Positions 1 to 35,175 of a stretch of 35,175 nucleotides of DNA are shown in pieces. The stretch is from a virus (taxonomy: Duplodnaviria > Caudoviricetes). Positions within the stretch are counted from its first letter, which is position 1. Every line of letters starts with the position of its first letter. The position numbers and the translations under genes are program-made. The stretch spans positions 1-35,175 of IMG/VR virus record IMGVR_UViG_3300038312_000113; one strand, written 5' to 3'. The notes below the pieces were generated by a model, which worked only from the letters and a program-made list of their open reading frames with translations, made no database searches and had not been told where the DNA came from.

Positions 1-99
1 CCCCGTTTGCGTATATGAGGAGGTGGCCCGGGAGTGACGACGATAAATATAAAGCAGGATGATACCCAGCCGGCCATGAAGGCGAGGCTCAAAGACGCC
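1..99. repeat. 99-bp terminal direct repeat, left copy (probable circular assembly overlap)
   Basis: Bases 1-99 are identical to 35077-35175. Confidence 0.95.
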
Positions 100-363
100 G
101 CTGGGAACCCTGTCAACCTCACAGGTGCAACCGTGCAGGTAGCAATACAGCTCTATAGCCAGCCAGTAATTAAGTTTTTACGGGCGGCTCATATACAAAA
201 TGCATCAACTGGTGAAGTCTGGCTAGTTTGGCAAGCTGAAGAAACTCAAACGACCGGATTATATCGAATTGAGTTTAGAGTAGTGTACCAGGACGGAAAT
301 CGGGAGACGTTCCCAAATGACGGTTACCTAATGGTGAATATCTTAGAAAGGATAGGTGTGTGA
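34..363 (+). CDS. BppU-like upper baseplate N-terminal domain protein
   Basis: GGAGG RBS, GTG start; sequence IKQDDTQP...VNLTGATV...GEV...GLYRIEFRVVYQDG..ETFP..GY resembles BppU_N-like tail proteins; tail-tip position. Confidence 0.6.
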   Translation: MTTINIKQDDTQPAMKARLKDAAGNPVNLTGATVQVAIQLYSQPVIKFLRAAHIQNASTGEVWLVWQAEETQTTGLYRIEFRVVYQDGNRETFPNDGYLMVNILERIGV

Positions 364-1259
364 GCGGTCAGTATACAGGAGATGCCGCAGATATAAACTC
401 GCTTGGGTTAATAAGGTTTCATCCAGACAATATCGGAGAAACGGTTAGTGTGACATACACATATGTAGACGCATATCAAGAAATTTGGGGCAGTGTGCAA
501 GATTTAAAAGAGGTGGGCGCATTAACAACAAAAGCTGTTTATCTTACAGGACGGCCTAATATGGCACCTCTTTCGGCGCATATGGCGGCAAAAGAAGATG
601 GTATTACGATATGCAGCAATCAATATTTTCCTACTTTTGAGGTTACAAATGACATAATGGGTGGAACAGCAAAAAAAATGCCTCTTAAAACTGGGACGAT
701 GTTAATGCACGAATGGATGGGTAGAGTAGATACTGCTTTTTTTCAGACTACGCAAGAAGATGCTTATGATAGTGTAACTCCAGGAATAATTAATAGTGCC
801 AAGGAATTATCTTTGCCTGTTGTGGGATATATACACGATTTTTTTGCATCGGAATATCACACTTCTGGAATTTGGAATAAAGCGGAAAGTATAGATTGGA
901 AGGGTTCAACAATAGGTGAAACTAGAGAAAATATATATGATTTTTATATGTATTTTCTTGGGTTACTTAATGCCGAAAATGTATATTGGATAACAAGATC
1001 TGAATATGAAAAACGGTATAACTATTTAAACAAGCACCTACAGTATCACGTAGAGGGCAACGAGGTGTATATTAAAAATACGGGCAATGAAGCCGTAAAA
1101 GGTATCACGTTCAAATTTGATACAAACACAACACCTAAAGGCGTACAGATGGGAAGAAAAGTTGATGTTGATTGGGTGTATGACGGAACAAACAAACGTG
1201 CAATAGCGTGGTTTGATTTGTTGCCTGGACAGAGTTTAACGCTTCAGATGATAAGTTAG
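360..1259 (+). CDS. AT-rich tail-region protein, possibly the C-terminal part of a polysaccharide deacetylase-like protein
   Basis: 299-aa ORF coupled by GTGA overlap; visibly lower GC than its neighbours; segments QEIWGS..L, VGYIHD and VYWIT..E suggest the end of a CE4-like barrel (tentative). Confidence 0.4.
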   Translation: MSGQYTGDAADINSLGLIRFHPDNIGETVSVTYTYVDAYQEIWGSVQDLKEVGALTTKAVYLTGRPNMAPLSAHMAAKEDGITICSNQYFPTFEVTNDIMGGTAKKMPLKTGTMLMHEWMGRVDTAFFQTTQEDAYDSVTPGIINSAKELSLPVVGYIHDFFASEYHTSGIWNKAESIDWKGSTIGETRENIYDFYMYFLGLLNAENVYWITRSEYEKRYNYLNKHLQYHVEGNEVYIKNTGNEAVKGITFKFDTNTTPKGVQMGRKVDVDWVYDGTNKRAIAWFDLLPGQSLTLQMIS

Positions 1260-1333
1260 TTATCGCGCTAACGGAATAGCGAGAGTTGATTAAGAAAGAT
1301 TCCACATTTTCCCTTGAAAGGGGGCTTTTGAAC

Positions 1334-1795
1334 ATGAAAGAAAACATCGGCGTCTCCGGCGCCTGGCTATTCGTCTGGCGCGGCAAAGACGGAAACATAC
1401 TGGAGACCCGGGAAGAACACAACCTCATAACACAAAGCGGCCTCAATTCGTTGTCCGCTCTTTTTATTGGAGAAATCCCACAGGAAAACGCTATATACCT
1501 TGCCATGGGAACCGGCGCCACGGGAGCCATCACCGGCGATAAAAAGCTAGCGGCTGAGGGATTTAGGAAGATTCTTACCAGCAAGACCCGGGAACTTAAC
1601 GAGGTCCGGCTGAGATTCTTTCTGCTCACCGGCGAGGCAAACGGTGAGTGGTCAGAGATGGGCGTATTCTTGGCCGGGACAGAGATGAAGGACAGCGGCC
1701 TGAACCTAAACCGGATTCTACCCCCCGGCGGCATCCGGAAGGCCAGTAACCAAACGCTGACGGTCGAAGTGCGAATCAAATTCCAGGGGGTGTAG
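1334..1795 (+). CDS. baseplate/tail-tip structural protein
   Basis: RBS GAAAGGGGG upstream of ATG 1334; motifs HNLITQSGLN, YLAMGTG and EMGVF are typical of phage tail-tip proteins. Confidence 0.55.
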   Translation: MKENIGVSGAWLFVWRGKDGNILETREEHNLITQSGLNSLSALFIGEIPQENAIYLAMGTGATGAITGDKKLAAEGFRKILTSKTRELNEVRLRFFLLTGEANGEWSEMGVFLAGTEMKDSGLNLNRILPPGGIRKASNQTLTVEVRIKFQGV

Positions 1796-1798
1796 ACA

Positions 1799-2533
1799 GT
1801 GACGTTGCATGCTTTTAAAGATGGATTGACAATTCTCAACCAGGCCAATCTAAATAGCCTGCTTGCCCTCCAGCCCTTCCAGCTTATATACGAGGGCGTT
1901 CAGAGGGATGTAAAAGAAGGTTCAGGAGTGGTCGAAAACAACATAGCCAACTACAGCTGCTGTACCCGGTTTACGCTCACCAGCAGTACAGAGATAGGAC
2001 GCATAGAGTTGGAGGTAGACAGGGACGGGCTTGGGGCTGACCTGATAGTTCAGATCAGAGAGGGTATGGATCCTATAACGGGGGATGACGGAGCATTGCT
2101 CAAACAGGTGGTAGTGCCAAAGGAGTTTTTACCGGAGGCCGCTGCCTATTGGAGTGTGCCGATCGGGCTATCTGGCCTGACCTCTGGCGGTCAATATTGG
2201 CTGGTGGTCGTACGAAATGGCGATGCGACAAACAAACTTGACTGGGTCGGAGAGGCTGCCCAGGATGCCAACTATCCGGCCTACTACAGGGCTGGAGAAA
2301 GCGGGGCTTGGACCTCAAATAATGCCCTGCACTTCAAAGTATTCAGCGGTGAATCTGGCGAACTGATACATGCCATATACGCCGGAACTGGCTACACGAC
2401 TGTGATCTACGACGGGGAAATCGTCAGCAAGGTGTATCGGTATCTGCCACCCGGGGATGGTCCGGACGGGGGTATCAGGGACGTTATAACCTATCACTGG
2501 TCAGGGGAGTACCTGAAAGGAGGGGCTTTATAG
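1799..2533 (+). CDS. putative tail-tip/fibre structural protein
   Basis: 244-aa beta-rich ORF with GGGGG RBS in the tail module. Confidence 0.5.
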   Translation: MTLHAFKDGLTILNQANLNSLLALQPFQLIYEGVQRDVKEGSGVVENNIANYSCCTRFTLTSSTEIGRIELEVDRDGLGADLIVQIREGMDPITGDDGALLKQVVVPKEFLPEAAAYWSVPIGLSGLTSGGQYWLVVVRNGDATNKLDWVGEAAQDANYPAYYRAGESGAWTSNNALHFKVFSGESGELIHAIYAGTGYTTVIYDGEIVSKVYRYLPPGDGPDGGIRDVITYHWSGEYLKGGAL

Positions 2534-2928
2534 TGTTTGGATTACCTGAAGCTCTTATGAGTTTTACTCGGCGGCAGGTGGGGCTGAGGACAGACGCGGC
2601 CAGCGCCACGGGGAGCCTGCATGCGAAAGTGGCGTATATTGCCGAAAAAGACATCGTTAAAAACGGCTCTGCGATAAAATCAATTCAGCGTGGCACTTTG
2701 GTTCTGTCTGGTTTAAGTGCTACTGCCTCTATATCTGAGGTTAATGTTAATAAAACTATGCTTAATCTTGTAGGGGCAAGTTCGAAATCCAAGTCAGTGT
2801 CAGGTACACCCGCAACAGGTCATCACTTTGTTAGGCTCGTATTAACAAGCGGAACAACAGTCAGTGCCACTCGCGAAGCATCTGACGCGGATGCAACTGT
2901 TAGTTATGAAGTTATAGAGTTTTATTAG
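2533..2928 (+). CDS. putative short tail fibre/receptor-binding protein
   Basis: IKSIQRG...V.YEVIEFY pattern recurs in Bacillota phage fibre-like proteins; last structural gene before lysis. Confidence 0.5.
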   Translation: MFGLPEALMSFTRRQVGLRTDAASATGSLHAKVAYIAEKDIVKNGSAIKSIQRGTLVLSGLSATASISEVNVNKTMLNLVGASSKSKSVSGTPATGHHFVRLVLTSGTTVSATREASDADATVSYEVIEFY

Positions 2929-2941
2929 GAGGTGGATAGAG

Positions 2942-3100
2942 ATGTACTATGCACAAATTGATAAAAACAGCATCTGCTATGCTGTGACTCAAACGGCGGG
3001 AGCTATCGAGCAGTCAGATATGATAGAGATTGCCAGTTTGGATGAATCGTTGCTGGGCAAAAAAAGAGTCGGCGATATATGGGAAGAACCGTCCGAATAG
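2942..3100 (+). CDS. small protein (52 aa, MYYAQIDKNSICYAV...), possible fibre chaperone; not in ORF track
   Basis: AGGAGGT RBS, ATG 2942, TAG 3098-3100; follows the fibre-like gene. Confidence 0.65.
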   Translation: MYYAQIDKNSICYAVTQTAGAIEQSDMIEIASLDESLLGKKRVGDIWEEPSE

Positions 3101-3114
3101 GGGCGGTATTTTTT
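3088..3114 (+). terminator. intrinsic terminator-like hairpin between tail and lysis genes
   Basis: ACCGTCC...GGGCGGT stem followed by ATTTTTT. Confidence 0.55.
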
Positions 3115-3132
3115 ATGGGGAGGGACGGTGGG

Positions 3133-3345
3133 ATGGACGAGCAGGAAAGAGTCGAAAACAGACTCAACGACCATGCAGGCCGTCTGCGTGCATTAGAAAC
3201 CGGCTTTGCCGCACAGGCTGTCATTGTGCAGGAATTGTGTAAAAAACTAGACAGTTTAATCAACTGGATAAAAGCGCTCCTCATGGCTTGGGGGACGGGG
3301 CTAGGGGCGTTTCTAATCTGGTATATCCAGAGTCTGCCGAGGTGA
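3133..3345 (+). CDS. XhlA-like (haemolysin/holin-like) lysis protein
   Basis: Coiled-coil N-terminus RLNDHAGRLRALE plus one C-terminal TM helix (GLGAFLIWYIQ); upstream of the lysin. Confidence 0.7.
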   Translation: MDEQERVENRLNDHAGRLRALETGFAAQAVIVQELCKKLDSLINWIKALLMAWGTGLGAFLIWYIQSLPR

Positions 3346-3349
3346 TGAA

Positions 3350-3787
3350 ATGTACAACTACGGGCTAACAGACATCGCCCTGGCCTTTATAGCAGTAGCT
3401 TTGCTCGCCGTCATGGTCGACCAGCTCACCCGGGTACTGGAGGCGGTCATGGAGCGGGTTCCGTACCTACCAGACCAATTTGAGCTTCCTATAGCCTACA
3501 TAATCCTGGTGGGTATCGCCTCTGCCGTATGCTGGCAGGGGCATTTTGATTTATTCAAGCTATTGGGCTTTGATTGGCAGTACAAGGAGTTAGGCTGGCT
3601 ATTGACCGGATGCATCATCGCGGGAGGTAGCTCGCTGCTGGGTAAGCAATTCCGGATGGTGGGGCTCATCCCTGGCATTATCAGTGGGGTAGCGAGCATG
3701 TTCGGCTATGGCGGCAGTACGGATATTGGAAGCGCAACTACCGCAACACCAGTTGAACCAGAACAAAATCAGAAAGGAAGTGAGTAA
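3350..3787 (+). CDS. multi-pass membrane protein, putative holin
   Basis: 3-4 hydrophobic segments, LLTG.IIAGGS motif; directly before the amidase. Confidence 0.6.
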   Translation: MYNYGLTDIALAFIAVALLAVMVDQLTRVLEAVMERVPYLPDQFELPIAYIILVGIASAVCWQGHFDLFKLLGFDWQYKELGWLLTGCIIAGGSSLLGKQFRMVGLIPGIISGVASMFGYGGSTDIGSATTATPVEPEQNQKGSE

Positions 3788-3789
3788 AC

Positions 3790-4539
3790 ATGGCAATTAT
3801 TTGGAGTCCTTCGCCAAATTTTTCAAGCCGCAGGGGTAGAGCGCCTACTGCGATCGTGAATCATATTACCGCTGGCAATTTCCCGGGCTGTCTGAGTTGG
3901 ATGAAGAATCCGGCGGCCCAAGCTTCTGCCCATTATCTGGTGACACGGGCGGGAGAAATCTATCAGCTGGTGGCAGATGAGAATGCCGCCTGGCACGCAG
4001 GCATTGTAAATAAGCCCAACTGGTCCTTATATGATGGAACAAATCCCAATCGCTATACCATCGGAATAGAACACGAGAATTTAGGCGGTGGCCAACTGAC
4101 CGAAGCCCAATACCAAGCTACGTTATGGTTGCACAAGCAATTGATAGCAAAATATAAGATTCCCGCGGACGCCGATCATATTATAGGGCACTATCGAATT
4201 GACAGCGTTAATCGTCCCAATTGCCCAGGGGCCAGCTTTCCATGGCAGAGACTATTTGCTGACTTGACTCAACCGGCTGTTAATATTAAAATCGGCGAGC
4301 AAGTTTTCCAGGGCATCATTGTCGAGAACCGCAGTTATGCACCGGTAAAGGCAGTCATGATAGCTTTAAGATCACAGTACGGATGGGATGCGAACACTAA
4401 CTCTGTTATCGTCGGGGCCAATAAAATTCCAGTAGTCATTCAAAATGGCAACGGCTATGCGAAAATTAATGAACTAGCAGCGGCTATCGGCCGTAAGGTT
4501 GTATGGGACGGGCCTAGTAATACGGCGACAATAGTATAA
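3790..4539 (+). CDS. endolysin, N-acetylmuramoyl-L-alanine amidase (Amidase_2) with C-terminal cell-binding domain
   Basis: IVNHIT, ASAHYLV, AWHAG, IGIEHE, IIGH and NCPG motifs; C-terminal copper-amine-oxidase-N-like repeats (WDANTNSV, WDGPSNTA). Confidence 0.9.
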   Translation: MAIIWSPSPNFSSRRGRAPTAIVNHITAGNFPGCLSWMKNPAAQASAHYLVTRAGEIYQLVADENAAWHAGIVNKPNWSLYDGTNPNRYTIGIEHENLGGGQLTEAQYQATLWLHKQLIAKYKIPADADHIIGHYRIDSVNRPNCPGASFPWQRLFADLTQPAVNIKIGEQVFQGIIVENRSYAPVKAVMIALRSQYGWDANTNSVIVGANKIPVVIQNGNGYAKINELAAAIGRKVVWDGPSNTATIV

Positions 4540-4552
4540 GGAGGTAGATATT

Positions 4553-4840
4553 GTGGAAGCTATTGGATTACTAGCTTTGGAATCTCTGTTTTACGGGGTG
4601 CTCATAACCCTGGGGCTTTTCTTGGTTGGCTTAATTCGCAAGTACAGCATGCAAGAAGAGGTGGTAACTTTGGTGGCGGCGGCTGAGATGGTTTTTATAG
4701 GCGAGGGTAAAGGCAAAGAGAAAAAGGAATGGGTATTAAATCAACTGGTCAAGAAATTCCCGTTTTTGAAAAAAGAGAAGTTAGATACCATTATAGAGAG
4801 ATTTGTGTATCAGATAACTAATAAAAGAGGTCAGGTTTAA
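4553..4840 (+). CDS. holin-like protein (LL-H-like)
   Basis: N-terminal TM; V.AAE....GEGKGKEKKEWV...IE..V pattern. Confidence 0.6.
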   Translation: MEAIGLLALESLFYGVLITLGLFLVGLIRKYSMQEEVVTLVAAAEMVFIGEGKGKEKKEWVLNQLVKKFPFLKKEKLDTIIERFVYQITNKRGQV

Positions 4841-4844
4841 TGGC

Positions 4845-4867
4845 AAAAGCCGGGGTTAGTCCCCGGC
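4845..4867 (-). terminator. terminator at the convergence of lysis and leftward genes
   Basis: GCCGGGG-ttagt-CCCCGGC stem with AAAA on the left (U tract on minus strand). Confidence 0.6.
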
Positions 4868-5023
4868 CAGTGCTTTCAATCTAATATACTCAGCTACGCT
4901 TACGCCTGCCTTGGCTGCTCTCCTCTGTAATTCCTGCCACTCCTGGTCTGACATTTTGATGCTACGGGGCTTACGCTTTTGATCTTCGGTCATGGCCGGA
5001 CGGCCGACTGATTTTTTATCCAT
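4856..5023 (-). CDS. ribbon-helix-helix (CopG/MobC-like) DNA-binding protein
   Basis: GRP basic arm, RSIKMSDQEWQELQRRAAKAGVSVAEYIR; GGGAGG RBS. Confidence 0.7.
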   Translation of the reverse strand: MDKKSVGRPAMTEDQKRKPRSIKMSDQEWQELQRRAAKAGVSVAEYIRLKALAGD

Positions 5024-5025
5024 AT

Positions 5026-5304
5026 CTATCCCTCCCACGCCATCGAAAAATCACGGATTTTTTCTTCAACATAATCCCAATCATTCGGTAGGACTTCAAA
5101 GAAATTGCCAGGAAACTCTTCTTTTTCGTAAGTGCCGTGAAAATAAAGTTCTTCATCTTCACTGTGGCGAATTTCTACCTCGATACATTCACCATACACT
5201 ACATTTCTTTCATGGTTTGTTATTTTAACCATGAATTCGCCTTCGTTCAGGCTGTCCGCAAAAGTGGTGTTTAACAATACATTGGATTCATTTAGATTAG
5301 TCAT
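5026..5304 (-). CDS. hypothetical acidic protein
   Basis: AGGGAGG RBS before ATG 5304. Confidence 0.6.
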   Translation of the reverse strand: MTNLNESNVLLNTTFADSLNEGEFMVKITNHERNVVYGECIEVEIRHSEDEELYFHGTYEKEEFPGNFFEVLPNDWDYVEEKIRDFSMAWEG

Positions 5305-5367
5305 TCTCAATTCCTCCCTTTCTTGCCCCGCTCTTTTTCGAGCTGCCGGGCGTCCTGCTTTTTTCAT

Positions 5368-5547
5368 TTACATGTTCCTCCTATACCAATTTTTTAGGGC
5401 TTCTTCTGCATAGTATTCATCATAGTCTTTTTGTTTTTCCTGCAACATCAGCACTTCTTGTTTTTCTTCTTCCGTAAAGTTATCCTGGTCCCAGGCTGCT
5501 TTGAAAATTAATCCATGGAGTCTATCCTGCAATTCGCTGTAAGTCAT
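5368..5547 (-). CDS. hypothetical protein
   Basis: GAAAGGGG RBS before ATG 5547; first gene behind the promoter at 5574-5602. Confidence 0.55.
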   Translation of the reverse strand: MTYSELQDRLHGLIFKAAWDQDNFTEEEKQEVLMLQEKQKDYDEYYAEEALKNWYRRNM

Positions 5548-5573
5548 TCGCGTCAACCCCTTTCTTTAGTATA

Positions 5574-5602
5574 AGTATATACCCTAATTAATTAAAAAGC
5601 AA
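5574..5602 (-). promoter_or_regulatory. sigma-A-type promoter for the leftward three-gene operon
   Basis: Minus strand TTGCTT-17 nt-TATACT with AT-rich upstream sequence. Confidence 0.7.
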
Positions 5603-5622
5603 TACCTAAAATAAAAATAATT

Positions 5623-5648
5623 AAAAAAAAGCCGGGATTTCTCCCGGT
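5623..5648 (-). terminator. intrinsic terminator of the FxLYD gene
   Basis: Minus strand ACCGGGA-gaaa-TCCCGGC followed by T8. Confidence 0.75.
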
Positions 5649-5661
5649 CTGGTTTGGTTAT

Positions 5662-6084
5662 CTAAAATCCTGACACATCTTTGATTTTGTAGTTACCAAA
5701 CTCTTCTAAGGTTATCGCTTTAAATTTCCAGGTCCCGTTAGGCTCGAGGTTGTTGGCGTTGGCAAGAGTACTACCAACCTGGGCGCCGGAATCATCATAT
5801 AAGTTGATTTCGACCTGGACATAGGTATATTGTTTGCTTGTATTGTTTTTTACAACACCAACAATGTTCGTACTATAGGTTTCCTTCTGTACGCTATGTT
5901 CCACTACCTCCAGGTCAGGAGCTTTAGCTTTGTCTGATACTGTCGGGGTAGACGCTCCGTCCTTTGTTCCGGCTCCCTGGTCCTTGTTATTGCTACCGGA
6001 TGCTGCCCAGGCGATCAGCACTACGATCGCCAATCCCCAGAACCACCAGCGCTTGTAGATTGGTTTTTTACCTCCTTCACTCAT
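5662..6084 (-). CDS. membrane-anchored FxLYD-domain protein (moron; possible superinfection-exclusion or surface protein)
   Basis: KKPIYKRWWFW TM anchor, low-complexity linker, G.VKN....YVQVEINLYDDSGAQVG...NLEP..TWKF; GGAGGT RBS before ATG 6084. Confidence 0.75.
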   Translation of the reverse strand: MSEGGKKPIYKRWWFWGLAIVVLIAWAASGSNNKDQGAGTKDGASTPTVSDKAKAPDLEVVEHSVQKETYSTNIVGVVKNNTSKQYTYVQVEINLYDDSGAQVGSTLANANNLEPNGTWKFKAITLEEFGNYKIKDVSGF

Positions 6085-6099
6085 AAAAAATACCTCCTT

Positions 6100-6250
6100 T
6101 GACGTAAATACAAGTACAGCAGAGTATATGGAATAAATTCTTAAATTTCGACCTTTTATGACGTAAATAAACGGTATTTGACTGTTGTCTATGCCTGTGT
6201 TTATGACGTAAAATAACGACATAAACATAAATTGACGTAATTAAACGTCA
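6100..6250. promoter_or_regulatory. array of four TGACGT-N6-ACGTCA-like operators in the divergent intergenic region
   Basis: Copies start at 6100, 6159, 6204 and 6233; right arms AAGTAC, ACGGTA, ACGACA and ACGTCA. Confidence 0.7.
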
Positions 6251-6267
6251 TAAAAGAGGTGATTTTC

Positions 6268-6498
6268 GTGGAAATAAAGCTAAATACCTACCCCTGGAAT
6301 CAGCGACTAAAAATGCTGAGAGTGTTAAAAGGTTGGTCTCAGCAAGATGCGGCGGAAGCATGCAATGTAGGGCAAAAGGTGTACTGGAGCTGGGAGATCG
6401 GCAAAAGATACCCTCAAAAAAATAGCAGAATATCGATATCTAAAGCGTTTGGAGTATCGGAAGATGAAATCTTCACGGTCAACAAACAAATTATTTAG
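6268..6498 (+). CDS. XRE/Cro-like HTH transcriptional regulator
   Basis: RLKMLRVLKGWSQQDAAEACNV...WEIGKRYP...ISKAFGVSEDEIF. Confidence 0.85.
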   Translation: MEIKLNTYPWNQRLKMLRVLKGWSQQDAAEACNVGQKVYWSWEIGKRYPQKNSRISISKAFGVSEDEIFTVNKQII

Positions 6499-6514
6499 AG
6501 AGGAGGACAAGCCC

Positions 6515-6745
6515 ATGGCTCGCCACATGCTGGAAGCCCAAGAGGCCGCCGACTATTTGAAAGTTTCATACTGGACCCTTCTTGAAAAGGCAAAGAAAGA
6601 AGTCGTTCCTTGCGTTAGAGTTGGCCGCCGGGTTCTGTTTAGCCAGGAAGGACTGGACGCCTGGATCGCAGATCAAGAGGCCGAGAGTATTGGCCAAAAA
6701 GAAAAACCCGCTCAGTACGGGGTACTAAGAAAAATCAAAGGTTAG
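6515..6745 (+). CDS. excisionase-like HTH (HTH_17) DNA-binding protein
   Basis: L.AQEAADYLKVSYWTL.......VPCVRVGRRVLF....LDAWI; GAGGAGG RBS. Confidence 0.8.
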   Translation: MARHMLEAQEAADYLKVSYWTLLEKAKKEVVPCVRVGRRVLFSQEGLDAWIADQEAESIGQKEKPAQYGVLRKIKG

Positions 6746-6756
6746 GAGGTAAAAAC

Positions 6757-6942
6757 GTGAAAAGTGAGTGGAGAGTGACGAGTAACATTATTGATGGTCA
6801 AAAGATGTATGCAGTCTACCGCCTGATAGACGCGCAGAAAACAGACCACTCCGGCAATCGTGAGTATGCCGGCGGCTATACCCCAAACCGAGAAGCAGCC
6901 CTGGTACTTGCCCAGAACTTGAACAAAGGGGAGGTGAAATAG
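6757..6942 (+). CDS. hypothetical early protein
   Basis: AGGAGGT RBS, GTG start. Confidence 0.6.
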   Translation: MKSEWRVTSNIIDGQKMYAVYRLIDAQKTDHSGNREYAGGYTPNREAALVLAQNLNKGEVK

Positions 6943-6944
6943 GC

Positions 6945-7127
6945 GTGAAGATCGTTACGGAAGATTTAAGAGGTTGTATGGGCAGAAGTGCAGGTACTCC
7001 TGATTTCAGATACTACGTGATTGGAGAACCCATAAACGAAACCGGGATATGCTTTCAGTTCGATTCAAAAGCGGACGCGGAAGCATTTTTAGCCGCAAAT
7101 CTAAAAGAGGGAGGATATGCCACATGA
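6945..7127 (+). CDS. hypothetical early protein
   Basis: GGAGGTG RBS; ATGA coupling to the next gene. Confidence 0.55.
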   Translation: MKIVTEDLRGCMGRSAGTPDFRYYVIGEPINETGICFQFDSKADAEAFLAANLKEGGYAT

Positions 7128-7525
7128 AATGGACCGATGAACAAATAGAGACCCTTAGAAAGCTCTGTTTTGAAGACAAATCCAACGCGGAAATAGCCAT
7201 CACCCTCCAGCGCACCAAATCGGAAATCTATGCGAAACGCTCCCAGTTGGGCATCACCCGGGATAAGGTCAAAGCCGCGAAATCCCAGGATACGCAACAG
7301 AAATATATAGACAACCGGCCGGAGCTAAAGGCCAGGCTCAGAAAAGATTATAACCTTCCAGAGGATCCGGTTGTCGAAGCCATATTGGAAGCGGTTGTAT
7401 CCATGGTGGGCCAAGGCTACATGGAAATGGTGCCAGTGATGGAAAAATACAACGATCTAGTTTGCCGCTGGTGCGGGAGACTACATTACCGGGATGTGTG
7501 CGAGGAGCATTTGAGAGCGAGGTGA
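7124..7525 (+). CDS. HTH (GcrA/Myb-like N-terminus) protein with C-terminal Cys/His cluster
   Basis: MKWTDEQIETLRKL...SNAEIAITLQRT..EIYAK...LG; C-terminal CRWCG..H...VC. Confidence 0.6.
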   Translation: MKWTDEQIETLRKLCFEDKSNAEIAITLQRTKSEIYAKRSQLGITRDKVKAAKSQDTQQKYIDNRPELKARLRKDYNLPEDPVVEAILEAVVSMVGQGYMEMVPVMEKYNDLVCRWCGRLHYRDVCEEHLRAR

Positions 7526-7530
7526 CCGCC

Positions 7531-7758
7531 GTGCCTCGGAAACGTCGTAAGCGCAAACACCCAGACCGCTATCGGGGCGGTACGGTGATCGTCAATAAAA
7601 GGGATTATACCCGGCACGATTATATTAGCCCAGGGCGTCTAGTAGCCTGGGCTGAGTGGATACCAACTAAGGAGGTACAGAGAATTGGAATGGGAAGTAA
7701 GGTACCGGAATTATCGGAGAGCCAGAAGAAGCGTTCGTACAGTGAAAGTCCGTGCTGA
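7531..7758 (+). CDS. hypothetical basic protein
   Basis: GAGGTG RBS before GTG 7531. Confidence 0.4.
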   Translation: MPRKRRKRKHPDRYRGGTVIVNKRDYTRHDYISPGRLVAWAEWIPTKEVQRIGMGSKVPELSESQKKRSYSESPC

Positions 7759-7846
7759 TACCGCATTACAAGCTGCCGCCAAAGTTGCTCTTGGAATTTG
7801 GAAATATCCGTTTCATATCATTTCGGTTTTCTCAGTAAGGAGGTAA
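7685..7846 (+). CDS. hypothetical 53-aa protein (MEWEVRYRNY...); not in ORF track
   Basis: AAGGAGGT RBS before TTG 7685; TAA 7844-7846 next to the RBS of the following gene. Confidence 0.5.
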   Translation: MEWEVRYRNYRRARRSVRTVKVRADTALQAAAKVALGIWKYPFHIISVFSVRR

Positions 7847-7850
7847 TGCA

Positions 7851-8210
7851 GTGGGTAATGTTGTCAACATGAAAAGGCAGACCGGGGATCCCAGCCAAGA
7901 GATCCAAGAAGGCCTGGAGGAATATGAGGAAATTAGGCTTTCCAGCTTCGAACAGGAGGAATTGACGGCCGACCAAGTCCGGGCACGATTCAACCAAAAG
8001 CGTCGGCCCTGGGACCCTGTTTGGGGTGGTAGGTGCCCGTATGAGATATCTGAGGATGAAAAGCGAGCTATGGCCAGGCGTAGCATGGAAGAAGCGAAAA
8101 AACCGGCCCTGATTGACCGCCTGATGCCCTGCATATTGATTATAGGCTTTTTCGGCTTCATTTATCTCTGTGTTTGGCTAGGGTACCTGCTGATGGGGGT
8201 GGCGGATTGA
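7851..8210 (+). CDS. hypothetical protein with C-terminal TM helix
   Basis: AAGGAGGT RBS; hydrophobic C-terminus. Confidence 0.55.
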   Translation: MGNVVNMKRQTGDPSQEIQEGLEEYEEIRLSSFEQEELTADQVRARFNQKRRPWDPVWGGRCPYEISEDEKRAMARRSMEEAKKPALIDRLMPCILIIGFFGFIYLCVWLGYLLMGVAD

Positions 8211-8356
8211 TGCCAGCATGGCTCAGATACGGCCTAGTTTTCGCCGCCGTGGCGTTTGTAGCCGCGGCAGTAGACTTGTACATCATCAGCCTGTCCCCGT
8301 TCGTTATAGCGGGGTTGGCGGTCTGGGGAGTTAGGAGAATGGAGGGAAACAGATGA
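8210..8356 (+). CDS. small membrane protein
   Basis: TGATG coupling; two hydrophobic stretches. Confidence 0.5.
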   Translation: MPAWLRYGLVFAAVAFVAAAVDLYIISLSPFVIAGLAVWGVRRMEGNR

Positions 8357-8477
8357 GTTACATGAGGACGTTAAAACGCGGCGTACTGGCCGATGATGTG
8401 GACTGGGACAGCATCCAAGTACCCACGTTGTTTGAAGAATCCAAACTGAAATTAGTGAAATAGGAGGACTTATAAAT

Positions 8478-8870
8478 ATGGAGATTACCCTAAAGATCCA
8501 AGCCCCGGAAATTGTAGACGCACTAAACGCTTTGGCCACGGCCATAGCCGGCAACTTGGAAGTGCTCCTGAGGATCCCAGCGGTACAAGAGATTGGTGGG
8601 GCTGCCATCGCTCCTCCCCCTGTTACCGAAAAGCTTAAAAATGATACTAAACCCGCCAAAACTGTGAACGAAACGGCGGAAACTGTGAACGAAACCGCTG
8701 AAACTGAAACATTTACCTTAGAGCAGGTGCGGGCAGAATTAGCAAACCTTTCCCGGGCGGGGAAACAGACAGAAGTTAAAGCGCTGCTAAATAGTTTTGG
8801 AGTAAAAAAACTAACTGAAATCCCCGCTGAAAAATACCCTGAGCTGATGAAAGAAGCGGAGGCGATATAG
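8478..8870 (+). CDS. conserved phage replication-module protein (upstream partner of DUF2800)
   Basis: C-terminal TLEQVRAELANLSRAGKQTEVKALL..FG.KKL.EIP.EKY.EL motif typical of this position. Confidence 0.7.
   Translation: MEITLKIQAPEIVDALNALATAIAGNLEVLLRIPAVQEIGGAAIAPPPVTEKLKNDTKPAKTVNETAETVNETAETETFTLEQVRAELANLSRAGKQTEVKALLNSFGVKKLTEIPAEKYPELMKEAEAI
8659..8706 (+). repeat. 21-bp tandem repeat encoding TVNETAE twice
   Basis: AAACTGTGAACGAAAC at 8659 and 8680, plus a partial third unit. Confidence 0.8.
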
Positions 8871-10048
8871 TGAGCCATGCTATTTTAAGTGCCTCCGGGG
8901 CTCATCGCTGGATGGCCTGCACGCCCAGCGCGAGGTTGGAACAGCAATTTCCAGACTCTACCAGCACCTTTGCTGAGGAGGGCACCTTTGCCCACGCCCT
9001 GGCAGAACTCAAACTCAGCCGGGCTATAGCGAATACGACAAAACCTAGCGTCTTTAAAAAGCGCCTGGCCGAAATGCAAAAGAATCCATTGTTCTCCCCC
9101 GCTATGGAGGAGTACGTTGACCAGTATGTTGCTCAGGTTACCGAAATATTTATAGCAGCTAAAAAGAAGTGCAAGGATACCCTGGTGATGTTAGAGCAGC
9201 GCCTAGACTTCTCCGAGTGGGTACCTGGCGGGTTCGGTACCGGTGACGTAGTTATTATCTCAGACGGAATCTTAGAAGTAATCGATTTGAAGTATGGAAA
9301 GGGGGTACCAATATCAGCTGAGAATAACAGCCAGACCCGATTATACGGTCTAGGGGCGATATCGACTTTTGATATGCTGTATGAGTTTAACCTGGTACGC
9401 ATGACGATTATTCAGCCCAGATTAGACAGCACTTCTACGGAAGAAATGACCGTCGAAAGTCTACTTTTATGGGCTGAAAATAAGCTCAAGCCCAAAGCAC
9501 AATTAGCTGATGCTGGAGGCGGTGAGTTTTATGCCGGTGACCACTGTCAATTTTGCAGGGCTAAAGCTACATGCAGGGCCCGGGCAGAAGCGAACCTGGA
9601 ACTGGCAAAGCTAGATTTCCAAGAACCCCTACTACTTACAGATGAAGAAATAGCTGAAGTACTGGCGAAAGTTAGTCAGCTTAAAGCTTGGGCCTCCGAT
9701 GTGGAAACATATGCCTTAGAACAGGCCAGGGATCATGGCATTAAGTATCCAGGCTGGAAACTGGTAGAAGGTCGCAGTAATAGGAAATATGCAGATGATA
9801 TAGCTGTCGGTCAGGTTTTAACTGCAGCAGGGTACGAAGAAGAGCAAATACACAAAGAGCCTGAGCTACTTGGTATTACCGCGATGGAAAAACTACTAGG
9901 TAAAAAGAAATTTGAAGAGCTGCTTAAAGAGCTGGTTATTAAGCCAGCTGGTAAACCTACGTTGGTACCGGAAAACGATAAGCGCCCCGAAATTAATTCC
10001 CTGCAGTCCGCAATAGACGACTTTATGGCTGCGGAAATACCGTTTTAA
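8870..10048 (+). CDS. DUF2800-family PD-(D/E)xK (Cas4-like) nuclease
   Basis: HAILSASGAHRW.ACTPS, EGT.AH, GFGTGD, IDLKYGKG, Q.RLY.LGA, HCQFC...C. Confidence 0.85.
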   Translation: MSHAILSASGAHRWMACTPSARLEQQFPDSTSTFAEEGTFAHALAELKLSRAIANTTKPSVFKKRLAEMQKNPLFSPAMEEYVDQYVAQVTEIFIAAKKKCKDTLVMLEQRLDFSEWVPGGFGTGDVVIISDGILEVIDLKYGKGVPISAENNSQTRLYGLGAISTFDMLYEFNLVRMTIIQPRLDSTSTEEMTVESLLLWAENKLKPKAQLADAGGGEFYAGDHCQFCRAKATCRARAEANLELAKLDFQEPLLLTDEEIAEVLAKVSQLKAWASDVETYALEQARDHGIKYPGWKLVEGRSNRKYADDIAVGQVLTAAGYEEEQIHKEPELLGITAMEKLLGKKKFEELLKELVIKPAGKPTLVPENDKRPEINSLQSAIDDFMAAEIPF

Positions 10049-10069
10049 TGAAAGAGAGGAGAATGTTTA

Positions 10070-10630
10070 ATGAGTAAAACTACAACTAACCAGACCACAA
10101 AAGTTATTACCGGAAAAGTGAGACTTTCCTATGCACACCTGTTTAAGCCTGTTGCTCTATCAGAGGACCAGGACCCGAAGTATTCCGTTTGCCTGCTAAT
10201 TCCTAAAAGCGATAAAGCTACCCTCAAGAAAATCAATAACGCTATTGAAGCCGCTAAGCAGGGCGGAGCCTCCCTCTGGGGCGGGAAAATTCCTAACAGC
10301 CTTAAAACGCCGCTCCGGGATGGAGACGATGAGCGCCCAGATCAGCCCGAGTATGAAGGTATGTATTTTGTTAATGCCTCCAGCAAGACCGCTCCGGGTG
10401 TAGTTGATAAAGACGTGCAGCCCGTCTTGGATAGCACTGAGGTTTATTCCGGCTGCTATGCCCGGGCATCGGTAAACTTCTATCCGTTTAATAAAGCCGG
10501 CAATAGAGGTATAGCCTGCGGCCTTAACAATGTTCAGAAGCTGGCTGATGGGGATTACCTGGGCGGCCGGAGCCGGGCTGAGGATGATTTTGATGCTGTG
10601 GAAGATGATGACGACGATTTCTTAGGTTAG
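10070..10630 (+). CDS. DUF2815-family single-stranded DNA-binding protein
   Basis: VRLSYAHLF, PLRDGD, YSGCYARAS, GLNNVQK; acidic tail DDDDDFLG. Confidence 0.85.
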   Translation: MSKTTTNQTTKVITGKVRLSYAHLFKPVALSEDQDPKYSVCLLIPKSDKATLKKINNAIEAAKQGGASLWGGKIPNSLKTPLRDGDDERPDQPEYEGMYFVNASSKTAPGVVDKDVQPVLDSTEVYSGCYARASVNFYPFNKAGNRGIACGLNNVQKLADGDYLGGRSRAEDDFDAVEDDDDDFLG

Positions 10631-10634
10631 GGCT

Positions 10635-12614
10635 ATGAGTATACTCAGTATTGATATCGAGACATATAGCGATATAGACCTTAAGAAGTCCGGAGTTTAC
10701 CCTTATGCTGAATCAGATAGTTTTCAGATCCTATTATTCGCTTATGCATTTGATGATGGGCCAATCCGTATTGTGGATCTGGCCCAGGGTGAAATAATAC
10801 CTTATTTTGTTGTAGAATCTCTGTTTGATCCTGCTGACATAAAAACAGCCTATAACGCTAATTTCGAGAGGACTTGTCTGGCCAAGCACTTTGGCCAGGC
10901 AATGCCTGCCGATCAGTGGCAATGTACTATGGTTCACGCTCTTACCCTCGGCCTACCTATGTCCTTAGCGGATGTAGGTAGAGCCCTACAGCTGCCAGTA
11001 GATAAGCAGAAGTCCAGCGCCGGTACAGCTTTAATACGCTTCTTCTGCGTGCCACAAAAACGCAGAAAAGAGGTCAACACATATCTATTTGATGATCCCT
11101 ATTTAGCAAGCTATCGCAATTACCCTAAAGACTCTCCTACTAAATGGGAACAATTCAAAGCTTATTGCATCCAGGATGTAGAGACGGAGCGCACCATCAG
11201 AACAGCCTTAGAGAAATACCCTATAAGCCAAACCGAACACCAAATATGGTGCTTAGATCAGTACATCAATGACCTGGGAGTGGAAGTAGATATTCAGCTG
11301 GTCCAGCAGGCTATAACCTGTGCATCCAAACATCAAGAACAACTGGAGGAGGAGGCCATTAAACTGACTGGATTGGACAACCCTAAAAGCGTTGCCCAGG
11401 TTAAGCAGTGGTTAAAAGATGCAGAAGGTATTGGCGTCAAAAGCCTTAATAAAGATTCCGTTTCGGGTCTGCTTAAACAAGCGGAAAGCGATACGGTCAA
11501 AAGGGTGTTGGAGATCAGGCAGGAGTTGGCCAAAACCTCTATTAAAAAGTATGAGGCTATGGAGCGCAGCCGCTGTAAAGATAACCGTATCCGGGGACTA
11601 TTCCAATTCTACGGAGCCAACCGGTCCGGTCGCTGGGCCGGGCGGTTGGTGCAAGTGCAAAACCTACCCCAGAATCACCTGAAAGATCTGGATCTGGCCC
11701 GGGAGCTGCTTAAGTCAGGGGACCATGAAACCTTTGAACTGTTATTTGGAAATGTACCTGGTACCCTCTCCGAACTTCTTAGGACTGCTCTGGTTGCAGG
11801 GGAAGGAAACATTTTCAGGGTATCCGATTTCTCAGCTATTGAGGCCAGAATAATAGCCTGGCTGGCCGGAGAAGAGTGGAGAATGGAAGTGTTCAGAACC
11901 CACGGCAAGATCTATGAGGCCTCTGCCTCTCAAATGTTTAAGGTACCGATTGAACAGATCACCAAAACAAACCCACTGAGGCAAAAGGGAAAAATAGCGG
12001 AACTTGCTTTAGGTTATGGCGGGGCAGATGGGGCACTTAAAGCCATGGGAGCTCTCAAACAAGGTCTGAAAGAGAAAGAACTGAAACCGCTGGTAAAGGC
12101 CTGGCGGAACGCTAATCCAAGCATCACACAGTTATGGTGGGATGTAGAAGAAGCGGCCATGACTGCGATAGTAGAAAAAACCTCAGTGCAGCTGCGCCAC
12201 AGATTAAAGTTTACCTACGAATCCGGAATCTTATTCATCACTCTGCCCTCCGGACGTAATTTAGCTTATGTCAGACCTAGGATAGAAAATGATATAAGGT
12301 TCAATAAACCTACTATTACTTATGAAGGTTACGAACAAGGGAAATGGACCAGGTTAAAAACTTATGGCCCTAAATTGGTGGAGAACATCATCCAAGCAAC
12401 AGCCCGAGACTGCCTGGCTGAAGCAATGCTGAGACTGGATGAACGCGGCTTTAAGATTGTGATGCACGTACATGATGAAGTAATTATAGAAGCTCCAGAG
12501 GGTGATGATTGTCTGGAAGAGGTCTGCCGTATAATGGGGCAGCCGCTTGACTGGGCTCCAGGATTGCCGCTGCCGGCTGATGGGTATGAGACTTATTACT
12601 ATAGAAAGGATTGA
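10635..12614 (+). CDS. family A DNA polymerase with 3'-5' exonuclease
   Basis: IDIETYS and YC.QDV exonuclease motifs; DFSAIEAR (motif A), RQKGK..ELALGYG (motif B), HVHDE (motif C). Confidence 0.93.
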   Translation: MSILSIDIETYSDIDLKKSGVYPYAESDSFQILLFAYAFDDGPIRIVDLAQGEIIPYFVVESLFDPADIKTAYNANFERTCLAKHFGQAMPADQWQCTMVHALTLGLPMSLADVGRALQLPVDKQKSSAGTALIRFFCVPQKRRKEVNTYLFDDPYLASYRNYPKDSPTKWEQFKAYCIQDVETERTIRTALEKYPISQTEHQIWCLDQYINDLGVEVDIQLVQQAITCASKHQEQLEEEAIKLTGLDNPKSVAQVKQWLKDAEGIGVKSLNKDSVSGLLKQAESDTVKRVLEIRQELAKTSIKKYEAMERSRCKDNRIRGLFQFYGANRSGRWAGRLVQVQNLPQNHLKDLDLARELLKSGDHETFELLFGNVPGTLSELLRTALVAGEGNIFRVSDFSAIEARIIAWLAGEEWRMEVFRTHGKIYEASASQMFKVPIEQITKTNPLRQKGKIAELALGYGGADGALKAMGALKQGLKEKELKPLVKAWRNANPSITQLWWDVEEAAMTAIVEKTSVQLRHRLKFTYESGILFITLPSGRNLAYVRPRIENDIRFNKPTITYEGYEQGKWTRLKTYGPKLVENIIQATARDCLAEAMLRLDERGFKIVMHVHDEVIIEAPEGDDCLEEVCRIMGQPLDWAPGLPLPADGYETYYYRKD

Positions 12615-12618
12615 GGTG

Positions 12619-15060
12619 ATGGGATTGAGCCTAACAGATCCTCTACCTAGCAAACTCAAATACGATGGAACCATCACCATTGCCACCGGCAGGAGCCGGA
12701 AAGAGACCAGCTGGAAGAACCGGGAAATGCTCTGGTCTGAGCTCTTACAAAAGCTCAGCCAGACTACCCGGACCCGGGAAACCCTGGCTGAGTATAAGAA
12801 AATGACCAAGCCGCAGCAGGACGCCATTAAGGATGTGGGCGGGTTTGTGGGTGGCACCTTAAAAGGCGGCCGGAGAAAAGCTGATGCAGTTGTCTGGCGG
12901 CAGGTGCTTACCCTGGATGCAGACTTCGTACAGGGTGACCTATGGGCGTCTGTGGAATTGTTCTGTGACTTCGGTTGCGCTATCTATAGTACGCACAAGC
13001 ACAGCCCAGAGAATCCCCGGCTACGATTAGTAATCCCCTTGGCCAGACCGGTTACTCCAGATGAATACCCAGCAATTGGAAGAAGGATAGCAGCTGACCT
13101 TGGTATTGATATGTTTGATGACACAACCTATGAGCCACACAGGTTAATGTATTGGCCTAGCACTTCAGCTGACGGTGAGTTCGTTTTCAGGCACCAAGAT
13201 GGCCCCTGGCTGGATCCGGATGAGGTACTAGCCAGGTACCCGGACTGGAGAGACCCATCATTCTGGCCAGAGTCATCCCGGGTACAGCAGAAAAGACAAA
13301 AATTAGCCGATAAGCAGGGAGACCCACTGGAAAAGCCCGGAGTAATTGGGGCCTTTTGCAGAACCTACTCTATAGAGGAAGCCATAGAAACTTTTCTTAG
13401 TGATGTGTATGAGGAGTGCAGGGAAGGCCGGTATACTTTTATACCCGGCAGTACGGCTGGGGGCCTGGTTGTATACGATGATGGGAAATTCGTTTACAGC
13501 CATCATGGAACAGATCCGATCGGCGGCCGGCTGGTTAATAGTTATGACCTGGTCCGGATCCACAAATATGGTGAGCTGGATGAAAAAGCAGAGCCAGGTA
13601 CCCCTACAGTGAAACTACCTTCCTATTTAGCTATGCAGGAATTCTGCCTGGCTGATGAACAGGTAAAGGTCACCCTGGGGACAGAGAAGCTTGCAAGTGC
13701 TCAGGAAGAATTTGAAGTTGTAGAAGATACTGAGGCCTGGTTAAAGCAGCTGGAGTACAACAAAAAAGGTGAGCTGGTGGCATCCCTAGCTAACCTGGTG
13801 CTGATACTGCGTAATGATCCAAACTTGCAAGGAATAGCCTACAACGCCCATAAAAGCTCAGTCGCACTATTATACCAAGTGCCCTGGCGAAAACCAGAGG
13901 AGTGGAAGGGCCCAACGTGGAGTGATGATGACGATGCGAGCCTCCGGGTCTATCTGGAGAAGGTCTATAACATCTGGTCGCCCGCAAAATTAAGCGATGC
14001 TCTGGCGGCGGTAAGCCATGAACGATCATTCCATCCGGTCAGAGAGTATTTGGATGGCCTGCCGGAATGGGACGGTATTCCCCGGTTGGAGGAGCTGCTA
14101 ATTGATTGTCTGGGCGCAGAGGATAGCTCTTACACCCGAGCCGTTACCAAAAAGGCTTTCACGGCCGCAGTGGCCCGGGTAATGAATCCCGGCTGTAAGT
14201 TTGACTGTATGCTTGTTCTGCGCGGCCCACAGGGGATAGGGAAAAGCACCATATTTCAAAAGCTGGGCGGTAAGTGGTTTACGGACTCCCTATCCATGAA
14301 TGATATGAAGGATAAAACTGCAGCTGAGAAATTACAGGGCTCCTGGATCCTGGAAGTAGGTGAGCTGGCTGGGATTAAAAAGGCAGAAGTAGAGGCCGTA
14401 AAATCCTTCTTGAGCCGGCAGACGGACAAATACAGACCTGCCTTTGGACGTCGAACAGTTGAATATCCCCGGCAGTGCATCATAGTAGGCAGCACTAATG
14501 CAGACATGGGATTCTTGCGGGATAGTACCGGGAATCGGCGTTTTTGGCCGGTGCAGGTGCGTGGGGTGGAGCCAGATAGGGCGCCCTGGGCGCTGAATGA
14601 CTACACGGTTGGGCAGGTATGGGCTGAAGCGCTGGAGACGTGGAAAGCTGGAGAGGAACTATTCTTGACAGGTGATGTGGCCAGGGAAGCTCTGGAGCAG
14701 CAGAAGCTGGCTATGGAAAATGATGAGCGCCTAGGGCTGATAAAGGAATACCTGGACCGGCTACTGCCTGAGAACTGGGAAGACATGGGCCTGGGCGAAC
14801 GCCGGCAGTTTATACACGGCACTGAGTTTGGTACAGCTGAAGGAACCGTAGAACGTGACCGAGTTTGTGTAGCAGAGATCTGGAGTGAACGCTTTTGTAA
14901 GGATCTGGCTATGGCCAAGCGGTTTGAAATTGATGAAGTACACAGCTTAATGCAACAGATTGAAGGCTGGGAACGGTATCAGGGAAACAAGGATGGCAAG
15001 TTAAGATTCCGCCTTTATGGTATGCAAAGGGCCTATATAAAAACTGATGCCGATAGGTGA
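12619..15060 (+). CDS. primase-helicase (N-terminal primase-like domain plus VapE P-loop helicase)
   Basis: GGFVGG, LDAD, YSTHKH..PRLRL; FHPVREYL, GPQGIGKST, DSTGNRRFWP; start 12619 or TTG 12625. Confidence 0.88.
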   Translation: MGLSLTDPLPSKLKYDGTITIATGRSRKETSWKNREMLWSELLQKLSQTTRTRETLAEYKKMTKPQQDAIKDVGGFVGGTLKGGRRKADAVVWRQVLTLDADFVQGDLWASVELFCDFGCAIYSTHKHSPENPRLRLVIPLARPVTPDEYPAIGRRIAADLGIDMFDDTTYEPHRLMYWPSTSADGEFVFRHQDGPWLDPDEVLARYPDWRDPSFWPESSRVQQKRQKLADKQGDPLEKPGVIGAFCRTYSIEEAIETFLSDVYEECREGRYTFIPGSTAGGLVVYDDGKFVYSHHGTDPIGGRLVNSYDLVRIHKYGELDEKAEPGTPTVKLPSYLAMQEFCLADEQVKVTLGTEKLASAQEEFEVVEDTEAWLKQLEYNKKGELVASLANLVLILRNDPNLQGIAYNAHKSSVALLYQVPWRKPEEWKGPTWSDDDDASLRVYLEKVYNIWSPAKLSDALAAVSHERSFHPVREYLDGLPEWDGIPRLEELLIDCLGAEDSSYTRAVTKKAFTAAVARVMNPGCKFDCMLVLRGPQGIGKSTIFQKLGGKWFTDSLSMNDMKDKTAAEKLQGSWILEVGELAGIKKAEVEAVKSFLSRQTDKYRPAFGRRTVEYPRQCIIVGSTNADMGFLRDSTGNRRFWPVQVRGVEPDRAPWALNDYTVGQVWAEALETWKAGEELFLTGDVAREALEQQKLAMENDERLGLIKEYLDRLLPENWEDMGLGERRQFIHGTEFGTAEGTVERDRVCVAEIWSERFCKDLAMAKRFEIDEVHSLMQQIEGWERYQGNKDGKLRFRLYGMQRAYIKTDADR

Positions 15061-15301
15061 AAAAAGTCGGTATCAAAGTTAAAAAATGATGCCGATGGCT
15101 TAAACCTACAGCTAAAAAATTGATTCCGATGATACCGACTTAAAAACTATCGGCAACAAGCTAAAAACCCCAATACTCTAGGGCTGAAAACTAATGATAC
15201 CTATGATGCCTATATTTGTAGTCAGTATGTAATATATAGAAATAACACCCCTGTACGCTATACGCGCGCACGCATAAGGAAAAATCGGTATCTCGGTATC
15301 A
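15045..15301. repeat. iteron-like repeats TGAT(A/G)CCGAT in both orientations; candidate replication origin
   Basis: About ten imperfect copies starting at 15045, 15066(-), 15087, 15121, 15130, 15149(-), 15195, 15204, 15284(-) and 15292(-) in an AT-rich non-coding gap. Confidence 0.65.
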
Positions 15302-15314
15302 ATTAAAACGAGGG

Positions 15315-15614
15315 ATGAATATGCAGGAAAGCAGTTTAGAAAAAAGACTCAGACTCGAAGTGAAAAAACATGGTGGGCGAGCGTTGAAGTTTGTTTCACC
15401 AGGTAAGCGTGGAGTGCCAGACCGATTAGTCTTAAAACCGGGAGGACGAGCGATATTTGTAGAGATGAAGGCTCCAGGTAAACCTTTAGAGCCATTGCAG
15501 CTAAAACGAGCTAAACAACTTAGAACACTAGGATTTCAAGTTTATAAGATTGATTCCATTGAGGACATAAAGAATTTTATCCAGGAGGAATTCAAACCGG
15601 GAGGTGATGCCTAA
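15315..15614 (+). CDS. VRR-NUC domain nuclease
   Basis: E..LE..L, GVPDRLVL, FVEMKAPG..L.PLQ. Confidence 0.88.
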   Translation: MNMQESSLEKRLRLEVKKHGGRALKFVSPGKRGVPDRLVLKPGGRAIFVEMKAPGKPLEPLQLKRAKQLRTLGFQVYKIDSIEDIKNFIQEEFKPGGDA

Positions 15615-16981
15615 TGAAGTTCAGTCCACACCCTTATCAGGAATACGCAACAAGCAGAATATTGGATCAGGAAGCTGTAGGGTTATTTTTGGATATGGGC
15701 TTAGGTTGAGGTAAGACCGTTTCAACACTGACTGCCGTAGACCAGTTGCTGTATAACTACTTTGACGTGCAAAAGGTTTTAGTAATAGCACCTTTAAGAG
15801 TAGCGCAAAAAACCTGGACCGATGAAGTACGGAAGTGGGATCACTTGAAGCACCTGAGAATCAGTAAGGTCCTAGGAACTGAGAAACAACGCCTGGCAGC
15901 CCTCCAGGCTAAAGCTGATATCTGGGTAATTAACAGGGAAAACGTGGAGTGGTTGGTTGACCTGTACGGGAAGGATTGGCCGTTTGATATGGTGGTCATC
16001 GATGAGCTGTCCAGTTTCAAGTCCAGTAAGGCTAAACGGTTCAGAGCCCTACGCAAGGTGCGGCCGTGTATAAAACGCATTGTGGGCCTAACCGGTACGC
16101 CGGCACCAAACGGATTGATTGATCTCTGGCCACAAGTTTATCTCCTGGACCAGGGCGAGCGCTTGGGTAAAACAGTTACCGGGTACCGGAGCCGGTACTT
16201 TGACCCGGGAAAGCGGAACCGGACTGTAATATTTAGCTGGGACCCAAAACCGGGAGCCGAGGAAGCAATCTACAGCAAGCTGGAGGATTTATGCGTAAGT
16301 ATGTCATCCGAAGACTGGCTGCAGATGCCGGAGAGGATTGATCGAGAGGTTATGGTCCAGATCCCGGAGGCGGCCAGGGCAAAATATGACCAGCTGGAGA
16401 GGAATTTACTTTTGCCTTTTGCCGGCGGCGATATAACGGCAGATACCATGGCGATTTTATCTAACAAATTAATGCAGATGGCCAACGGTGCGGTATATGA
16501 CGAAAATGGATCCACCCGGGAAATCCACCAGGCTAAACTCGAGGCCCTGGATGATATTCTGGAAGCTGCAAACGGCCAGCCGGTGCTGGTGTTTTACAAT
16601 TATCAGCACGACCGAGATAGGATACTGAAGCATATACCTACAGCCCGGGTACTGGACACAGAGGATGACATTGAGAAGTGGAACCAGAGAAAAATACCAG
16701 TTATGTTGGCGCATCCGGCCAGCGCCGGCCATGGCCTGAACCTCCAGGCTGGAGGAAACATAATAGTTTGGTTTGGATTGACCTGGTCCCTAGAGTTGTA
16801 TCTTCAGGCTATTGCCAGGCTATATCGTCAAGGCCAGGATAAAAGCGTAATTGTTCACCATTTAATAGCAGAGGGAACTATTGATGAAGCCGTGATGAAG
16901 GCCTTGGCTGGTAGGTATGTCAGCCAGAAGGCTTTACTGGAGGCAGTGAGGGCCAGGATTGAAAAGTACCAGGCTGCGTAA
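15614..16981 (+). CDS. SNF2-family helicase with an in-frame TGA at 15707-15709 inside Walker A
   Basis: TAATG coupling with GGAGGTG RBS; MKFSPHPYQ...FLDMGLG*GKTV continues in frame into ORF 15746-16981 (IDELS, LTGTP, GHGLNLQ, QAIARLYRQGQ). Confidence 0.85.
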
Positions 16982-16999
16982 AGAAAGGAGGTATAGGCA

Positions 17000-17197
17000 A
17001 TGAAAACCTGTTATATAAACGTATCACCTGAACAAGTGAAGGACTCATTGCAAATAGTAAAAGATAAAAATCCGGATAGTGTTTTAGTACTTGCGCCAGT
17101 ATGTGGAATAGAGACCGGGCCGTGTCAGTATTGGAGAGAGAACTGTAGATTGGATACGGCGGCAACAGTGCCGGACAGGCTGAAATTAGCGAAGTAG
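17000..17197 (+). CDS. hypothetical Cys-containing protein
   Basis: AAGGAGGT RBS; 65 aa. Confidence 0.55.
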   Translation: MKTCYINVSPEQVKDSLQIVKDKNPDSVLVLAPVCGIETGPCQYWRENCRLDTAATVPDRLKLAK

Positions 17198-17208
17198 GAG
17201 GGGATTAA

Positions 17209-17637
17209 ATGGCTAAGATACCACGCGAGGTCTGGCGGTTCTGCGTCGACCAAATAAAATACTACCCGCTAACCGAAGTTGCCTACGCCAATGCTAAGGC
17301 CGATATCCAGGCGGTGTATGAAGAGAGCGGGATGGGGAGTCTACCGGATCCGTCCGGGGTGCATGATGTGCATCTGGGTCAAGGGCCTCAGGAGGGTAGA
17401 TACATAGCCCGGGAAAAGGCCCTGAATAACCCATACTACAGATATTTAACGAGGTCAGTGGGGATTATGGAAGCAGCCAAGATGGGACAGGATCAGGCGG
17501 TACTGGAAGCGATTTGGTCTGAGGGATGGCGGGATAACACTATGATAGCTTTGCGAGCCAACGTGAGTGCCCGGCAGGTAGCCAGAGCCAAACATGAGTT
17601 AGTTCGGGGGGTGGCAGAGGGATGGGGGTTGTGGTGA
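17209..17637 (+). CDS. putative late transcription activator (ArpU/RinA-like)
   Basis: C-terminal HTH-like IALRANVSARQVARAK; position at the end of the replication module. Confidence 0.55.
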   Translation: MAKIPREVWRFCVDQIKYYPLTEVAYANAKADIQAVYEESGMGSLPDPSGVHDVHLGQGPQEGRYIAREKALNNPYYRYLTRSVGIMEAAKMGQDQAVLEAIWSEGWRDNTMIALRANVSARQVARAKHELVRGVAEGWGLW

Positions 17638-17885
17638 TGAGTAAAAATAAAACTGATGTTAAAAGGGTTTATGCGGCAATCATTAGACAAGCCCAGGATG
17701 ATTGGAAACAAGCCTGCAAGAATGACAATCGAAGCATGAAAAATGAGATTAGACGCTTCTTTAGGTCTGATTGGGGTATGCACATCTTGGATATACTTGA
17801 GATCGACATTAAAATTATTAATGATAAGTACCAAATTTTAAAAAATGAGCCTATTTTGGCACTGGACAGCATAGGCTTGACATGA
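17637..17885 (+). CDS. hypothetical protein
   Basis: TGATG coupling; AIIRQA.DDW...EIRRFFRSDW pattern common in Bacillota phages. Confidence 0.6.
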   Translation: MSKNKTDVKRVYAAIIRQAQDDWKQACKNDNRSMKNEIRRFFRSDWGMHILDILEIDIKIINDKYQILKNEPILALDSIGLT

Positions 17886-17891
17886 TATACT
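17863..17891 (+). promoter_or_regulatory. candidate late promoter
   Basis: TGGACA-17 nt-TATACT with extended -10 TG, upstream of the packaging genes. Confidence 0.55.
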
Positions 17892-17913
17892 GTACACGTA
17901 GAAGTATGCAGAG

Positions 17914-17940
17914 AAGCCTCCGGGGTGCCGGGGGCTTTTT
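17914..17940 (+). terminator. terminator-like hairpin just downstream of the late promoter
   Basis: AAGCCTCCGG-ggtg-CCGGGGGCTT followed by TTT. Confidence 0.6.
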
Positions 17941-17943
17941 GAT

Positions 17944-18117
17944 AATAGAGATGAAAATGCAGCAAAGAATATTAAAAATGAAGGAATGAGAATATTAGGA
18001 TTAGCATCTTAAATTAAATATAGTACGGTAGGGACTATCGGATTTTAAGCCTGTGGAGATGGAGGTTACGAAGTCTTTGAAGCAGGAATCTCGTCACTTT
18101 AGTGATGAGAGGTTCAA
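17944..18117 (+). mobile_element. IS200/IS605-family remnant: last 22 codons of tnpB plus omega-RNA scaffold and right end
   Basis: NRDENAAKNIKNEGMRILGLAS* (RuvC-III-like, 17944-18012); GAAT then hairpin TCTCGTCACT-tt-AGTGATGAGA (18089-18110); terminal TTCAA 18113-18117; internal TTGAA 18077-18081; TTGAT immediately to the left. Confidence 0.8.
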
Positions 18118-18196
18118 TTATGGACACTGTGGGGATATACATCTCGTATTTTGCAGGGGTGGGAAGCTGGCATGATTACCTAGGGAGGTGATAAGA

Positions 18197-18694
18197 GTGG
18201 CTAATTTAACTTCAAAACAGCAACAATTTGTAAAGGAATACCTGGTGGACTTAAACGCCACTCAGGCCGCGATTAGAGCTGGGTACAGTTCTAAGACAGC
18301 CAATAGAATAGCTACTGAAAACTTGTCGAAACCTGTTCTCCAGGCGGCTATTCAGGAGGCCATGCGGGAAAGGTCGGAGCGCACGCAGATCACCCAGGAC
18401 ATGGTGCTCCAAGAGTTGGCCAAGATCGGCTTTGCTGACCTCAAATCTGTTGTTTCCTGGACCAAAGACGGGAAGATCACCGTAAAACCCAGCGATGAGG
18501 TTGATGGTACTATCGTGTCTGAAATATCCGAGACCGAGATCAATTACGGTGATTACATTAAACGAACCAAAAAGGTCAAGCTGCACGATAAGCTCCGGGC
18601 TTTAGAGATGGTGGGCCGACATCTGGGGATGTTCAGGGATAATATCAATATAAATGCGGAAGTCGGTGTCCAAATCATCGATGATATAAAATGA
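18197..18694 (+). CDS. terS: terminase small subunit
   Basis: LTSKQQQFVKEYLVDLNATQAAIRAGYS...ENL.KP; KLRALEMVGRHLGMF. Confidence 0.92.
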   Translation: MANLTSKQQQFVKEYLVDLNATQAAIRAGYSSKTANRIATENLSKPVLQAAIQEAMRERSERTQITQDMVLQELAKIGFADLKSVVSWTKDGKITVKPSDEVDGTIVSEISETEINYGDYIKRTKKVKLHDKLRALEMVGRHLGMFRDNININAEVGVQIIDDIK

Positions 18695-19950
18695 TTCAAG
18701 TCAAGATGTCTGATAAGGTGCTGCCAGCCTTTCATGGCTTCTGGAGGGACTGCGATAAGTATTTATACAAGGTCCTTAAGGGTGGCCGGAACAGCGCAAA
18801 GTCAACCACTGTCAGCGAGAGGATCATCTTGGACCTGATGAAATCCCCGGTGAACGCCATAGCTCTCCGGAAAGTGGGCAGCACCCTTGAAACCAGTGTG
18901 TTTGAGCAGTTGAAATGGGCTATAGATTATCTGGAGGTCTCGCAGTACTGGAAGGTCAGAAAAAGCCCGCTGAAGTTGATATATCTTCCTCGGGGCAATG
19001 AAATACTCTTCCGTGGCGCTGATGATGCCATGAAAATTAAGTCAATCAAGACCAGTAAATTCCCTATCACCCATTTATGGATAGAGGAGCTTTCCGAGTT
19101 CAAGACCGAGGAAGAGGTTGATACTATCGTCAACTCAATCCTGAGATCTGAACTACCGGCAGGGTTGCAGTACAGTATATTCTTTAGCTATAACCCACCT
19201 AAGCGAAAGCAGAACTGGGTTAATAAGAAATATAATACTCAGTTCCTAGCCTCTAACACCTTGGTTCATCACAGCACCTTCCTGGATAACCCATATGTTT
19301 CTCAGGCATTCCGGGAAGAGGCGGCAGAAGTAAAAGCCAAGAGTGAACATAAATACCGGTGGATCTATCTGGGTGAGGCCATAGGTGGTGGAGTGGTTCC
19401 GTTCGATAATCTGGTATTCCGGCCTATTGCAGATGATGAGATCAGATCCTTCGACAACATAAGACAAGGCATAGACTGGGGTTATGCAGCCGATCCGTTC
19501 GCGTTTGTCAGATTACATTACGACAAGCGAAGGCGCCGGCTGTTTTTCATTGATGAGGTCTATGGTGTTAAGCTCAGCAACCGGGAAGCAGCCGCGCAGA
19601 TAAAAATCAAGGGGCTGAATGATTGCCGGGTTACTGCTGATTCAGCAGAGCCCAAAAGTATAGCCGAGTTTAAGACCTACGGTATTAAGTGTTATGGAGC
19701 CCAGAAAGGGCCAGGCAGCGTTGAGTATGGAGAAAAATGGCTCGACGACCTAGAGGAGATAGTTATTGACTATAAGCGCACTCCAAACGTCGCCCGGGAG
19801 TTTGAGAATATAGACTACAAGGTGGACAAGGACGGTAATATCAGGAGTGAGCTTGAGGATCAGGACAACCATACTATTGATGCTGCCAGGTATGCATGTG
19901 AGGATGACATGAAAGAGCGCAAGCTCAAGGCCGCTAAGAGCCTGTATTAA
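18691..19950 (+). CDS. terL: terminase large subunit, PBSX/SPP1-type
   Basis: GGRNSAKS, WIEE, SYNPP, GIDWGY..DP, ADSAEPKSI, DNHTIDAARYA. Confidence 0.93.
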   Translation: MIQVKMSDKVLPAFHGFWRDCDKYLYKVLKGGRNSAKSTTVSERIILDLMKSPVNAIALRKVGSTLETSVFEQLKWAIDYLEVSQYWKVRKSPLKLIYLPRGNEILFRGADDAMKIKSIKTSKFPITHLWIEELSEFKTEEEVDTIVNSILRSELPAGLQYSIFFSYNPPKRKQNWVNKKYNTQFLASNTLVHHSTFLDNPYVSQAFREEAAEVKAKSEHKYRWIYLGEAIGGGVVPFDNLVFRPIADDEIRSFDNIRQGIDWGYAADPFAFVRLHYDKRRRRLFFIDEVYGVKLSNREAAAQIKIKGLNDCRVTADSAEPKSIAEFKTYGIKCYGAQKGPGSVEYGEKWLDDLEEIVIDYKRTPNVAREFENIDYKVDKDGNIRSELEDQDNHTIDAARYACEDDMKERKLKAAKSLY

Positions 19951-19954
19951 AGGG

Positions 19955-21346
19955 GTGAAACATTTGCAGAACATACTTAAAGAGTTGGTCCAGTTAAATG
20001 GCCAGGTAACCAGCCAGATAATCAAGGACCTTATTGCTGACCATGCACCAACCCGGGCCAAGATGCTGGGCCTGTACAACCGATATAAGACAGATGACCT
20101 TCCTATCCTCAACCGGGAATTTGAGGATGAGAACAAGATCAACCGGAAACTGAATAACAGTTTTGATTCTGAGATAGTCGACACAAAAGTCGGCTATTTT
20201 ATCGGTAACCCCATCAGTTACCAGGTAGATAAAGCGCAGCAGGGTTCCGAGAAGGTCAACGCTACTCTCTCTGACTTCGCCTTGAGAAATAGCATCGACG
20301 ACCTGGACTCTGAGACCGTCAAAATGGCTACTATTTGCGGATATGCTGCCCGACTACTGTACATAGACAGAAACGGCCAGGAACGGGCCATGAAGGCCGA
20401 CCCCTGGGAAGTGATACTGGTCTATGATAGGAGTATTAACGAGCCCCAGTTCGCCCTCAGGTACTATGACGTGACCATCAAGGACGGCGATAAGGAAAAT
20501 ATCAGGACCCGAGTTGAGTGGTACGATGACCAGTATGTTACCTACTACCTGGAGAATGAGAAGGGCGAATATGTGCTGGATGTATCAGAGCCAGTCAATC
20601 CGCAGCCTCACTTATTCGATCTGGTACCGGTGATCATATTCCCCAACAATGAGGAGCAGCAGGGAGACGCCGAGAAGGTTCTGAACTTGATTGATGCCTA
20701 TGACCGGACCATGTCCGATGTGAATAGCGAGATCGAGCAGTTCAGACTGGCCTATATGGCCTTCTATGGTTATGACCCTGATGAGGAGACGCTTGCCAAG
20801 GCCCGGAAGACCGGAGCTTTCGGCCTGGATGAAAAGAGTGAAGGCGTTGGTATTGAGTTTATCACAAAAATCATGAACGATACTGCCATAGAAAACCATC
20901 TGAACCGGTTGGAAGGGAATATAATGCGCTTTGGTAAGTCAGTCAATATGACGGATGAATCATTTGCCAGCAACCTGTCAGGGGTTGCGATCCGTTATAA
21001 AATCATGGCTCTGGAAAACAAGTCCATCACGCTGGAACGCAAAATGACGGCCGCACTCCGGCAGCAGTTCAAGGTGTTGGCCACCGCCTGGGCCAAGAAA
21101 GGAATCCCGGTGGACTATACCAACATCTTCTTCCAGTTCAAGCGCAACCTGCCAGTGAACCTGCTAGATGAGGCAACCAGCACCGCACAACTGAAAGGTA
21201 CTGTGTCCGAGCGAACCCGGCTGTCCCAGCTATCCTTTGTGGATGATGTGGACTGGGAGATGGAGGAGATGGCAAAGGATGCAGAGGGGCTGGTGGATCT
21301 GGATGATTTAGACACTGGAGGTGGCAGTGGTGGCGAAGATACTTAA
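19955..21346 (+). CDS. SPP1-type portal protein
   Basis: IVDTKVGYFIGNPI, LIDAYD, NLSGVAIRYK, F.RNLP.N. Confidence 0.92.
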   Translation: MKHLQNILKELVQLNGQVTSQIIKDLIADHAPTRAKMLGLYNRYKTDDLPILNREFEDENKINRKLNNSFDSEIVDTKVGYFIGNPISYQVDKAQQGSEKVNATLSDFALRNSIDDLDSETVKMATICGYAARLLYIDRNGQERAMKADPWEVILVYDRSINEPQFALRYYDVTIKDGDKENIRTRVEWYDDQYVTYYLENEKGEYVLDVSEPVNPQPHLFDLVPVIIFPNNEEQQGDAEKVLNLIDAYDRTMSDVNSEIEQFRLAYMAFYGYDPDEETLAKARKTGAFGLDEKSEGVGIEFITKIMNDTAIENHLNRLEGNIMRFGKSVNMTDESFASNLSGVAIRYKIMALENKSITLERKMTAALRQQFKVLATAWAKKGIPVDYTNIFFQFKRNLPVNLLDEATSTAQLKGTVSERTRLSQLSFVDDVDWEMEEMAKDAEGLVDLDDLDTGGGSGGEDT

Positions 21347-21542
21347 ATTTGACCGTTCTGTTGAATGGGAAACAGATTTGTGTAAGCTATGTTCTAAAAA
21401 AGATACGTGTCATCACAATATTGAACCATGCCTCCCCCTCGAAATGCTGCGCCAGTTATGTTTGAAAAGTCCGGGAGAACAGGTTGCCGACCTTCGGAAT
21501 GTAGCTGAACACTTTGATTACCCTGGTGGTGATGCCTCGTGA
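21321..21542 (+). CDS. small Cys-rich protein between portal and minor head genes
   Basis: C..C.....C......C pattern; GGAGG upstream; GTGA coupling to the next gene; exact start uncertain. Confidence 0.5.
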   Translation: MAVVAKILKFDRSVEWETDLCKLCSKKDTCHHNIEPCLPLEMLRQLCLKSPGEQVADLRNVAEHFDYPGGDAS

Positions 21543-23311
21543 GCCTGGAAGATAAGTTCAAGCAAGGTGAACAAGCCGCCGAAAAACTGGAGCAGCAGGC
21601 CGAGAAAGAAATCATCAAAGCCTACCGGGAAAGCCTGAAAGAGATCCGGGCAGAGTTGGCCCTGGCATATGAGAAATACGCCATAGCCGGAGCACTTACC
21701 ATGGCCGAAATGATGAAATACGGGCGGTTAGTGAAGTTAGAGGCGGCAATAGCTAAAGAGGTTAGCAAACTAAACGGGACAGGGGCCCGGACTACCAAAA
21801 AGACCATTAAAAAGGTATTCCAGGAAAGCTACTACCGTTCAGCTTGGGCGCTTGAAACCGGGGCCGAGGTATCGCTTAGCTTTACCTTACTGAAACCCCA
21901 GGCAGTGGAGGCAGCAATATTAAACCCTTACGACCTCATAACCTGGCCGGAAAGAATCAAAGATAATGCCAGGCTTTTGGTTAGGCAAATACGGGAGGAA
22001 ATAAGCCGGGGCATTGTCCAGGGTTATTCATACGACAAAACAGCCCGAGCAGTGAAAGAACGACTTGACATCGGGGCCAGTAAGGCTATAAGGATAGTCC
22101 AGACCGAGACCCACCGGGCACAAAGCCAGGGAACCCAAACCGCCTTTGAAGAGGCAGCGGAAAAGGGCCTGGTTTTCAAGAGGGTTTGGATAAGTACATT
22201 AGACGGCAGGACCAGAGACCGACACCGGGCGCTTGACGGCCAGAAGGCAGAAGCTGACCAGCCCTTTAAAATGGACGGCATGACCGCCATGTACCCGGGC
22301 GGGTTCGGTATTGCATCTATGGACATCAATTGTTTCCCTGGTGATATGTGCGTTTATTCCGAATCCCCGATTGAAGGAGCGACAAAACGGTGGTATGAGG
22401 GCGAGCTAATTGAAATTAAAACTACGACTGGTGTAATCGTCGCCGGAACCCCTAATCACCCGATATTGACCGAGCAAGGATGGCTGCCTCTTAATCTCGT
22501 GGCAAAAGGATGCAATGTAGTCTGCTGCGCCATCGCTGAGCCAATTACCGCGAGTAACCCATACCCATACAACAGACCAACCGCATTCGGTAAGGCGTTT
22601 AGTCTTACGGATATTGTTGGCACGGTGTCTAAGCAGAGGGCTCGCGGGGTCAATCCACAGTTCCACGGCGACGGGTTCAACAGCGATGTCGATATTATAT
22701 TTCTCAAAAGCAAGCTGGACAACAGGGTTAAGCCCGCGCTCCCGAAGCATCTCAGCCAAGACCAACTCTCCCTTGCCGAGCTTAGAGAGGGTGACTTGCT
22801 TGGTGACAGCACTTTTGGACATTTCCCTAGCAGTTCTCTTTCTCCCTCTGACGGCACTATGAGCGGCGGCAGCGAGAGCGCTGCGTTCTTCGGGGGGGGT
22901 GTTCGCCATTCTGACAAACATAGCCTCGCTACGATTGCGGCAACTGACGTTATGTTCCTGCAAGATGCGGCGAATAACAGGTCGGCTAACATTGAGGGAT
23001 TGTGCAAGAGCCTTTTCGGAAGTTCCAGCGAGATAAGTTTCGACAACGTAATTGCTGTCAATGTGCGTAAATTTTCTGGTCATGTTTATAACCTCCAAAC
23101 AAGTAATAGCGTATATATTACTAATGCCATTGTACCGCAAAAAGTCCAAAAATTCAAGGGTGCTGTGGCACACAACTGCCGGTGTACGGTCAGGGCAGAA
23201 ATTGAAGGTATGTCCCCTACCCTACGCCGGGCCCGGGATGAAAAAACCGGAAAGAATGTTGTGATATCGAATATCACCTACCAAGAATGGTATAATAATA
23301 CAGTAAAGTAG
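21539..23311 (+). CDS. SPP1 gp7/MuF-like minor head protein containing an intein
   Basis: A.RIVQTETHRA, W.STLDGRTR.RH..LDGQ; the DINCRC motif is split by the intein; spliced product about 308 aa. Confidence 0.9.
   Translation: MSLEDKFKQGEQAAEKLEQQAEKEIIKAYRESLKEIRAELALAYEKYAIAGALTMAEMMKYGRLVKLEAAIAKEVSKLNGTGARTTKKTIKKVFQESYYRSAWALETGAEVSLSFTLLKPQAVEAAILNPYDLITWPERIKDNARLLVRQIREEISRGIVQGYSYDKTARAVKERLDIGASKAIRIVQTETHRAQSQGTQTAFEEAAEKGLVFKRVWISTLDGRTRDRHRALDGQKAEADQPFKMDGMTAMYPGGFGIASMDINCFPGDMCVYSESPIEGATKRWYEGELIEIKTTTGVIVAGTPNHPILTEQGWLPLNLVAKGCNVVCCAIAEPITASNPYPYNRPTAFGKAFSLTDIVGTVSKQRARGVNPQFHGDGFNSDVDIIFLKSKLDNRVKPALPKHLSQDQLSLAELREGDLLGDSTFGHFPSSSLSPSDGTMSGGSESAAFFGGGVRHSDKHSLATIAATDVMFLQDAANNRSANIEGLCKSLFGSSSEISFDNVIAVNVRKFSGHVYNLQTSNSVYITNAIVPQKVQKFKGAVAHNCRCTVRAEIEGMSPTLRRARDEKTGKNVVISNITYQEWYNNTVK
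22406..23083 (-). CDS. antisense-encoded HTH plus Vsr/DUF559-like endonuclease inside the intein
   Basis: GGAGG RBS 8 nt before ATG 23083; HTH SEKALAQSLNVSRPVIRRIL; nuclease-like GELVLAEMLRERGL..Q......IDIA....AVE...K...L...GWSVVWVW. Confidence 0.8.
   Translation of the reverse strand: MTRKFTHIDSNYVVETYLAGTSEKALAQSLNVSRPVIRRILQEHNVSCRNRSEAMFVRMANTPPEERSALAAAAHSAVRGRKRTAREMSKSAVTKQVTLSKLGKGELVLAEMLRERGLNPVVQLAFEKYNIDIAVEPVAVELWIDPASPLLRHRANNIRKTKRLTECGWSVVWVWVTRGNWLSDGAADYIASFCHEIKRQPSLLGQYRVIRGSGDDYTSRSFNFN
23129..23157 (-). promoter_or_regulatory. sigma-A-type antisense promoter for the intein endonuclease
   Basis: Minus strand TTGAAT (23157-23152), 17 nt, TACAAT (23134-23129). Confidence 0.7.
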
Positions 23312-23312
23312 T

Positions 23313-23582
23313 TTGGGAGGTGGTAATATCTCAGATGACAAAATGGACTTCGGCGACTTCAAAGAGATGTTGAGACAGCATTCCCCAGACAACCAAATGC
23401 AGAAGATGGAACTTGATGAAGTTAGTATAGTAAGAAAGTTGTTGCATCTATACCAGAGGATTTACCAGCATGAACTGACACCGGCACCACTAAAGGACTT
23501 TATTTACATGGAGGTTCGGAGGGCACTCAGGAAGGACCTGGATATTCGGGCATTCCTGGAGGGCCGGGAGGAATTATTTTAA
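23313..23582 (+). CDS. hypothetical protein
   Basis: 89-aa ORF; start uncertain (ATG 23343 possible); followed by a hairpin and T tract near 23597-23623. Confidence 0.5.
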   Translation: MGGGNISDDKMDFGDFKEMLRQHSPDNQMQKMELDEVSIVRKLLHLYQRIYQHELTPAPLKDFIYMEVRRALRKDLDIRAFLEGREELF

Positions 23583-23646
23583 TAACTTAGTGTATGACGC
23601 TCGCTTTGGCGGGTGTTTTTTTTGGATAAGTAAGGAGGTTTGACTT

Positions 23647-23901
23647 ATGGCCAAATATAGAAAGAAACCTGTTATTATTGAGGCAGAGCAATATACCAAA
23701 TACGGTAAACTGGTTAAAGGAATGTGTAACTCGCAAAGCTGTTATTGTGCGGGCAATACCGAACCTCATGTTCATACAATACATGATAATCAAATCATTA
23801 ACCTTGAGGTCGGTGATTATATTATTCCAGAAGCGGACGGAGAACATTATTACCCCTGCAAACCGGATATATTCGAAAAGACCTATGAACCGGCTGATTA
23901 G
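23647..23901 (+). CDS. KYRKKPV-family (PGDYG-like) phage protein, copy 1
   Basis: MAKYRKKPVIIEA...GDYII......YPCKPDIFEKTYE; AAGGAGG RBS. Confidence 0.75.
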   Translation: MAKYRKKPVIIEAEQYTKYGKLVKGMCNSQSCYCAGNTEPHVHTIHDNQIINLEVGDYIIPEADGEHYYPCKPDIFEKTYEPAD

Positions 23902-24010
23902 CGAAAGGCGGGTGATTGCCTATGTACAAGTTCGCGTGCTGCGTGAAAACCGCGCGAATAAGGGATTTATACAGATGCTACCGATATAAATGTCGGGACC
24001 AAAATGATGA

Positions 24011-24040
24011 TAAAGCGGCTTAGAAATAGGCCGTTTTTTT
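24011..24040 (+). terminator. intrinsic terminator-like hairpin
   Basis: AAAGCGGCTTA-gaaa-TAGGCCGTTT followed by T run. Confidence 0.55.
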
Positions 24041-24062
24041 ATTGACCAAAAGGAGGGTTGAA

Positions 24063-24326
24063 ATGGCTGAGTACCGCAAGAAACCTGTGGTTGTAGAGGT
24101 GTTTAAGATGGGTATTGACCCTATACCAGATTGGTTCATGGACAAGGTTACTGCAAACGAGGTAATTCTTCATTCTGATGATTACGGGCAAACATATTGC
24201 GATATTAAGACACTCGAAGGCACAATGCGTGGAGACTATGGCGACTACATTATCAGGGGCGTTCAGGGCGAAATTTACCCCTGTAAGCCTGACATATTCG
24301 AGCAGACCTATGAACCAGTTGATTAA
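24063..24326 (+). CDS. KYRKKPV-family (PGDYG-like) phage protein, copy 2
   Basis: MAEYRKKPVVVEV...IKTLEG.M....GDYIIRGVQGEIYPCKPDIFEQTYE. Confidence 0.8.
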   Translation: MAEYRKKPVVVEVFKMGIDPIPDWFMDKVTANEVILHSDDYGQTYCDIKTLEGTMRGDYGDYIIRGVQGEIYPCKPDIFEQTYEPVD

Positions 24327-24375
24327 TGCACTCCCTGGCGCGTACTGGGAGGGCTAATAAGAGGAGGAAATATTT

Positions 24376-25008
24376 ATGACGTTGGAAGAACTCAAACAAT
24401 TTATCGAGGCTAACAAGGACAACCAGGAAGTACAGAACTACCTCAAGGGGTTATATCCTTTGACACCGGAGGGCGTTACTGCGTTTTTAAACACCGAGGA
24501 TGGCAAGAAGCTATTACAACCACGGTTAGACCAGCACTTCACGAAAGGACTGGAAACCTGGAAAGAAAAGACCTTACCTTCCCTGCTGGATGAAGAAATC
24601 AAAAAGAAGTTCCCAGGGGAAACCGAGGACCAGAAACGCATGCGGAAACTGGAAGATGAACTGAAGGCAGAGAAACAGGCCAGGATACGCAGCGAACTGG
24701 TTAACAAAGCCACTACACTCGCAACACAAAAGGGCCTGCCTGTGGATCTGGTGGCGTACTTTGTGGGGCAAGATGAGGAAACGACAACTAACAACCTGAC
24801 CGCGCTAGAAAGCATCTGGCAGCAGTATTTGGAAAAGGCCGTTGAAGCTAAGTTTAAGGACAGCGGCAGATCACCTAATCAGGGGGGCGGTGGCGGTACC
24901 GGCCAGATTAACCCCTGGAAGAAAGAAACCTTTAACCTGACTGAGCAGGGCCGGCTACTTCGAGATAACCCCGAGCTGGCCAAACAGTTACAGGCACAAG
25001 CCAAATAA
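24376..25008 (+). CDS. capsid scaffolding protein (DUF4355-like)
   Basis: Coiled-coil; C-terminal NPWKKETFNLTEQGRLLRDNPELAKQL. Confidence 0.85.
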   Translation: MTLEELKQFIEANKDNQEVQNYLKGLYPLTPEGVTAFLNTEDGKKLLQPRLDQHFTKGLETWKEKTLPSLLDEEIKKKFPGETEDQKRMRKLEDELKAEKQARIRSELVNKATTLATQKGLPVDLVAYFVGQDEETTTNNLTALESIWQQYLEKAVEAKFKDSGRSPNQGGGGGTGQINPWKKETFNLTEQGRLLRDNPELAKQLQAQAK

Positions 25009-25024
25009 TTAAGGAGGTGGGCCT

Positions 25025-25510
25025 ATGGCATGGGCCGATATTAAGGCTTATACTGCAGCAGACTTGGCAAAAGGTAAGGCTGAGATCGATGAAGTTATAA
25101 ACGCAATAAGCGCAAAGCTATCAGCAAATAGGCATCGCAACGGCAAACTCACCGATGAAGAGCATTATACCCAGTTGTTTATCAATCAAACTCTAGTGCC
25201 CAGATCCGGTGAGTTTAGCACAAACATAGTAGGCGGGCTAATTAATGCTGCAACCTATTCAATGAATGGTGACGATGTTGTTGTGGCAGGCAAAGAGGCA
25301 GAGACCAAGGTGGAAATCGTTGCTGAAATTGCAAAGGTTATCGACGCCTTGGAGCTTGACGGGTGCGCTTATGTTGTGGCCGAGACCGCTTACACAGCAC
25401 CAACAGCCGAAGCTAATGGCAGCTACAAGTTTAAGGTGACCGTAAGCAAAGCAGGGAAGAATTTTATAACCCCTGAGATAACTGCAACTATTGTTAAATT
25501 GACCGCTTAG
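25025..25510 (+). CDS. uncharacterised protein between scaffold and capsid genes (possible head decoration)
   Basis: AAGGAGG RBS; Ala/Thr-rich beta-type C-terminus. Confidence 0.55.
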   Translation: MAWADIKAYTAADLAKGKAEIDEVINAISAKLSANRHRNGKLTDEEHYTQLFINQTLVPRSGEFSTNIVGGLINAATYSMNGDDVVVAGKEAETKVEIVAEIAKVIDALELDGCAYVVAETAYTAPTAEANGSYKFKVTVSKAGKNFITPEITATIVKLTA

Positions 25511-25544
25511 GAAACCTAAGCATAATTTTAAGGAGGAATGAACT

Positions 25545-26504
25545 ATGCCGGCGACTCGTATAGCTGATGTTATTGTCCCTGAGGTATTTAATCCTTATGT
25601 GGTCCAGCGTACTGCTGAACTATCCGAATTGTACCAGTGTGGAATAATCCAGGGAGACCCTGCTTTTGATGCCTTGGCCAGAAGTGGTGGTCGTCTGCTG
25701 AATATGCCCTTCTGGAATGACCTATCTGGTAATGACGAAGTATTGAGCGACCAGAACCCGTTGCAGGTGAATGCTATCACTTCCGGGCAGGACGTAGCGT
25801 GTTTACTCATGCGAGGGAAAGCCTGGGGTGTAAACGACCTGGCTAAAGCGCTGTCCGGTGACGACCCTCTGAAAGCCATTGGTGACCTCGTAGCCGCCTA
25901 TTGGGCACGCAGAATGCAGGCTGTTCTGCTGTCCACTTTAGCTGGCATCTTCGGAGCCGCCAACATGGCCGGGAACGCACTGGATATCTCTGCGGTTGTT
26001 GCCCCGGCTGTACCCGATTTTACTGCATCTACTTTTGTTGATGCTCAGCAGCTGTTAGGCGACAACAAAGACAAACTTTCTGGAGTTATGATGCACTCTG
26101 CTACCGAGGCCAGCCTAATAAAACAGGGCTTAATCGTGTGGGACGTCATCGAAGGCGGTACCACCCGCGTAAAGACCCTGTTGGGAAAACGTGTTATCGT
26201 TGATGATGGCTGTCCGGTTGCAAACAACGTATACACCTCTTACCTCTTTGGCGAGAGTGCCATTGCTTACGGCAATGGCGGGGCCCCGGTACCCACTGAA
26301 ACCGACCGTGACAGCTTGCAGGGTGATGATATCCTGATTAACCGCAAACATTTTATCCTGCATCCCCGGGGAGTAGCTTTCCAAGATGCAGCTGTAGTCG
26401 GAGCGAGCCCGACTAACTTAGAGTTAGCCAATGCGGCTAATTGGTCTCGCGTATACGAGAACAAGAACATCAGGATTGTATCTTTCACTCATACCCTGGC
26501 ATAA
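25545..26504 (+). CDS. major capsid protein (SPP1 gp13-like)
   Basis: TRIADVIVPEVFNPYV, MPFWNDL.G, LGKRVIVDDG.P, LHPRG, NWSRVYENKNIRIV. Confidence 0.9.
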   Translation: MPATRIADVIVPEVFNPYVVQRTAELSELYQCGIIQGDPAFDALARSGGRLLNMPFWNDLSGNDEVLSDQNPLQVNAITSGQDVACLLMRGKAWGVNDLAKALSGDDPLKAIGDLVAAYWARRMQAVLLSTLAGIFGAANMAGNALDISAVVAPAVPDFTASTFVDAQQLLGDNKDKLSGVMMHSATEASLIKQGLIVWDVIEGGTTRVKTLLGKRVIVDDGCPVANNVYTSYLFGESAIAYGNGGAPVPTETDRDSLQGDDILINRKHFILHPRGVAFQDAAVVGASPTNLELANAANWSRVYENKNIRIVSFTHTLA

Positions 26505-26550
26505 TCGGAGGGGCTTAGTCCCCTCCCCTTTTCATAAGTGAGGTGAAACT

Positions 26551-26763
26551 ATGGGACTTGCAGGATTTAACCGCATGAGGCGGCTTAAACAGGTCGCAGA
26601 AGAGGCGACCAAACTTGAAACTGTTGAAATCCAGGTACCGGAAAAGGTCCTGGACGATATGCCCTACCAGGAACTCCGGGCACTTGCCAAGGAACGTGAA
26701 ATCGAGGGCTATCACAAGATGAACACCGAAGAACTACGGGAGGCCCTGAAAGAAGGTGGCTAG
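26551..26763 (+). CDS. small protein with Rho-N-terminal-like (HeH) domain
   Basis: LDDM...ELRALAKEREIEGYHKMN.EEL. Confidence 0.7.
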   Translation: MGLAGFNRMRRLKQVAEEATKLETVEIQVPEKVLDDMPYQELRALAKEREIEGYHKMNTEELREALKEGG

Positions 26764-27072
26764 ATGACTGTACCAGAAATAAAAACCCGCCTGGGAATAC
26801 CGGTAGATGACCTCAGCCAGGACGACCTGCTTGCCCTTATACTGGCCGACTCACAAGCCTTTTTCAAAGATTATTGCAACCGGGAGGACGTTCCGGTCGA
26901 GGCTGAATCAGTGGTGGTCAGGCTAGCCGTGGTGCTCTATGACCGCAACGCTGACCGATATAAACAGGGAGGAACTACAGGAGCATATTCGACCACAAAC
27001 TTTGGAGACGATGACATCCCCAAGAGTATCAAGAGCCAGCTGCGGCGTTACCGGGTGGTGAAGTTCCTATGA
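26764..27072 (+). CDS. head-tail connector (gp15-like adaptor)
   Basis: DDLLALIL.......DYCNR...IPKSI..QL.RYR; position after capsid. Confidence 0.75.
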   Translation: MTVPEIKTRLGIPVDDLSQDDLLALILADSQAFFKDYCNREDVPVEAESVVVRLAVVLYDRNADRYKQGGTTGAYSTTNFGDDDIPKSIKSQLRRYRVVKFL

Positions 27073-27386
27073 TACCTGTCAGTAAACTCCCCTATTCTGT
27101 CGAGGTTCAGTCCAAGACTACCAGTTATGACTCCGAAGGGGTACCTACGGAATCCTGGAAGAAGGCGGCAACCATCAGGGCAGACATTCAGCCCCTGGGC
27201 GGTGAACTTGCTGAGAGGCAATATGGAATAGTTGAGACGGGTATTACTTCCCGAATGTTTTGCAATCCCTCGGATGCTGTTCAACTGGCCAGGCGGGTGG
27301 TGCATGACAGTAGGAACTATGAGATACGCTATGTAGCCGCTTATCGGGGTCACATGGAAATATTGCTCAGACCTGAGGTGATATGA
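27069..27386 (+). CDS. head closure protein (gp16-like)
   Basis: YDSEG.P.ESW......ADIQP..G...YEI; position. Confidence 0.75.
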   Translation: MIPVSKLPYSVEVQSKTTSYDSEGVPTESWKKAATIRADIQPLGGELAERQYGIVETGITSRMFCNPSDAVQLARRVVHDSRNYEIRYVAAYRGHMEILLRPEVI

Positions 27387-28838
27387 TGGCAGAGGTAAAA
27401 TGGTATGGCGATAAGGTAATAAAGAGCATGGAAGATGCCATCAGTAAGGCACTGGAAGCCTCTGCCCTTGTTGTAGAGGGAGCCGCTAAGAACCTAGCCC
27501 CGGTTGATACTGGCAACCTGCGGAACTCTATCACCCACGAGGTGGAAAAGAAAGAGGCCCGGGTGGGCACCAATGTGGAATATGCGGTAGACGTATGCCG
27601 CCCTCAATGGCGACATTGAGGTAAAAATCGGGCAATATCGGTGGAACCTAAACCTTTTAGGAACAAATGTTATAAACATATATAGAGTGTGGTACAATAT
27701 CAATGGGAGGTGTACCACATGAGAGAAGATTTAACAGGCCGTAAGTATGGAAGGTTAACTGTTGTCGAATTAGACAAAACCCGAAGTAAGCGTAAAAGTT
27801 ATTGGGTATGCCAGTGTGAATGTGGTAATACAAAAACAGTGCGAAGTGATAGCATTAAAGCCGGGGCTATTCAATCCTGCGGATGCTTGAAGGATGAACA
27901 AGACCGCATTAATTTAACTAAACACCATTCCCATAAGATGAGCAAAACAAGGCTATACCATACTTGGCAAGGAATAAAGAAACGTTGTAATAGCCTAGAT
28001 GATGCCAGTTATCCAAGATATGGCGGCAGGGGCATAACTGTTTGTAAAGAATGGGAGTCTAGTTTTGAAAGCTTTATGGAATGGGCTCTTAATAACGGTT
28101 ATTCAGATACCCTAACTATTGACCGGATAGACAACAACGGCAACTATGAACCTTCTAATTGTAGGTGGACAGGGCCTAAAGCACAAGCTAGAAATAGACG
28201 TAGTAATATCAAGGTTAGATACAACGGTAAATCTATAACCTTAATGGAACTGTCCGAAATTACAGGGCTAAATTACGGTATTTTAAGCGCGAGATATGAC
28301 CGAGGAGACAGGGGGAAAAGATTGTTGCGAGCTCCGGGAAAAGATAGGGACACCCAGATAGGAACAAAAAACTGCAACAATAAGATTGATGAAGCCACGG
28401 CAAGTGAAATTAAGGAGCGCCTCAGTAAAGGAGAAGTGGCAACCATTATTGCCCGTGACCTTGGGATATCGAAGTATATAGTTTATGACATTAAGCGAGG
28501 CAGAACATGGAATTGGCTCTAAATGGCATGGCAATACCGAGATAATTCAAGGAGTTAAAGGACCTTGAACATCGTAACGCATAGGCGGTGATCCTGCATT
28601 GCAGAATATAATCCGCCCACGAGTGCCCGACAACCCATGAGGTTGAAAATGTATGCTGACCTCATAGGAAACTATGAGAAGTAAGGGATAAAAAGCCCTT
28701 ACGGTAACAAAATGATACGTCGAACTCGGAACCGTCAAAATGGCCGCCCAGCCCTATCTTAACCCGGCCCTGGAGAAAAATAAGGGCAACATCAAAAAGA
28801 TCTTCGCCGATGCCCTGAAGGAGGCGGGGAAAGATTGA
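27383..28838 (+). CDS. HK97 gp10-like tail component split by a group I intron; exons 27383-27588 and 28715-28838 (109 aa)
   Basis: Joined exons read AKNLAPVDTGNLRNSI...VGTNVEYAVYVELGTVKMAAQPYLNPAL, the family motif. Confidence 0.88.
27688..27719 (+). promoter_or_regulatory. intron-internal extended -10 promoter overlapped by a hairpin enclosing the RBS
   Basis: TGTG-G-TACAAT 27688-27698; inverted repeat TGTGGTACA 27688-27696 / TGTACCACA 27711-27719 around GGGAGG. Confidence 0.65.
27719..28522 (+). CDS. intron-encoded HNH-type homing endonuclease with C-terminal HTH domains
   Basis: DLTG.KYGRLTV, W.C.C.CG, SCGC, YGGRGI.VC.EW, TIDRIDNNGNYEPSNCRW; C-terminal IARDLGISKYIVYDIKRGRTW. Confidence 0.88.
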   Translation: MREDLTGRKYGRLTVVELDKTRSKRKSYWVCQCECGNTKTVRSDSIKAGAIQSCGCLKDEQDRINLTKHHSHKMSKTRLYHTWQGIKKRCNSLDDASYPRYGGRGITVCKEWESSFESFMEWALNNGYSDTLTIDRIDNNGNYEPSNCRWTGPKAQARNRRSNIKVRYNGKSITLMELSEITGLNYGILSARYDRGDRGKRLLRAPGKDRDTQIGTKNCNNKIDEATASEIKERLSKGEVATIIARDLGISKYIVYDIKRGRTWNWL

Positions 28839-29191
28839 AGAACGTAAAACCTGATATAGTATCAGCCCTGAAAAATAACCCTACCCTATCTAGCTTAATA
28901 GCCGGCAGGGTTATTTTTATGTCTCTTCCGGATGAACCGGAATTTCCCTGCATCACCTACTATGAGCAGAACAATTCCCCTGCTCTGGTTGGTGATGGCC
29001 GTGAACTGACAACCGAATCCGTAATGGTCATTGATGTTTGGTCAAAAGGCAGTACAACCGCAATAGCTCAGGCCGTGGATAATATCATGGCTGGCCTGCA
29101 CTTTGTCCGGGAGTTTGCTGGAGACCTGTATGAAACCGATACTGGCGTGTACCACAAATCAATGCGGTACAGAAATAAATCAAGGAGGTAA
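28835..29191 (+). CDS. tail completion/terminator protein
   Basis: FPCITYYE, IDVWS, YETDTGVYHKSMRY; precedes the major tail gene. Confidence 0.75.
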   Translation: MKNVKPDIVSALKNNPTLSSLIAGRVIFMSLPDEPEFPCITYYEQNNSPALVGDGRELTTESVMVIDVWSKGSTTAIAQAVDNIMAGLHFVREFAGDLYETDTGVYHKSMRYRNKSRR

Positions 29192-29196
29192 AAATT

Positions 29197-30069
29197 ATGC
29201 CATTAGCAACCGAATCCGTAATCCTGGGCATCGATGATGCTAAAATGTTTCCCCTCACTGTTGATGATTCGACGGCTCTTACATACGGAGAAGCAGTGGA
29301 CATTCCCGGTATTACCAGCCTAAAGGTCACCCCCTCATTCGTAGAGAAGGAATTGCGTGGCGATGAGTCCATACTGGACCAGTATGGCAAACTTGATTTC
29401 ATTGACTGGGCGTTTGAGAACTCCATGTTGAGTCTGGATGCACTGGCTATCCTGATTGGCGGTGATGTAACGTCTTCTGGGGAAACTCCCAATCAGACCC
29501 AGACCTATAAACTGAACAAGTCCCATAAGCCTGGTTATTTTAAATTGGAAGGCAAGTCCGACTATACCGACGTTGGAGACGCTCATGTGGTCCTATACAA
29601 ATGCAAGGCAAACAAAGTTGAATATAGCTTTGTTGGCGAGGACTACGCAAAGGTTTCCGCTGGAGGCAGGGCCATACCGACTAAGAATAATGGTGATATT
29701 AAAGATTTGGTATTCAATGAGACTGGTGTCGATATTACTACTGGATCTGCGCCTGGTGCTTTGACTGTAACTACCAGCCCTGCTGATGGAGGCGCTAGTG
29801 TAGCTGTTGACTCCAACATTACTTGGACTTTCAGCAACGCAATCAGCCCGAGTGATGTATCGGCTGCAAACTTTACCGTAACCAAGGCCGACGGAACTGC
29901 AGTTGATGGTACCCTGAGCATTGACTCTACCAAGAAGATTGTATCTTTTGATCCGACCAGTAATCTGGATGCTTCCAGCACCTACATCGCCATTGCAACC
30001 ATTGGAGTACATGATATATATGGCCAGGCATTGGCGGCTAACAACGTGATTGATTTTGGGACTGCATAA
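29197..30069 (+). CDS. major tail protein with C-terminal Ig-like (Big_5-like) domain
   Basis: Tube-like N-terminus (GIDDAK, ELRGD, YFKLEG); SPADG....VDSNITWTFS...F.PTSNL.....Y...V.DIYG..L. Confidence 0.85.
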   Translation: MPLATESVILGIDDAKMFPLTVDDSTALTYGEAVDIPGITSLKVTPSFVEKELRGDESILDQYGKLDFIDWAFENSMLSLDALAILIGGDVTSSGETPNQTQTYKLNKSHKPGYFKLEGKSDYTDVGDAHVVLYKCKANKVEYSFVGEDYAKVSAGGRAIPTKNNGDIKDLVFNETGVDITTGSAPGALTVTTSPADGGASVAVDSNITWTFSNAISPSDVSAANFTVTKADGTAVDGTLSIDSTKKIVSFDPTSNLDASSTYIAIATIGVHDIYGQALAANNVIDFGTA

Positions 30070-30073
30070 TGAC

Positions 30074-30101
30074 CGGGCGGGGCAAACCCGCCTTGTTAAT
30101 T
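30074..30101 (+). terminator. hairpin after the major tail gene
   Basis: GGCGGG-gcaaa-CCCGCC followed by TTGTTAATTT. Confidence 0.55.
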
Positions 30102-30113
30102 TGAGGAGGACAT

Positions 30114-30449
30114 ATGATGGCTAATGTAAAAGATTTTGATGCCTTCTGGGCAGAGCAAAATCAGGAGAATATCCCTTTCAAAATATTTGGACAGACTGAG
30201 TACCTGCCCCCTTCCCTGCCGGCTTTAATGGTTTTGAAGATAATAAAGATGCAGAAGGAATACGGGAAAAAGGATATACCCGAATCTGAGCTGTTTGGCC
30301 TGGCTACCTCGATCTTCGGCGTGGGTAAGCTGGATGAATGGTGCAGCAAAGGCCTTACTGTTGACCAATTGACTGACTTAATTAGTTGGGCTATGGAACA
30401 ATATAACCCGGGAAACCCACAAGCCCCGGAGGTAAAGGGGCAAGCATAG
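30114..30449 (+). CDS. tail assembly chaperone (gpG-like)
   Basis: Between major tail and tape measure genes; contains in-frame G GGA AAC. Confidence 0.8.
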   Translation: MMANVKDFDAFWAEQNQENIPFKIFGQTEYLPPSLPALMVLKIIKMQKEYGKKDIPESELFGLATSIFGVGKLDEWCSKGLTVDQLTDLISWAMEQYNPGNPQAPEVKGQA

Positions 30450-30670
30450 ATATACTCGAAAATTGGGCCTACATTGAGGCCGACTTCCAAAGAGAATACG
30501 GAATGAACCTGATGGAATCGCTTCCAGGCATGAACTGGAGGCGGTTTTCTGTTTTGTTGAAAAGTTTGGGGCCTAATTCCGCTTTTGTGTTGGTGAACAG
30601 CGGCGAGAGTAAAGAAAAGACCCCCGCATCGGGTAAGAAGCAAGCTATAAAAGCACTGGCAGGGTGGTGA
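30410..30670 (+). CDS. -1 frameshift extension of the tail chaperone (gpGT-like, Gp15-like domain)
   Basis: Slippery GGGAAAC 30410-30416; -1 frame open to TGA 30668-30670 (WAYIEADFQREYGMNL...MNWRRF..LL..L). Confidence 0.85.
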   Translation, partial: GKPTSPGGKGASIDILENWAYIEADFQREYGMNLMESLPGMNWRRFSVLLKSLGPNSAFVLVNSGESKEKTPASGKKQAIKALAGW

Positions 30671-30674
30671 GATT

Positions 30675-33479
30675 ATGCAAGTTGGAGAACTTTGGGTAAA
30701 GATCGGTGGCAGGAACGATGACCTCAAGGCATCTATGTCCCAAGCTGAGAAAGCAGCAAAAGATGCTGCGGGCAGGCTGGAGAAGTCCAGCCAGGCATTG
30801 TTAAAAACAGTCACAGTCGCAGCTACGGCCGCCGCCGCCGCAATAACGGCTATCGGAGTGAAGTCAATTGAGGCTGCTGCCAATTCCCGCGCTATCGAAG
30901 CCCAATTCGAGCAGGTATTTGGCAACGTCCAACAAACCGCTCAAGATGCGGTAGAAGAATTGGGGAACACATTTGGGATGTTGCCCAATAGACTGAAAGG
31001 CCCGTTTACAACTACGACCTCCATGTTTAAAGGCCTGGGATACGATACTCAAGAAGCTATGAAGATGGCAGAGCAAGGGGTTACAATAGCCGCAGATGCC
31101 GCTGCGTTTTATGACAAAAGCTATGAGGATGCCAACGCGGCTCTAAACAGCTTTATAAAAGGCAACTATGAAGGCGGTGAAGCTATAGGGCTTTTTGGCA
31201 ATGAGACCCAGATAGCCGCCTACGCTTCAGATAAGTTGGGTATTAGCTGGAAGGATGCGGGTGAGGCTCAGAAGCAGTTAGCGCGGCTGGAATATGCCAA
31301 GGCAATGCAGGAAGCCGCAGGGGCTACAGGACAAGCGGCTAGAGAATCAGAGGGATACCAGAACCAACTAGGTAACCTTAAGCAGGGCTGGACTGATTTC
31401 TTGGCTGTTATAGGGACACCTTTGCTAGAACCTGTCGTTAATGCGCTCAAAGGTCTGACCGAGCATCTGTCCACACTCAGAGACTTGGTGACCGATGAAG
31501 GCTTGGCCGGAGCTATAGAGAAGATAATTCCGGATTGGCTGGAGGGCGCTATCTTCGCTGTCGCCGGAGCTATCACTGTCGCCATAATTCCAGCTCTTAT
31601 AGGCATGGCGACGGCAGCCTGGGCGGCGGTTGCACCATTGTTACCATTTCTCGCCGCCGGAGCTGCTATCGGGGCACTGGCCTACCTGATTATTAAAAAC
31701 TGGGGACCTATCAAAGGCTTTTTCCTTAACCTATGGACCGGCGTTGTTGATAAATGGAATGGATTCAAGAACTCAGTAATGGAAATATTTGCGGGCATCA
31801 AAGCATCGGTACTCGAGGTTGTAAACGGTGCAATCCAATGGGGCCGGGATTTAGTACAGGGTTTTATAAACGGAATTCAAGAAAAGCTGGCAGCTGTGCA
31901 GCAAGTAGCCAGTAACCTGGCCAATAGTATCAAAGAAAGAATAAATAATCCTTTTGATTTCGGATCCCCATCCAAAGTCATGAAACAGTTTGGCAAATGG
32001 GTAGCAGAGGGTTTGACGGTAGGTATGGAAGAAGGTACTGATAAGGCGGCCGAAGCGGCTCAGAAGCTATCCCAGGCCATAACCGATGCTGTGCAGACAA
32101 TGAATCTTAGCCTGACAAACACCCTAGATCTGACCGTAGCAAGGCTCGATCTGGAAGCCATGAAGCTATCTGATAACGCCACCGAGACCGAAAAGCTCAA
32201 TATCGAGTTAAAGAAACTCAACGCTGAAAAGGATGCTCAAATAGAAAAGATTGAGGTTATTACAGCGGCCTATGAGATGGCTAAAGAGAAACTGGGCGAG
32301 AATAATGAGACCACCCGCCAATATGCTCAAGAATTACAGCTGGCCCAGGTAGAGCTGGAAAAGACGGAAGTATCCATCAAGAAGATGAGCGTAGCAATTG
32401 ATAAGTCCGTGGAAGCCCAGGTTACTGCGCTCAATAGTCTAGCTGACGAAATTACGGCTGTAGAAGAAAAGTACCGGGATGACCTGGCGTCAGCTATGGA
32501 GGACTATCAAGAGAAGGTTCAGCGGGTCAATGAAAAGCTTATCCAGGATGAACAAAACGTCACCCAGCAGTACGAGAATGCTTTGGCGTCCAGGGCCGAC
32601 GCTCTCAGCAATTTTGTTGGCCTATTTGACCAGGTAAGTAACAAGAATGTGTCGGGGGCCTCTCTCTTGGCCAACCTGCAGGGACAAGTAGACAGCTTCG
32701 AGGGCTGGTCAGCAAATATAGCAACCCTGGCCGCCCGAGGTGTGGACGAAGGCCTGATCGAAGAACTCAGGCAGATGGGGCCTAAAGCTGGCCCTGAGAT
32801 AGCAGCTCTTAATACCTTGACGGATGAACAATTACAGCAGTATGTCGCCCTTTGGAAAGAAAAGAACCAAATGGCCAGACAAGAAGCATCTAACCAACTA
32901 GAGCAGCAGAGGGTTGAGATGGAGCAAAAACTTGAAGAGATCCGGGCCAATGCTTCTGAACAACTTGAACAGTACCGTCTCGAATGGGCAGAAAAGAATG
33001 CAGAAATTAAGAAGAATACTGACGAAGAGCTAACAAAGATACAGAACAAGTTCAAGGAATTAGCCAAGAACTCCACCAGATACGGCAAGGAATTTGTCAT
33101 GGGTTTTGTTACCGGCATGGAATCTAAATTTGATGATTTGCGAAAAGCTGTTGCAGAAATGGCGGCTATTGTTGATGGAGGGGTAACTGACCCTCTTGAA
33201 ATCGAGTCTCCTTCAAAACTGATGGCCTCTTACGGCAGATTTGTAATAGAGGGCTTTATGAATGGCATTAAGTCCAGTCTACCCAGACTTGAAAATGTCG
33301 TAGCAGGAATGGCAATGGTTACCCCGGCGACGCTTGGGCCTTCTATAAGTAACAGTACATCGTCCAGTTATTCCCCTTCCCTTATTATGCAGCCTGGGGC
33401 GATTCAAATTAACAGCAGTAACCCCCGTGAGGTTGAGGATGTCATTATGAGGGCATTGCATAAGGCTGGTATACGATAA
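30675..33479 (+). CDS. tape measure protein
   Basis: 934 aa, Ala-rich helical, hydrophobic central region, two SPSK motifs. Confidence 0.9.
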   Translation: MQVGELWVKIGGRNDDLKASMSQAEKAAKDAAGRLEKSSQALLKTVTVAATAAAAAITAIGVKSIEAAANSRAIEAQFEQVFGNVQQTAQDAVEELGNTFGMLPNRLKGPFTTTTSMFKGLGYDTQEAMKMAEQGVTIAADAAAFYDKSYEDANAALNSFIKGNYEGGEAIGLFGNETQIAAYASDKLGISWKDAGEAQKQLARLEYAKAMQEAAGATGQAARESEGYQNQLGNLKQGWTDFLAVIGTPLLEPVVNALKGLTEHLSTLRDLVTDEGLAGAIEKIIPDWLEGAIFAVAGAITVAIIPALIGMATAAWAAVAPLLPFLAAGAAIGALAYLIIKNWGPIKGFFLNLWTGVVDKWNGFKNSVMEIFAGIKASVLEVVNGAIQWGRDLVQGFINGIQEKLAAVQQVASNLANSIKERINNPFDFGSPSKVMKQFGKWVAEGLTVGMEEGTDKAAEAAQKLSQAITDAVQTMNLSLTNTLDLTVARLDLEAMKLSDNATETEKLNIELKKLNAEKDAQIEKIEVITAAYEMAKEKLGENNETTRQYAQELQLAQVELEKTEVSIKKMSVAIDKSVEAQVTALNSLADEITAVEEKYRDDLASAMEDYQEKVQRVNEKLIQDEQNVTQQYENALASRADALSNFVGLFDQVSNKNVSGASLLANLQGQVDSFEGWSANIATLAARGVDEGLIEELRQMGPKAGPEIAALNTLTDEQLQQYVALWKEKNQMARQEASNQLEQQRVEMEQKLEEIRANASEQLEQYRLEWAEKNAEIKKNTDEELTKIQNKFKELAKNSTRYGKEFVMGFVTGMESKFDDLRKAVAEMAAIVDGGVTDPLEIESPSKLMASYGRFVIEGFMNGIKSSLPRLENVVAGMAMVTPATLGPSISNSTSSSYSPSLIMQPGAIQINSSNPREVEDVIMRALHKAGIR

Positions 33480-33491
33480 GAGGTGATAAAC

Positions 33492-34952
33492 ATGGCCAGA
33501 CACCTATATGTAGCTGGGGTCGACCGATGGCCCCCGGCAAACGACAATCTAACTATTGAGCAGGCGTTGACCTACCAGATCGACACCTGTTCTTTTCATG
33601 TGGCTGGGACGCAACCTTCCGAGGGTGACGAGGTAATTATCGAGGATGATGATATAGGTCGCATGTTTGCTGGCATTATCGTTAAAGTTGAACTGGTGGA
33701 TAAAGATCTGAAGCTCTGGTCCGTCGACTGTGACGACTACACAGCGCTTTTAGACCGGCGTCTCGTAGTCGAGACCTACGAAGATATGCCCGCAGACGAA
33801 ATATTCCGGGACATCGTAGCAAAATATTGTCCCGGGTTTACCGTCAACGGTGTTCAATCCGGTGCACCTACCGTGGAAAGCACTGGCGCTGAATTTGAAT
33901 ACAAACGGCCATCTGAGTGCTTTAAATGGTTATGCGATTATGTGGGCTGGCACTGGCAGCCGGATTACTACAAAGACTTGCAGTTTTTCAGCGCCAGTGC
34001 CAGCCCTGCCCCGTTGGTATTAGTACCCGGTGGGCCGTTTCGGTTCGGGAAGCACAGCATCGATACCCAGGGGCTCAGGAACCGGGTATATGTTCGCGGC
34101 GGCACCATGTTAAGCGACCCCCAGACAGTACAATGGAAAGCTGACGGCGTGGCCCGGATCTGGACGCTCCCCTGGCCTCCGCACGAGGTCAGCCTGCAGG
34201 TGGGCGAGGTACCGAAGTCTGTTGGCGTTGAGAACCTGCACGAAGAAGCAGACTTCGACTACATGATGAGTTTTGCGGAGAAATATATAAGGTGCTCTGC
34301 TCAGACAGCGACCCCGGTCGAAGGTATCACAATGAGCCTGACGGCCAGGCAGGATATAGACGTGATCACGATGGTGGAGGATTACGCCAGCCAAGCGGCT
34401 ATAGCAGCCGTCCAAGGCGGGGACGGTATATACGAGCACGTGATACCCGATGATAGCCTGACCACTATAACGGCCGCAGAGGCTGCTGGTATGGCAGACC
34501 TTCGGGAACACGCAAATCCCCGGGTAAAGGGCTCATTTGAAACCGAAGTCCCTGGCTGGCAGCCCGGGCAAATAGCAAATGTAAATCTGCCTGACCGGGG
34601 TGTGGTCGGTGAATACCTGGTGCAGCGGGTAACCCTTACACCGACCTGGGCGAATCCTAGCATCTGGACGTACCGCATTGAATATGGTGGCCGCCTGCTG
34701 GGCATAGCAGACTTTCTCAAAGCGCTGGTCAGTGCACAGCAAAAGAAGCAGATGGTCGAAACCGCCATCCTGAGCAAGTTTAACCGGCAGACGGAAACCG
34801 TCGGGGTATCTGACACAATGACAGACACGCCCAGAAATCTGCCGTATGTCTGCGGTGCTCCTGATGCAATATGCGGGTTCGTGATGCTTGATAGCGGTGG
34901 TGATTGGGCATTCCTTGGTAGTATGCCCGTAGCAAGGGGGAATTGGGATTGA
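33492..34952 (+). CDS. tail-tip/baseplate hub-like protein
   Basis: Follows the tape measure gene; NRVYVRGG, PGWQPGQ...V..V motifs; GAGGTG RBS before ATG 33492. Confidence 0.65.
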   Translation: MARHLYVAGVDRWPPANDNLTIEQALTYQIDTCSFHVAGTQPSEGDEVIIEDDDIGRMFAGIIVKVELVDKDLKLWSVDCDDYTALLDRRLVVETYEDMPADEIFRDIVAKYCPGFTVNGVQSGAPTVESTGAEFEYKRPSECFKWLCDYVGWHWQPDYYKDLQFFSASASPAPLVLVPGGPFRFGKHSIDTQGLRNRVYVRGGTMLSDPQTVQWKADGVARIWTLPWPPHEVSLQVGEVPKSVGVENLHEEADFDYMMSFAEKYIRCSAQTATPVEGITMSLTARQDIDVITMVEDYASQAAIAAVQGGDGIYEHVIPDDSLTTITAAEAAGMADLREHANPRVKGSFETEVPGWQPGQIANVNLPDRGVVGEYLVQRVTLTPTWANPSIWTYRIEYGGRLLGIADFLKALVSAQQKKQMVETAILSKFNRQTETVGVSDTMTDTPRNLPYVCGAPDAICGFVMLDSGGDWAFLGSMPVARGNWD

Positions 34953-35113
34953 ATAGCGTAGAAATATTAACCGGGAGCAATCAGGTAGGTGCTATGACCG
35001 GACAAAACACAATAGACCTTCCCGGTGGTGGCTTATTCCAGGTGAATATAACCTGGTATTTTTTATCCCCGAATTTCCCCGTTTGCGTATATGAGGAGGT
35101 GGCCCGGGAGTGA
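34949..35113 (+). CDS. 54-aa tail-module protein (MNSVEILTGSN...) running into the terminal repeat; not in ORF track
   Basis: AAGGGGG RBS; TTGA overlap with the upstream stop and GTGA overlap with the BppU-like start. Confidence 0.55.
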   Translation: MNSVEILTGSNQVGAMTGQNTIDLPGGGLFQVNITWYFLSPNFPVCVYEEVARE

Positions 35114-35175
35114 CGACGATAAATATAAAGCAGGATGATACCCAGCCGGCCATGAAGGCGAGGCTCAAAGACGCC
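35077..35175. repeat. 99-bp terminal direct repeat, right copy
   Basis: Identical to 1-99. Confidence 0.95.

Follow-up and report, generated by a model that had tools for sequence, protein, structure and literature searches.

How can a phage make an SNF2-type helicase from a gene whose ATP-binding loop is split by a stop codon? The window analysed here, a virus record of 35,175 bases with a 99-nt terminal repeat, raises this question on its + strand, where helicase motif I reads GAT ATG GGC TTA GGT TGA GGT AAG ACC (DMGLG*GKT; 15692-15718). A preliminary description had placed GGT-TGA-GGT inside the Walker A motif of a frame starting at ATG 15614, and this is borne out: the three triplets lie at 15704-15712, the start codon is preceded by a Shine-Dalgarno-like GGAGGTG (15600-15606) and overlaps, as TAATG, the TAA of a VRR-NUC nuclease gene (15315-15614; PF08774), and after the TGA the helicase frame stays open to TAA at 16979-16981. 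The overlap suggests that the two genes are translationally coupled. By translation, the first part of the gene (15614-15706) supplies 31 codons, MKFSPHPYQ...FLDMGLG, and the second (15713-16981) runs from the P-loop lysine (KT...) through motifs II-VI to the TAA. The product is SNF2-like (PHROG62, PF00176/PF00271), with motifs I-VI and a DxGLGKT P-loop only if the gap is skipped; a relative, P0002, aligns with the Snf2/Rad54-family chain 1z63 through DMGLGKT, and a GenBank phage search lists helicase homologues. In line with the claim that no restart with a ribosome-binding site follows, the first start codon 3′ of the gap is TTG 15746, without an SD-like run upstream.

The source phage is circular, about 35 kb long and of temperate type. 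Profile matches outline a siphophage-like head-tail module and, for replication, an exonuclease-SSB-PolA-VapE-VRR-NUC-SNF2 module; a second helicase copy in the phage was considered and rejected, tblastn giving one match only. TGA terminates 8 of the 32 listed genes, which indicates the standard code, and neither a phage tRNA gene nor a known non-coding RNA (Rfam) was found in the phage. Elsewhere in the window, a minor head/Mu-F-like protein of 590 aa (21539-23311) seems by eye to bear an intein (…INCFPGD…AHNCRC…), a free-standing HNH endonuclease gene (27689-28522) sits within the head-tail connector cluster (PHROG374) about 11 kb from the helicase site, and in the region 30114-30675 about 225 nt separate a tail assembly chaperone gene from the tape measure gene that follows, so that the usual G/G-T frameshift might extend the chaperone (an AAACCC run lies near 30414). 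Repressor-like and excisionase-like genes lie within 6000-7500; an integrase was not found among the 47 ORFs scanned.

Support for the six extra bases extends beyond the record. Contig X1 matches in full at a depth of 185 and may be the source itself; X2, from another sample of the same study, covers 430 nt (15358-15787) with 0 differences; and X3, X4, X8 and X18, about 85-95% identical, carry the site without an indel, among the matches listed. This support consists of assembled contigs, and five other runs span the site. Sequencing error is ruled out by the independent contigs together with hundreds of homologues.

Inserts at this junction recur widely, so that the gap is not unique to this genome. 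The pattern DMGLG-TRR-GKT was found in 100 IMG/VR stretches, all with TGA or TAA and none with TGG, and DMGLG-stop-GKT in 54 GTDB loci, mostly titled Bacillota, two of them with TAG; all three stops thus occur at the site, alternative stops being among the tests first proposed for it. Named isolates behind the GTDB loci include Succiniclasticum ruminis DSM 9236, Heliorestis acidaminivorans DSM 24790 and Faecalibacterium intestinale CLA-AA-H281. The same pattern with a sense codon not starting with T gave one match, which was not a helicase, and the recurrence of the stop-bearing form is far above chance. Of 120 loci from a search that allowed a spacer, 33 were helicases and carried 1-6 extra bases; when only the upstream sequence and the stop were prescribed, helicases made up 114 of 120 loci, and their inserts measured 4 nt (21), 5 nt (24), 6 nt (45), 7 nt (12), 8 nt (2), 9 nt (6) and 10 nt (4). 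When any 1-12 nt were allowed between Gly and Lys, 89 of 120 loci were helicases (82 with stop-led inserts, 7 without), and a search for inserts starting with C or G yielded 11 helicases among 15 loci, all C-led and all out of frame. Inserts of 12 nt also occur in the helicase set, and one of 16 nt (L690), in a GC-rich phage-like gene, was the single insert from one metagenome scan for gaps of 13-42 nt with a strict pattern. Overall, lengths span 4-16 nt, mostly 4-10, in all three reading frames; none of 2 or 3 nt was seen across the insert searches. One copy (L673) has just one additional T behind GGG at this junction; it conflicts with a 4-nt minimum and may reflect either an error in sequencing or a site of +1 slippage. 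Clustering 279 full-length loci, which were chosen by DNA pattern and give no frequency, at 90% identity left 192 clusters, 115 of them represented by a gene with an insert between the same Gly and Lys codons, among which are many independent carriers.

For a frequency, whole genomes were searched with the intact relative P0002, so that no pattern was imposed. Inserts were present in 14 of 102 fetched copies from three genome groups (5/20, 5/45 and 4/37; three centre genomes and one unfetched match left out, 5 of the 102 copies without an N-terminus), 12 at this junction and two at the neighbouring Gly. A fourth group gave 15 inserts among 104 matches, of which 50 were fetched, 20 of those picked as interrupted-looking. 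By rough estimates for the collection, made with a different pattern for each state, intact stretches number about 5,200 (on the basis of 2 of 64 parts), compared with about 390 insert stretches that have the GAT prefix (530 x 89/120). Roughly 7-14% of related helicase genes, or about one in ten of those from Bacillota phages, thus carry a candidate site. Three of the 29 genome-sample inserts (L748, L776 and L834; stop-led, 6, 8 and 5 nt) lie after the first rather than the second Gly of motif I, which suggests independent origins; they end in GGN and lack the GGC-YUNG signature described below. Several genomes of the G005 class (L840-L845, L571) share a non-stop 5-nt insert, TCGGC, apparently from TAGGC, with the downstream frame open. 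In three further copies (L849, L852, L853) motif I is intact and the alignments break at about residues 88-196, which suggests other insertions or frameshifts.

Genes with inserts are under the same constraint as genes without. Downstream of the site, 180 of 186 insert genes keep an open frame of at least 390 codons, as do 89 of 93 intact genes. On disjoint pairs (Nei-Gojobori), dN/dS was 0.118 over the 29 upstream codons and 0.074 over the 400 downstream codons for 62 insert pairs, 0.117 and 0.090 for 21 intact pairs, and 0.140 and 0.074 for 16 pairs with out-of-frame inserts of 4-5 nt. Both halves of insert genes are under purifying selection, as intact genes are, and the downstream selection called for in the preliminary description is present (0.074). 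The slight difference in dN that would bear on a nascent-peptide stimulator (insert genes, 0.040 upstream vs 0.047 downstream; intact genes, 0.075 vs 0.061) is lineage-confounded. The closest intact relatives, P0002 and P0004 (93% and 92% identical), are 453 aa long with DMGLGKT at the position of the gap, where read-through would give a length of 455, and no DMGLG-x-GKT protein occurs among 120 homologues. Several homologues are truncated predictions without motif I (P0018, P0019, P0025, P0027-29). The gap is a real, widespread and selected feature.

Translational bypass by peptidyl-tRNA-Gly(GCC) is the best reading of these comparisons, with a probability that we put at about three in four. 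Since purifying selection acts on genes with inserts in all frames, ribosomes likely hop from Gly codon to Gly codon, and with lengths that span 4-16 nt and every frame, neither readthrough nor one fixed frameshift suffices; on the sequence evidence, all insert classes would be explained only by a process that regains the register of the Lys codon regardless of gap length. At this locus, the inferred take-off codon is GGT (Gly31; 15704-15706), the in-frame TGA (15707-15709) would occupy the A site at take-off, and landing would be on GGT (15710-15712). After unpairing from GGU, the peptidyl-tRNA would slide over UGA to the following GGU and pair again there, which would yield the same 453-aa DMGLGKT enzyme as in intact relatives. 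Take-off would be triggered by slow termination or, in some out-of-frame copies, by a slow sense codon. Such a GGU-to-GGU hop had been proposed at the outset, and it gains comparative support from the exact 453-aa length of the intact relatives.

The codons at both ends of the gap are consistent with this tRNA. Of 107 insert clusters, 105 have GGT or GGC as the take-off codon, compared with 37 of 62 intact clusters (26/26 vs 57/98 in the genome sample), which points to tRNA-Gly(GCC); on independent tree pairs, the enrichment is not significant (median p 0.125). At the other end, the last triplet of the insert can form at least two of three pairs with anticodon GCC in 48 of 49 insert types of at least 4 nt (19.1 expected), these types being taken from searches without a GGN requirement. 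Landing triplets are GGN or, where base 1 or 2 is lost, GAY, AGY or CGC. Of 49 sequences with a mismatch at base 1 or 2, 48 have Y as base 3, a wobble compensation that is not significant by types (p 0.26). One landing type, TGAGA, keeps a single pair, and many landings are mismatched (GGA, GAC, AGC). The in-register triplet is the best or tied best in 131 of 131 genes (unique best in 92, tied in 39). We caution that the nominal P for landing (1e-22) overstates independence because insert types share descent, and that the similarity could in part be a relic of tandem duplication (TTAGGT TGAGGT in the window). The preliminary description had stressed a match between the codons used for take-off and for landing; the window has one, but across the family identity is not required and two of three pairs suffice. 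The first codon of the insert is a stop in 44 of 44 in-frame inserts and a sense codon in 19 of 116 out-of-frame inserts (p 0.002; by types, 0.047), a difference to be expected if a change to sense gives a long inactive protein in frame, whereas translation of out-of-frame inserts still ends a few codons on.

Constraint beyond the protein level lies 5′ of the stop. Synonymous divergence over codons -5 to -1 is 0.11 in insert genes vs 0.41 in intact genes, and over codons +1 to +5 it is normal (0.32 vs 0.28), with no drop 3′ of the gap. The signature is GGC-(TTG/TTA/CTC)-GGY, here GGC-TTAG-GTT (15698-15707): the first Gly codon is GGC in 98 of 107 insert vs 14 of 62 intact clusters (24/26 vs 19/98 genes in the genome sample), and the Leu codon is TTG, TTA or CTC in 104 of 107 vs 26 of 62. 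On 13 independent tree pairs, median p was 0.004 for GGC and 0.039 for the Leu codons; about 8% of inserts lack GGC. A 3-bp hairpin, G-G-C-[Y-U-N-G]-G-Y-Y, here with a C-G-closed UUAG tetraloop, may form at this signal, although from the folding models we consider it somewhat doubtful. Of 117 clusters, 111, 115 and 117 would allow its respective pairs, and the ViennaRNA special-tetraloop list includes CUUAGG and CCUCGG, two of the three common loops, but not CUUGGG. Insert genes give it a mean pair probability of 0.22 (0.13 for the window), compared with 0.01 in intact genes, but its energy is marginal (+0.2 kcal/mol in the window; +1.3 to -3.3 kcal/mol in common forms), and the commonest variant (TTG/GGT) is the weakest. 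The hairpin would sit over the take-off codon, block re-pairing at 0 and +1 and force a move of at least 4 nt, which would account for the lower bound of the 4-16 nt class and the absence of 2- and 3-nt inserts. Its use of the last two take-off bases and the first base of the insert would explain why T or C nearly always stands at the latter, and why common inserts begin at 4 nt, enough for one paired base and a triplet to land on. Its partners are fixed by coding, which leaves no room for compensatory change. A different hairpin, centred on the take-off codon and pairing the Leu codon with the stop, was dropped because the best-pairing combinations, CTA or CTG with TAG, are nearly absent. The stem first suggested for the window, GTTGA with TCAAC, fared no better: just 8 of 131 insert genes retain all five pairs, folding is no better than in shuffles (z 0.06 and -0.44), and the normal synonymous divergence 3′ of the gap argues that the stem is not a conserved element. 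A strong bypass stimulator was not found.

Four other explanations were weighed against bypass. Each single insert class could be solved by a recoding event of its own, with stop readthrough at inserts of 6 or 9 nt and +1 or -1 frameshifts at the others adding 1-3 residues to the P-loop; GGT-TGA-C resembles the +1 site of RF2, and a +1 slip there keeps two of three pairs. However, this would place three mechanisms at one site, interconverting often, for a tree of 190 downstream proteins (FastTree) implies at least 41 changes of insert frame among 116 insert tips; a helicase with sense-encoded DMGLG-x-GKT is absent from the viral contigs searched as from the 120 homologues; and TGA is a normal stop in this phage, with TAA and TAG versions of the site in others. 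We thus regard frame-specific recoding as very improbable. Reassignment of TGA, or selenocysteine, is ruled out by the normal TGA stops and the TAA and TAG variants; most inserts are out of frame, and three different stops lead them. Alternatively, the 31-aa peptide and a re-initiated C-terminal protein (the 411-aa form of gene callers) might be made separately, as the truncated database predictions and the SD-like runs that many inserts form (TAAGGA, GAGGT) would allow. Starts within the first five codons from Lys are nonetheless in no excess (34/131 insert vs 19/77 intact genes), and the break would fall within the P-loop, separating G from K, even though K-T is conserved with free synonymous change, so that split expression is extremely unlikely.

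It is just as hard to accept as frame-specific recoding that the alleles are inactive or reverting, the helicase being dispensable or slipped-strand deletion restoring the DNA in some progeny. Many carriers are prophages, and the two states alternate on the tree (at least 33 insert/intact changes vs a shuffled mean of 59). Among close insert/intact pairs, L572/L504 have a divergent patch around the N-terminus and L615/L451 have identical flanks, the latter like a precise loss or gain; the site thus appears to have been both carried by recombination and precisely lost or gained. Against this explanation stand the dN/dS values, which match those of intact genes, the lack of excess downstream lesions, a 90% cluster of 31 members, all insert-bearing, in which TAA and TGA are interchanged, the presence of an intact member in only 2 of 115 insert clusters, and the absence of the deleted form from the X1 contigs, from which assembly would drop rare variants. 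Removal at the RNA level, by a trans-acting ribozyme, a nuclease and ligase, or an RNA-polymerase jump between imperfect repeats, would fit the roughly 12 nt of constraint 5′ of the gap, which resemble an exon-binding sequence, with an exon ending in U or C; we judge it improbable. Group I introns end in G and group II introns start with GUGYG, whereas these inserts are 4-16 nt long with a variable last base in place of the terminal G that group I chemistry needs. The 11 helicases from the search for C- or G-led inserts hold no G-starting long intron, and no long element (intron, intein or IS) lies at the junction in those 11 or in the 114 helicase loci. Also against removal, the phage has no tRNA or Rfam match, the landing rule is tRNA-shaped, and X18, an RNA-labelled contig of a relative that may be DNA, keeps the six bases.

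Translational bypass has precedents, of which the terminase of phage Hau3 is the closest known case. Its sequence has a 10-nt gap between KGWG and Lys, preceded by a GGT-TGGG-GCT run, and the G-x-G-K motif is presumably a P-loop. The features found here, namely matched GGT/GGT in the window, a stop in the A site at take-off in 82 of the 89 helicases from the search open to any gap, and resumption irrespective of frame with both ORFs selected, suggest that the helicase site behaves like short programmed bypassing. It does not belong to the T4 gene 60 cassette family, whose take-off stem-loop and downstream barrier structure 3′ of the take-off codon, and whose adjacent homing endonuclease, find no counterpart at the helicase sites. 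The phiHau3 report (PMC10732093) describes, for Streptomyces phages, inserts of 7-10 nt, led by UUA, in 3 of 100 terminase genes, with mass-spectrometric evidence of bypass in E. coli from a UAA-substituted construct. The two systems share a short gap after Gly and before the Lys of G-x-G-K, Gly-to-Gly landing and proposed stimulators 5′ of the gap, where the GGT-TGGG-GCT run is analogous to the helicase run; unlike the terminase, with its rare UUA trigger, the helicases are mostly stop-triggered, comprise hundreds of Bacillota phage SNF2 genes and have gaps from 4 nt upwards, including in-frame 6-nt hops.

T4 gene 60, with its 50-nt bypass, and its MobA-cassette homologues, as described in two preprints (10.1101/2022.08.31.505936; 10.1101/2024.12.09.627546), resemble the helicases in a Gly take-off codon followed by a stop, matched re-pairing and a few copies with sense in place of the stop. 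They differ in that the helicase gap is about 5-10 times shorter, landing mismatches go beyond wobble (GGY to GGA, GAC or AGC), and no conserved stem-loop lies 3′ of take-off. Nor was a homing endonuclease or other gene enriched within 2 kb of 117 insert vs 77 intact loci (HNH motif, 1 vs 1), in a comparison by ORF clustering and crude motifs. The later preprint (10.1101/2024.12.09.627546) describes stop-hops that are unstimulated as low-level. According to a 2016 review (PMC5009743), synthetic stop-hops in E. coli, in which 9 nt specify one amino acid, are artificial and low-level but have the very GGU-UGA-GGU geometry of the window, and natural in-frame stop-hops were unknown. The mitochondrial byps of Magnusiomyces, in the same source, are likewise many short inserts with relaxed two-out-of-three pairing, but they involve mitochondrial ribosomes, unused codons and mobile elements, unlike the bacterial ribosomes, single fixed site and single gene family considered here. 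Searches of the open-access literature, which mostly excludes subscription journals, turned up no report of a Gly-hop helicase family.

The insert is likely a tolerated module, spread by recombination, that would lower helicase output or else, in the manner of the T4 gene 60 gap, shield a nuclease-prone P-loop sequence. P-loops are described as hot spots for inteins (PMC4760082) and the T4 gap as protecting against MobA nicking (10.1101/2022.08.31.505936), which makes protection combined with recombination plausible; dosage control or sensing of host termination stands on an equal footing. A more far-reaching view is that Bacillota support an efficient minimal bypass, consisting of a Gly codon, a 5′ tetraloop hairpin and two-of-three re-pairing by tRNA-Gly(GCC), and that hundreds of phage and prophage lineages gain and lose a 4-16 nt P-loop module as a switch tying replication to host termination or tRNA status. 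We think this unlikely as a whole, but if true, no natural family of bypass sites in bacteria would be larger, and an in-frame stop-hop would be known from nature for the first time, set against bacterial bypassing that, in the literature consulted, comprises T4 gene 60 with its homologues and three Streptomyces terminase genes. With candidate sites in about 7-14% of copies of a very common phage replication gene, this would be an unusually common natural short bypass, and its roughly 50 natural variants would offer a ready mutational series for the minimum bypass length, the looseness of P-site re-pairing and the drive for forward sliding. Many helicases now predicted as truncated proteins without motif I are probably full-length enzymes.

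One group of predicted proteins departs from this pattern. A clade at 77-82% identity (P0055, P0057, P0058, P0064, P0065, P0077 and P0082) is predicted to read ...LTWVFGKT..., which at the protein level back-reads as DMGL, one extra base and GKT, a possible separate case, at this motif too, of +1 recoding.

Follow-up and report, generated by a model that had tools for sequence, protein, structure and literature searches.

A 174-bp right end of an IS605-type element, its omegaRNA scaffold intact and probably left by deletion, upstream of the terminase genes of a phage

The 174-bp segment at 17944-18117 of the virus record analysed here (the window, which is the whole record, 35,175 bases long and carrying terminal repeats) is the 3' end of an IS605-type element. 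Its most probable origin, to which we assign a likelihood of roughly two in three, is the deletion of a full copy once inserted at a TTGAT of the phage, which would have left an intact right end that is likely useless to the phage. Replication genes lie upstream of the insert, while terS, terL, portal and head genes lie downstream, and the closest named TerL is that of Brevibacillus phages (66%). No integrase was found among the 46 ORFs scanned in the window, out of 133 of at least 60 aa. The same genome carries a minor head protein with an intein-like stretch (21539-23311; Pfam Intein_splicing E 2e-5, below the cut-off), an HNH endonuclease among the head-tail genes (27689-28522) and, on the minus strand, an ORF weakly resembling superinfection-exclusion proteins (5662-6228).

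Anatomy of the insert and its parent family

The insert has a GC content of 0.35 versus 0.48 for the genome, and its parent is a Firmicutes-type AT-rich element. It stands directly 3' of the cognate TTGAT, between two flanks that are unlike each other and show no duplication; likeness to every family copy ends at 18117, and the flank TTATGG begins at 18118 (Table 1). Direct reading of the coordinates and sequence bears out the earlier note, which had described an orphan omegaRNA module made of the last 22 TnpB codons and the right end, placed after TTGAT and with a guide that would start at 18118. The tnpB remnant ends with the TAA at 18010-18012, no in-frame start was found upstream of its 22 codons, and TTGAA is read at 18077-18081. 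The claim that tnpA, the remainder of tnpB and the left end are absent from the window was likewise upheld, as tblastn with the parent TnpA and TnpB matched the TnpB tail only and blastn with the left end of the full copy L085 gave no real match. The insert is present as a single copy in the record.

Searching 16500-19500 against RNA-family models, as the earlier note had proposed, brought nothing significant from Rfam. An IStron (10.1101/2023.11.20.567912) was rejected, there being no group I intron core in the same Rfam search and only 174 bp of insert. Similarly, a TnpB alignment reaching back to 17914 was set aside as a chance match, this stretch being a phage hairpin that occurs without the insert in the relatives X9, X3 and L100. 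In a search of a phage collection the insert was unmatched and the region was matched through terS only.

Table 1. Features of the insert and of its surroundings in the window.
Feature	Position	Strand	Evidence
Sigma-70-like promoter TGGACA-17-TATACT, extended -10	17863..17891	+	10/12 matches
GC-rich 13-pair hairpin and U-tract, terminator-like	17911..17940	+	-22.9 kcal/mol, z -4.5
TTGAT, target site/TAM of the parent IS	17939..17943	+	same pentamer before the left end in L085 and L098
Last 22 tnpB codons (NRDENAAKNI...) and stop, RuvC-III aspartate motif	17944..18012	+	without start codon
OmegaRNA stem 1	18026..18040	+	two-sided changes across the family
OmegaRNA stem 2 and 5' pseudoknot strand TGAA (18078-18081)	18050..18086	+	
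Right end: guide GAAT (18086-18089), subterminal hairpin (18090-18109), TTCAA (18113-18117)	18086..18117	+	
Predicted 16-nt guide, phage flank	18118..18133	+	deduced from Karvelis 2021 (PMC8612924)
Terminase small subunit, first late gene downstream of the insert	18188..18694	+	Pfam Terminase_2 E 2e-45

The exact right-end motif matched 3 viral and 13 metagenome loci and had no match in the genome contig collection. Over the 174 bp, L084 is 93% identical and L085 and L098 are 91% identical, and all three continue into tnpB. The TnpA and the TnpB of L085 both score above the IS200/IS605 cut-offs of NCBIfam; this TnpB passes the IS200_TnpB cut-off and possesses the three RuvC acidic motifs. TTGAT directly precedes the left end at both independent full-copy sites (L085 and L098, with L183 left out as a repeat of the L085 site), in agreement with the earlier assignment of TTGAT as the cognate target, and the left-end guide CACA of these copies fits it. 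Furthermore, the four nucleotides at the base of the left-end hairpin vary with the target among full elements (CACA-TTGAT, CACT-TTGAA and CAAG-TTGAC), following the pairing rule of IS608 and ISDra2. The principle of this pairing has been described (PMC3201880). At the level of sequence, TTGAT is thus confirmed as the target of the insert's IS family and, since the TnpA target is reported to correspond to the TnpB TAM (Karvelis 2021, PMC8612924), it is also the predicted TAM.

The motif GG(G/A)CT, a pattern picked after viewing the data, stands just before TTGAT at both full-copy sites and in the window, where only 2 of the 103 TTGAT sites have it. It can base-pair with the opening bases of the left end of the element, which may hint that a left-end-bearing copy chose the window site. 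Pre-TAM flanks able to pair with these opening bases were also seen at L085:740-762, L098:240-262, L205 and window 17930-17943, and natural extended target choice is a possible explanation; the extended pairing engineered in IS608 is described as involving another part of the left end (PMC5934647). In a Brevibacillus record (L083:2250-2534), another 5'-truncated tnpB is followed by an identical 34-base right end.

The scaffold, the left break and other right-end copies

Over 12 family members the omegaRNA structure (two 5' stems, the right-end hairpin and a 4-bp pseudoknot) pairs in 95.4% of cells, beyond what chance would give: slid versions pair in 27-43%, and none of 500 shuffles equals the 11 of 27 scaffold pairs that change on both sides. 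These controls are biased in favour of the structure, which had in part been derived from the sequences themselves. The pseudoknot pairs are near-invariant and hence carry no covariation support. All scaffold pairs form in the window copy. The scaffold length falls within the 79-466 nt reported for processed omegaRNAs (PMC10278001).

Record 19 of run X9 shows 0 differences over 17942-18112 (171 bases), and the 30 letters seen upstream are tnpB zinc-finger codons ending in TTCAT. Since this contig is identical over 171 bases and runs into tnpB, the stump is young, and because it is young the intact scaffold shows no selection. The decayed IS scar that the earlier note had offered as the null explanation therefore holds as a scar and not as a decayed one, given the identity to a parent-type sequence.

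The 13 metagenome loci comprise the same phage once and four copies ending inside the element at a contig end, leaving 8 that are informative: one full copy, three with both ends and without genes (PATE-like), and four (three distinct) that are right-end-only. In the three distinct right-end-only copies the element is cut at 107, 127 and 243 bases, in each case without TTGAT at the junction. The scaffold core was found at 19 viral loci; judged by eye, two of them keep the right end only, and five (four distinct) lack genes but have a left end. A class-wide search, in which at most two candidates were scored per genome and 2 of 401 genomes went unscored, gave at least 8 of 399. In related families, stumps found in genomes by covariance model are cut inside the scaffold (L224, L242) or reduced to the bare hairpin (L212). 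Right-end stumps, in samples that are biased in all three collections to copies keeping the searched motif, are thus common and ragged. Since their lengths vary to the point of breaks inside the scaffold, retention of the whole scaffold is one point within a range of deletions. PATE-like copies of the wider family occur at L086, L089, L095 and L186.

Whether right-end stumps as a rule abut their TAM was also examined, and this is not upheld, as it fails for the first copy of L091 and for L092, L093 and L224; abutment is true for the window and possible for L197 and for the second copy of L091 (TTTAT, whose standing as the cognate motif is uncertain). Past the end of a gene, at L091:1927-2185, two different right-end-only omegaRNA modules flank a terminator in tandem.

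TTCAT immediately precedes the break position in X9, L084 and L092. This pentamer is one mismatch from TTGAT and one from TTCAA, and pentamers of this kind occupy 5 of 1785 positions in L085, 4 of 1785 in L098 and 3 of 574 in L084 (0.2-0.5%). At the break, the exact target site is thus fused to a TTCAT from inside the element, a junction compatible with a mis-cut by the transposase. The AT microhomology at the join is also exact, and 12% of IS positions are preceded by AT. In our preferred reading, a full, left-end-bearing copy would first have inserted at the phage TTGAT, and a deletion would then have removed the whole stretch from the left end up to a TTCAT late in tnpB. This deletion may have arisen by TnpA mis-excision, with a left cut exactly at TTGAT and a right cut that fell on the internal TTCAT and not on the terminal TTCAA, or by replication slippage at the shared TT-AT microhomology, two routes that we hold to be about equally probable. 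Meers 2023 (10.1101/2023.03.14.532601) reports that TnpA can switch to another exact motif, one lying downstream of the right end; mis-excision at a mismatched upstream motif would be an extension of that finding and is not precedented by it. In a literature search that was thin on subscription journals, no paper on left-end-less, TAM-abutted stumps of TnpA mis-excision was found. Two gene-less copies with a left end, L202 and L235, resume in tnpB about 15 bases or less from the codon at which the window copy breaks, and this region of tnpB is possibly a deletion hot spot.

Deprived of its left end, the stump would be unable to excise or to move by itself. The same join would also be produced if TnpA had made a false left cut at TTCAT, one mismatch from the TAM, and the resulting 174-nt circle had entered TTGAT by means of a left-end guide provided in trans, so that the insert would be a mobile mini-element. 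Left boundaries that vary among copies, which the earlier note had named as speaking against its own reading, are observed among the metagenome, viral and genome loci, and that of the window is unique among the 13 metagenome and the 3 + 19 viral matches. In addition, excision by GstTnpA is reported to need the left end and a cognate TAM (Meers 2023, 10.1101/2023.03.14.532601). A parallel that speaks for a mini-element comes from genome G407, in which three right-end-only copies of another family have one common left start; we nonetheless regard this origin as decidedly improbable for the window insert. The G407 copies (L231, L233 and L238) are omegaRNA/right-end copies with a small hairpin at their common start and differing flanks, without tnpB and with no canonical left end found by the pattern used, and possibly constitute a mobile mini-unit.

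Insert-free relatives, transcription and guide targets

An insert-free phage contig from X9 is 99% alike over 17538-17940, rejoins the window at 18143 and diverges again past 18164; ahead of the rejoining point it carries 53 letters, against the 28 expected of a clean empty site. The X6 relative differs before 18156. The X3 contig follows the phage to 17943 and stops after four unaligned letters at the contig end, which is compatible with an empty site without demonstrating it. In L100 the leader hairpin is present, with neither insert nor guide. Taken together, these sequences indicate that the insertion site is variable and that insert-free relatives exist, while the clean join of TTGAT to TTATGG that the earlier note had expected of them was not seen.

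The predicted target, TTGAT plus guide, was not seen in X9, X6, X3 or L100 either. Neither the module nor either of its flanks was found in 142 loci of related phages, which are distant relatives with proteins at most 76% identical. The best match to TTGAT plus guide reaches 11/16 among 6145 sites in the loci examined, and no self-target in the window exceeds 10/16. A search of viral_contigs gave no close phage relative (TerS best 57% full length, TerL best 76%); there, the 87-aa ORF was unmatched and the 142-aa ORF had one match, at 75%.

In X1, probably the run from which the record comes, the phage is assembled as a single circular contig that includes the insert. No empty joint occurs among the X1 contigs listed, contigs being prone to drop rare variants, and two other contigs among the X1 pieces listed share only the last 30 bases of the right end, with no source of a cognate TnpB seen among these pieces. 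That the insert could be a repeat-induced chimera of phage and IS made during assembly is suggested by the X1 contig and L094, both of which open or close inside the element. This is barely credible, since an X1 contig of depth 185 covers both junctions (17500-18050 and 18088-18300), a 93-base piece of depth 169 bridges them, and the left junction falls exactly on the family TAM.

Some features sit uneasily with a simple stump: the neat join, the retention of the whole scaffold, its placing on the transcribed strand behind a strong promoter-like site, and the lack of an empty joint among the X1 contigs listed. In a rival reading, the 174 bp would home without any protein of their own: an omegaRNA made by read-through would load a TnpB provided in trans, which would cut insert-free sister phages at TTGAT plus guide during co-infection, and repair would copy the insert, with the gain belonging to the element and not to the phage. 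The intact scaffold and the abutting cognate TAM agree with it, as do the 30-base right ends in the two other X1 contigs and the departure of the X3 contig from the phage at 17943. Support by analogy comes from gene-less elements proposed to be served in trans (Meers 2023, 10.1101/2023.03.14.532601) and from standalone omegaRNAs reported to work in trans (PMC10691335). On the other hand, no clean empty site was seen, the X9 relative differing across 17941-18142 and the X6 relative before 18156, and no other near-identical tnpB tail (93%) is found among the X1 pieces listed. Moreover, a hairpin stands upstream in the leader, and in the predicted fold the guide pairs back with the last bases of the scaffold and would compete with the pseudoknot. 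We consider such homing unlikely on this balance. The more daring combination, in which a one-step TnpA mis-excision makes a TAM-abutted, left-end-less and unexcisable cassette that, transcribed by read-through from the late promoter, homes into insert-free sister phages with a borrowed TnpB, seems to us quite unlikely.

The site at 17863-17891 is likely the phage late promoter and belongs to the phage DNA, being covered by the insert-free relatives X9 and X3. The statement of the earlier note that the insert lies downstream of a promoter is correct as to this promoter-like site; it had missed the intervening phage hairpin with its U-tract. This hairpin, which the terminator scan did not list, stands between promoter and insert with its U-tract overlapped by TTGAT, and is native to the phage, a similar one occurring without the insert in L100. 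If terS is read from this promoter, the stump would be transcribed within the leader only by read-through of the hairpin, late in infection. Under the deletion reading, the resulting RNA could be loaded by the TnpB of a co-resident element as a by-product.

A phage benefit, as proposed in the earlier note, would have the module kept for cutting competitors or for titrating host TnpB. The position behind the promoter-like site and the intact scaffold are compatible with co-option, and phage guide RNAs acting on host Cas9 have been reported (10.64898/2026.06.01.729453). Against it, the module is conserved in none of the relatives examined, its identity to the parent-type sequence leaves no time for, or sign of, tuning, and the guide is the insertion flank only, with no target matched. 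IS605 TnpB is not known to have an established anti-phage role that a decoy could counter. With ragged stumps elsewhere, no predicted target in the nearest insert-free phage, 0 of 142 related loci carrying the module and a hairpin in the leader, we find the weapon or decoy very unlikely.

Known systems and significance

The likeness to ISDra2-type IS605 elements (Karvelis 2021, PMC8612924) lies in the TTGAT target/TAM, the RNA running from the tnpB 3' end through the right end and the guide taken from the flank; the window keeps the last 174 bp only, without left end, tnpA or usable tnpB, and its parent is not ISDra2. PATE-like elements as described by Meers 2023 (10.1101/2023.03.14.532601) similarly encode no protein, retain scaffold and right end and depend on activity provided in trans, but they keep both ends and are excisable by TnpA, whereas the window element has no left end and therefore falls outside the PATEs. 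With the standalone omegaRNAs of Altae-Tran 2023 (PMC10691335) the insert shares its anatomy, namely a complete scaffold with conserved pairing and a flank guide, with no effector or transposase at the locus. Those omegaRNAs are described as evidently mobilised and working in trans, while the window element occurs as one copy in the record, with no other copy having the same left boundary among the loci examined. Gene-less omegaRNA carriers served in trans are thus, on these accounts of PATE-like elements and standalone omegaRNAs, already published.

Guide-type RNAs in phage genomes are also represented by TldR phages (10.1101/2025.07.22.666180) and viral sgRNAs (10.64898/2026.06.01.729453). 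According to these reports, such systems either carry a defined effector or are directed at one, and their target is fixed, whereas the phage studied here has an insertion-flank guide only; no phage-encoded TnpB-like gene was found in the window and no conservation in the 142 related loci, so that the locus is not of the TldR type.

Most likely, then, the insert is just another right-end stump from a common IS family and as such matters little. It is a clean and fresh case in which parent, TAM and break point are all known, and the locus makes it possible to test whether mis-cutting by TnpA at internal look-alike motifs gives rise to stumps, and whether phage omegaRNAs that lack a left end are ever loaded in trans. 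If the boldest reading were true, it would be a homing element of 174 bases with neither a protein nor a means of excision.

Follow-up and report, generated by a model that had tools for sequence, protein, structure and literature searches.

A class-1 intein in the phage head gene

The window, by which we mean the whole stretch of DNA analysed here, is an entire viral record; its 35,175 bases end in direct terminal repeats. The gene content is that of a tailed phage, with a polymerase, a primase-helicase, a terminase, a portal and the genes of head and tail. The open reading frame that comes after the portal gene (21539-23311) matched the Pfam family Phage_Mu_F (E 1.5e-15) and could be divided into three parts:

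21539..22330, plus strand: N-extein, a MuF/SPP1-gp7-like minor head protein ending ...MDIN (Pfam; intein-less 308-aa relatives L272/L273)
22331..23176, plus strand: class-1 intein of 282 aa, C1...H281-N282, followed by Cys+1 (motifs, Pfam and Hint model; exact 846-nt skip in one contig)
23177..23311, plus strand: C-extein, CRC... (relatives L272/L273)

Residues 265-546 of the host protein make up the 282-aa intein (CFPGD...TPNHP...GHVYNL...AHN, then C). Class-1 inteins are characterised by Cys1, a block-B TxxH, a terminal His-Asn and Cys+1, all of which were present, with C1, H43 and N282 invariant across 53 alignment rows. The match of the intein to Pfam Intein_splicing (E 6.5e-6) fell under the curated cut-off, and its predicted structure comprised a Hint domain modelled with confidence (Z 12.5 to 1at0, rmsd 1.7, 108 aligned) and a mostly low-confidence middle. 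With the motifs in place, the Hint fold recovered and empty alleles in existence, these data confirm, as far as sequence and model go, the initial annotation of 22331-23176 as a complete class-1 intein splitting the MuF/gp7-like head gene, the splicing of which is predicted. Its description of the sense-frame middle as having neither LAGLIDADG nor HNH motifs was also borne out: Pfam detected no nuclease family in the sense proteins of 53/53 family members, and hhalign found no LAGLIDADG match of the sense frame.

An antisense reading frame with a predicted Vsr-like fold

The opposite strand of the intein carries a single long feature:

22406..23083, minus strand: antisense ORF of 225 aa, with an HTH (aa ~10-45), a helical linker and a Vsr/DUF559-like nuclease domain (aa ~100-221) (Pfam, model, structural and profile alignment)

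As had been noted at the outset, this ORF (23083-22406) is stop-free over 225 codons and shares its codon register with the intein sense frame. Under phage codon usage, the chance of an open sense frame given the nuclease protein was P 2e-4, and the converse P 1e-4, so that a chance origin of the double-open frames is unlikely; in the N-extein and 15 other genes of the window, antisense stretches in the same register reached 158 aa at most. Two other readings of this strand were set aside, namely a 201-aa ORF in another frame (23061-22456), which had no Pfam match, and a longer nuclease start at GTG 23173, which found no family support and at which half of the relatives have a stop.

Pfam matches of the antisense protein to HTH and REase_MTES_1575 families were weak and below cut-off. 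Its structural model was predicted with a mean pLDDT of 92, and Foldseek, which had been proposed as a check against Vsr/DUF559, ranked I-Bth0305I and Vsr first, albeit with E only ~0.02. A wide structural search aligned model aa 100-221 with Vsr (1cw0, Z 10.4, rmsd 2.9, 112 aligned), followed by 3hrl (Z 9.6) and 3r3p (I-Bth0305I, Z 9.3). E106, D132 and E141 were invariant in 55/55 representatives and Q123 was kept in 54/55; profile alignment placed D132 on I-Bth0305I D196, and E106 on the conserved Glu of that enzyme. The same alignment found no equivalents of H213 and D222 in the window copy, H213 being the proposed general base of I-Bth0305I in the available text of Taylor et al. (PMC3239194). 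The HTH plus Vsr/DUF559-like PD-(D/E)xK protein proposed initially thus stands as to its Vsr fold and its E106/D132/E141 residues, but lacks the Vsr/EDxHD His.

A large family with both frames open

A search with the antisense protein returned 119 phage records at E 1e-5, and a scan of IMG/VR returned at least 553 stretches, 80 of which were used for locus analysis; 52 genome loci from many phyla also matched. Conservation of the antisense ORF in homologues had been proposed as a test: in all 83 loci compared (80 from IMG/VR, two named phages and the window, near-copies included), both frames were open in a single register, with stops in the two remaining frames of the opposite strand. The host frame was open in 52/52 genome loci, 14 of which had a stop somewhere within the nuclease HMM span. 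Parsing succeeded for 191 of the 204 HMM-positive loci, and 187 had more than 150 open codons from block F.

A pattern scan that took no account of the nuclease yielded 115 distinct long-flank loci, comprising 57 family members, 53 other inteins and 5 that were dropped as non-inteins or truncated. Of the 110 distinct viral inteins retrieved with this one block F-G pattern, 57 thus had the antisense ORF. Members of the family are spread over many phyla and include elements from Salmonella, Klebsiella, Pseudomonas and Vibrio phages. Antisense ORFs within the MuF genes of Gordonia phages share 41-43% identity with the antisense protein of the window, and Vivi2, which infects Gordonia terrae, has a relative.

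Intein relatives were also seen in proteins P0049, P0061, P0134 and P0094, which have PF03167 or PF00182 but lack a MuF domain; at the sequence level, this suggests that the intein jumps to other host genes. Inspection of the viral inteins brought to light other out-of-frame arrangements. In L106, L118, L120 and L152 (~1100 nt upstream of the pattern match), a same-strand, off-frame open stretch of 202-269 codons contains a LAGLIDADG-like motif, YLAGIIDGEG, recognised by eye, and resembles the dnaX case described below. The intein of a terminase-like gene (L087) holds a 198-codon same-strand, off-frame ORF that appears HNH-like by eye (HHKDFHRSND...NLE), and the in-frame middle of the L203 intein looks Vsr-type-like by eye (FPDF...VIEIY), a possible in-frame counterpart.

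Start codon and likely ribosome-binding site within block F

The predicted translation signals of the nuclease lie within the splicing region:

23081..23083, minus strand: nuclease ATG, complement of block-F His251 (CAT) (start-able codon in 110/133 relatives)
23092..23096, minus strand: Shine-Dalgarno GGAGG, complement of the N254-L255-Q256 codons (AAC CTC CAA), 8 nt before the ATG (Leu CTC in 93/120 versus 31.4)

Both assignments had been made from the window sequence, and both recur in the family. Codon and promoter tests were conducted on the 133/142 representatives with usable flanks. A start codon lay opposite the block-F His in the 110 relatives listed above, two codons on in 10/133, a frequent arrangement where this His is lost, and at neither place in 13/133; 98 of the 110 had a Shine-Dalgarno motif, and an antisense stop was found no more than 22 codons upstream in 66/133. 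Measured against each locus's own extein usage, the block-F His codon was CAT in 81/108 (40.5 expected), and the excess of Leu CTC was as given above. Within the same pattern scan, His preceded V-Y in 41/52 family clusters versus 3/43 other inteins, these controls being more AT-rich (33/43 under 45% GC).

In L009, L010, L023, L033 and L079 the block-F His is lost, and an H-G pair two codons earlier gives a shifted start, accompanied in L009 by a new GAGG. A hairpin hiding the ATG was predicted (z -1.6), yet the closing Gly250 codons were not enriched, and it was therefore rejected as a conserved switch.

A predicted promoter between blocks F and G

Upstream of these signals, the following features were recognised:

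23129..23134, minus strand: predicted -10 (TACAAT), complementary to the I267-V268 codons and 45 nt upstream of the ATG (the distance seen most often in the family, 42/133 versus 6.4)
23152..23157, minus strand: predicted -35, TTGAAT, within the block F-G insertion (weak alone)
23135..23167, plus strand: PQKVQKFKGAV, an insertion of 11 aa situated between block F and block G (most relatives lack it)

Initially, the whole TTGAAT-17-TACAAT promoter had been placed in the F-G insertion. The sequence is present and its -35 does lie inside, but its -10 falls outside, on I267-V268 just before the insertion and at the usual family position, and taken alone the promoter is weak. Nor did the idea of the insertion as promoter seat survive comparison, since 77/89 relatives are without it, many of these having -10 boxes nonetheless.

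Across the family, strong sigma-70 or extended -10 sites were found in 32/133 versus 3.8 under synonymous resampling. Boxes at 26, 45 or 48 nt before the start, distances picked post hoc from the same data, occurred in 74/133 versus 9.9 expected, the remaining 59/133 being without a good -10 there; at the same distances, other inteins gave 4/46 versus 3.7 expected. In the 26-nt type, TTGACA falls on block G, where the penultimate His is often replaced by Ser or Lys; this type belongs largely to one clade. Of the strong TTGACA type, 15/17 cases fall in one clade and so are not independent. Loss of the penultimate His with a -35 (14/42 versus 3/47) was discarded as independent evidence on the same grounds, a quick tree placing it mostly in one clade. 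Taken together, the codon tests show, at the level of sequence, that blocks F and G preserve the start codon and motifs resembling a Shine-Dalgarno and a -10 through their choice among synonymous codons.

Transcription could instead come from elsewhere, by a downstream antisense promoter or by read-through, with the nuclease translated as described and TTGAAT-17-TACAAT arising by chance. We regard this as unlikely, although it is the most serious of the alternatives. In the window, the site is only a 9/12 match (p ~0.03 under synonymous resampling), a scan of the region found 2 sites versus 1.5 expected, and the insertion is not conserved; against this, the -10 sits at the commonest family distance, 45 nt, and four substitutions of relatives hit the spacer, with none among those listed in the hexamers (small numbers). 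A promoter of the nuclease in the F-G region is the likely reading of these sequences, with strong backing from the codon tests across the family. Contigs of the RNA runs X17 (22395-22889) and X19 (22713-22863) that lie inside the antisense ORF were considered as evidence of an antisense transcript and set aside, as contigs show no strand, start or level; run X10 yielded none.

Probable mobility of the intein

Two IMG/VR sequences (L272/L273) encode an intein-less 308-aa protein, 72% identical, in which EDIN-CRC is uninterrupted, and a contig of run X3 skips exactly 846 nt at the intein. Conversely, a contig of run X4 carries the intein with 5 differences among those listed in the 846 nt (12 over 938 aligned); its match ends ~45 nt outside each junction, and the upstream head gene differs at 19/90 positions. 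The presence of a near-identical intein in a diverged head gene suggests recent homing, as seen in this one contig, and on sequence comparison the intein is probably still mobile.

A related possibility is that the family nuclease is real but the window copy, with the equivalents of H213 and D222 absent, is catalytically weak or dead and binds DNA only, the intein having spread by ordinary recombination or with the help of an active relative. The His at the H213 position is kept in 76/109 relatives and missing in 33/109 representatives, which makes the His-less form a lineage rather than one decayed copy. Furthermore, the three acidic residues are invariant, 10/18 of the listed overlap SNPs in near-identical copies are nuclease-synonymous versus 27% expected (p 0.01; 4/18 are sense-silent), and the same intein recurs near-identical in the diverged head gene. 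An inactive window copy is accordingly improbable.

Selection on both strands

Third-position freedom was typical in the nuclease frame across most of the insert, and not in the sense frame: over aa 50-100, nuclease-frame identity at codon positions 1/2/3 was 0.51/0.56/0.33. Over aa 71-235, the antisense protein was 40% conserved versus 25% for the sense protein. Identity at nuclease-silent sites was 0.31-0.35 in intein aa 71-105 and 126-235, against a background of 0.30-0.31, indicating that the sense frame is merely kept open there, and rose to 0.68 in aa 27-70 and 106-125. The latter ranges contain two double-coded elements:

22448..22468, both strands: block B, which reads TPNHPIL in the sense and QYRVIRG in the antisense frame, the latter predicted as the C-terminal nuclease strand (model, codon tests)
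22661..22675, both strands: island, which reads FHGDG in the sense and P-V-A-V-E141 in the antisense frame, the latter predicted as the catalytic strand (codon and conservation tests)

As the antisense ORF ends at intein aa 0-28 in 60/60 inteins, it runs through block B, and the predicted strands at nuclease aa 206-221 lie within the range aligned to Vsr. The codon choice of block B suits the nuclease, with Thr ACC in 48/54 (18.9 expected), Asn AAT in 50/54 (17.4 expected) and Val GTA in 25/25 (2.8 expected). In the [F/L]HGDG island, which faces P-V-A-V-E141, GCC was found in 106/108 and GTG in 101/104; the sense Asp and Gly persist where the facing nuclease residue varies, a pattern that fits selection on the sense peptide. 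FHGDG was considered as a LAGLIDADG relic and rejected (hhalign probability 0.1 versus 22 canonical inteins), as was an RNA structure, since the element folds worse than shuffles on both strands. A search of the Atlas with aa 70-135 gave only matches <0.82.

Both frames are thus open and under selection. The earlier statement that the sense frame need only remain open is true of aa 126-235 and fails for block B and the FHGDG island, which are under sense constraint; in the strand-specific comparison that had been called for, the nuclease frame was selected over most of the insert, and the sense strand at these two elements. That the antisense ORF is an unexpressed shadow of a conserved sense-frame protein is very improbable: despite the conserved sense islands (block B, FHGDG) and a partly ordered aa 81-130 in the model, the sense insert is mostly predicted disordered (pLDDT <50 over aa 127-228) and unconstrained at nuclease-silent sites, and the more conserved protein, with a Vsr-like fold, is the antisense one.

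A model for expression and homing

From sequence and structural models we judge, with good confidence, that the antisense HTH and Vsr-like protein is the likely homing endonuclease of the MuF-gene intein, likely made from its own antisense transcript. Host sigma-70/sigma-A RNA polymerase would start near 23122 and read the intein backwards, and translation would begin at the complement of the His codon, with ribosomes recruited to the GGAGG that the N-L-Q codons spell. The HTH would then bind, and the E106/D132/E141 site cut, the empty ...DIN-CRC... allele of a co-infecting phage, and repair would copy the intein with ~45 nt of flank per side. The sense message would be translated late, and the Cys-rich motif would be restored as the Hint domain splices itself out. 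Lying entirely within the intein, the signals would travel with it and uncouple nuclease output from the head protein; homing might then occur during replication, as was first suggested.

A broader joint reading, which we put forward tentatively and rate as somewhat short of even, is that a large, mostly unannotated phage intein family would be a fully double-coded selfish unit, in which splicing motifs double as nuclease promoter, ribosome site and start, block B serves as the last nuclease beta-strand, one clade has traded the block-G penultimate His for TTGACA, and a small folded sense FHGDG module has its own job (e.g. tuning splicing, or binding nuclease or metal). The locus offers a natural case of ~225-codon two-strand coding, with motifs of both proteins facing each other, maintained across many phyla. 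Antisense intein nuclease genes have been missed by annotators, yet are common, as the frequency under the one block F-G pattern illustrates.

Relation to known systems

The antisense-nuclease intein architecture, which had been offered as possibly new, is already in print: whole inteins carrying a VSR-like homing endonuclease (HEN) on the anti-sense strand were described in actinobacteriophages by Gosselin, Arsenault and Gogarten (bioRxiv 10.1101/2025.01.02.630785, main text). By our models, the window has two features of an anti-sense VSR-like HEN intein, namely no in-frame endonuclease and an antisense ORF with a Vsr fold. In that text, as in the window, the element is a full intein with an antisense nuclease ORF, the best structural match is 1CW0 (Z 10.6 there, 10.4 here), a link to 3R3P is drawn, and the hosts include minor capsid proteins. 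It differs in placing the ORFs outside the splicing domain, whereas the ORF described here begins within block F and has its end at intein aa 0-28 (60/60 inteins), and in calling such elements rare, whereas here they are found in Salmonella, Klebsiella, Pseudomonas and Vibrio phages and many phyla. The main text mentions no promoter, ribosome or start codon; its figures and supplements may bear on both ORF placement and signals. The MuF genes of the Gordonia phages Angelicage, Affeca and Keitabear match the antisense nuclease, and the main text of the preprint names all three among phages with endonuclease VII-like inteins; a second intein may be present in them, or the preprint supplement may label them differently.

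The I-Bth0305I/EDxHD enzymes, according to the available text of Taylor et al. 2011 (PMC3239194), share with the window protein an N-terminal HTH-type DNA-binding part and a C-terminal Vsr-like domain. I-Bth0305I is encoded in a group I intron, in contrast to the window nuclease, which is antisense in an intein and without H213 and D222 equivalents; given this absence, the window protein would at most work like an EDxHD enzyme, and we do not file it as a member.

Nucleases hidden in another frame and translated separately, as is predicted for that of the window, are described in the available texts on the cyanobacterial dnaX intein (Phillips et al., bioRxiv 10.64898/2026.09.14.751524), for whose out-of-frame endonucleases a Shine-Dalgarno is suggested, and on ShiLan (PMC11855218), whose HNH insertion is reported without an RBS. 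The dnaX enzyme is a LAGLIDADG in the +2 frame and that of ShiLan an HNH, whereas the window has an antisense Vsr-like gene; the dnaX text, in the part available, mentions no promoter. No report of the expression signals of such nuclease ORFs was found in the literature searched, which took in few subscription journals and no bioRxiv supplements. The element architecture is thus known, and the detail of its predicted expression signals was not found in print; these signals provide a candidate answer to a question left by the 2025-2026 papers, namely how an off-frame intein nuclease gets expressed.

Other features of the window

Elsewhere in the window, a free-standing HNH endonuclease gene (27689-28522) lies among the head-tail connector genes, and two tandem related small genes (23647-23901 and 24042-24326; MAxYRKKPV..., phrog_419/4502) are found between the head gene and the scaffold.
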